64,000 nucleotides of DNA from Bugula neritina (Eukaryota > Animalia > Bryozoa): positions 14,498,642 through 14,562,641 of the forward strand of contig OZ037770.1 in NCBI GenBank assembly GCA_964035545.1, written 5' to 3'. Under the pieces are notes generated by a model. That model did no database searches and had not been told where the DNA came from. It was given only the letters and a program-made list of their open reading frames with translations. Position numbers and translations under genes: made by a program. This document shows positions 1-64,000 of this stretch, piece after piece (the stretch's first letter is position 1; every line of letters starts with the position of its first letter).

Positions 1-120
1 TGCTCTATATCTTATAAGTTATTGGTCTATGCTCTATATCTTATATGTTATTGGTCTATGCTCTATATCTTATATGTTATTGGTCTATGCTCTATATCTT
101 ATATGTTATTGGTCTATATC
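1..120. repeat. 29-bp intronic tandem repeat, ~4 copies
   Basis: Unit TGCTCTATATCTTATATGTTATTGGTCTA repeated; runs off the window start. Confidence 0.9.
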
Positions 121-328
121 CTCTCTAAAGCATTTATTATTATCACAGTTGCATCAAGGAAACCACACCCATAAGTTAATGCAAACCGCACCCACAAATT
201 AATCTGTACAAGCATCCATTCGTATAACGCTGCAGTCATGGAAATAAAGTGTATATAACAGTTGTACTGATATTCAACGTGGCACAAAGGCTTGCTTTAG
301 TATTGAGTGTCATGTGCGGTAATTTTAG

Positions 329-1113
329 GGTCAACTGAAAGAAAAGAAAGGTAAATGGAAACTTTTCAAAAGGTGGAAAAAGAGACATTTTACTTTGTCA
401 GGAGACCACATAACTTATCAGAAGACAAGAGTAAGTAAACCACATAACTTACCAGAAGACTAGAGTAAGTCTACTATCTATCTTGTACTTACTTGTGAGT
501 CGCCACAGGCTCTCAACTTGATAGAACTCAGTTATCCTGTTTTACTACTTTTTCTATTGTTGTCTGACTAATAAAAGTCAATTCGGACATGGCCATTGTT
601 GGATTAGAGAGGGAGCAGTCATTTTCTAGGGGTTAGTTCGTTTGCCTAGTAAGCACAAAGTCGTGGGTTCGAGCCCCGACAAAGGCCATCGGTGATGTTT
701 GGAAGAGCATCCAGTCATGATTGTTCCTGTGTCCCATCTAAATAAGTCCTTAGCCCGATTTAACAAAAACCCTTTCTCTTAGCGGTTTTATAGGGATGGT
801 GACTATAAATTTGTGTGAGTTTTCTAATAACTATGTTGGGGCTAATAAATGTCGCTAATAGATACTTGGGCCAATATTTGCTCTCTGGTTACAGAACAAG
901 TTGGAGACACTAAATGTCAGCCATATTGAATCGGTGAGGGCGTGCAGAAAAAAGCCTCGAGACGTCCCGAGGGCCTTTGAAATATTTACAGACGACGGTG
1001 CTAGTTATAAATTCAAGTCAAATGACCATAAAAATGTAGAAAGATGGGTTCAATGCTTGAACCTGGCTCTATCTAAACAGAGAAAGCCGGGCAGATACCA
1101 TACAGTTGGGTGA
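329..1113 (+). CDS. VEPH1: VEPH1/melted homolog, last two coding exons (C-terminal PH domain); 5' part outside window
   Basis: Exons 329-430 (GQLKEKKGKWKLFKRWKKRHFTLSGDHITYQKTR) and 895-1113 (NKLETL...PRAFEIFTDD...WVQCLNLAL...stop) are joined by a phase-0 GT-AG intron. They match the VEPH1/Melted PH-domain signature G.LKEK..W...KRWK.R.FTL.G ... PRAFEIFTD. Confidence 0.9.
612..800 (+). mobile_element. tRNA-derived SINE, degenerate, in VEPH1 intron
   Basis: B-box GGTTCGAGCCC at 666-676, weak A-box upstream, followed by a non-tRNA body containing GGAAGAGCATCCAGTC. Boundaries approximate. Confidence 0.55.
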
Positions 1114-1159
1114 CGTACTGTATGCTATCACATGACGCCTGTTCTCTGATGTCACTTCA

Positions 1160-1470
1160 CTACTCTATGACATCACATGTACTCCTATATTATATGACAT
1201 CATATAACATGTACTCTTGTATTCTATGACATCATATCACATGTACTCTTCTACTCTATGACATCATATCACATGTACTCTTCTACTCTATGACATCATA
1301 TCACATGTACTCTTCTACTCTATGACGTCATATAACATGTGCTCATCTACTCTATGACATCATATAACATGTACTTTTCTACTCTATGACATCATATCGC
1401 ATGTACTCTTCTACTCTATGACATCATATCGCATGTACTCCTCTACTCTATAACATCATACAACATGTTT
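1160..1470. repeat. ~32-bp minisatellite in VEPH1 3' UTR, ~10 copies
   Basis: Unit ACTCTATGACATCATATCACATGTACTCTTCT, starting just after the stop codon. Confidence 0.9.
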
Positions 1471-3415
1471 TTTCTGAGTCACTCACTACTAATCCTATTA
1501 TTTTAATGACTAACATTAGTTTCATATTCCTCTAAATGTCTTTTCCCTAAGTCAACCAAATGTTATGTATTATTTGTGCATTGGATCTAAATTATCTTGA
1601 AATAGTTCTACACTTTGTTTTAGTTTTTATTGCTTTACATGTCTAGAACCAGTCAGATGGTGACTATATTTTTCTATAGCTTAACCTTTCAATTTCTATA
1701 ATAAATATTGCTTGTGGCAATGTCACATTGGAAGCAAGAATGACGCACAGGAAATCGTTAACTATTTCTGCTTTAATTATGCATTTATGGTGGAAAGTTT
1801 TGTATTTGAACTACAAGGTTTTGTTAGATGTATTATGTACTCAAAATATGCTTTGCTACATGATAGAGCTAACATGTATTATATTGCCTCAATATTTTTG
1901 CAGAGCCCTCTCCTTCTTTCTTTGTTAGAGCCAGGAGATTGATTTACTTTTTGTAAATTACTACGTGAAGTTTTTTGCTATCCGTTATTTTGTATTACAG
2001 CATTAAGTACATGTATTTCATCTTCTATAACAATGTTTGTATGTGTATTTACTTTTACTTGTGATGTCTGTTTAATTGTCAATCTAAAGCTTTGACATTT
2101 TCTTTTACATCATCTAAACTGTAAGAAGTGTTGGTTGAATAGCAAATGGCTATGTTGGTAAGCGGCAGAGGTTGATCTGTAATTCAACAGTTCTTGTATT
2201 TAAAATACTAGACTCAGCATGAATACACTGACTCAGACAATTTTAACATTTTGATCTTTCAGGAACTATCAACTACTTAAAACACTAACAACATCAGATT
2301 TGTTTCATTTTCTAGTATTCGCTAGAATTTTGAGTTGGCATGCTAAACACTCTACCACCAGCACTTTAAAAAACTACCAACAAGATAGAGAACTCCCAAA
2401 CAAGGTGTTGGAGATTTAACTCGGAAAGATTGTTGTTACATTCCAGTGAGAGTATTTATCTTTAACTTTTACCAGCTCACTTGAAACGAAGAAACTTTCC
2501 CAAATCAATAGTGCAGGAAACTGAAGTTTATTAATTACTATCAAACTGATGATAATTACAAAATAAAAACACCGTAAGTAATATGAAACTGTGGTAAAGC
2601 AGAAGTATAGCTGTAATATATAATACTGACTGGATAACAGACTACAAAGTAAAGACAGCGCAGGATGGAAACAATCCGCATTGCAACTGTGTCTACCCAA
2701 CATCATAAAATAGGAAAGGACAAAGCTGTCATGGTAACCAGTCTTTAGTCTATATGATTACAACTGATTGTCCATACTAACGCAAAGCAGCGCTGTCGAA
2801 ATAAAACATAAATCATTTAAATACAAGCCCCCAAAAACGGAAAATATTTGTAGTGAAAATAACTTCCTTAATTAAATACTAAAATAATACATTCAGAGTA
2901 TTTTAAAGCTATGCGCCCAAATAGGGGTCATCAATAATTGAGGCAGCAGAAGTGCTGACCTGTTACGTGATATACTTAAGATCTGAGAACCAATGATAGC
3001 ACAGCTTCCATAGATATAAGGAGACAAGCCTATAGAATTGTCTCTCTTTGTGCAGGTAAGAAAAACAAAAACAAAAACTAACAAAACAGGTGCCCATAGA
3101 TTATCTAAAATAACACATTGTGACCAAAACATTGAATAATTATAAATGTTGATAAAAAGAGAGTATATATGAGATAATATAAACAAAGGCCCAGTAAATA
3201 TATACATATAAACAATATTATAGGGGGCGCTACATCAACACAACCCTAGAACAGCTGACTTAACCGTAATAAATCATGGACTTCTATAATTCTCCACACA
3301 AACTGTAGGTTATGTCATGGTCTGACGTAATGAAAACACCTGATTGCTAATTAGAGACTTTTGAACTGTGAACGAGAGAACTAAAGCTTCCCGTGTCTAG
3401 ACCAGAGACTACGTA

Positions 3416-6400
3416 TTAGTGGAGGTCGTCTGCGGAGCTGTCATGGCGCGTCTTCCTCAGACATTCCTGGGAGGAGTCGGTGAGGGAGAGAGACTTGGTG
3501 TTGTTGGCTATAGCCTCGGTTTTCTGGAAGTCTATGGTCGTGTACTGGGTGACGTTAGACCTGTCCACAGTGGGTGCCGATGGGGGCCTCACTACGAGTA
3601 TAGAATACACAGTATTTATAGAATACACAGTATTTATAGAATACACAGTATTTATAGATTATTTATATAGAATATTTAAATAATCCACAAAATATATAGA
3701 ATATTTATAGAATACACAGAATTTATAGAATATCTATATAAAACCCAGTATTTATAGAGTATTTAAATAGAATATTAAAATAATACACAGTATTTATAGA
3801 TTATTTATATAGAATATTTATAGAAAGTACAACACATACATGCTTCAGCTGAAGGGGAGTAGAAAGCTGAGTCATCCTCGTCGTCAGAACACGATATCAT
3901 GTCTGCAGTGGTGCCAGTCTAGAAATTTAAAAAATAACAAAATAAAAAAAAATATATTATATATTTTAATATAATAATTTATATATATATTAATAAATTA
4001 TATAATTATAAAGAGTATAACATATTATTCCATTGAGATGTTTATCTACTGCAAGTTTGCTGAGGTGATGGAGAAATTAGAAAATGCCCTGGATGAGAAA
4101 TATTGCAGGAGTTATGTTCTCATAAGACAGAGAGAAGACAATATTATAGACACAGAGAGATACGAGGGAGTTGCCCTACCATTGGGTGAGAGTTGGGTCT
4201 CCTGTGAATCTGGTTGAGGTCAAGGTCAGCGTAGTTTATCTCTCTGACGGGAGGTCTGCTGCCGTTGCTAGAGCTGCTGCTGGCACCTGAAACAGTCAAG
4301 TAGTTGAGTAGAGTTAAGTACAGTCAAGTAGCCAAGTAGAGTAGGTAACTGAGTCAAGCACAGTCAAGTAGTTGAGTAGAGTCAAGTACAGTTAAGTAGT
4401 TGAGTAGAGTCAAGTACAGTTAAGTAGTTGAGTCAAGTCAAGTACAGTTAAGTAGTTGAGTAGTCAAGTACAGTTAAGTACAGTCAAGTAGTTGAGTAGA
4501 GAGATCAAAGAGACACACCTCTAGAGAGCATTGAGCCATTCTGTGGGCTAGTGGGCGGTACATGTACGGCGCCATTAGTGTTGATGTACTCTTGCTGTAC
4601 CAAGTTGACGGTATTAATGTAAGTATTGCTTGGGTACATCACCTGCCCGTATGCTAGTGTCTCATTCGTCACTCCCCCGTTGATGTACTGCAATATATAA
4701 CATACAGTCACTGTCAGGCAGGTGTATCCAGGTGTCGGCAATCTTCACAGAGTACCTGATTGGTCACTATATAGTAAGAGAGTACCTGATTGGTCACTAT
4801 ATAGTTAGAGAGTACCTGATTGGTTACTTTATAGTAAGAAAGTACCTGATTGGTTGGGGTCATGTAATCTTCAACTATCATATTTGCAGCTGGATTAGTT
4901 GATCGCATCAAGTCGTCGGAGTACCTGTTTGGAGGGGAGTTGAGTGAAACCTCGTGGTGACAGTGCCGCACCCCATCAACTAAAACAGTCAAGTCATCAT
5001 TTCTATATAGTAGCACAAGAATCGCTAGAAGCAGCACAAAGCTGGGGGGTTTCGAGTGCAGTGTTTGTATACACATCAGTGACTGAACTTTAAACTCGAG
5101 ACTCTGCAGTGATAGCAAACTTGCTGCTTCAATCGATTTCTAGTCACACATGCTATAGCGAAACTCTTGGTATTTGAGCAAATGAAAAGGGAGTATAGTA
5201 TAGCATAGTCTGGTGTCCTCACACAATGAACTATATCACAACAACTGAGTAACTTTATAGCTATCAAAGAAGAGAATCAACAACTAGTAGTCTGATATGT
5301 TAACCACCAGTTCCTGCGTTTGTGCACTAAACTTGCTGCTGTATAAATAATAACTATACTGTGCATTGATAATTAATTAATTTCGTGCAGTTGTATCTGG
5401 CTTGCTGGGTAGATCACATGACTGCCTGCATCTGCATTCAATATATTCATCTGACAGTCACGGCTGTTACACGTGACGTAATATCCTGGATAATAACAGC
5501 CACACTGGATAGCTGTGTAACTCACAACTTCGAGGGGGGTTTAGTAACAGACCGTATATGAAAAACTGCCATGAAAACATTTCTCAAATTATAATAAGTT
5601 TTTTTTCCTCACAAGTATTTAGATTTATAATTAATCATAAGCCTAAGATATAAATAAAAACCTATTTCAGGCAACAAATTTTACATCAACTGACCAACGG
5701 TCATAAATGACTGACCAACAGTCATAACTGACTAACAGTCATAACTGACACACACACACACACACACACTGAACTAACACTACATACAAATATGTATGTT
5801 ATGTGGAATAATTGTTTTCTCTGATAACTACAATGTTCCAAGACAGGTCATCATCATTTCCTTCATTAGAATAAGTATGACAGAAATAACAGAGTAAGTG
5901 ACCCCTCCGTTGTGAGATGACAGGCATATAAGCAATGTGTGTGCAATGTATTATCTCCTGCAAGTGCCTGCACAGCCGGCCATATAAAGGCTGCAGTCCG
6001 ATGATTGTTTTGGTGAACGTTGTAGAGTAAGAACTTATGTGACTATGAAATAAAGAATTCCCGCCCTCAACCCAAATAAAACACTTGCGCACGTTTATAG
6101 TCACTATCCCTGTGAGAACCCCTGATGGAAAAGATCTCTTAAAGTGGGCTAAAGACTTATTCATATGTGGCAAAAGAGCAATTCAGACTTGATTCTCTTC
6201 CTAACATCACCACCAGTGTTTGGATTCAGCCGCTCAGCTAAGCAAAAATGCCAAACCAGAAATTATGAACACAAGCCTAGTAAAATCTGTTTCTCTGTAT
6301 CTAACAAATTAAAGGGTGCCCCTATCCGCTACAGTCTACACCAACCACATAATTCCTGAATTGACACTTCATTTTAGGACCCTTAATCTGTGATCTGACA

Positions 6401-8917
6401 ACTTCGCGCATTTAGAAGTTTTGTTGACATACCTTGGATATGCTGTAAAAGTTGTGCTATAAAATCTGAAGTCAAATATTGATTTGCTCACAAAAACCGT
6501 GAAAATTGAGAGGCGATGGGAAAAGTGCCAATGGCTGTAGTTCAATACTTCTTACAACACAACATTTGTATCACTTTTAAAAATATTAGCAACCATAACA
6601 ACAACCAAGCAACAGTAAATAACAAACTGATAGGCGAACATTTCAAGATAGAAGAGTGAACAGAAAAAAGAACAGTTTGGCAAGTGATTACCAAAAAGTT
6701 TGCCTGGCTTACTGAATTCCTCGGTTTCAAAGGATGTATCTATAGAACAGAGTAATTAGTTTACCAGTTGCTAGGGGAATATTCTATCCTAGTACTGCAA
6801 TGTTAGCAACATGAAAGAGAAAAGTTACAAGGATTACAGCTACATACAAAGAACTGCTTAACCATTTCATTTCAAAGACACACTTCCGGGAACATATGCC
6901 TCCTCCCCGCCTCTTTAGCTACTTCCTGTTTAATCCGATAAGCCCGCCCTACCCACAACTTCCTGTTAATCTCCCCCTGAGTCACAGAATACTCACCGTT
7001 ACTCGGCGGACGCTCAGCAAAGGACTTGAGCCTCTCTTTGAAGACGTTGTGAAGCATATCCGCGTGTCTACATTTGAATGCAAACAGGCCGGGACCCGTC
7101 GCGCATCTCCGCCCACTTTCAAACAGAAACGTCTCACTTCCTGTCAAATAAAAACAACTATTTAATGATATTGATAAGCAATGAGGAGGCTTTGTAGCTA
7201 AAGCTTTCACAGTTAGCAACAGATTGACACCGTAACGTTAGACTGGGCTATGCGTTCTCGTTTGTACCACAGTCTTCTCTCTCCCTAACTGCATCTATGT
7301 CCCTTATTGACATGTCCCAGTGTTAACAGAACTATTCTAACACAGGCAGCCCCAGAGCTCTCCCAAAAATAAACAAGGCATATAAGTTCTCTAATATTTT
7401 ACAAAACAAAACTCGCTTAGTGAACATCAACATTAATAGGCGAACATTTCAAGATAGAAAAGAGTAAACAGAAAATAAAGGCTTGGCAAGCGATTACCCA
7501 AAAATTTCATTGGCTTATTGAATCCCTTCTTTTTAGAGTATTCCTCACCTAATGACAGTGTTGCTAGTTGATCAGTTGAAGGGAGAATACTAAGCTAGTA
7601 CTGCTCCCCCAATCACCCCTCCCCCCCCCCACAAAGAGCTGGCACAGAGCCAAGCGACCAGAGCTGTTCAACTAACACACTGCTGTGTATAATATAAGTA
7701 ATTTCATAACATACTGCATTGACACCAGTGAAATAGTGGCATGATTGTAATCTGTCTACAATGTATGTACTAGACAAAAATACTGTCTAAACCAACTCTA
7801 TCCTGCTTGGTAGAAACTGTGAGAGGGACATCAAACTATGATAAAATAACTCAAAATTAGCGAGGGGGGTTAAGCTTGAGTTGCTAGAATTCAGCTAACA
7901 AGCTGCCTGGGTAGAGATATGATACATACCCATTCCGTATCGTCTCAAACATCTGTAAGACCACCTGATTGGCTCACTGTTACTCTGGTAGTGTACCAGC
8001 TCGTCATCAGTTACTTCCAAGATCCCCGACTTCATTTCAAAGTTATTATTCTAAATAACCAATCAGACACACTCTTAGAAATGCTTGACCAATTTAGTTC
8101 GACCATTTACAATATGAATATAACGTAGTCTAACTCTAGACATCGGCAATAAATTGTGCATAAAAACTCCAGTAGTTATTTTAACTAACGGCTACACAAA
8201 GTAGCTAAAAGATCTAACACCTCACACACATAAAACCTTCTCAGTGTATGTAGAGGTTGTGAAGGCATGCTTCAGAATAAGAAAGTTCAAATATAACTAT
8301 CAAGAAAAAAACTTTGATTAGCTTAATTTAAAAATAAAATTAAACTAATATGCTGTGAGTCAAAGCTAAATGAAGGTGTGAAAATGATAATGTCTTATTC
8401 CATACCAAGTCTGCTGAAACCCTGCATGAATAAATAACTCATTGAAATCTATGGGTAAAAGTTGTATATATTTATGCAAGAAAAGGCATCTGCATTTTCC
8501 AGTAGCCAATCAGGCTTCTTTTAAATATCTGGCAGACATTTTCTAACTCACTGTCTATTCCAACAAGAGCTGAATATTCTGAACGGAATTAAACCCCAAT
8601 GGGTCAAAGCTCACTTGTATACATATAATGCATATATTAGAAATTATAATGTAGAAACATGTTGTCTTTATGTTTGACAGATTTGACGCGATATACTGAT
8701 AAAGAGAAAAGCTTCTCCTGATTGGCTGCTGGTTGTAAACATGGCCAGTAAGAACAAGATAAGATACTATCAACAGGATGTGCTCTGATACCATTGTTGT
8801 GAGAGAGGGATCCGCCCACACTTTGAAACGGTTCACGTTATTCTCCGTGATGCCAAGATGGATGACTTCCTCATGAGTAGACACGCACCCTATCTTCTTC
8901 CTTAGCCAGTCCAGCAT
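3416..8917 (-). CDS. FRS2: Fibroblast growth factor receptor substrate (FRS2/FRS3-family IRS-type PTB adaptor), ~341 aa
   Basis: Exons 8917-8822, 8050-7930, 7140-6997, 4979-4846, 4687-4519, 4286-4180, 3918-3840, 3591-3416, all GT-AG and phase-consistent. PTB domain (WSYRCLRRYG...FLFESGRRCATGPGLFAFKC), three YIN Grb2-type motifs, INYADLDL SHP2-type motif, and C-terminal YTTIDFQKT...RKTRHDS typical of FRS2/3. The exon 1/2 junction and exon-4 donor choice are less certain. Confidence 0.88.
3597..3825. repeat. ~21-bp AT-rich intronic tandem repeat
   Basis: Unit ATAGAATACACAGTATTTATA and degenerate variants next to the last FRS2 acceptor. Confidence 0.85.
4292..4500. repeat. Intronic tandem repeat (ACAGTCAAGTAGTTGAGTAGAGTCAAGT-like)
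   Basis: ~28-bp unit with 10-bp sub-repeats filling an FRS2 intron. Confidence 0.85.
4749..4855 (-). repeat. 30-bp tandem repeat carrying four copies of the FRS2 exon-4 splice donor
   Basis: AGTACCTGATTGGT (+) at 4751, 4781, 4811 and 4841, which reads ACCAATCAG|GTACT on the coding strand. Confidence 0.9.
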
Positions 8918-9699
8918 TGTGACTCAATTCTCAGAATAACTGTAGCGATGATACAATCTGTTTAGTCTTTAGCACATAGCAGTTGATTGCTTTATGGTTT
9001 CAACAAAAGTACAAGTAGTGAATACAACTTGTGAACAGTTTGACCTTTAGGTCATTGTTAGACATGAAAAGTATTTTTTAGATTAATTAGTTAAAGAATA
9101 GGGAATTAGAATTTAAATCACAAAATTAAATTTTCCAAAGTAAGTTTATGCATTGACTTATAAAAAAGGAAAACATTTGGAATGGTCAAGCTTATTAAGA
9201 CAAATAAATCCTTTTTTCAGCTTAGTTTCAATTTTATATGCTACTGCAGCAAGAGCAGTATGTATTTCAAATTTTTTCAAACACCTTATTAATTATACGA
9301 ATAAAAACAAAAACTTTCAACCTACAAATTTTTTTTCGCATGTGCAATGCTTAGCGACAGAAAGTCAATAGGCCTAAGTATCAATATTACTATTAGTCTA
9401 ATAGTAGTATTGATACTTACAGTTGAATACATGTATAGAATGATAGCTATAATAATAAAAATAATACACTTTGAATTTATTACAATCATTATCAACATTA
9501 TTATAATTACAAACTACAAAATGTGTAACTAGTGATACATACATGCATAGCCTATAACTATACGTATCCTAAATATCAATCTGATTTTGATTATCATTTT
9601 GATTTTACTCTATATATATAATTTCAACTGCGAGGCCAAGCTTGAGTTTATGATTAACTTATAATGTTATAAAATTAAACAAGTATAACAATACCATTA

Positions 9700-10570
9700 A
9701 CCTATAAGAATAACTTTAAGTTATAGTTATTATAACTATTTTAATTTATCAACTTAAGTATAACTACAACTTAGTTAATAAGTTATAAGTAATAAGGTAT
9801 AAGTTGAGGTGTAAGTGTATGTGTAAGTTGTAAGTATAAATATAATTATAACTTTAACTTATACTTAAACTTGAAGTTAATCTTATAGTTATAAATATAA
9901 TGTAAATATAAGTTATACTTACACAAGTTTACAGTAACAATCTACAAAATTAGTATAACTATAAGTATTAGTATAAGTATAACTTAATATAACAATAACA
10001 TTAAAATTTCACGATTACTATTAGTACTACTATAACACTAACAGTTAATTTTATACTATAACGTGAATGATTAAACTAGAGCTGCAAGTACAAGTACAAC
10101 TAGTACTACGTCTACTGCTAAAACAAAAATCAAAATGGGCGGCTGAACTACAAAGTCAAATGACAGTATGACTTAGACTATCACTATGACTATGAGTATG
10201 AGTACGAGGTGAGTATCACTATGACTATCAGTATCACTATCACTCAATCAGTGAGTATGAGTATAACTACAAGACCAAGTATAACTATAAGTATAACAAT
10301 TAACATTAACTTTAAGTTCAACACTAACAGTAACTGTAAGTGTAACAGTATGAGTAACACTAACTTTAACTTACTCTAACTTTAGTATAACTATAACTAT
10401 AAGTATTAGTATAAGTATAACTATAAGTATAAGCCTAAGCGGTAAGCCTAACTCTAAGCCTAAGGTATTACTATTAGTATTAGTATTACTATACTTAATC
10501 TTATAGTTATAGTATAAGTAATAGTATTACTATTAGTATTAGTATTACTATTAGTATTACTATTAGCATT
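9700..10570. repeat. Degenerate hexamer-periodic low-complexity tract (AGTATA/ACTATC/AACTTT-type units) upstream of FRS2
   Basis: 6-bp periodicity with variable units, interrupted by a short GC-containing island near 10135 (AAAATGGGCGGC). Confidence 0.7.
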
Positions 10571-11402
10571 TAAAATATCTATTGATATTCATAATCATAA
10601 AAAATGTTAATATTATAAAACATTACTAATACCAGTACTAAATGTAACTTTTGTCATAACTCAAAAGAGAGTTTAATAAATCCATGGGGGTAAAAGCAGT
10701 TGCGGCAGTATCTCACGGTCCTTATAATAATCAGCACTGTTTTGTTCTTGTACCATTTATACTTAGTCTTGAATATATATATATTTTTTCTATGGTAATA
10801 AATATAAAAAAATCTGAAGAATAAAAAAATTAATATTTAAATTTGTATTTGTGTAAAATTAAACAATAATTATTAAAACAAAGTTTTGTTAGAGAGTACA
10901 CTCATATAAATGCGTGCATGAAAATATTTAGGAGTTATCTTCTTTCATAAAGATACTTTCACTCGGGCCATCACTATAATAATATAACATGAAAAGGCAT
11001 TTTACCCAAACAGGTCGCCAGCTGTAGAATTTTTCTATTGTTTAATGCCCAATGGACCAACAAAATATTTATTTTTAATAAATGGATGCTTGCATACTTA
11101 AAATATTATTATAGTATTTTAGTGCTTTTATAACAATAAAATTAAAGTAGTATTATAATATATTATTTCATAGCTGAGTAATATATTAATCATTAGGTAA
11201 TTTATTTTACAAATTGTGATTCAAAATTTCATGCTATAGGCGATGAATTGATGAGTAAAAAAATATTCTGAAAGCTGCCAGCAAATAAAATAAAAGTGTG
11301 CAACTTTATATATAGCAGTAAGGCGCCCAAAACTAAAATGAAAGGAAAACAATTATAGCTAGTAAAATCATCATCACCACATAGTATAAATGGTATATAA
11401 AG

Positions 11403-11655
<253 letters not shown>

Positions 11656-11887
11656 GTGGCAAAATAGTGATGAGAATAGGATTGAATGCATGCATAGTTT
11701 GAGATGTAAAGCATATAATGAATAATGGAGAAATAGTAAAATTTATCCCAGCAACATATTATAACCTTTAACTTAATATATAAAAGTCTTCTAGGAAAAT
11801 AAAATGGATGCACATATACATGAAGGGCTTTGGTATTTTCCTGTAATCGCAGTAAAAATCAATGAGTTGAGTTGTTGAAGACTCAAA

Positions 11888-14800
11888 TCAAGATCTGCGT
11901 GCAAGTGCCTCTGTCAGATTAGTCATGGCAGTTACTGAATCATCGCTAGAGTTGGCTCGAACATAAAACTTCTTAACCTCAGTTTTCATTTTTCTTATAC
12001 TGTCGGTAGTAACAGTTTGTGAAAGTATGACAAGAGTTCCTTGAGCAGCTATGAAGAACTTCAGGGCCCTGTAGATTGATAGTTGGTACTGAAACTCAAG
12101 CTCTAGAAAGGGTGCTAAAATCCAATGAATGCCAAACAGCACTTTCAGTTTTATAATAGCTATAATCTTTTTCCTCGTTTTATGTTTTCTAGTTTGTGTA
12201 AGGTTGCTGCCAGATTTAAATACTTTGACACTGGCAATAATAAGGAGAATGATGGCCAGGGCTGTCATTATATAGATTGGAGCTAAAACAAGAAGATATC
12301 TGGTCTGCTGACTTCCAATAAAGCACAAGCCGTCTATAAACACGGGGTACAGTTTCTCGAACTTTACTGCGTCAAGAATAAGAGCTAAGGCAACGTTTAA
12401 TAGTGGAGTTAGCCAGGCAAACGAGGCGTAGTATATGTAGGTTCTATTACTGCGATGTTGCACGGGCTGAGTGTTGACTATCCCTTTAAGTATCCAAACA
12501 CAGATTGCTGTAGTCCAAGTGTGTAAAGAAAGAAAAAAGTATATTTGGAAGCAAGATGCAACTCTGCATGTAAGTCCCTTAGAGTTAACAAGAATGTAGA
12601 ATATTTGTGCTGCAATTGCCGTCATTAACGAGCTGATGACAAAATAGCCAGTTGTCGATCTTTTTCCTTTGTAAAAGAAATGGAATGTATAGATTAACAC
12701 TACTACAAAGGAGAAAGCTCCTATCACAATGTCGGCGGTTTCCAAATAGGTATTATGACTATAAAGCTGGCAGGTGTAAAGTTTGCTGCTTATTATAACA
12801 AAGTCAGAACTTTCATCAACTGTGGAAGTAGTGAGCATGTGATTCTTACAAACTTGCCAATTCAGCGTAGGATCCACGCTGCCGTACTTAACACAGAGGT
12901 TTAGGTCGGTGGTGAATGGATACACAACTGGTCGAAAATGCTCACCAACTGTACTTCCTAGCTTTGGTAAACTTAACTTGTTTGCTCTTAGCACAGGTGA
13001 AATTTGTTGTTGAATTAAAGAAGTGCTTTTCCGTATCAATTCATTCAAAAGAACTTCATTCATTTTCAAAGTGTTGAATGCATTAGTAGTAGCCGTACTA
13101 CTACAAGATAAATCTTCGGTGTTGTGACAAATAGCGCAATAACTGTTTTTGAATTTCTGTGTTACATTTCCATGACTGCCACTACCTCCATACACAAAAG
13201 ATGTTGGCGATTCGGTGCATAGTTTTGCTATTCTCCAATTTCTAGTATCATCTGGACACGCAGAAATATATCTCAGACTATCTGGCTTGCACCTTCTTAC
13301 TAGAGTTGTGTTCTCAGGGGGGAGATAATTCACTACATTGCAGCTGAAAAGATGAACAGAAATGTTAGCTTGGTGGAGGTAGGCCGGCGTCTAATTTGCA
13401 TTAGTTCACAGCACTTGTTTGATTTCAACACATGATGAGACATGAAGGCAACTAGAAAAACATTTCTATCAATTATGCGGGAAATATTATAACACAGCCT
13501 AATCTATAAAATCATATGCCGCAATATGTCTGCAGTCTCATTCTGATGTCAATATCATATTTCAACTCAAAACAATTCTAATATCACATTTATAAAGCAG
13601 CGTTGGCATGCAGCAAAAGTTGAAGGCAAATAGCATCTCATCAAATTGCATTTGAAAGAATTTAACAATTCAACAAAGCATGACAATTGCAATATTTGAC
13701 TGAGCTTCCCATCTATTTACTTTAATTATATAAAAATATGTTTGTGTATGTTTACATAAAAAACTATTTAAGTTGATCTAAAACGAATAATAATAATTTT
13801 ATATATTAGGGTTTAGGTTTGGATATGAATAATAGGCACTATTAACAGAGAAAGACATTTCACGGTTTGTTACTAGTTTCAGTTGAAACCTCAGAACAAA
13901 TCTAATTGTATTGATGCGTTACCCGTTCCACACAAAGTGCTTCTGGTATATTCACAAATAAATTATCTCACCTATTTAGTGTGTCTATTTGAGCTGTGGT
14001 ATCTACATCTTGGTGGAGTTTGCAAGTCGAATCATTTGAAGAACCAAAATATTTTTTCCAATACCTAACATCGTGCACTGAATGGCATTGGGAGCAATAG
14101 ATATTAGCATATCTAAAACACATCAGAACATAATAATATATATGTATTAGCACAGGGTTAGGCAGTGGCCATGTAAAAATATTTAGCAGTTCGAACTATT
14201 TGGCATTATATTTTAACCAGCGTGGGTATGTGGTGATGAACATCGCAATTACTTTTGCAGTGGCCTACTTTGAATACCATTATAAGCTTAATATTGCTTC
14301 TGGCCAAACATCAAAAACATTTTTCTAGGAGAGCTAAAATGTTCTACTACAGCGATAATTTTGTTAATATCGTTTTCATGGAACTATAAAATTCATGATT
14401 AATTTGTTTTAAATTAACCACCTTAAGCCAGTTGCTCCATCTGTTACAGGCACACCATGAATGTTGTCACTGCTGTTACTATGTTCACAGAGTTGTCTGA
14501 CTGTAGTATTATTGTATCCTCTTGGACATCTATGTACTTCCATCCATCCTTTTTCACCTGATTCCGAACTATTTTCGTTTGCTGGTTCATTGGTGACTTT
14601 ACAGGTGTAAGTCCCGTCTTCCAGAACGTTTTGGCTAGTTGGTTGGTAGACTGAGTCTTCACAGCAATCATTGAGGTAGATGCAGAATTCATCACAGTGA
14701 CAGCTCGGTTCAGGCTCCTCAATTAATTCCAACTCTGCGGGCCTACACTGACTACGATTGGTACAGAGTGAGTGAGACTGATGGCTGCTAGGCTCTATTG

Positions 14801-17212
14801 GCTGAAGGCCACTGGACTCTATTAGTGGTGCATGTTGACTAATACTTAGACATTTTAAGGAAGGGGGATCTAGTATGTAACCTTTTCCACAACCTGGCGC
14901 AGTGCAATCCGACGTTGAATCTACCCTACGTACGGCAAACAGCCCACAAACGTGTGGGAAGGTAGTGGAGCATGCAAATGACCCTAGATTCCACATATTA
15001 GGATCTGGACGGTTTTTATCTTTTGGGTGTTGAATGTCCGAAACTATTTCCATACAAACATTTTGAGTTTTGTTAACAAAATAAGAGCAGCTAATAGGGT
15101 TTTTACTGCTTTGTAGTTGCGTAAAAGAGAATGTAGGAGACTGTGAGTCGAACAACAGAGGTTGAGCAGCCATCAACAACAATTCAGTTGAAACGCCTAC
15201 CTTTCGTAACAGTTTCTCTCCATCCCAAACGAACTGGAGTAATTCTTTCGTATTGTTCAGAAGTTGAGGCTGAGAATAAGTTATATTAGAAAGATTCACA
15301 TTATGACAAAGGGCACAGAATTGGTTACGAAACACCAGGTTGAGAGAGGAAATGTTGATGTAGTTGGCAGGTCCAGTCTGACAGAGTGTAGCTAGCTCTT
15401 TGCTGGAGTTTGAAGGGCATGTGGACACGGATTGAAAACATCGATCTGGCTCTCGGGGAGGGACATAAGAAACATGGCAATTCCTACAAAACAACAGTTT
15501 AAAGTATACAAATATAAAACTTCATAAATAAATAAACAGTAAAATTTGAAAAAAAAATTCTAAATAAACTGCAAGCAAAAGAATATTATTTTGAATTTAG
15601 GCTTGGCAGCTAAAAATAAATACTGCTTGCAGTGTAAAAAGGGTTAGCATTACTTTTTATATGCGGAGTGTAATAAATGTGCACTAAAAACAAATTAAAT
15701 GATTTATGTAGGTGTATGCTTAGAACACAACTGTATTAACAGTCATCATATCATCGTCATATCATCATCATACCATCAACTGTTTGCTAGATGAACATCA
15801 TTAAATATAATCAGCTGCTTTGATTCCTCCTCACCCAACCCCATCTATCTCAGCTCTATTTGGGTAGAACTAGTTGCTTTAATTAATCTATCTAATTTAC
15901 TTGAAGATTGACATTCCGTGCAGCAACTCTAGCTTCTACTCAACAAATGTATTAATTAGTTTGCAATTTCATTCAAACCTTTCAATAAAATGCATTAGCA
16001 TTGAATGATTATGTTCTTTATGAGGGTAATAGCTGTTTATCTCCGTCATATGGCACTCCGCTTTGGCCGTCCACCATTCCACACTTTCCAACATCTCCTT
16101 CTCTCTTTCTTCTGCGCCGAACCACTTCTGGCGAGACAAATCTATCTGATTTTCAAGATCTACGCCATTACACATGGCGCAGTAGATGTTCTTATAACTG
16201 ATTTGATTGGCCACTCCTCTGACAGGCCAGCGACTAAGAGATAAGTCTACAAAGTCACCATGGTTGATAAACTCAATTAAATTAAACTAGACATTGCTTT
16301 TAAGTTATACATCAAAATCATCAATAAAGTTGAGACGTATTGTTTTAACAGATTTACTGTTCAGTCTATAGATAAGTTGCAAAAAATATACAAACAATTC
16401 AATGGGCAATCTAAAGCTAGTTTATTTGATAAATTACACACATCGATAACATACTGTTACTGTAATGTTTAAATAAAAACACAACACTTTTGGCAATGTT
16501 ATAATTATGTAAATGCCAAAAACTTGTTCTATCATAATTTCTATATATGGGAAAATGTTCCAATAATTCATAATCCTTGAAGAGTCATAGATCGAGTGTG
16601 CAAAATTTGGATTATAGATGTATATTTCTTTAATGAATATAATTTTACTACACTAAAAGTATATAAAAATGCACATGGCATACAAAACCTCTCTTACATA
16701 ATACTAAAAGCTCCAATAAGCCATATTCTCAGAAGGAAAGATTTATATAGTACCAACTTTGCATTGAAATTATAAATTCCTTTGCATAAATTTAGTTTTA
16801 CTACATTAAAATTATATTATAAAACCTCTCTTACATAATAATTTGGTCTACATTTCCATTTCTTCTTCATACCTGAAGAGTTAGCAGAGTTCTCACAAAG
16901 ATCTCTCAGCTCCTCATCCTCTAACTCAGAAGGACACGAGTCTACTATGTAGAACTCATCATGACAAGAGAAAGTGTTTGGAGAAAGCTGCTCTAGAGGT
17001 TGTGGAAAAGCTGTAGAACAACAATCTCCGTAGTATTTACACGGAGAAAGTCCAGATATGTTGTAGGTAAAGCAAGTGCCGCTGACGCTGAGCATATCTT
17101 GCATGAAGGCTGTGTTTAGAGAGAGTAGTCCTAAATGTACTTCTGTAACATTCTGCATGCATGTAGCTAGAGATACGGCACAAACTAATAAAGTACTTAG
17201 AGACTTTCTCAT
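11888..17212 (-). CDS. Family-B/Methuselah/adhesion-like GPCR with signal peptide, somatomedin-B-like and Cys-rich repeats, ~1088 aa
   Basis: Exons 17212-16873, 16246-15979, 15483-14422, 14112-13972, 13343-11888 total 3267 nt in one frame. Signal peptide MRKSLSTLLVCAVSLA; SMB-like CHCDEFCIYLNDCCED; four CP..C..N.[YF]C..C modules; 7TM region with CRVASCFQIYFFLSLHTW, AWLTP and LFGIHW (secretin/adhesion-like). Confidence 0.85.
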
Positions 17213-20200
17213 TGTGGTTAAGAAATAAAACTATTCCAGTACCAACTCGCCCCTACTTTCACGGGTTAATAAATGAAAGCTTCTGATAAATTGGGCTATC
17301 CATTGCAATGCTTTGGCAACCTAGTCTCGGGTTACTCTTTGATCTGTCTAGTTTTTGGCTGCACAATCTAGGATTTGATTGGCTCAAAGCCTACAAAGCT
17401 TTGAAACTTAGCTGTTTATTGTAAAATGAGTTGAAAGATTACGACATGTTATATATAGCATTAATATGTGGGAGGAACTAATGTTACTTGGTAGTAAGTA
17501 TCTTATTGTCTGTCATGCTTGTGATATTAGTTGACAAAATAATTAATGGTTAGCCAAACGCAGTTGCATCATTAAATCTCTTCTAAACAATAATCTATTT
17601 CTAGTTATTTTGCTAAAAGTTTTTGTAATTACTATATTATGGCAAAAGTAATTGATAACAAAATATATTACAATAGTAATTGGTTTTATAGCCTGTTATT
17701 TGAATTTATTCAATTGCATGATGTATTTTTAGACATTGTCATTGATGTACTGGGCCTGTTCCATGAATGACCAATCAAATCAGTTATAAGAACAAGGGTT
17801 TAGAATTTAGATGTTTATAGTTGGATGGATTTATCTTATCAGAAGTGATTCGCAGCTGAATTCATAGAGAAAGAACCTGCTGAAGTGGAGTGTAGAGTGT
17901 AGACTTTTTAAACAATGGACCAATTTATATTATACTACTATACAGTCCCAGTCCGTCAATAAGTAAGCCAGAATTCTTAGAATCTGCACTTATAGAGTCA
18001 TAAAGTAAGAATTATAATTTCGTAATCTCCTAAGAAAATTAATAGGTCTACTCAGCCAACCAGAACGTTCTGGAAGATGAGACTCATACCGTAAAGTCAC
18101 CAGCGAACTAATAAACAAAACTAGTCCACGATGAGCTGAGTGGAGATGGATGGAAGTAAACAGATGTACAAGAGAATACACTAATAATATGTAGCATTAG
18201 ACAACACCTTGGAACTAGCAACAACACGCTATTCAACGTCCATAGTGTACCTATAACAGAGTTGGTCTTAATTGAGTGATTTATGGCTCAAATATATTGC
18301 TTCCACCAGTAAACTTGATAGGGTGTAATCTAAACTTGGAATGCTTTGTATCATAATTGATACATATACATTATGAACTCTATACTTGTAACCTACTGAC
18401 TCTCATACAATCTTACTCCGTCCCATACTTAGAGATCTTTCATGTTTTTAATAGTACATGAAATTTTGTTTAGAACTCAGTAAGCAAATAAACTTAATAC
18501 ACACAGCCAGTTGTGTAAAGAGTTAGGATTTAGGAACTGTGTTTGTTTGGTACATGGCCTGCAGTAGGGTAGGGCAATTTACCAGTAACCAATCAGGTAC
18601 CTTGTTATATCAATGCTGTGCCAACCACCCAGCCCTCATAAACAGTGTACAATGTGGAGATGTGAGAGAGATTAGACATTGGTATTAAATTTAAAAACTT
18701 TATATATAAGTTAATACTATAATATGTAAAGAAAGTTATTTAGAAATATAAATCTAAAAAAACTAGTGATCGCTGAAGAAAGCAAATATTGTGCTTTTAC
18801 TACATATCTTAATTTTCTTAGATCACAGGGTTACTTTTTACTAAAAGCTGGAAATATCTTATGATCAATTTTACTAAATGTTGCATGTATTATAGGAATT
18901 ATGCTATTTGTGTTCATAGTTTTACTATATAATGTAATATCATATGCGTTTAAATTGAGATAAATAAACTTACATGTACTTAGCCTATAATCTAGCTATG
19001 AGCTAACTTATAAAATATGCATGACAGATGTATACCAGCTGAAGTGAAGTCTTTGATAGTTGTTTTGCCAGTACAATCTTTGATGCTAAGACAACTACCA
19101 GCAAATTTCAACCCTAAGGAGACTACCACTGAATCCTTATTCTTAGTTCATTTATTAGCTCAAGAGATTTCAAGTGTGGACAACTCTGAGCTTGACTTGA
19201 AGCATAATACTCTCTCTTACAGACAAGTAATTGACTCAAAATGTAGAGAACCAAGTTTTGATTCGCTACACAAAATTCCGTTACCAGGTGCAGGCAACTT
19301 CTAAACTAAGATATATAATCAAATTACTCAAATTAATGTCACAATTACAAATTAACAAAAGTTTAATGGTGATTGACCAGATATCATCTAACCATGAGTG
19401 CAGTTAGCATACTGTTTATTTATAAGCTTCATGATTGTCAAATTAATATTTAAAAGACTGGACCTAAAAGAAGATGGCTGCCTATTGCAACCAAACAAGT
19501 CTGTTTAAGCTTATGGTAGCTGTGTGCACTATAGTTCATAGGTTGATAATTGGATTATTCTAAATATTATATTATTCTCCTAAATTATCAAAATATGTTT
19601 TTCGCAGTTTAATTTTAGTGTTTATGTTTTGTCTATTTAAATAAATTTATTCAAGAAAAATGCAATAACTTATGAGCACTTTGGTGTTGTGTGTTATGTG
19701 TCACCTTTAAATAGAACACAACTTTAAATCATGCATATAACTCAAGAGAAGACAACTTCTATACATTTCCAACATTATTATTACATGTTTGCTCCCCCTT
19801 AAATCTCTCAATTTTTCAGTTCACTCATATAGTCACCAGCCTAGCCCATTTCGGGCTGGGTCAGGTCATGCCCCTTAATATACAGAAAACAGGATCTTAG
19901 TATATACAGACAAATATACATAAATAGCCTATTATGTTTTCACTAATTAGTTTCTTATATTATATAATATACCTGAATTACTTCTGTTTATTATGTAATT
20001 ATAACAGGAAATGCCTAGTAGCTTGTAGCTTGATGAGGGGTGAGTAGAGAAGAAATGTGTAACCAAGTCTAACCAACATATCATCATTTGGATTTCTATT
20101 CAATAATATTTCATTTGGTACTGCTTTCTATGTTTTGCATTTCTATTAGTTCTTTGATGCCTCAATGCAAATTATAAACTTTGCAACTATATATACATTT

Positions 20201-23172
20201 TTATAATTATATACTATACTATACTGTAGGTCTAGTTTGGCTTCTTTTCAATGGATAGTAACTATACTAATGTATCATTATATTATACTAAGTTGATCGG
20301 AATTTGTTTTGTGTAGTATCTTACATATGAAACCTATATTATTATTGGCTATATAATGACAAAGGTATCAATTACAGGTTTGTTTGGTGCAATTATTTCT
20401 GCGCTACTATTGTCAGAAAATGGCTTTTGTTTAATAAATTGATTGACAGCTGAAAATAAAAGATCGGTCAGTCTAATTCTTATCAATAGCGTGTTGATTT
20501 TACAAGTACAGTCAAGCCCCAAATCTCGTGCGGCAAAACTAAAATCAAATTTGAAGTATTTTTTTTGACAAAGTCCAGTTTTCAAATATATATTCTATCT
20601 CATATAATTTAAAGCTTTGATTTGCTTTAGAGTTTTTTCATTATTGTACATTGCAAAATTATCCAACCAAAAGTGAGCTACATTGTTATTTTTAAAACAA
20701 GTAAAATGATATGAAACTAAGCTATATAGAAAAAGAGGCTGCTAGAATCCAAGTATAGCTTCTATATTCTATGCTGTGCATTTTATGCTTATAATTTGTG
20801 TTATGCCACTATATTAATAACTTTTATAAGCAATCTTTTACCAATAATTATATAACACGTATAATACAACTTTCTTTTGATTTTCTTGAAATGTTTTGAA
20901 ATGTAAAAGGGTTCATTCAGTTCCTATTATAAAATATTAAAAGGAAAGCCTGGTAGTAGTTACATGCACCTACTGTCTGTATATGTGTCGTTTACTTGTT
21001 GCCCCTATACGTATTTTCAAGCTTTATGTTTTTCTCAACCCTAGCAATTTTTAAGTACATTGAAAGAAATATTATGAAAATAAAAATATTAATTGAAAAC
21101 AAAGAAAAAAAGTAAACAAAAAATAAAACAACTGTAACCACTGGCAAGCAGGTACTTTAACTTATCCATGCACTGCATGTAACTCGTTCTACCTGCGTTC
21201 ATTTTACTATTTGTGGCCCAGGACATTTTTCATATTAAGACTGAGACCTTAAGTTTCTGTAGTTTGTTTTGACTAACAGCTTTATCCTACGGTTTCAATA
21301 GAAAGAAGTTTGCTAACAGTCAATAAAAAACAAACAGCACCTTTCATGCTCATACCTGTTGAAAGAATAATATAATCTTCTAATCAACTTGCACGCGAAA
21401 ACATCTCAGTAAAGGCATTCACTGTACGTTGAAAACTGTATTGATTAGAGAGCAGATGTATACAAAGCTGAAAGCTGTTTTGCGACGAGCCAATCAAATT
21501 TCAGTTCCACGAGCTATTATAATAATGCCAGTTGAATACAAATAACTAATTAAAGCAGACCAAAGCTAGTTGGTTATAGCAAATTATCTTTAAAGCTTGA
21601 CTTTGCAAGCTGAATATTAGGAATCACTCTGGCAGAATACGAGGAAGTTCAGTGACTTTTGATCAATTTGAAAGGTAAGCTAAATTCCATACAACTTTCT
21701 AGAGTAAGTCGTTTGGCGATTCAAAAGGCCGGACATGATATTTATACTCGATTATTAATTTGTTTTTCGCTGTTTTGGAAGGCTCAACCAGTCTGTTTAA
21801 TACACAAAGGTTAGACCGAATTTAAAAACTGCTTTTGAATTATTTGATTATTAATTATTAGTTATTTTGATTTAAAACAGTCAGTAGGTTTAGCCTAGGT
21901 GTAGACAGTCAGCATGGGAAGCTGAGTAAGTTTTATTCAGAGTTAGCAACTAGAGGTATGATAGGTGACAGCTTACTATGTATATTCACTACTTTTTAGT
22001 ACATTCATTAATCAATTGAAAACAGATATATTTTATTAAAGTTTAAATGATCAGTTGAGTTTTAATGTCATGGTTCTGAAAACCATAATATATTTGATTT
22101 TTATGTAACAAAGTTAGGGAAATGTTATATTGCATCAGAAAAATATATATTAAATAAATGCATTTCTTGTTCATGTAATTGAGATGTATACAATTGCAGT
22201 TGAACTTCTCTTAAATTTATGTCAATAATAATAAAAAAATGAAGTTATAAATAAATTTAGAAATAAGGAAAAAAATCTAGAAACAACAGACATATAAATG
22301 TTGCACTTTTTCCTCGTTGGAGTTTTTGCTTAAACTCAGAATTAATGAGCGTTTGAGTTCCAACTAGTTTACTGTAAATTAACCTTTCTACCGAAGCAGT
22401 GCTAAAAATAGCAGATCCACAAACATGTTGACTCTGTAAGCAGCCAAATTGCTCTACTTATTCCAACTGAAAACATTTATAAGTAATCATAGAGTGAGTC
22501 CTGTTCTATTTCGAGACATGAGCAAACACTAACAGCTATTAAATAAATTAGAAAGCAGGATGAAAGTGGTTTTAGAAAGAGACATTCTCATTGTGCAAAA
22601 ACTTCAGCAAACTGTTTCTATTTATAACCTCTCACCTTTTTACTGTCTTCCCAAAACCAACAACACTCTTGTTAAAACTATATTTGCTGTTGTTTTCATA
22701 TTCAACAGGCTCAGACAAGTAAATCAACCCATTGGCACTTTTAAAGCAGCACAAATAACTGCATTTGCTGTCGGCTGATCAACTTAGCTGAGCTGAAGTT
22801 AGTGTAAATTATTTATATAATCTCTATAGTACTAAATAGTTTTTATTCGTCTTTTAACTTTAACTTCGAGTAAAAGGAAGTCACTAGAGCAACCGATAAC
22901 AAATGTACTGTTTTGTAAGTTTCTACCACCTCAATTCAAAGTTCTGTTTAAATTAAAAAATTTCAGAAACATTTTTATCATGCGAGAAACAAGTCTATTT
23001 TTTTACCAATACAAATTCACATTCTTTTTGCGTAATCGTACTTATATTTTTTTTATTACGATAAAAATTGACTGCCAAAAAATGACTAGACTCAACATGT
23101 ATATTATTACTTCAACTTCAACTTTGCTTACAGATAAGTTGTCCAAGTTGAAACAATTGAAGGACTACTCCT

Positions 23173-25877
23173 ATGAAGATGAGTTTCTTGCACTCTGCTC
23201 AGTGTCTGGTTTTATCTATTCTTCTGGTACACATCATATACTTTAGCCCTGCACAAGGTGAGCTACCTGCATACTAGATAAGTTACCTGCGCTATTATAT
23301 CTTGACGAGTAAATAAATAGCAAATTCTCAGTTTTACAACTAAGTGAGTTTACTTTATAAAGTGGTTTTAAATTAATAACCTAAACAAATTCTTTTACAA
23401 ACTTTATGTAAATTTCACAATGGTGTAGTATATTAAATAGAATACAATTTGGTAGAAGTGGCATAATTTAATATAATAGATATATTATAATCTAATAAAT
23501 AATATATAAGGTAATGTAAAACACATAATAATATAATTTAATCAATTCTATGCATGTAATGTAATATAGTTGACTTGTTTATTAAATGCAAATTTTAAAA
23601 TAAGCCAAGTTAATAAAATCAAAGGCAGTCTTGTTTATAAATGTAACATAAGTGTGTTTGATATGTCAAACAGAAGTGAGTACAAAAGGCAATTTGCTAA
23701 ACAGAGTTATATTAGCCAATCAGCTTCTTTAAACTTTCGACAGATGTGAAATTAATTCATCAGAAGAGTTATAAGTGTGCCAAGTTCAGCACACTTATAA
23801 GATAATTGCCTTTGTACACCAATTATATTTCTACCTTCTTCTGTATAAGAGAAGTAACTTATATCTAGGCTAAGAGTTACTCAAGAGTTTGGACTCGTGT
23901 CAGGGGCCCCATAAACTATGCATAATGACACTAGAGCTACTTGAGATACGATCTCCTTGGATGAATGTGTATTATATTATAGACAATACTTGCCCATTAG
24001 TATGATATCTATAGATGATCAGTGAACCGTGTTTATTCAAAAGTAGCTTTATTAGAGGACGAGTGCCTGATTAAGGGATTAATTTAACTGGATTACCATA
24101 GACCCAATCTGTTCCTTACTGCGGCAGCAAGGATAGACTCGTGGCCATTCTGCACTCATTAGGTGCTGCTTATCTCTACAAAGTCAGCGGCAAGCCCTAA
24201 TCAGCAGCATAATTAGTCAGCCACGCTGCCTGATAGACTTAAAATAAATAGAGTTGAACTTTTGCAATAATTTGAGTGAAAGCTGTTACATGAGTAGCTA
24301 GGCCAATCAAAGTTATCTTAAGCATAGAATCACTGCTGCTGGTTTACAACTTACTAATAAGTGAAGTTTGTTTCACAAAAACCATTGTGTTCCTTTAAAC
24401 ATAGATAAACCTGAGCAGAGATAGCTATGTTTGTAAATATTTTAAATAATCCAACAGAGTTCTGACTTTTTTTTCTGCTTTTGTTTATGTCTACTTAGTA
24501 TAGCCAGTATTTCTACTAAATTTCGAAACATGTTTTCATGTCAGTGATATGTAATAAATCAATCAATCCACATATATTATATAGGTTTGTACCTAATTTA
24601 TACCCTAAATATAGGTATAATATGTACCTGAACTGAACAAAGCAGGATAGGCCAGAATTTAAGTGTATATATAACCCTTTATAAATTAGTTCTTTTTTAT
24701 ATATTTGCAGGGAGAGAAATAAAGACTGAAACAAGGTGTTTCCATGACAGCACGCTGCCCTTGAGATGTCTGGATGAATCAATCATCAGAGTGTTTAACG
24801 TGACTTACGGATTGTCCGAAGGGAACCAGTGCTCTCACGAAGAAGGAGACTGCACTTTGACCGAGTACACCAGCTTTGGGTGGGTCTCATGTCACCTAGA
24901 CCGAAAGAGTGTTGTAACAGAATGTAGGCTATATACTTGGCAATATAGTATTATATAAAGTGAAGCCTTATTCTATTTTAGTTGTAATGGCAAAACTAGC
25001 TGTGATATTTCAATTCGGGAGGAGACGAAGTACTACGCTCCCTTACCAATATGTAACTTGGTAGGAAACTATCTCAGAGTGGTCTACGAATGTGTCCCAT
25101 GTAAGTAGAAATAAAATATATAATAGAAATATAATATATAATAAAAATGCAATATATAATGAAATATAAGATACAATACAAATATAATATATTATAATAA
25201 CAATATAATATAGGCTAATATATAATAAAAAAATATAATGTAGAATAATGAGTTTCAGAGTTAAAAGAAAGTAAGGATTGATCAGTAACAAAATGTGATT
25301 CTATAAACTTAGTAATAATAAAACCATAACATAGTTTGCTCTCTGAAAGTAAATTTAATTAGTTGAATACGATTTACTTAATCTTTTCAACTCAACATGA
25401 AATCGATTTATTCATTTCAAATAGACAATCAGTTGTATTTTTAAATTCAATTGCACAGACAGCTTGTGTCTCTGTGGCAGAATTTCCTGTTCTATCGAAT
25501 GCTAATAAACTACGACCATATTTCCTGCCATTTCCCATAGCTGACAGCTGATTGGTTGGTCACTGGCAGCCTTGATCCATTTTAGCTGCAGCTGCAAAGG
25601 CCTGCAACATGAATAAATAGCGTCATTTTCTTCACTCAATATATACATACATTTAGGGTGGCTGCTTGGCCACCCATATAACTTGTGGATAATAAATTAA
25701 CTCTAGTCGGTGTCATAGTCACTTTGAAAGGTGTTGTTTTGTAGATGAGATTTAGGATTATAATTATGTGTGGTCCTCAAGGGGTTTAGTCAAGTTAATT
25801 ATAATTAGCAGTCAATGATACAGCAACTCGTTGAAGTTGGTAGGAGACCATTAGGGAAATGTATAAGTTCTTTAGAG

Positions 25878-25947
<70 letters not shown>

Positions 25948-28900
25948 GGCACACACATGTTATATAGTAATGGTATTACAGTGGTACAGATAGACGACAT
26001 GTGTGCCGTCAACAGAACCAGCAGTACGTCTGCTGCAGGTTACATTTCCTCCCCGAACCTGGCAACAGGAAGTTACAGAGCTGACCACAACTGCTCGTAC
26101 ACCATCACAGGCAGCAACATAAAGCTGCATCTCATTACTGTCAACCTCACCGACAAGAATGACTGCCTGATGATTCACAAGGGTGTCAGGTGAGTCATCG
26201 TTCTCGGCCAATCATAAGGATTTAATTCTTTACAGAACTTTCAAAAATATTTTAATATTTTACTCTTTTCGTGTTTGAATATTTAATAATTATACAACTT
26301 AAGCAACTATTATGGAGAAAAAAAAGTTAGCAGAAGCATGAGTTACTAGATTTGTCTCTAAAAATGTAATACAAAACTAGGTTAATCTTTTCTAGTACAA
26401 AGACGTTTTGCGGAGGCCCAAGCGTGACGGAGAACTTCAACATAGTCTCGGTTCCTACTACTCAGATAGAGCTCAAGTTCACAAGCAACAGTAACTTCCA
26501 CTCCGGAGGTGTTTGGATCTACTATGAAAGTGAGTTCAACGCTATCTCAGTTTATGTCATTGTTGACCACTTTATATAATCTGCATAAGTAGAAAAAATA
26601 ATTCTTAATTCAATTTAATTGTAATTTTTACCTGCTTATATTTAAATTTCAAAGTTATTGTTATATAGTCTAGTGCACAATCAGAGCACATATTAGACAT
26701 ATCGTATTGTTTTATACAGAAGGGTCTTATAATGAGCTAATGGGTACTACTTTAATTCGATGCAAGATTAAACGAAAAACATTTCTATTTGCTTCCTTCC
26801 AGTGAAGTATTTCTAAAAGCTTCCTTTCAGTAAAGTATTTTAACTTCCTGTTATTAAAACTCTGCAAAAAGCTAAACTCTATAGAAGATACAAACTTGTT
26901 ACCTGTCCTGATTACTTGCAAGCAACAGATACAAAACCCATCGATACACTAGCTGCAAGGTCAACATAGCTTATTGATTAGGTGTCAGTTGAAAAGTCAG
27001 CAAGTAAACCTCGCAACAGCTCATTAATTATTTAAAGGCACTTATCTCCTGCTCATAGCAGAATGTTATTTGAGAGGGTGGGGTGCGAAGGAGCCCGAAC
27101 TTGGCCCTATAGTTTGCGGGCTAAAAAGCTAGCATGGGGTGAAGTGTGCTGAAGTGTGACCGTTTTGTTGACATAAGAAATATCTGTACAATAGGATGTC
27201 CTGTGTGTGAATAACTCAACACATTGATTGCTGTTTCAGTTTAAGCGGGAGGAGGTGTTTGTATAGTGATATAATAATTTGAATAATAATCTGCACATTC
27301 CATTGCTAGTTGTCAACAGAAGAAAACATAACCTAATTGAACTGCAAGCTGTTACACTTACACAGTTCAGATAACTTTTCTTTCTAATTATTAAATAGTT
27401 AAAGTTGATTTTAGCTTTATTTATTTAGCTAAATGTCATATGATATTAAGATATGTAGTTAGTTAGTTTATTTTCTAGTAGGCCCAATTGGTATATCCAA
27501 ACCTAATTTATTCAGAGCTATTGTATAGTGAGAGAGTTACAAGCAAGCTGTGTTAGTACTTTATAGAGGTGGGAAGGCAGTTCTATTATTTATACTCGTC
27601 TGAAAAGCAGGCAACTGAGTGCAAACTCGACAACTGCTTTTAAAGATGTAATTTATAAACCCAGTTTTATCTTACATAAAACAAATATTAATTGAGTTTG
27701 TGTGTCAGAAGTCACATATTTAGTAGAATTTTTGCATAAAATCTGTTGTCTATACTGCCTGGTATCAAAAGTCTATAGAAATGTTGTTATTCAGCAATTA
27801 AAGTTATGTTAGAAACTAGCTTTTTGTTTGTCACATTGATCTTAAAGCTATAGACTGAAATAACAGATGGAGAAAATTGAATTATGATGGAATTTAAATT
27901 GCAAACACTTTTATAAGAGCCGATAAACGATAAATAGCACCAGCTATTTGAAGTGTGCTACCAATACAGTCACTGGCCATGAATATAGCTGAATGGAAGC
28001 TTAGTGTGTATAGGTCACGTTTTAATTATAATATTCTTGCACTATTAGCATAATTATAAAATATACAGATGGGAGTTCATAAAGAAATAGATTGGAATTT
28101 TATTCCAGATGTTTTATAAAAATACTTTTTGAATTTCTGCCTGTTTGTCTGAAACAGATGGTGTAAAGGCCCATCATATTTTCTTCAGCATTGACAAAGA
28201 GATTTTATATATAGTTCAAAGCCGTTAAAAGTTAGTATGTGAAATATACCACTTGTATTATATCATGAGCTATTTTAGAATTGGCATGTTAAAAATAGTT
28301 TATAAAGCAGGTGTTTTAGTAAAGATGACCTTTTACATTTTTCTGCATTTCGAGTCATAAAAGATTTAGCAAATGTGTCAATCTTTCTAGGCAGGTGCAA
28401 ACTACAGCTTTTTATGTTTTAAGAAGACATCCGCTCAGCAGAAGTTGTTTTCTCTCAAAACCCATTCTATTTCAGACCCACATTATGACCCAAAGTCAGT
28501 TTAAAATAGAGTCGAGTGGATTTCAGCTGTCGAAGCTATTGAAAGATCGCTTGGTGTTTATTAGTTTTGTTTTTATTGTTGCAGTGTTGCCTTTTGCTCT
28601 CCCACCCCAAAGAACAGCAGCACCATCTACAGTGAAGACCACTAGAAAGCCAAATAGACTTAGATCAACCACGACAAATATGAGGGTGGCACAACCAACC
28701 CCCGAGCTAACATGGACAGTAAAAGTTGAAGACAGCCTAGATTTGAATGAAGATACTGATATAACTATATACAATAATGTATCAGCACACTTACCTACAT
28801 CCCAGTTAGGTAAGAGCTATAGATTCATATCTAATTCTTAAAATAAGCTGTCTTTGCGATATCATTATGCAATAATATAATATACCATGTACAATAGTAT

Positions 28901-30010
28901 ATTAGTACCTTTATTTAATGTTACTTAAAATAAAATATGGAATACTTATTTGAAATTGATTGCAGTTCTACACATTAACCAAAGTATAAAACATGTGTGT
29001 ATGTATTATAACTTCAAATAACAACACAATGTAGTTGCTAATCACAATAACTAACATTATGATACTACAAAATATATCTATAAAAATATACATGTCTATA
29101 AAAAACTTTCTAAAAATTATAAATATATTAAATATTTTTTTGTAAAATTTCTATTTTTTTTATAGATTGCAAAGAATTTCGTTTTTACTTTTATTTAGCT
29201 ACAAGTTTTTATCCATTTTTTTCAAATAAAGTTACAAACACACGCCATAATGCATAATAAGTAAGAATTTTAACTGCATTTTTATTCCTGCAACTTTTTG
29301 TTTACAGCCATAATTCTAGGACTAATATTTGGTCTATTCGGAGCGCTAATCACTGGATTGTTCGTTGTGTATTTCATAAAAAGGTGAGTTTGTTATTACA
29401 AATGAGTCATACAACTGTTGAGAAAATATCTCGTACAATTTTATAGACATATTTTTTTCAAACTGTAGCCAATAATATGAGCTAATATTTACGACTGCTG
29501 CATTAATTTTTTAGCTTTATTTACCCAACTTGTTGAATCTTTTATGTTGTGATGTCATTAGTTTTAGCACCTTTTCTTATGATGTCACCGGTTTTAACAC
29601 CATTTGTTTCCAATACCTATTTAGAGCTATACATCATTATGTTACAAAACCTTTTACAGCAGCATAAGTCACTTTAAAACTGCTAAAGAATTTTTAGGTT
29701 CATGAAAATTAAAAATTAAGTTGTGAATGTAAACTCAAAAGATAGTGCTTCTGAATTAAGCATATACAGGGGAAATAACTCTTGTAATTGTAGATATCGA
29801 GACCACAAGAAGAAGGTACGAAGGCGCCCAGGAGGAAATCAGAATATCATGTGGCACAACATCACAAACGAGTGTCTCTCCGAGATAATTCAGAAACATG
29901 AGACATCATTAGAACAGACGTACACAAACAACGTCATGCCTAAGGAAATAAATTCTAATAACTTAGCCTCAGTACACTACTACAAGCAGAATGAATACGG
30001 GATCTGCTAG
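23173..30010 (+). CDS. Type I membrane protein: signal peptide, SUEL/galactose-rhamnose lectin-like domain, CUB domain, Thr/Pro stalk, TM helix, Tyr-containing tail; ~410 aa
   Basis: Exons 23173-23257, 24711-24879, 24982-25100, 25982-26189, 26396-26529, 28585-28809, 29308-29383, 29794-30010 total 1233 nt, phase-consistent. SUEL: YG...C...CNGKTSCDI...C...NYLRVVYEC. CUB: GYISSPN...Y....CSYTI...FCG...LKFTSN...GGVWIYYE. TM: AIILGLIFGLFGALITGLFVVYFI. Confidence 0.85.
25881..25942. repeat. (TA)n microsatellite
   Basis: Directly visible. Confidence 0.98.
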
Positions 30011-31130
30011 TTTTAGTTCTTAGTCTATGATATTTATAACATTAGTGACTAGTTTTAGTGTTAGCTGAAATACTGATGGACTGATTTATGGGACTCCAGA
30101 TGCTACCATAAGAGACTCTACAACCTACTGGTTCAGTAAGGGGGAGAAAACCTCTAATAATTTGTGCAAAATTTTAGGTTTTCTCATGTTTTGCTATAAG
30201 TTTTAATGCGGCTGGTGATATTATTCACCGAGCATCACGTCTGCTGGAATTTAAACCTACAACTCTGTGTAAGAGTAACTCTTTATTCTTTAGCATGAAA
30301 TGTGAAATGAAAGTTTCATTTAATGAATAGGAACAATATTGTAAATGCCTATAATTTTATAGGCACAAATTCAACTATTATGATTGTATTACTATATTTG
30401 TTCTACTAGAGATATAAGCTGTAAATTTTAAGCTTTCCTCTACTTGAGATTAATCAAGTAACAACTAAATATTTATTAGCTCTGTTGTACAGTATTTATG
30501 TGCATTGAAATGCCTATTAATTTATCTCCATATTCTTACAGAAGTAATTGGAGTTATCTTGCCTTGTGCCAACTAACTTGCTGCTATATTTTTGTACATT
30601 GCATTAATTTTATTATAATTTATTGAATAAATTATTACGAAGAATTTGAAATTATGTAATAAAATTTAAAAGCATAAACACACTTAATTTATTATTAGTG
30701 ATCACAGTAATGTTTCCTTAAATTAAGATTTTGTGCAAAGAAAATAAACAATTGGGTGCAATTTAAATTATTATAATTAACTCGAAACTTACTAAAACTT
30801 GAAGCATTACAGCATATTTTCATGTAGAAAAATATGATTATCATTCAGAGTACAGCTTTTAAAAATTTCGGTGGCCTTAAAAATGTATGCATCAAGTTTG
30901 AATCATCATGACTTGAGTTTGTCTTTAGTAACTGTTGGATTTATCTCCCCTCAACTTCTGGAAGCCAGTGGGTTGAAATCATATTGTGTGTTAGCTGTAT
31001 GTCACACCAACAGTCTTATTGTGAAAGGAAGTTCAATTATTTGAGACTACATTATAGTACTATGACTATATTCCAGACTTAGATTGGATTGGAAGTTATC
31101 TACTCTACGTAGGATATATAGTAGCTTCTA

Positions 31131-34100
31131 TCAGGAATAAAAGCCCATCATAGTGTGGCATCTCGAGTGCTCCTCAAATATCTACAGAATCAACAACAGC
31201 AAACAACTGCAGCAGGAAACAAAATACTAAAATATAAGATAGAAAATAACTTTTTACTTATTAACAAGGAATGTTGAGGCAATAAAAATACAAATTGTTT
31301 TGCTTTCCTTAAAACTAAAAACTAAAAAATAAAATAAAAAAATGTACCGCCTACCAATGATGTGCTGAGTTCAAGGTCAAACTCCAGTCCTGTGATCTCT
31401 GATAATTTCTGTTGAAAAAATTTGATAGTCTGAAACAGAATCGAGGAATTCTGAACTAATGTAAAAGGTGAGAGTTGTGTTCTCTATCTAGATACAGGAG
31501 TTTTCTTTGTCTTCTGATTCAGTTGCATGAAATTTTACACAAACATTTGGACAGACAGACACACAGACAGATAGACAGACAAACAGATAGACAGACACAC
31601 AGACAGAGACAGACAGACACACAGACATACAGACAGACAGACACACAGACAGACATACAGATAGACACACATACCAACCTGTATTGCAAACTGACAATCC
31701 AGAGTCTGGCCATAGTGTGATTTATAACCAATACAGGAGAGAATAGACAGAGGTATCTGCTCTACTTTGAACATCTGCAGGAGAATGTTGAGTAGAGGAT
31801 CGGAGACGGGAGTGTCTGCAGGAAGGCTGGGAAATCTTGTCACTTTAAGGTAAAATAAGGTCAAGGTCAAATTAACGGAATAAGCAAATAAGTTTATAAT
31901 ACACAGGATTATTGGATGTGGCTGAAAGTTGTTTCGAATTTCAGAAAGAAAATGATTAGTTGAATTCAGGTAGTAAGATAACTCTCGGGTATGGGTTGTC
32001 TAGCAACAGCCCTACATGTGATAATATATAAAAATCTGCAGGCTATTTAATTTCACATTGATTATTTCGAAGTAAAATGGACAAACTCCTTGCTAACTTC
32101 ACAGAAAGAAAAATGAAATCATAGATGAGATTGTGCTGGTCTGATAAGGTTTTAAATACTTATAGAATATGAGTAATAAAATAGCAGGCTCGTGACGACA
32201 ATGATAACACAGCACAATGATAAACGCAGTCCTGGAAATATTTCATGGCATATGAACTGGGAATTTTCAACTTAGATTTCCTACGATATCTATTTATACT
32301 ACCAGTGCAACTATCTCTGATTATATATAGTATAGAGCTTAGACTAGGAGGAAATAACATAAATATCAATATTATGAAATTGTTTAACGTCAAATCAATA
32401 CATATTAGTAATGGCAGAAATTCCCATATCTACTCTCCTCCCCCAGACGGATTTTCAGCCAAGATGAACTTATGTGCAGCAGGATTTTGGAAATTGGAAA
32501 AAATGGGGTTGGATTTCCAAGGAAGAGGTATAAAAGTGGGAGCTGACAGCAGTTGTTCATCACAAGAGAAGACACTACTGCACCAACTTATACTACAGCT
32601 ACTACTCCAATTCAACAGGTAAGTTGAAATATAAATAATAAACTATTAAAATAAAATTCTGTACTTTAAATAAAATAATAAAAATATTTAAAAGTTTTAA
32701 GGATGTTTAATATGTGCATATTATATTTATAATTATTAGGTATCATATTAATTAAATTCAGTAATTTAAAAGTGTCTTAATATTTTATTTATAACAAGTC
32801 TGCTGTTGGTAAAGAAATTCATGAGTATTACAAGTAATTGTGCCAGTCTTGATTTACAACTTTCTATTGATTTCAATTTTTAAATTATCATTTCTACTTC
32901 AAAGTGAGAAAAATTGACAAACAGAACAATTTTTGTTAGCTTTTATTGCCATTCTACCACATTGCATCATAATAACTATTATAAGCTGAAAAACTTCATG
33001 TAAAATAAGTTTTATAACTTTATGATAAATTGCACAGTTGAACATGTCAGACGACGGTATTGATTACGCTGACTACCCTGTCCAGTTAGCCACCACTACA
33101 GAGGCCCAAACCCCTCGGGTGTCCAAGAAAGTTGAATATCCACATAAAAGAAATGATTGCCGCTACGACCAAATCAGAGAGAGCGGGTAAGAAACATTTT
33201 AACCAAAACACATTCATTTTGTGTAAACTAAACAACCTAATTTTTAAAAAGTGTGCTACTGAGTTATGCCACAGAATAAAACAGTTTTAACGGAATTTTT
33301 GAAATAATATTTTATTATATTTTGTTGACCCCACAGACCTTGCCACAACCAACAAATCTTCCTGAAAAGGAAGTGCCCGTGTGGCCTGAAAACCGATGGT
33401 GCAAAGGAGAGGCATTACCATACTGGATGCAAGTATGACAGAATCAAAGACCAGAAAACAGGCAATCTGTTTCTCATTCTGAAATGCAAATGCAGTGCTA
33501 CTCAACTGGTTTAATCAACTACCAACATAAGAACACTCTCTCAGTACAGATTCACAACTGACACACCAATATGAATGACACTGCATAAACTACACCTTAC
33601 TAAATAAATAGATACTTCCTATTAATTGAATTTGTCTCATATTGTAACTTTTGACTTGTACATTTTAAAAAAATTATAAAAACCCATTGCTATGTCAACA
33701 CCATTAATAAAATGCTACATAATAAAATCCAAATCCTAAAGATGAATTAATCATAACTATATTAAAACATTAACCAATGCTAATTCTAGTTTTCTAATAA
33801 AAATTGCTCTTAAATTTTAGAAATTGTCTACTCTAGTATGTAAACTATAGTTTTCCTGACCCAAAGTAATGAAGCTGCAAATTATACAAGCAATTATTCA
33901 AATATTTAAGAATACAGCAGCTTAATAACAACAAACTACCCAAACGCAATAACACAATGGCTTCAATGTTTTACTTCGTGTGAGCTGGGAATTCCCAACT
34001 TATATTTCCTACCATAGCTGCGTATACTACTGGTACAACTGGTATATCTGATTGTTCAGTATATGAGCTTAGAGTAAGAGCAAATGAAAGAAATAATGAG

Positions 34101-37100
34101 TGAGAGACTGCCTAACATGAAAGCAATGCACATGAGTAATGGCAGAAAATTCCAAATCTATTCCTCTCCCCCGGTCGGATTTTTAGCCACCATGAAACTA
34201 TTTGCATCAGCAAGATTTTGGAAATTGGAAAAAATGGGGTTGAATTTCCAAGGAAGACGTATAAAAGCACAGCTGGCAGCAGTTGTTCATCACAACAGAC
34301 GAAGCTACTACTACAGCTACTACTACTCCAACCCAACATGTAAGTTAAAATAGAAATGATGAACTACTAAAATAAAATTCTACAGTTTGAATAAAATATT
34401 AAAAATAGCTAAAGGTTTTAATATATATATTATATAAAATAGATAAAGTTTTAAGGATGATTATTAAGTGCATCTATTTATACCAAATATCATTTTAATT
34501 AAATTAAATAATTCAAAACTGCCTTAATACTTTATTTCAATTGAGTTTGCTGTTAAAAAAGACATGATTATTACAAAAAATTGCTCCAGTCTCGATTTAC
34601 AAATTTAAATTATTTTAATTTTTAAATTAACATTTCTTTCTCAATGCAAAAACAAAAGTCGAATAAAACAATTTTTTTCAGCTTTTATTGTTATTATTTA
34701 TTTATTGTTGTATTATAGTAATTATAGTAACTGTTATGATCCGAAACACTTCATGTAAATTATGTTTTATGAATTTAAGATAAATTGCACTGTCACCATA
34801 CAACTGAAAATGTCAGATGACGGTATCAACTTTAATAAATACTCTACCCAGTTGGCCACCACTTCCGATTCCAAACCCCCCAAAAGAGAGTACAAGAAAA
34901 TTGAATACCCACATAGAAACAACGATTGCAGCTATGTTAAGATCACTGGGTAAGAAACTCTTTCATCTAGAAATTTTTTTTTATAAATAAATTTAAGGTA
35001 ATTATGGGAAAATATGTTACTTAGTCATGCTGGTGAATAAACCAAGTTTTCATATAGAAGGATACAGATTAACGTTTTAAACAATATTTTCACATACTTT
35101 GTTCATGACACAGCCCATTTAACACCAATCCGATCTGGCAAAGGCAGTGCCCGTGTGGCCTGAAGACCAATGGTGAAGAGGAGAAGCATTACAACCGTGA
35201 ATGCAAATACAAAAGAATCAAAGACCAGAAAACAGGCAATCTGTTTCTTATTCTGAAATGCAAATGCAGTGCTTATTAACTGGTTTAATCAACTACCAAC
35301 ACAAGAAAGCTCTCTCAGTACAGATTCACAGCTGACACATCAATAGAAAAACATTGCCTAAACTACACCATATACTAGATAACTAAATAATTCCAATTAA
35401 TTCAATTTATCTCATATTGTAAATTTTGACTTGTAAATTTAAAAAAACTATAAAACCAACAAATTGCTACATTAACTCATCAAGAAACTGTTACAAAAAA
35501 ATCCAAAGGTATCATAAATTTATTTAACATTAATTCTATGGTCTTCTAAAAAAATGCTCCTAGATTTCAGATATTTTGTACTCTTGTATGTAAACTAATG
35601 TTTCCCTAACCCAAACTAATAAACATTAAGCACCAAGAACACAAGTATTGTAATTTTATTTACTTAAAAATGCTCTACATCTATGAATATGTAACAGTTT
35701 TTTTCTAATCAGATGGTCACAATTACACAGATTTTAAGTCTTAGATACTTATTTTAAATTACTTTAATGCTAATTTTATTTTATTTTTTAAAATGGTTTA
35801 GTGTAATAAAACTTTTCTTTCAAACCTGTCAAATCTATGTGATCTGTTGCTGTAATACTATTGTAATGATGGAACAATTTACAAATTACAATTTGATATT
35901 AAATTATTATAACCCACTAAATTATTGAAATAACAAGTTGAACATGAAAACATCAGCGTATTACCAGGTTAAAGCTATATGTACATGATAGCAAATTATT
36001 TTTAGAAAAAGCAATAAGTATGGCATCATTATCTAGTCAATGTGAGTCGGGAGTTTATAACTCACAGTTTCTGAGGAATACAAAATAAAACGGGCTGTAA
36101 CCCAACCCCCCCCCTCAAACTATCAAATTATTAATTGTTGACCTCATATAAAGTTGTACATTATGCAAACAGATTTTCCAATATTTAAGAATACAGCAGC
36201 TTAGTAACAACAAACTACCCAAACACAATAATAACACGATGGCTTCAATGTTTTACTTCGTGTGAGCTGGGAATTCCCAACTTATATTTCCTACCATATC
36301 AGAGTATACTACTGGTATCACTAGTATATCTCACGGTTCAGTATATGAGCTTAGAGTAAAAGCAAATAAGAGAAATGCTATGGTGGGATGTTGCACAACA
36401 TAAAATCAATACATATTAATAATGGTAAATAATTTTCAATCAATTTCGCTCTCCAGTCAAATTTTCAGCAAACATGAAACAATTGGCAGCAGGATTTTGG
36501 AAATTGGAAAAATGGGGTTGAATTTCCAAGGAAGGAGTATAAAAATGGCAGCTGACAGCAGTTGTTCATCACAAGAGAAGAGACTACTACACCAGCTACT
36601 ACTACACCTACTGCTACTACAACCCAACAGGTAAGTCAGAATAGAAATGAAAAAGTTCAGAGTTTGAATAAATTATTAACAATAGCTAAAGTTTAAAGGA
36701 TGCTCATTATGTGTATAGATTTATATTAAATATCATATTAATTAAATTAGGTAATTTAAAAGTGTCTTAATATTTTATTTCAATTGAGTCGGCTGTTAAA
36801 AAATCATGACTATCTAAAATAATTTAAATTATTTTAACTTTTAGATTAAAATTTCTTTATCAAAGCAAAAACAAAAGTAGAATAAAACAACTTTTTTTAG
36901 CCTTGATTGTTATTATAGCATGTTGTATTGTAGTAACTATAGTAATTATACTAACCTAAACACTTCATGTAAAGTATATTTTATGACTTCAAGGTAAATT
37001 GTACTGTTACTATAGAGTTAAAAATGTCAGACGATGGTATTGACTATGAAGAATTATACCCTGCTCAGTTGGTCACCTCATCCAAACCCCCCAAAAGAGT

Positions 37101-40100
37101 GTACAAGAAAATAGAACACCCACATAGAAATAATGATTGCCGCTACGTTCGGACCACTGGGTAAGAAACCCTTTTCATCCAGAAAAATTCATTTTGTGAA
37201 ATTAAATTTAAGCCAATTACTAAAAAATGTGTTACTTATATTCATGATGGTGAATACATACAGAAAACTACACATGTAACTTTTGAATCAATATTTTAAT
37301 ATGCATTATATTATAATATATTATATTAATATATTTTGTTCGTCACACAGGTTACATGAAAGACACCCGATCTGGAAAAGGCAGTGCTCATGTGGGTGGA
37401 CTAATGGTGCATGGGAAAGACATTACCATCCTGAATGCAGATACGGAAGAATCAAAGACGACAAGACAGGCGCTCTGTTTCTCATTCTGAAATGCAAATG
37501 TGGTGTGGCTCAAAGTCAACTGGCTTAATCAACGACCAATGGAAAGAATCTCTCAGTACAGATTTACAATAAACGAGCGCAAAAACAAACATTGCTTAAA
37601 CTACACTTTAACAGATAACTAAAAAATTCCTATTTTTATCTCCTGTTGTAACTTTTGACTTGTACATTTTAAGAAACTATAAAACCACCAAATTGCTACT
37701 TTTAATTTACCAATACAATTTTACAAAATAAAATTCAAATTATTCATAAATTTATTTAACTTTAATTCTATACTTTTGAGAAATATTGTTGGTGAATTTG
37801 AATATTTTCTACTCTTGTAAACTAATGTTTCCCTAACCCAAACTAATGCACACTAAGCATAAAGAACACAAGTATTGTAATTTTATTTACTTAAAAATGC
37901 TCTATATCTATGAATAAGTAACAGTTTTTTTTGCTAATCAGATGGTCACAATTACACATTTTTCAAGTCTTAGATACTTATTTTAAATTGCTGCAATGTC
38001 AACTTAATTCACTTTTAAAATGGTTTAGTGTAATAAAATATTTCTTTCAAGCCTGTCAATCTATGTGATCTGTTGTTATAATACTATTGTAAGGATGGAA
38101 GAATTTACAAATTACAATTTGATATTAAATTATTATAACCCAGCAAATTATTGAAATAACAGTTTGAAAATGAAAACATCAGCGTATTACCAGGTTAAAG
38201 CTACACTACCTTTAGAAAAAGCAATACGGATGACATCATTATCTAGGAAATGTGAGTCGGGAATTCCCAACGTTCAAAGTTCACTTTAACTCTCACTATC
38301 ACTGTAACTAACAGTTCACTGTAACTTGACTACCAGTTTACTGTAACTGTCACTGTAACTACCAGTTCAATGTAACTCTAACTATCACTGTAACTACCAG
38401 TTTACTGTAACTCTCACTGTAACTACCAGTTTGCTGTGACTATCCCTTTTGGTAAGCTCAAAGAAATCCAAAATGCTACCCGAACTAATATTGAATGTTA
38501 TAAAATAGACTGCAGCAATAGAGTTACACATGAAAATGTTAACAATTACAACATTGAGCAGTTAACTTCATTATTCACAGCTAAAAAATAACAGTACTTA
38601 AACCCTTTGAATTGGGCACTGAGCTACGTTGCCACAAAACAATGCAGAGCAAGCAATATTTATATTAGAAAAAAGTTGCCTAATATTTTGATTAACTAAT
38701 AATAATTCTAGTGATTTTGATTACTATCAGCAGAGTAGGGAGATATACTTCTAAGGTCCACATGTCAAATCTAGTTTTCCTGAATAACAACACCTGAAGT
38801 CTAATATGCTACAGAATGCTGAAAAGCCTACAGCTTGACTGAAGTATTATATAGCATGATGTTAGATTTCTCCCTAGCTGAATTTTTCAACCACTAGAAT
38901 CTAAATCAAGGCTCAGGTAGCCCTACTGGGAACTGGGAAGGGGGGGGGAGGAGGTTAAAGGCTCAAGTCATTAGAGAATAACATAAGAATAAAACTAAAA
39001 TATCAACAGCCACCAAATTTTTCCATGGAAATCAGCAACATTTAAAGACAATCATTTCATCAGCGTTAAACTCTGACACATGTAGCATTGCCTGTATTCA
39101 TTTCTTAGGGTTCACCACAACCACACTCACTCCTTATAACAAGCATCTCAGTGAAGCTAGGCAGCGAATGACCTTTGGAATTCCGAGATTACAAATCTGT
39201 CCAGTGGAATAAAAAATCAATATACAGTATAGGGAACAGCCAATTGATTTCATCTCAACCAGAAACATAAACACACATTGTGAAACTGTTGCACAATACC
39301 GCCATCATGCTGAAGCAACAAACTATTTGTAAGAATCCAACTACTCACTAAAGCACTATATTCACTGACTGCCCTCTAGTAATCAGTTGCAGTACACTTA
39401 AGTCTAACGTTAACCATAAAACTTTTCTATAACGGATAACTGAACGGCAAACTACACTGCTAAACACCTCAAGTTCAGCCATTTAATTCTACAGGAAACT
39501 AGTATGTTGATTTATAAACAAACTACATGTGTTGTATATAGTATTGTGTTTACATCTTTATATGCCAAGTTGCCCAAGAGCTTCACGTGGGGGATAACCC
39601 TTCTCACCTCTTAGACTGAGGCTAAAGATAGTATATACATGTATATACAGTGTAGACTAGGTAAGTATATATACAGTGTAGACTAGGTAAGTGTATACAC
39701 AGTGTAGACTAGGTAAGTATATATACAGTGTAGACTAGGTAAGTATATATACAGTGTAGACTAGGTAAGTATATATACAGTATAGATTAGGTAAGTATAT
39801 ACACAGTATAGACTAGGTAAGTATATATATATACAGTATAGACTAGGTAAGTGTATACACAGTGTAGACTAGGTAAGTATATATATATACAATGTAGACT
39901 AGGTAAGTATATAGTAAGTACATGTTACACTTACACTTGGCCATATAGAAGTTATTCTCAAAGTAGACATTGTCTAGGAAGAGGTAGGGTCTGGTAAGTT
40001 CTGTCCTCAGACAGGAGAGGACAATTACTCTGAGAACTTGACTCTGTCTGCACATGTCTAACAGGTAGTTGACAACGTAGTGACATCTGTCAGCAGGTAC

Positions 40101-41656
40101 TTTTGTGTTGATGATGACTAAGGTGTACTGGAAACAGCATACAATGTATAATAATATTATACATTGATTATATTACAATATAATATAATACATTGATTAT
40201 ATTATATAATAACATAATATTATACATTGATTATAATATAATATAATACATTGATTATATAATATAATAACATAATATTATACATTGATTATATATCACA
40301 ACTTCAACCTAAATTATTAGTATAACATAGTATAATATTAATATCAGGCATTGCTTAATAATAAGCAAATGGGAAACATTATATTTGTTTACTATTTTAT
40401 CTATCAAAATGGACTAATATTCCATATTATTCACAGTTATACATTCGAACAAAATTCAGAGCACTATTTTAAAATGTATGCATGATAAAAAGTATCATCC
40501 GTTGATTAAACCAAGGAAATTAATATCATTTCAAATATTACACAACTAAATATTATACTGTTCTTATTTTTCAATTAGATTGCTAGCCTGCAAGGATAAT
40601 AGTTCACGTGTAGCAGTTGAAACAAGCTCTTACCATGCTTAAAAACCTTCCAATTAGAGGTGGAAATCTCAAAAACAAACTTTTTGAAACAAAAGTCTAA
40701 GTATTTTTGAAGCGGCTTATCACACACTAGAAGTTACTATCATACATGTTACCCCACAGCCACCTGCTACAACCTGTCACAACCTGCCACAACCTGTCAC
40801 ATGTGTCATACATGTGACACACAAACCTCCTCATATTTACAGTCCAGAATCTGAAAAGGCTCAAAGTATCTTTCTGAAGCAGTGGGAGTTGTGGGTCTCT
40901 GACATTTGACTGCAGGTTGAGAGGACAACTCTGGTAACACTATAGAATGGTAGTTGAACCCCATTTTCAGTCCCAACAGAGCTCGACTATAAAACATACG
41001 TGCAGTATACTGGTTAGGAGTACAGCAACAGGAAAAGGAAGTCATAAATACCGGAGAAAGTTCCTATTAGTTTGACCTACACAGTGTCCTGACAGAAGCA
41101 GCACCTTTTATACTGAAATTCATCTGAAATCAGAGTGTAAAATCCCATTTCAATACTAACACTTGCTAAATCACTCATCAGTGTCCTTTGAACAGATAAG
41201 GTATTAGTAAAAACCTTGTTTAAAATTGAAAATTCAATAACATTACAGTTAATACTACATTTGATAAAGAAAAAAGCGAATGATAAAATGCAGAAGTTAA
41301 TAGCTAGTCACTTTCTTTGACTGTATTCTGTTAGGAAAGTGATTACAAGGCACGAACTTTGACGAATTGCTTCACTAACTCAAGAAAACTCAGTGAAATT
41401 GTCTACTCGTCCAGATTGACTATAATTGTGAAAGTATGAAGACTTTAAGAGTTTGTTTAGCAACATTTGTTGAGGTTCAACTTAGCAGAGTAGGTAGGTT
41501 GGGGCGGGGTACTCACCACCCGACAGCCAGGATGTCAGCGTACCCAACAATCACATTCTTCTTAAACTGGTGGTATCTGTGATATTCTCTGTCGCTATAG
41601 ACAGGACGAGACTTCTGGGAAGGTACTAAATCTGCGCTGTCTTGAGCTGCCGCCAT
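31131..41656 (-). CDS. Divergent proteasome assembly chaperone-like protein (PAC1/PAC2 fold inferred), ~260 aa, C-terminal HbYX motif
   Basis: Exons 41656-41517, 40986-40827, 40127-39935, 31842-31679, 31429-31355, 31181-31131 splice in frame across an 8.1-kb phase-1 intron. Motifs: VIVGY..., SIVLPE, LVIINTKVP...YLLDMC...VIVLS, PSLPADTPVSDPLLNILLQ...IPLSIL; C-terminus GFYS. Probable non-coding upstream exons have donors near 42347 and 42649. The gene model is solid; the family assignment rests on recalled motif similarity. Confidence 0.7.
31550..31672. repeat. (GACA)n-type microsatellite
   Basis: Directly visible in an intron of the PAC-like gene. Confidence 0.95.
32259..32535 (+). promoter_or_regulatory. 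Promoter of nested gene copy 1: clustered NF-kB-like sites plus TATA box
   Basis: GGGAATTTTC 32259-32268, AGAAATTCCC 32416-32425, CGGATTTTCA 32448-32457, TTGGATTTCC 32509-32518, TATAAAA 32529-32535. The non-coding exon 1 ends at CAG|GTAAGT (32618). Confidence 0.7.
33044..33514 (+). CDS. Small leaderless Cys/His-rich protein, paralog 1 (106 aa), nested antisense
   Basis: Exons 33044-33186 and 33337-33514: MSDDGIDYADYPVQLATTTEAQTPRVSKKVEYPHKRNDCRYDQIRESGPCHNQQIFLKRKCPCGLKTDGAKERHYHTGCKYDRIKDQKTGNLFLILKCKCSATQLV. Frame, phase-2 intron and Cys/His positions are conserved in two paralogs. Confidence 0.85.
33987..34266 (+). promoter_or_regulatory. Promoter of nested gene copy 2: palindromic kB site plus TATA box
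   Basis: GGGAATTCCC 33987-33996, GAAAATTCC 34145-34153, TGAATTTCC 34241-34249, TATAAAA 34260-34266; exon-1 donor GTAAGT at 34340. Confidence 0.7.
34810..35279 (+). CDS. Small leaderless Cys/His-rich protein, paralog 2 (101 aa)
   Basis: Exons 34810-34949 and 35114-35279: MSDDGINFNKYSTQLATTSDSKPPKREYKKIEYPHRNNDCSYVKITGPFNTNPIWQRQCPCGLKTNGEEEKHYNRECKYKRIKDQKTGNLFLILKCKCSAY. Confidence 0.82.
36269..36544 (+). promoter_or_regulatory. Promoter of nested gene copy 3: palindromic kB site plus TATA box
   Basis: GGGAATTCCC 36269-36278, TGAATTTCC near 36519, TATAAAA 36538-36544; exon-1 donor CAG|GTAAGT at 36630/36631. Confidence 0.7.
37024..37528 (+). CDS. Small leaderless Cys/His-rich protein, paralog 3 (104 aa)
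   Basis: Exons 37024-37160 and 37351-37528: MSDDGIDYEELYPAQLVTSSKPPKRVYKKIEHPHRNNDCRYVRTTGLHERHPIWKRQCSCGWTNGAWERHYHPECRYGRIKDDKTGALFLILKCKCGVAQSQLA. Confidence 0.85.
38259..38268. promoter_or_regulatory. Palindromic kB-type site downstream of copy 3
   Basis: GGGAATTCCC in the context TGTGAGTCGGGAATTCCCAAC, similar to the copy 2/3 promoter context TGTGAGCTGGGAATTCCCAAC. Confidence 0.5.
38281..38445. repeat. CACTGTAACT-based degenerate tandem repeat
   Basis: Begins where similarity between the duplicated units ends. Confidence 0.8.
39641..39912. repeat. 26-bp minisatellite, ~10 copies
   Basis: Unit GTAAGTATATATACAGTGTAGACTAG. Confidence 0.92.
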
Positions 41657-41657
41657 C

Positions 41658-42016
41658 TTCTATAGAAAGAGTATAGAATCGTGTTATATGCTAACAATGT
41701 TGTACTTGTTATTCTATAGAAAGAGTATAGAATCGTGTTATATGTGAACAGTGTTGTACTTGTTATTCTATAGAAAGAGTATAGAATTGTGTTATATGTG
41801 AACAGTGTTGTACTTGTTATTCTATAGAATGAGTATAGAATTGTGCTGCATGTGAACAGTGTTGTACTTGTTATTCTATAGAAGGGGTATAGAATCGTGT
41901 TATATGCTAACAATGTTGTACTTGTTATTCTATAGAATGAGTATAGAATCGTGTTATATGCTAACAATGTTGTACTTGTTATTCTATAAAATGAGTATAG
42001 AATTGTGCTGTATGTG
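41658..42016. repeat. 54-bp minisatellite, ~6.5 copies, carrying copies of the splice acceptor
   Basis: Unit TATAGAAAGAGTATAGAATCGTGTTATATGCTAACAATGTTGTACTTGTTATTC; on the - strand most units contain TTCTATAG|AA. Confidence 0.92.
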
Positions 42017-44249
42017 AGATTGAAGATAATTTTACATCAAATAGAATTGTTAACTGCCGACAATATTCTACCTGGTGTTTCCAGTTTAAGTAACAGAATC
42101 AAAGTTGGGTAAGTTGACTATAAACATGGACTGTGGTATAACTACTTTTTAAAACACAATTAATTTATTTTAATAGCAGAAATTTATGTTATACAATTTG
42201 CTACAATTTATGCTATTTTCAGTTTACATCACTGAAATGCACACAGAAATAACTTGCCTAGTAAGTTATGCCCTAATTGGCTGGAGAAGATTTGTTTACA
42301 TAGAGCCTAGCAACTCTGGTAGTATTACAATATTCAAAGAGACTTACCTGTAAGTTATATTGACCAGTTTCAAGGATGAAGCACTCGGTTACATTCTGGT
42401 GACTTTCAAATCTCTCAAGTTGTTTGGCTCTCTTTTATTCCCAAATAAAATATCGAGAAACAGAGTATCAGATTGAACAAACTCAAAAATGTAACCAATA
42501 AATTAGCTGAAAATAGCGAGGAACTTTCTAGATTCTTCAAAAGTTATGTGATACGAAGAAATTTACAAATCTAACAGCGATGAAGGACTTTCTAAGCCAA
42601 TTTGGGAAAAAGAATTGTATAATCTAGGCAATATTAAAATACCACTTACCAAAGAAGTATGGTTGAAGGTTCAGTGAAGAGCTACTTGTTATTGTACAGT
42701 TAGTTTTGTGAGAGACAATTAAAGTGCCTACTGAGTATTGTTATGTGAGCTCGTATTCAAATCGATAGCCTGGCAAACAATAGTCAGCACGCAAGGTGTT
42801 GGTATACCTTAATCATACACAGCTCAAAGAAAAGGAATGCTAAACAAATAACATTTACTAATTATCGTGAACAAGTGAGTTGAAAATATTATAACATTTG
42901 CTGATATTGATTACAAATTAAACTGTTTGTTTACAGAAGATTAAGGTATTGCAGTCATAGGTGAGGTCTATAGTGGGAGCTGTAGAGGTATTTTTGTGCA
43001 GTGTCTCTAAAGCAGGCAGACTAAGCTACCACTAGCAATGATTTTGTTTATTTTATTATTTCAAAGGTTGAAGTAAGATTTTCATTCAAGCAAAAAATAA
43101 ATTTTGTCACTAGATTTATCTTTTTTTTAAACATATCATTCTGATTATTTTAATAACTCGGCCAAAGTACTAAAATTAATTTTGATAATCAAATAATGGT
43201 TTTGCAGCTATATGGAACAAGCAAGCAATTTGAGTATATTTTATAAAAATATTATAAAAAGTTTCTATGGCATAATATTTTACAAGAAATTTTGCTGCCA
43301 CATAAAAACAGGGTGTATTTTATATGCTTGCGTGATACTGAGCTACAACAAATATATCAACCAATAGGAATTGTTGTTAGTGAGGATATCAAAGGGAGAA
43401 TGTGTATGGCTGGTGCGTAGCTAACCTGTACATGGTAAGAGCCCACTTCCTAAATTAGCACTCATATATATACACTAATACAAAAGTGAAATTCAACATC
43501 AATTATTCATTATTTATTGCAAGTCATTCCTATATAATCTCAATATTATTGTACAATATACAATTTCAATATTATTGTACAATATTAAGAATTGATTTGT
43601 TTAAAATTCCAATGCCTTAATTCTATTGTTCAACAGGCAATGGTGTTTAAAGTAATAATAATATTATGTAATCTTATACTCCCAGCTGCCCTCACAACCC
43701 AAAGGCTGCACACTGCAAGAGTGTTTACAAATGAATAGGAGTTGTCAGTTCAAAATACATGATATTTAGGAGTTGTCACCTCAATTGACGAGTAAGCAGG
43801 AACACATAATGCTGAGCAATAATTAGAAAATAACGCAGGAGTACAACGTAATATATACATTTCAGTGGGAACCCACAGCTTGGCTCAAACAACACTGAAA
43901 AATCATTCTAACAAAATATGCGCAACTCCTTAGCTATGGAGAAAATATAAAAATAGATAGCCTACACTAGCTAGATGGGAGGGGGGCCCACGCGTCTCGT
44001 AATCTCAACTCAAACAAACTTTTGACTTAGAACTAAACAAACAGGTTCTGCCAAAAAAATAGTTTTTGTCAGCCTCAGGCTGAAGTAGGAGATCACAGGC
44101 TAGATATTTGGCACCAGCGCTAAGTATAGTCCAGCAGTGAACCACAACAAGGACTCTAGGGGCTTATTTCTATAGAACAGCTCTGATCATGCGTAGGTAC
44201 GAGAGGACAACTGCTGATGATGATGAGAAGAAAGAGAAAATTGAGTTGG

Positions 44250-46422
44250 CTAACTTGTGCTGTTGATGGGGCCCGTCGCGCGAGTCCCAAACCCTTTACT
44301 ATTAGTCTCAGGACCATAAGGTTGACGCTGCAGTACCGGGTCTAACTTTTTATTTGTCCCGATAGAAGACCTGCAAACAAACAAAACCCAAGGTCATATC
44401 AGCACACAGAAGTGGGCAAACCCAACATCTTCATGTTACGATGACTGACACCAGTTACTACCTAGCAGAGCAGTGAGATAGCAGGTGCTTGTTGGGCAGT
44501 CAACCACCTGTAGGGTACCTAGGGCGAACCCAGGGACTAACGAGGACAATAATATTTTACAGCTATCAGTAAAAAAGAATCTGGCAAAAGAGCTTTGCAA
44601 TGGTGAAGCTACCAAAAGAGCTTTACAAAACTATCTTAAAGTTGGTTTAGCACACTACACATTGTGTTTTAGCACCTGTAAAATCTTAGTTTAGCACATG
44701 AGACATCACAGTTTAGCATATTGTATAGCACACCTCTGAACTAGAACAGGAGACGGAGTGAGCTGTTCCTCCATAGACTGACTGCAGTTTACCTCCGGCA
44801 AATCTCCCAGAATCCTTTTCCTGGCTTCATTGTACTCGGCCTCGCGCTGCTGCAGAGTTTTATAGTTTGACTTACGCTCCTCCACGCCTTGCTGACTAGC
44901 GGCAGCGTCCAGCGGGTCTCGCTTTAACAACTTTATAGTAGGTGAATATTGTGTCCTTTGTTCGTTGTTTTGTAAAATTGTCACTTTCCCGTATTGAAGA
45001 GTGTTTGAAGTTTTGTGCTCTGATGGATTATTCTTTTTTACTTTCGTATCCAGTGCGGTTATTTGTTTGTCTAACTCCTACATAAAACAGTGAGCTGTAA
45101 ACATTCTAAATTTACCCAACGTACATAATAGATGCTTTACTACTTATAACAATATATGTTCACTAATAAATTTTACACTGCATTGCGAGTAGCCTCAACA
45201 AAATCAGAATATGCAAAAGATGATTATTCTTTCAATATTTATCAATACCAGTAAAATAGTAGAAGTATCAACAACCTAAGTGAATCTAAATGATGTAAAA
45301 CTTAAAACTATGAAGTTTATTATCCTAAATAAATGCATAAGTTCAAGTAGAAGTCAATTCAAATTTAGCAATTAACTAATTCAAATTATATTTCAAGTTC
45401 CACTCAGAAGAAACCGATATAAAACAAGCTGAAAGTTCAATTGTAAAACTGTAAAACAACAGGTTAAAGCTGCACATTACTGATTTAGTTTTCCTTTTTG
45501 ATTTAATATTAGAATTTTTTATTTGTATTTCAATTACTACCACATAACTTCAAATCATTATAATGATGAAGTAATTTACTTAGTAATCTACTGTCACTGG
45601 GTGACTAACGTTTCCAAATTGAAACATAATTTCATTTTTTCAGAAGTAGTTTTTGTAATTGTGTCACCATCTTAATAATAATCACTCTTTATGTTGTCTA
45701 GCCAAATTTTACATTAAGCAAACAATAGAAATGTTTATTTTAATTAGAAAATAGCATAACATTACTCATAGTCATTAGAAATTACTTATAGTTTTTAGTC
45801 ATTAGTATTATGTATAACATTAAGAATTTAAGTGTAACTTTCTCTTTGGTTTTTAATTTAAATCTGTTTCAGTGTACCACTAAGAGTAAGATTAAGTCTA
45901 ACACTGTAAGTGTGACAGTAACTGTAAGTGACGAAGTCTAATGTATTCAGTATTGTTATTACTTATTTCAATATTCGTTTAATTTTATTCATAACCATAA
46001 TGATAATTATTTAATAACTTTACTGATCACCTAAGACTGAGACTCATCACTTAAAGTTAATTATTATAAGATTATCGTTTAGATTTGCTCCTAATTCTAC
46101 AGTTACGCCCACTCTTAGTCTTAGTAGTGACCTTTTCAAATAAAAATGAATTTCAATTACATTCATTGAATTAATTTCCAGAGGGAGCATCAGAATGAGA
46201 ATCAGAATGAGAATCAGAATGAGAAGGCGAAGCTGTACCCCAAATAAAACTTGAATAAAATAAACTAATTTGCTTCACCTAGAAAGCAGATAAACAAATA
46301 ATTTCAAAAATAGTTATTCTTTAGCATAAAATATATACAAACTTAGGTTACCAATAACATACCCCAGTTTCATCTAAGGTTTCCCAATCATCATTTTCAT
46401 CACTAAAATCTTGTTCAGCCAT
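44250..46422 (-). CDS. SZRD1: SUZ RNA-binding domain-containing protein 1, ~174 aa
   Basis: Exons 46422-46363, 45077-44734, 44370-44250. N-terminal DDWETLDETGEL, IKLLKR, KTLQQREAEYNEARKRILG (SUZ) and RQPYGPETNSKGF (SUZ-C). Confidence 0.92.
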
Positions 46423-47509
46423 TTTAGGTCAACTGAGGGTCGTGTAGACTGATTTCACGACTATAACGGGCGGGAAGATGTAATGTAATAATATTGAGAT
46501 CAGCTCGTCGCAAAAACGTACTTCATACTAAATTTTTTTAAGGTAGGATACAACTCCTAAGTAAACCTCAAAATAGTGCCAGTTTGTTTAGTTCATTATA
46601 TCTCATAAAATTAAAAAATATATTACATGTATTTTCTAACCACTCTACTACAACCAAAGCTTCAGTTCATTATACATGTGAGGTAATTAATAACTAGGTA
46701 ATATTCATGCCTGTGCCTAAATGCTATTTGCTAGCTAACATGTCCGAGGATGAATAAAACTATGAAAGTAGTTTAATAAAGTATGCTTATAAACTAACAA
46801 CAGCTAATAAAAAGGCTTTTGCCATTGCAGACGCATGAGTGATAACTCTCAAAGAGTGACGTTTCACTTATGGCTAAACTTTAGTATGCTGATAGCAAAC
46901 TGAGGCGGTGCAGATCATTATCTTCTGATAAGAGCATGTATTGAAAATAGCTGCAAGTTTATGGAACTAAGTAAATTTCTACTATTTTTAATGTTAGTTT
47001 AAACTCTAAGGCCTAAAGCTCTAGAATTGAAATATCTCAAAACACTCACAGGCAGAGAATTGATCAAATATTTTAATCACTGTATATTTCATTAACTAAA
47101 ACTTTGATTATTATTAAACTGATGTGTTTGCATCTCGTATCTCAAATGTCAGGCTGACGTTTCCTGAAAGACTAATTCATGAATACAAAAGTAGTATGCC
47201 ACATCTTGTGTCAGCCTGCAAGTTGCTATTCCACCCCTACTGATGAAATGTCACCCGTGTGGGGGGGAGTGATGACACCTTTACTGGTGCCACAAAATTT
47301 AGATCAAAGCTTTTATTGTAAAAAAAACCATCACTTCTTGAGAATTTTCAAAAGATGTAATTTATTTTTATAATACCCTACTTAGTAACAAATGGAGATA
47401 TATTTATTCAAATTTTACTATTGACCTTGTTAATAAATACAGAGTGATAAATGTACAACAAAAAGAACTTATATATTATTTACATGTCACAGACAAATAA
47501 ACTCTAGAG

Positions 47510-50208
<2,699 letters not shown>

Positions 50209-50399
50209 CTTGAAAATTCAACGTATTCTTTTCAAAGTCTCTGTAATAGATAATAGACATAGTAAATGTAATACATTACGATTATTATAATTATTTCACA
50301 AGAATGCAACATATTACATGTATTTCATGTATATTATTATTGATTAAGATCATTTATTATCAATACAACCAAACAAATTTATGTAAAGAGTAATGAGTA

Positions 50400-51300
50400 A
50401 AGATTAACTGTAATGACAATACTGATACTCATAGTAATAGTGATACTCATACTCATAGTGATAGTCATACTCATACTCATACTGATAGTCCAAGTCACAA
50501 TGATTGAAGAAAAATTCAAAATATGTTAAACTGAAGACGAAAAATTAGAGCTGTTAATATCAAGATGATGATATGGACAATAGTACTAGGAATACAAAAA
50601 TTATTATGACTGATGATAGTGATAGTGATACTGGTAGCTATAAAATAATAAATTCAAGTAATCGTCCAAGGTCAAGCGTGAGCGGATATGAGTGATAGCC
50701 TGTTAAGCTTGTTCCGATGTAGTTGAGTATATGATCGTGGTACGATTACCAAATGAAAACCAGAGTGTGCTAAGATGCGGCGATTTTAATTTTGTCAGCT
50801 ATTACCATTTCCGAATTTTAAGTCCGTCTGTATTGATGTTAAATAGGACTTTTCCATCTTATTTTTCTCATTTGTAGTGATTACCAGAATCATACATTTT
50901 TTTATAGTCAACTAAAATATTTTACAGTGAACATATATTTGAATTAAACGCATTTAGATGTTAATTGCTATTGTCCTTGTAGTTGTTGCAAATGATAACT
51001 AAAATTGAAGTTGAGTTAAAACATTAAACAAAAAATTAAAATTAAATTGAAACTGTACTACTAGTACTAGTACTACTACTAGTAGTAGTACTAGTACTAC
51101 TACTAGTACTAGTACTTATACTACAGTACTAGATCTAGTACTACTATTAGTACTAGTGCTACTAATACTGGTATTACTAGTAGTAGTACTACTATTATTT
51201 CTACGTCCACTGTAGTCTGTAGCACTATGACTGTGACTATCACTATAACTGAGAATAGGTACTTGCACTACTTCTACTTTTAGTGCTAGTGAATTTTTTG
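50400..51300. promoter_or_regulatory. Probable bidirectional promoter region between DNTTIP2 (-) and PXYLP1 (+)
   Basis: Head-to-head start codons are 1.3 kb apart. A CpG-containing core (~50660-50830) is flanked by ACT/AGT low-complexity tracts. Confidence 0.5.
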
Positions 51301-51548
51301 TATATTATTTAAATATTATAATCATAACCATTATTGTTATTAATTATTTAGATAATTTCTCATATTTTCATTTTGATCTCCACCACAGGTACTGAATAAA
51401 TTCAATGGCTCTCAAATTAGCCAATGAAATAAAAAAAGTTTATAGATCTTTAAGTTTATATCTGTGCCATAAATGTTTACTCATTATCCATGTGTTGTTC
51501 ACTATAATAACAATGCTATTGGTATGCTGTAGATTTTTTGGTGCAAAA

Positions 51549-54500
51549 ATGGGTCGCCTTCGCCGTATGCTACTAGCTCTAGTGGTGTGCATGGTGATTA
51601 GCACAGTGCTGCTTCTTCATTATTTGGGTCAAAGCGAATTCCCTCCTTCTACCACCAGTTCTATGTTGGATTTTGGCGAGACAAATGAGGACACCCTACC
51701 TAATGTCCGGTTGGGGTATTGCCATTTTCCAGAAAATATCAAACTTGGATCTGAAGGTGAACTATTATTCTTGAAAAATTAAATGGAGCCGCTTTAATTT
51801 TTTTTAGTTTTTTTTGTTAAAATCGCTTTGATTTCTGTGTTATTCGAGTGTCTCAAATGCAGTATCTAAACCTCTTTTCTTTCCATAATTTTCTGTTTCA
51901 ATATACTTTGAACAGCATCAGCACAATTTTTTAAAAATTGCGTTTAATACAACAGACTGCTTAGTATAATACACTATGTTGTACAATAGGCTCTGATATA
52001 TTACCAGTAGTATAATTATAATCTAAAATGTATATTACAATAGACTGTGTAACATAATACTGTGTAATACAATAGACTGTGATCCTGTGTACGCATACAG
52101 GTATACCCCCATCAGTACGCTACAAGCTCAAATCAGTCACCGCTCTCATAAGACATGGTAACAGACTACCCATGGAGTCTACGCCACCTCTCGGACCCCT
52201 GAAACACCCAAACGTCTCTTGCAAACTCGACATTAAAGACAGCTACATGCCAAAGCAGCTCGCAGATTTCATTGGTTAGTGATGGCAGACGTTTCTGTTG
52301 TTAAAGTATGAGGGTGTAGATTTAAGATATTGTTCAATGTTGTGCCTAATTGTTGCTTATTGCCTGTTGCTTATTGACTGTTGTTTATTGTTTATTGCCT
52401 GTTGTTTATTGCTTATAATTTGTTGCCTATAGAAGCAACTAGTAAGAATATTAACTCACTTCTTACTGGTCAACCTTTGATTCTTAGTTTTGGCACTCGA
52501 CATCAAACCAAATTATTCCAACGTGATTATCATTTCTTTTGCTGGTCAGTTAATTTTAGTCGATGCTTTGTGTTAGACATATATAGTGGTTTTGGTGAAA
52601 AATTATCTAGGAACATTTGTTGTTAGTCTTGACTTCGGTTTTATTGAATGAACGTTAAAAAGCCACATTTTCCTTCTCTTGTTTAAACTACTCAATAAAC
52701 CCCAAAACAAATTGGATAAACTGAAATGCTTATATTTTTCTTCTAAAAGTTAGAGGCTTTAGCTACTAAGGATTTATTTCCTTTTTGGTGATGTTTTCAC
52801 TTTGTGTATCTGTTGCAGAAAAGACTAACGTAATGCCTACGTGGACATATGAGACATTACGACCTCAGTCTCCAGTATGTCATTCGGCTGGTCTGACACA
52901 GCTGGGTGTGGAGCAGCATCTGAAAACAGGCGGGCTTCTTCACCAGGTATGCTTTATGACTCATTTCACCAGGTATGTTTTATGACTCATTTCACCAGGT
53001 ATGCTTTATGACTCATCTCACCTTGTATGTTTTATGACTAACTGTCTTAGAATAAAAACTTGGAAATTTAAGTTTTCCTGGTTTACAAATTTCAACTTTT
53101 CATAGTTTTTCAACTTGATACAAAAATGGTTGCCATGGTAACTTGAGGTCTTGCTCATCTGTGATTGTTGAAGGTTTACTGGGCAGATACTTTGTGTTCC
53201 CTTTTTGCCATTACATTCACAGACTGTTGGAATTTAAAACTAGAGTTACGGTTTGCCCTAAATACAGCTTTGTTATGAATAGCTATCCAGTTTCATTGAC
53301 TAGTAATAGTACAGCTTTTGGGAGTTGTCTGTAGATTCTAGATATTCACAAAATAAGATAACTCCAATTTGCATGTCTTTTCTCAATACAGCTGTTAGAA
53401 ATTATTCTCTAGTGTAATTTTTACAAAGTGTGTAGAAATATAGCCTGAAGGATACGCTTCTGACATTCCCGTGATGTCTTTTACCATTTTATGGGCTATA
53501 AATGTAATTTATTTGGGTTTTATTGAGTATCATGTACATCCCCATTTTCTCAGGTAAAATAACTTCAGGCAGTAGTTTGCCAAAGTAGCAGTAATATAAA
53601 AGCACACTAGAATGTTCTTTCAACTTGGTGAATAATAATTAAACTCAGTTAATAAAACGGTTTACTATAGAAAAAATCCCAACTCCATTAACATTAGTAT
53701 ATAAATTAATTAAATTAAGACATAGTTGGATAAAAGATAGTTTATAAATATGAATTATAAATTATAAATTATTTTTTATCCAACTAAGTTTAATTTAATT
53801 AATTTATATATTAATGCCAATAAAGTTATGAATTATAAATTATCTTCACAAATACTCATTATTATTTTGAAGCAATTATTTGCAACCTGTATACAAAATA
53901 AGGCAGCCGTTATTCTTACATGTTGTTTTCATAATGCAGGTAGTGTTTTTATTACTATTACTCCCAAGTGGAAGATTTTCTCTCTATGATAGTTTAGGGT
54001 CCTATCAACATTGTTTTGCAGTTTATTAAACCCCAGGCACATAAACACCGTTATACAGTCAGTTTACATGTCAGCTTGGAGTAGAAGCTTCTACTTTGAA
54101 TATAGCCTACAAACCTTTATGATTACTTCTTAGCTAAACCCTTTTGAATAACTTAAATTACTGAATTGAATTGGAATTCATAAAATTTTCGATTATTTTT
54201 TTTCAAATTTAAATAAGAGGTTGACCTTTATTTCACCTTGATGTTATTACCTGGACACGTCCGGGACGTGACTGCACTTATGAATATTATCAACTCCTAG
54301 TTATTACAATGTCGGTGTACATCAGTTACTTTTCTTGCTTATCGTATTGTGTTTTTTCTTGCTTGAGATGTGCTGACATTCCTTGACATCTCTCTTGGGA
54401 GGTTCCCACAAGGTTCAATTCAGTATGTTTTGCCTTAGGCAGCATTACTAACTCACAGGCAGCAATTGCCATATTCAACTGGGTCTGTCAACTTTCACTA

Positions 54501-57156
54501 GTTGAAAGTTTAACATTTTAATTCGTCTCCTGTTTTTATTGCTAATGGGATTTTTAAAAAGTTTACCAAATAAAGTTTGAGAGTTTGTAGTATTGTTTTT
54601 AGCGTCAACAATGAATTCGCTCATGAAACTGCAGTCCTGTGAGAGTGTCTGAAATTATATGATGATGACATGTTGACATCTTAAAACACTAGTAAAGCAT
54701 CTGCTATACTGAGCTCCACTATTAAAATAATAATGAATAACTCTAGTTCAGTGGTAAAAGGTACATTTGTCCTTGACATGTGTGTAGAACATTAAGAGGT
54801 CCTGTAGAATGCTGCTTTCGTGTCGTAGCGAAGCTATTACAACTTTCTCCTAGAGTTTTCCAGAGGGGGAAGGAGGGTTGTGACTAAACTGGCGGGAATT
54901 TAGTGTAACAAATGAAATCTAAATTGTGGTTACAGTCTTATGTCGAAATATGTTCTACATGACTGCTAGGCATACAAGAAACAACTGGCACTCACACAAC
55001 TCAATGTTAGTGTTGTCTCCACTACGCGGAGTAGGACGATTCAGAGTGCCGTAGCCTTTGTTTTCGGTCTCTTACATGGGGAGGTCGATTACGCTTCTCT
55101 AGCTGTGGATCTCGCTTACACACAAGAGTTTTGTCGACATACAAAGGTATTCTTATTGATTATTCCTTTCTAATGCTGGTGTGGTTTTTAGGTATTTGAT
55201 TGAATGTTTTTAAATGCAATAGTATGTTTTCTTTTTGCATCAGCAACTTTTAAGATTTTATCCTAAACTATTCTCTTCTACAGTAACATGTTCTCCACTT
55301 TATATAGAGAGATACATTCTGTTTAATATCCTCTGTTCAATGGAATGTATCAATACTGCCACTTATTTATTCACTCACTCACTCACTCACTCACTCACTC
55401 ACTCATACTCTCACTCACTCACTCATACTCTCACTCACTCATACACTCACTCACTCACTCACTCATGATACTCTCACTCACTCATACTCTCACTCACTCA
55501 CTCACTCACTCACTCACTCACTCACTCACTCACTCACTCACTCATACTCTCACTCACCTAGTAATACTTTCACTCACTTATTCATCTATAATTAACTTAA
55601 ATTTCTAATCAGCAGTTAATGTGTTGTAAACTTTCTGTAGGCTAGTCAGTGTAATTGTAAAGCTGCTGAGATTCACAGACGGAGGGGAGAGAAACGTCTG
55701 CGCGAAATGCGAAAAACCGACAGATTTTTTATCGAGTTTGACTCGAGCATTCATAAGTCAATGGGAGGCAGATACAGTGTCAAGTCATACTATCCTTGGA
55801 AAGCCGCCTTAGACATGATGGTGTCCAGGACATGTAGAAAGAAGGCACTTCCATGTAATAAAAGATATTGCTTTCGTGGTGAGTACCCCGCTGGGGGTCT
55901 GATTAGATGACTACTTACTAAATCACTTATTCACTGTTAAGTCATACAAACTTATAGTTATTCATCACTTGCCACAGTTCACTCACTGTTGTTACTTACC
56001 CTAGTAATTTACTGTATCACTCACTGTAGTTACTTACTGTAGTTACTAACTGTAGTTACTTACTGTAGTTACTAACTGTAGTCACTTACTGTAGTTACTA
56101 ACTGTAGTTACCAACTGTAGTCACTTACTGTAGTTACTAACTCTAGGTACTCACTGTAGTTACTTACTCTAGGTACTCACTGTAGTGGTTGTAGTTAATA
56201 ACTGTAGCTACTTACTGTAGTCACTTACTGTAGTTACTAGCTGTAGCTACTAACTGTAGTTACTCACTCTTGTAGTTTATTCACGATCAGTGCTTTGCAG
56301 TAAATGTGCTCTCTCATCTAATATATCGTGGAAATACTCAAATGTCTGCATACTCTCGTTTAATGCCGGTGATATGCTGGTGTTTTAGTGAGTCAAGTTG
56401 ATCTCATTTGGCAGAGTATGAGTTACTATTTCCAGCACATGTCTGCTGACACAGACATACTAATTGCTGCCAAGTTGGAGATGTACAGATTCCTCAAGGT
56501 AATTCTCCCGCGTAGTGCCCTGCTATCTGTTCATATCCTATTTTTTATGGAAATAGCTAGAAGCAGCACCGAGCTGGGTGTAACTCTGAACACATTAGTT
56601 TGGGGCTGTCTGGTTTGAAGTTCGGACAGTGTTTTCTATACAAATACTAGACTCAGTCACCCGCAACTCGGTGCTGCTTCTAACGATTTCCCATTTTCTA
56701 CATCCTTTATTTAAAAAAGATTTTTTTGTCATTTTTGTTGGTCGACTTAGTTGTTCAATATTTCAGGAGATAGTGTTAAGGATGTCTGACCACTCTACCC
56801 GCCCATCACAACTAATACCAGATAAGTTCACAGTCTACTCAGGTCACGATAATACTATAATACCACTGCTAATAGCGCTAGAACTACCGGTAAAACAATG
56901 GCCTCCGTTTGCATCTAGGCTAATATTTGAATTATATGAACCGTCTGCGGGTGCCGTGAGAAAAGAGCACATCTTCAAACTAATATACAATGGTAGAGAT
57001 GTCACTAGACAGTTGAAGTTCTGCGTCAGTAGTGTGGGCTATTTGTACCACGGGTGTGCGCTGAAAGACCTCGTCAACTATGTTCATAATATCGTGCCTA
57101 GTCTGGGTGCCACCAGCTACGCGGAGGCGTGTGGCTCGCAGAGAAATGTTTTATAG
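51549..57156 (+). CDS. PXYLP1: 2-phosphoxylose phosphatase 1 (histidine acid phosphatase, type II membrane), ~474 aa
   Basis: Exons 51549-51756, 52101-52274, 52819-52946, 54970-55146, 55641-55878, 56389-56498, 56767-57156 total 1425 nt. N-terminal signal anchor, YC..P....G.EG, catalytic RHGNRLP, LTQLGVEQHL, RTIQSA, YSGHDNT, WPPFASRLIFELY, YNGRDVT..L.FC. Confidence 0.88.
53681..53827. repeat. Imperfect inverted repeat (~65-bp arms), possible MITE or foldback remnant
   Basis: TATATAAATTAATTAAATTAAA..TAGTTGGATAAAA pairs with TTTTATCCAACTA..TTTAATTTAATTAATTTATATA. Confidence 0.75.
55368..55580. repeat. (TCAC)n microsatellite
   Basis: Directly visible in a PXYLP1 intron. Confidence 0.95.
56018..56275. 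repeat. 13-bp tandem repeat (ACTGTAGTTACTT/A)
   Basis: Directly visible in a PXYLP1 intron. Confidence 0.9.
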
Positions 57157-60100
57157 CTGTATGAGTCGGAATTTTGGAAATTCTATTCACATTTAGTGGT
57201 TTCTCTCACCTATATTTGGGTTATTCAACAGCTGTTTGTTTATGAAATGATCACTCTTTTAAGAAGTTGACAAACAGAGTTTAGCTTCCTTTTTTTTCTA
57301 ACATTTAACTAAACTGATGTTATTATAAATCTTGAGACACAATTTTGCCAAAAGTTCACCAAATCTTTGCCCAGTTTTGAGGTTTATGAAAATTTAAATT
57401 GATTTTTGTTTGTGTAGCTTTACATTGAATCCAAAATCCTTGTTAGACTTGGTTTGGTCTATTTGGTTGAAACTTCAGTTTTTTAATAAAATTGCGTTAC
57501 AATTTGCAATGCTCAGAAATAGAAAAATTCTTTAACATGTTGAATCTTCGGTTATAGTTTGGTTGTTGTTTGACTGCCATCTCTCAATATTTATTTGGAA
57601 AAACTGTTTGTAGTTTGTTGTTCTGTTGTTTATGGTTTGTTGTTATGTTATATTTAATTTCTTTATCCAGTTTCATTTTGTAAAGTCTTCCTAATTAGGC
57701 AAATTCTACGGCTGGTAGAAATTTGATCTTTTCTAAACAGTTGGTATCAATTTATGTTAAATAGAAATTCTACTAAAATTATAAATTTGCTTTTGTTATC
57801 AAAATTAAAATCACAGGCTTCTGGTAACAGGCTATCTTTTAGTTTGCTACTATTTCTCAATTTACGCAACCTATTGAATTATGTTATGTAAATTTTACTA
57901 CAACCTAGCTTTATCTATCTGTTGTATCTTGCTAGAATTCTATTTAATGACACTGCTTACATGCATGTTATGCAATCCTTCTATTTTTCTGTCACACTGT
58001 CTGGCATTGTTCAAGTTCGTAGCTGTTTATGGCAACTGTTAATGTATTTTATGACATTTTAATAGGTTTCTCTACTTTTTTAGTGTTGTACATTCAGTGC
58101 TATTGTTATAGGTATTTGAAGTATTGCAATAGCAGAGGCTATATGTAGTTTTGGCACTGGTGCATCACTGCTTTCAGCCAAAGATGTGGCTTATTCACTG
58201 TTGATACTTATTATATTTAAACTATTATTTTTAAAGTTTATTTTTCTTACGAGTCTCAGAATAAAATTAGTTCAAAATTTAAATCTCCTCTGTTTGTATT
58301 ATATTGATCGAAGCAAAAGGTGTCGGAAATTAAACTTGTTTTTTAAAATTGAAGGTGAATCTGGAATGAAATATGATTATTATAATTACTTAAACTCGTT
58401 TATTTTAAAATTTTAGGTTTTTAAGTAAACAGTATTTCTCAGTAATTTTCTTGGATTTCATATCTTCTAAATATGAAATTGAAAATATTTTGCAATATAC
58501 TTAAATGCATGCTCATTGGAGTGTGGCTTTCTTATAACCGCGGAAGTGTTCTCAAAATTTTTCACAATTTTTACTAGAAAGTGGCATTTAAATAAAACTA
58601 AAATTTATGCACTATATATTATGCATGTCTTACCACACTGTTACTACCCAAAATTTTATCGCCAGTTAAAACTTTGTTGCATGTGTTTAATACATTCCAA
58701 ACAATAATGTCATTTTGCGTAGACCCTTGTCTTTGATCCTATAGAAAGCATAGATAGTTGAGTCTTTCCTCATATAGAAAATATAGATAGTTGAGTGACT
58801 TTCTGCTGTCTTGAAATTGTTGTTAAAACTGTAACATTATAAATAGGGTGTTGGATAACCTTTGGTCATGCTATGTTTAAATTAAAACTAGTGGTTAATA
58901 CAAATAAAACTGTGTATTTAGAACATCTGTACAACAATGACATACTTGATTTCACTTTCTTATCCACTTACATCTGTAGATATTCTAACCTCTTCCTCTC
59001 ACATCTATGTCAATATCTTCACCATTTCTGACCAAAATTCACTGCTGCTTATTGACAAAGAAACACTAAAGCTGTGACTTTCATGGAATTCACACTTGAA
59101 AATATTTAATTAAGAGTTAAGCATGTGGCCGAAGGAAATAAACAAATCAAGTGAATGGTTTAGCCATGTTCCACAACAATAGATCATATCTGTTTCTTCT
59201 ATTTTTAATCTTTGTTTTTGAGCAATTAATTAGTGAAATCTAATTGAATGTTGCCAGTTGAATGTGTGAGGTTTTATTCTGTGTGCGGGTTTGGCACAAG
59301 GTTGACACCAGTTGTTGGATGTGAAACTGAGAGTCGAAGCTCATTGCGTACATCAGGGCCACTGAAAGGGAAATTCCGGTAAACTGTAGCTTGAGCTGGG
59401 GACCACAACGATCAGTATTTTTCAAATTACTTTATTCCAAACCTTACGAATCATTACACAATAAAGTCCCAATAGTTACAGCAAACTGCATGGTTTGTAG
59501 CAATGTATATTATAAGTAAGACATTCAAAAGGTAGTTTGTTACTCTAATTCATAGCAATTTGGAAAATAATTTTGATTTTATGCCATTGAGGACCACATA
59601 AATATAGGCCGCCTGTTGGACAGTCCTGATGAATGTTGGACATCAATGCAAATCGTCATTTCTAATCATACATTGACAGTGTAAAGCTTGAAATTTTATA
59701 CTTTCTGCAAAAACCTTTCATCTTTTAGTTTTTTAAACTCTGATGTGTTTTAGGCTTTTTTAATTGTTTTAAGGTTTTAGAAAGTTTACACTATATTTTA
59801 CAGTTGTTTAAATGAGTAAATCTGCGGTCCAATAATAGCAACACAGAAGTTTCCGGAAGTCTATTTGTTCTGATGACAGAATTTTTATTCTTACAACATC
59901 TCTAAACCCAAGTAGGTGTTTGTTTGTTTATGTCAGTAAATTTCGTTTGTTGCCGTAGAAAGCTCAAAATATTTACAATACGTATTAGTTTAGGTATTTG
60001 CTTGTAAAATAAAGTAAACAGTTAGATACGCTTTGGTACAGCAAAACCAGTTTCATTTTGGGAGTTGCCCTCTACAGTATATTTCTTGGTTATACAATGT

Positions 60101-61246
60101 ATTATAAAAGAATTCTCATCTTGTATATGATTCTAAACATAAACATAGGTTTTGGAAATAATGTCTGATTCGATGATCAAAGAGCTCGTTATCTAAATCA
60201 TCACTTGTCTGACAAATAGACAAAAGGCAGCAGATCTTTAAAGTGATAAAACTAGGGTGTGTCCAGCAGCAAGCTTCACCCTATTCATGTTATAAACCTG
60301 AAAAACAATAAACCCATCTAATTAGCAAGGCTTTTGTCTTCAAACACAGATACTATCATTGTTGGACTGTAACTATAAAATACTGCAAATATTTTGTGGT
60401 AAAAGCTGTCTTAGCCGTTAGTTGAGGTTAAGATCTAGGGCTAAGGGTTTTATGGTCCACTACTAAGAATATGAAAGTGAGTCAACAAGGGTGTGTCAAT
60501 TGCTGCCTCACACATATTTTCAGTTTAAATTTTTAAAACTTTAGCATTCAAAGCAGCAGCCTATTGTTTATGGTAGACAGTCTCAACATCTGTTTCCAAG
60601 AATTAGTTCCAATGATGGACTTCAGTTTGTAGGTAAAGCTTTTTGTTACTTTGAGCAAAGAGAATAATTAACTAATTTCACATTTGGAGTTGAGATTTTA
60701 TCATTTTGAATATCTAATCAAGTTGACTCCATTTCATAGTTTAACAGACATCTTTTCAGATATTACAGAAATTAGTCTTCTATTTTTCGTCATTCATTGT
60801 ATGAAAGCTCTAGATTTATGCAATCTTTCTAGAAGATTCTATTACTTGAAGTTGATTTGGTTGTTTCCTTGGAAGTTGTCCTTTTCCTATATTAAAAATG
60901 TAATATAGAATAATTTTAGAAACCTCAGGAATTTAAAAGGCAGCAAGTGGTTAAAAGTTTTTTTTTATTGGGTTGAAGTCAGCTGACTCAGATAAAGGAT
61001 AAGGAAAGAGAAAAATGGGGGGGGTCTCTAATGGATGGTAATAGTTTATGTGGTCACTACGAATTCTATTAAATCGGGCATTATGTTGTTTGGTTCAAGA
61101 ATCATTTTATTTTTAATAAGACTATTTTCCTTTTTATTTACAAACATTTGCTTCGAGTTGAACATAGGGTTACGTTTTCTCTTTGGTTAGCTTGACATTT
61201 TTGCTGCTGTCAAATGATAATCCGATTCGCAGGCGTATTATCTATG

Positions 61247-61333
61247 CTCCGCCTTCCTCAGGCATTGCCAGCCAATCAGCATCGACTTTCGCGCTGGTAA
61301 CGCGACCCCCACTACTCGGTGTTATTTAAAAGG
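61247..61333 (+). promoter_or_regulatory. Core promoter: GC-box-like element, CCAAT box and TATA-like box
   Basis: CTCCGCC near 61247, AGCCAATCAG at 61270, TATTTAAAAGG near 61323, about 165 nt upstream of ATG 61491. Confidence 0.55.
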
Positions 61334-61490
61334 CATTGAAAACTTTTAGATAAAGATTTATTGAAACTAATTACTATAGACAGGGTCTGCAGTGTAGAGC
61401 CTAGCACAAGCTGAATACTCTACAGATTACAAAGATAATTTACAAACAAGGAACTTGAGTCATTTTTTCACCAGAGGAGCTGCTTGAATT

Positions 61491-61650
61491 ATGACTTTTC
61501 ACAGCTGTAGGAGCTGCTTTATCATTGTGATTGCCTGCTATAACTTTAGCTTGGGATTAGCCACAGCCTATGATACTTTAGCAGGGCCTGTTGATGATAT
61601 CCCGTTGAAGGAAGATAGGAGAGTTCAGTCTGGTATCTCACATTCTGTTG
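61491..61650 (+). CDS. First coding exon of an unidentified secreted or membrane protein
   Basis: MTFHSCRSCFIIVIACYNFSLGLATA signal-like peptide, then YDTLAGPVDDIPLKEDRRVQSGISHSV. Donor G|GTGAGA at 61650 is followed by low-complexity intron. No further exon was identified in the window. Confidence 0.6.
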
Positions 61651-63104
61651 GTGAGATATTTGTCATGTTATATTACTTTATACTGTATTCTATTATAATT
61701 ATACTGTATTCTATTATAATTATACTGTATTCTATTATAATTATATTGTATTCTGTTATATTGTATTATATTTCATCGTATTATAGTTTGATTATATCGT
61801 ATTGTATTATATTTATATTGTATGACTTTCTATTGTATAGCATTATTTTTTATTGTATTTTATTATATTGTAATAGTTTATATTATATTATATTGTATTG
61901 TATTAAGATATGTTGTATTAAGTTATATTCTATTATATGTATTGTATATTGTGCTACATTACATTAAAACTCTTTGCTGATATAAAACTGTATTTTATAG
62001 CTATATTATATTCTTCGAGTTATTTAATTGTATTATTATCTTGCGTCAAAAGTGTTAGTATTTAGATTTAAATTGTCATTAGCTGGTAACAGAAGAAAGT
62101 AAAAGCGAAACTGCTAATTCTATTGCTTTAAGTTTAACGTAGGGCAACGTTTTCTCTTTGGCTAGCTTGACATTTTGCTGCTGTCAAATGATAATTCAAT
62201 TCGCAGGCGTATTGCATAACGCATCATATTCAATGTTTTTAGTATTGAAGTATTTTGAGGATTAATATATTTCATTAAGGATATCAAGATATTCAGTGTG
62301 TGACACAATGGCAATTAAAACTTTAAAATTTACATTGTACAGAGTCATGTGGTATAAATGATACTTGCAGGCATAGTAAATTATATTAACAGCCCATATA
62401 TATGTTACATATTATATATGTAACATATATATGTAGTATGTAAAGCATATAAGATATTGTTCTATATATTATATACATTTTATTTTTCACTTTTCTCACC
62501 TAAATTGATATATCTTTTATATCCGGGGATATATTATAACGCTGTGTATAGTAAATAAGGTATACAGTATAATTGTGCTTTCCACAACTAACTTTTAGCG
62601 TGGTTATGTGTCTGGCATAGTTTAAATATTCATAAACCTAAATATTATAACCAACTACAGGGGTTTTAATGATAATTGTTTTTTTTTTGTAAGAAGACTA
62701 TTAAATTATGACTTTCCACTAATGCAATGAGTGCATTTACTGCATTTATCTGCCTATTTGTCTCCATTGTAACAAGTTTTGCACTGGGTTTGCTATTTTG
62801 GTACATATATAAGATATTTCACGCTGATTATGTCTAGCCACTAATTAATAAAGATATAATTAACACTGTACTAATCTGCCCATAGTGGCTACTGCGTGTT
62901 TCACTTCTACCCTGTTAATCTGCCCTACAAACTCATTTTACTCCGAATAAGTGCATTCCACAAAAATATATTTTATATTTGTGTTTACGGAAAATCATCT
63001 GCATGTTTCACCTTGAGCAAGTTTAATCATCAGCCTGAAACTAACCAATAGTTCTACTGAAAACATGAAAATTCAATTTTAGCAGTTGTAAAATATTTTT
63101 CCAC

Positions 63105-63168
63105 ATTGGAATTTCAACCGCAGCCCTCCGGATTGCAAGCCATGGTGCGAACCATTACACTACAACAG
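63105..63168 (-). mobile_element. Degenerate tRNA-like head (SINE or tRNA pseudogene, TGC anticodon loop)
   Basis: Minus strand reads TGTAGTGTAATGGTTCGCACCATGGCTTGCAATCCGGAGGGCTGCGGTTGAAATTCC: A-box, 7-nt loop CTTGCAA, damaged B-box, no acceptor stem. Confidence 0.5.
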
Positions 63169-64000
63169 TATTTGATGTGAATATAGGTACATAGAAACAA
63201 GAATTCTACTAGTTTTAGAAACTGGGCCTTAAATAAGGTTGTCTTTGCCCATAGTTGCTAAGTTCAGACAATTCTGTGTAATAACCTGCACTGTCCGTAG
63301 AAATGGTGCCAGCAAGATCACACTGATTGCAAACGCCACTCACTTTTTTGAATAACAAGATGGGGGATGCAGATAAAAAATATTTTGTTCGTTAATAGTG
63401 TAGCCAAAACCATTTCCCCCATTTTACTTTGAATGTAGGTATTTAAAAAAGTTGATAGTCACAAATGCAAGTTGCTTTGAGACGAATTTGTGTTTTTTGC
63501 AGCCAAGTTATAAATGCTGTGTCCTGTTTAATTCTTTTCAATTTTTGGAAGGGTTTTATTGTTTTGTGTTGAGGGAGTTTATCCACCCCTAGGTTGTATC
63601 CACCTCTAGGTTTCTCGTTCCAAAAAGATACACAGTGTCTTATCAGCGTAATTCACACTTTCCTGAATGGCCTCTCTGTTTGATTACTAGATTGTAATAA
63701 AACCACTTATTCACCACAAGACCTCTCCACAAAATGCTTTGGAATCTTGACTCTTTACTCACTGACAGAAGTTTAGAGGTCATTGCTATAAAATCTTCTG
63801 CAAAGGTTTTTGCACAAGTTTTGTTTAATCAAATCTAATCTCTAAAACTGAAAATTCATAGGACCAATCCTTGTAAATTTCCCATATTGTTTAAGGAATA
63901 TTCAGGAAAAGCCATAAAAATCTAAAAGTTTTGTAAAGTTAGAAGTTAGACTCAAACTTGCCCAACTTTTGAGCAATTCCAACAGCTTAGTTTCAGCTCC

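Follow-up and report, generated by a model that had tools for sequence, protein, structure and literature searches.

To our knowledge, almost nothing is known about immunity and inducible gene regulation in Bryozoa. The locus described here raises a question of that kind. It carries small genes in tandem, preceded by sites resembling those read by Rel/NF-kB factors: what might switch these genes on, and what might their products do? We consider the layout of the array, its promoters and the proteins that it encodes, before proposing a role for the family.

A tandem array of small spliced genes

Three tandem units are found between 32.2 and 38.3 kb of the window (the whole stretch of 64,000 nucleotides that was analysed). 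Direct-repeat families space them by approximately 1.73–1.78 kb and 2.21–2.28 kb. The predicted spliced proteins of units 1, 2 and 3 comprise 106, 101 and 104 amino acids, every one beginning with MSDDGI. All three reading frames are intact and the splice signals are canonical: the donors read GTAAG, and the acceptors are pyrimidine-rich and have CAG. TATAAAA(G) boxes stand at 32529, 34260 and 36538. A GTAAG donor located 80–93 nt 3' of each box (32619, 34340 and 36631, respectively) bounds a non-coding exon 1 that is devoid of ATG; this exon and every splice junction of the three units are predictions.

The promoter and exon coordinates that follow all refer to the + strand, while kB-type sites are given without strand and the starts of exon 1 are approximate. 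Unit 1 displays a kB-like site, GGGAATTTTC (32259–32268), one mismatch away from the consensus GGGRNWYYCC and 270 bp upstream of the TATA box, and a second one, AGAAATTCCC (32416–32425), which is not kept in units 2 and 3. Its core promoter, GGATTTCCAA-N8-TATAAAAG (32511–32536), is a family-wide composite element. Predicted exon 1 (32560–32618) precedes exon 2, whose coding part (33044–33186) comprises the ATG, a disordered N-terminal tail and the H-x4-C-x-Y motif of a first module, up to a phase 2 intron. Exon 3 (33337–33514 with its stop, coding to 33511) contributes the C-x-C motif of this module and the entire second module. In unit 2, the perfect palindrome GGGAATTCCC (33987–33996) lies 273 bp upstream of the TATA box, and the core promoter GAATTTCCAA-N8-TATAAAAG (34242–34267) departs from the composite by one mismatch. 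Exon 1 (34290–34339) and the coding parts of exon 2 (34810–34949) and exon 3 (35114–35279 with the stop, coding to 35276) complete the spliced model. Unit 3 has a degenerate distal site, GGGAGTTTAT (36049–36058), homologous to perfect palindromes at 38259 and, in a contig of a related species, at L022:1731. It also has a proximal GGGAATTCCC (36269–36278), 269 bp upstream of the TATA box, and a core promoter GAATTTCCAA-N8-TATAAAAA (36520–36545) with two mismatches to the composite. Its exons are placed at 36570–36630, 37024–37160 (coding part) and 37351–37528 (with the stop, coding to 37525); use of another possible acceptor, at 37363, would shorten the protein to 100 amino acids. A last GGGAATTCCC (38259–38268) occupies the distal-site position at the 3' edge of the array, with no gene after it. 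Satellite repeats start just beyond, around 38280. An adhesion-GPCR-like gene and one for a histidine phosphatase neighbour the array, with no immune gene close by.

Much of this had been anticipated. The initial annotation had proposed three units of about 2 kb, each with a kB-type site, a TATA box, an ATG-less exon 1 and two coding exons, which is what the spliced models and the repeat spacing display. The palindromes that it had placed at 33987, 36269 and 38259 all read GGGAATTCCC, and the sites that it had listed for copy 1 were recovered at 32259 and 32416. What must be given up is the idea of a system of three genes. The array is one subfamily within a family of at least 11 genes, distributed over three chromosomal sites of a 216-Mb genome (3 in the window, 6 on C2 and 2 on C5).

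Promoters and the factors that might read them

Three GGGAATTCCC matches are found in the window when 0.01 is expected from shuffles, a statistic which is not a count of independent events because the three palindromes are copies made by tandem duplication. Genome-wide, the motif appears 312 times as compared to 14 for the reversed control, i.e. it is 22 times commoner. The other members of the family extend the picture. Promoter identity between subfamilies is 35–45%, versus 32% for shuffled sequence, and TGGRAWTYCCA palindromes are nevertheless kept, 60–270 bp upstream, in subfamilies with such otherwise unalignable promoters. The GGRAWTYCC motif, present once per 51 kb in the genome, is located less than 300 bp upstream of the TATA box in four of the six subfamily lineages (P about 2e-8), and all 10 sites of this type in a 50-kb stretch of C2 fall inside the 15-kb gene cluster. 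Closer to the genes, GGNTTTCCAA is positioned exactly 8 bp before the TATA box in 10 of the 11 genes (two with one mismatch). The strict composite GGNTTTCCAA-N8-TATAWAAG occurs seven times in 216 Mb, always at family genes and including unit 1, and its reversed control never. The strict palindrome is missing from copy 1, and C2_F, C5a and C5b have variant or distant sites only.

On these sequence grounds the kB-type motif of the family promoters is more than an accident of the window array, because otherwise unalignable subfamily promoters share both the palindromes and GGNTTTCCAA. The motifs are homologous by descent: they show constraint, not independent origin. Conservation with respect to B. 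neritina says little in this regard, because non-coding DNA is approximately 85–90% identical, making footprinting uninformative. A dispersed repeat or transposon as the source of the palindrome was rejected, the extended 19-mer being unique to the window array. Readings of the sites as targets of STAT, HSF, MTF-1 or Su(H) were also discarded, with half-sites in the wrong orientation or spacing, or motifs that are not conserved across subfamilies; neither MRE (TGCRCNC) nor HSE was found between −320 and −22 in 10 promoters.

Which factor, then, would read these promoters? GGGAATTCCC, GGAAATTCC and GGAAATCCC all belong to the textbook repertoire of Rel and Dif/Dorsal-type sites. Inducible genes are usually laid out in this way, compact and in tandem, with clustered kB sites and a strong TATA box. 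A search with PF00554 retrieved two loci above cut-off, a Rel/Dorsal-type gene on C9, matched best in the PDB by Gambif1 and next by p65, and a p105/p100-type gene with a Rel-homology domain (RHD) on C1, and solely these types of locus, counts which are lower bounds. A conserved promoter might nevertheless be read by a non-immune factor, NFAT-like, developmental (Dorsal) or lineage-specific, with genes expressed in a particular tissue or stage – larval, metamorphic or zooid-type, for example. TGGRAWTYCCA can indeed be seen as two inverted TGGAA half-sites with T flanks, as NFAT-like as it is close to the classical GGGRNWYYCC, and the gene neighbourhood does not evoke immunity. Against this stand the textbook character of the sites, their inducible-type layout and the outcome of the PF00554 search, within its lower bounds, so that we consider a non-immune factor possible, if on the unlikely side.

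A more radical view would make the palindromes non-regulatory passengers of tandem duplication, with genes running from a generic TATA promoter. The three perfect sites do share the flanks TGAGYYGGGAATTCCCAAC, in blocks with an overall identity of about 91%, and both the site of copy 1 and the proximal site of the related species, GAGAATTCCT, are degenerate. Yet the motif class is kept, and enriched, where subfamily promoters can no longer be aligned. Site turnover leaves a perfect proximal or distal copy before each gene, which fits selection, and the genome-wide excess over the reversed control goes in the same direction. Passengers are thus improbable.

A two-module protein without a leader

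The N-termini of the window proteins are acidic and hydrophilic (MSDDGIDY...). No hydrophobic signal-like stretch can be read in them and the predicted exon 1 has no ATG, in line with the leaderless proteins announced by the initial annotation. Paralogues C2_A, C2_B and C2_D end with a CaaX box (CILL, CIIS and CEIM), a feature kept between species, with CTIS, CILL and CAIM in the B. neritina counterparts. The three window proteins, terminated by TQLV, CSAY and SQLA, do not have it. A cytosolic location fits the proteins of the family, because a signal peptide is absent and paralogues carry CaaX boxes.

The proposed duplication of an HCCC module is substantiated by hhalign, which aligns the two halves (H...C-x-Y...C-x-C) as homologues with a probability of 87% (E 4.4e-6), ligand residues in register. 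Exon-2 and exon-3 peptides were aligned separately, as MAFFT superposed the two modules when given both together. In each module, H, C, Y and CxC do not vary across the family, and the window copies keep all eight ligand residues. AlphaFold2 models of two B. neritina homologues, from two subfamilies, predict a six-stranded all-beta core, three strands per module, with the candidate ligand residues at strand ends and in loops. The core reaches a pLDDT of about 85, the tails are disordered and the mean is only 68–70, with shallow alignments (15–18 rows). Because the ligand residues are invariant, and in view of these models, we infer that each module of one His and three Cys would bind one structural zinc ion.

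Searches for a related fold gave little. Foldseek against the PDB found no convincing match (best E 0.5). In the VIA wide search the top match of both models was PDB 5ezu_B, with Z 5.4 and 3.8, under the 7–8 typical of chance. The known folds weighed here were the A46 N-terminal domain, which 5ezu represents, and the alpha-crystallin/CS beta-sandwich. TM-scores did not exceed 0.44 in a shape search of the ESM Atlas, where feature searches returned no usable match. The Atlas model of P0014 is poor (pLDDT 0.39) and its structural neighbours are therefore meaningless. The sole PDB sequence-profile match, ribosomal protein uS17, was rejected as not significant (E 0.25). A Pfam scan of six exon peptides and five full-length homologues gave best E values of 0.02–2.9, all far under cut-offs.

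Might these proteins be metal buffers or chaperones of the metallothionein type, handling zinc or copper via CxC and induced by metals rather than by an immune signal? They share with metallothioneins a small size, a cytosolic location, tandem duplication and CxC motifs, and invariant His and Cys residues such as theirs are typical of metal sites. Nonetheless, cysteine makes up about 30% of metallothioneins and only about 6% of the Bugula family, with 6–7 residues in the 101–106 amino acids of the window proteins. Tyr, Phe and Trp are plentiful, an ordered beta fold is predicted, and MRE is present in none of the 10 promoters. A metal-buffering function is thus highly improbable.

A family of Bugula-type bryozoans under selection

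The protein had been thought to be unlike any known family. It has, indeed, no Pfam match, the relatives that carry a name are all "hypothetical proteins" from Bugula neritina, and the homology and Foldseek check suggested at the time, now run, matched no characterised family. A HMMER search of exon 3 against 1.8 billion representatives yielded six matches, and each traceable one (by source name or near-identity to family genes) is Bugula-type; match P0003 was set aside as a spurious repeat protein. Word-indexed searches, one with a profile, retrieved nothing beyond B. neritina proteins and metagenome fragments. The MSDDGI-type protein is not among annotated B. neritina proteins, and a description of the mini-protein family was not found in the literature. 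As judged from these sequence comparisons, the gene family is so far known only from Bugula-type bryozoans, and it is uncharacterised.

The phase-2 intron is common to all 11 paralogues, at the same position, and independently made AUGUSTUS models of the B. neritina paralogues give identical splicing (PMC7576161). The family tree comprises five subfamilies on long stems (1.5–2 changes per site), and a B. neritina-type counterpart exists for every one of them. Purifying selection acts on these genes: dN/dS ranges from 0.30 to 0.63 among the three window copies and the related-species copy, and is below 1 in all pairs. That the units would be decaying or non-coding duplicates, their frames open by chance, might be suspected from the missing annotation in B. 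neritina but is hardly credible, given these ratios, three intact frames, the retention of eight ligand residues and splice signals, and an intact counterpart in the related species.

A proposed role for the family

We are left with a reading that we favour, if tentatively: a signal-inducible, immune or stress-related, intracellular family of zinc-module proteins with Rel-controlled promoters, of which the window units would be functional paralogues (the MSDDGI subfamily). The Rel-homology factors, Rel/Dorsal-type and p105/p100-type, would probably bind the TATA-adjacent GGNTTTCCAA as well as one or more upstream TGGRAWTYCCA palindromes, with transcription most likely starting about 30 bp past the strong TATAAAAG box. 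Each gene would specify a cytosolic protein of about 100 amino acids: a disordered N-terminal tail of some 25 residues, then a compact six-stranded beta domain. This domain would be made of two homologous three-strand modules, each H-x3-5-C-x-Y ... C-x-C and holding one structural zinc ion. In other subfamilies, the C-terminus is prolonged by a flexible tail whose terminal CaaX box would allow membrane anchoring, whereas the window copies, without this box, would be soluble. The product is probably a protein- or membrane-binding module, not an enzyme, and the window genes might act as immune or stress effectors.

One may go further. The double H/C/CxC beta domain could be an unseen zinc-binding fold, and the family might form the principal intracellular branch, induced by Rel/NF-kB, of innate immunity in bryozoans; its isoforms, some soluble and others prenylated, would bind or sequester components of signalling pathways or of pathogens. 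We regard this extended version as unlikely.

Whatever its role, the family is a test case, with at least 11 genes, a compact and family-unique promoter signature of Rel-type sites and two candidate factors encoded in the genome. Should Rel induction prove true, bryozoan biology would gain its first markers of NF-kB signalling, together with promoters for reporters. The family would also illustrate that an invertebrate can invest in effectors which stay in the cytosol, in part anchored to membranes, rather than in secreted products. With no Pfam or PDB match, the predicted two-module His/Cys3 beta domain may represent a metal-binding fold not described before. Were the genes constitutive or developmental, they would simply join the many lineage-restricted orphan families of invertebrate genomes.

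Comparison with known systems

Among zinc modules of the HCCC or CxC kind, TAZ domains also have one His and three Cys per site, but they are helical. The CSL/DPH3 zinc finger (PF05207) shares a C-x-C-G motif, with a match at E 1.5 and 9 bits versus a 29-bit cut-off. Both differ from the Bugula family in spacing and in its beta topology. The N-terminal beta-sandwich of vaccinia virus A46 (5ezu) is matched over the entire 67-residue domain (rmsd 2.8 Å over 66 residues, Z 5.4, and 2.9 Å over 63, Z 3.8). Identity is only 2–5%, A46 has no His/Cys metal sites, and with Z under chance level this is a weak lead. The resemblance, weak but repeated, to a domain that sequesters TIR adaptors would fit the binding or sequestering role of the extended version above, considered unlikely.

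By analogy only, one may also think of NF-kB-induced genes with antiviral or feedback functions inside the cell, such as the targets of Drosophila STING-Relish signalling (Nazo, for example) and the A20/AN1-type zinc-finger regulators. These would share with the family signal-less cytosolic products, apparently Rel-regulated promoters and, plausibly, small zinc-dependent domains, but they have no sequence or fold relationship to it. The NF-kB-driven immune effectors of the Drosophila cecropin, attacin and Bomanin clusters are secreted with signal peptides, while the Bugula proteins lack such peptides and end, in some paralogues, with a CaaX box, which would have them act inside the cell. In their genetic organization these clusters are nonetheless alike: compact tandem paralogues for small proteins, a strong TATA box, Rel-type sites within a few hundred base pairs, and products that evolve fast and are restricted to a lineage.

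A tandem array of three genes

The region is AT-rich eukaryotic DNA, with a G+C content of about 31%. Direct-repeat analysis delineates three tandem units, in which matching blocks recur at intervals of about 1.73-1.78 and 2.21-2.28 kb. Each unit has a TATAAAA(G/A) box (at 32529, 34260 and 36538), and a GTAAG donor 80-93 nt past it, the position of which bounds a short predicted first exon devoid of ATG. The ATG that opens the MSDDGI codons is found at 33044, 34810 and 37024 in units 1, 2 and 3. Splicing is predicted in every unit from a GGTAAGAAAC donor to a pyrimidine-rich CAG acceptor, and joining the exons yields predicted proteins of 106, 101 and 104 amino acids, respectively.

Rel/NF-kB-type (kB) sites accompany these units. 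Unit 1 has kB-like sites at 32259 (GGGAATTTTC) and 32416 (AGAAATTCCC), while the palindrome GGGAATTCCC is matched exactly at 33987, 36269 and 38259: three occurrences in the window against 0.01 expected from shuffles, a statistic which overstates independence because the palindromes are copies by descent. The copy at 38259, at the array's 3' edge, has no gene downstream and represents a second site position, the distal one. At 36049 this site is degenerate; a related species (metagenome contig L022, at 1731) has it in perfect form. The initial annotation had described units with kB sites, a TATA box, an ATG-less first exon and two coding exons; repeats, positions and predicted splicing bear out this description.

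Four short satellite arrays, with periods of about 17, 26, 24-34 and 54 nt, lie directly 3' of the genes (38280-38450, 39616-39937, 40138-40329 and 41604-41981), the first beginning right past the terminal palindrome. The sole recognisable neighbours in the window, none obviously immune-related, are long minus-strand open reading frames matching 7tm_2/Frizzled-like (adhesion-GPCR-type) and Somatomedin-B-like domains (11888-15494), and a plus-strand histidine phosphatase branch-2 exon (56629-57156).

A family found in Bugula

We hold with high confidence that the genes, and the family to which they belong, are real. The reading frame is open in all three units, each window copy retains all eight putative ligand residues, and pairwise dN/dS values among the three copies and one from the related species range from 0.30 to 0.63. 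Searches used exon peptides, the window exons being joined solely for translation, dN/dS and the tree. In six frames they uncovered eight additional loci in the 216-Mb assembly, two on chromosome C5 and six clustered on the minus strand of chromosome C2 (26261870-26277700). In all 11 genes a phase-2 intron, identical in position throughout, splits the coding sequence into two exons. Five subfamilies emerge from the tree, separated by long stems (1.5-2 changes per site), and every one of them has a B. neritina-type counterpart. Within the genome the MSDDGI subfamily is confined to the window array; the L022 contig carries an intact counterpart.

The protein had been noted as belonging to no recognised family, and so it appears. 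No Pfam family came near threshold, and HMMER gave six matches in total among 1.8 billion cluster representatives, of which the named ones are B. neritina 'hypothetical proteins'; a profile search added four further B. neritina proteins. These homologues are AUGUSTUS gene models (PMC7576161), with the same splicing as that derived independently here for the paralogues. We found no description of the family in the literature searched, and its restriction to Bugula means that no other source in the libraries searched yielded it.

Two related modules and a probably intracellular protein

The alignments contain, besides the first methionine and one tyrosine in the N-terminal tail, two invariant blocks: K-K-[IV]-E-x-x-H-x4-C-x-Y followed by [LW]-x-R-x-C-x-C in module 1, and H-x3-5-C-x-Y-x4-D followed by C-x-C in module 2. 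Comparison of the modules with hhalign (probability 87%, E 4.4e-6) places H, C-x-Y and C-x-C in register; the two halves of the protein are homologous. In AlphaFold2 models of annotated full-length B. neritina homologues from two subfamilies, the N-terminal tail is predicted to be disordered and each module contributes three of the six beta strands; the histidine closes strand 1, the first cysteine opens strand 2 and C-x-C comes just past strand 3 (mean pLDDT 70 for P0005 and 68 for P0012, cores about 85). Eight invariant histidines and cysteines, in a protein without signal peptide, point with fair confidence to zinc binding.

Foldseek, proposed in the initial annotation for the spliced proteins and run here with the models, gave nothing convincing (E 0.5 or worse); an Atlas shape search reached TM-scores of 0.44 or lower, and ESM Atlas feature searches returned no match. 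The N-terminal beta-sandwich of vaccinia A46, top VIA match for both models, is unconvincing, as Z scores of 5.4 and 3.8 are below the tool's reported chance level. The sole profile match among PDB sequences, ribosomal protein uS17 (E 0.25), is probably due to chance. This weak similarity of the family alignment to eukaryotic uS17/S11 spans 62 profile positions, the EG-x-Y-x-D-x-x-C and RFEKRH stretches aligning with blocks conserved in the family.

Prenylation takes place in the cytosol. Three C2 paralogues end, after a disordered tail, in CaaX boxes (CILL, CIIS and CEIM), kept in their B. neritina counterparts as CTIS, CILL and CAIM, and these lend independent support to the family's being intracellular, with the window copies as its probable soluble members.

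A conserved promoter composite

The main new result is a promoter composite conserved across the family. With all 11 genes anchored on their TATA boxes, promoter identity between subfamilies is 35-45%, against 32% for shuffled sequence. Yet GGNTTTCCAA lies exactly 8 bp before TATAWAAG in 10 of the 11 genes, units 2 and 3 and the paralogue C2_A each deviating from the decamer by one base. The strict 26-nt composite has seven matches genome-wide, all at family genes, and its reversed control none; unit 2 differs from it by one base and unit 3 by two.

Just upstream of the TATA-adjacent element, all three units keep a block specific to the MSDDGI subfamily, GATTTTGGAAATTGGAAAAA(A)TGGGGTT (32486-32510, 34216-34241 and 36495-36519), which contains two more GGAAA half-sites. 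In L022 (positions 1-75) the element and TATA box, GGGTTGAATTTCCCCACGAAAAGGTATAAAAAT, stand three times head to tail before the MSDDGI gene, the core promoter module being amplified locally.

Upstream of family genes, TGGRAWTYCCA-type palindromes are seen repeatedly. Their core, GGRAWTYCC, occurs 4,210 times in the genome, once per 51 kb; four of six subfamily lineages have it at most 300 bp from the TATA box (P about 2e-8), and all 10 sites of a 50-kb stretch of C2 fall inside the 15-kb gene cluster. A like pattern at the B. neritina loci is weak evidence because the two species are so close, their non-coding DNA being about 85-90% identical. The window palindrome itself, GGGAATTCCC, is 22 times commoner genome-wide than its reversed control (312 versus 14); its 19-nt context is unique to the window array, so that the site there does not belong to a dispersed repeat. 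Elsewhere, two pairs on chromosome C1, each exactly 6,354 bp apart (3620608/3626962 and 6916452/6922806), suggest a repeated element, perhaps of LTR type, with the palindrome at both ends.

Control and possible role

Our best reading is that the genes encode small cytosolic proteins, probably zinc-stabilised, and form a family restricted to the lineage, the transcription of which would be governed by Rel-homology factors through the conserved compact promoter. The genome encodes two such proteins, one of Rel/Dorsal type on C9 and one of p105/p100 type on C1, and the promoters examined contain neither MRE nor HSE. We give fair confidence to Rel-type control, as predicted from the sites. The main rival explanation is that another factor is in control and that expression is developmental or tissue-specific. 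Confidence in a specific immune-effector role is low. By analogy with other invertebrate tandem genes that combine kB sites and TATA boxes, the genes of this family are probably induced by a signal.
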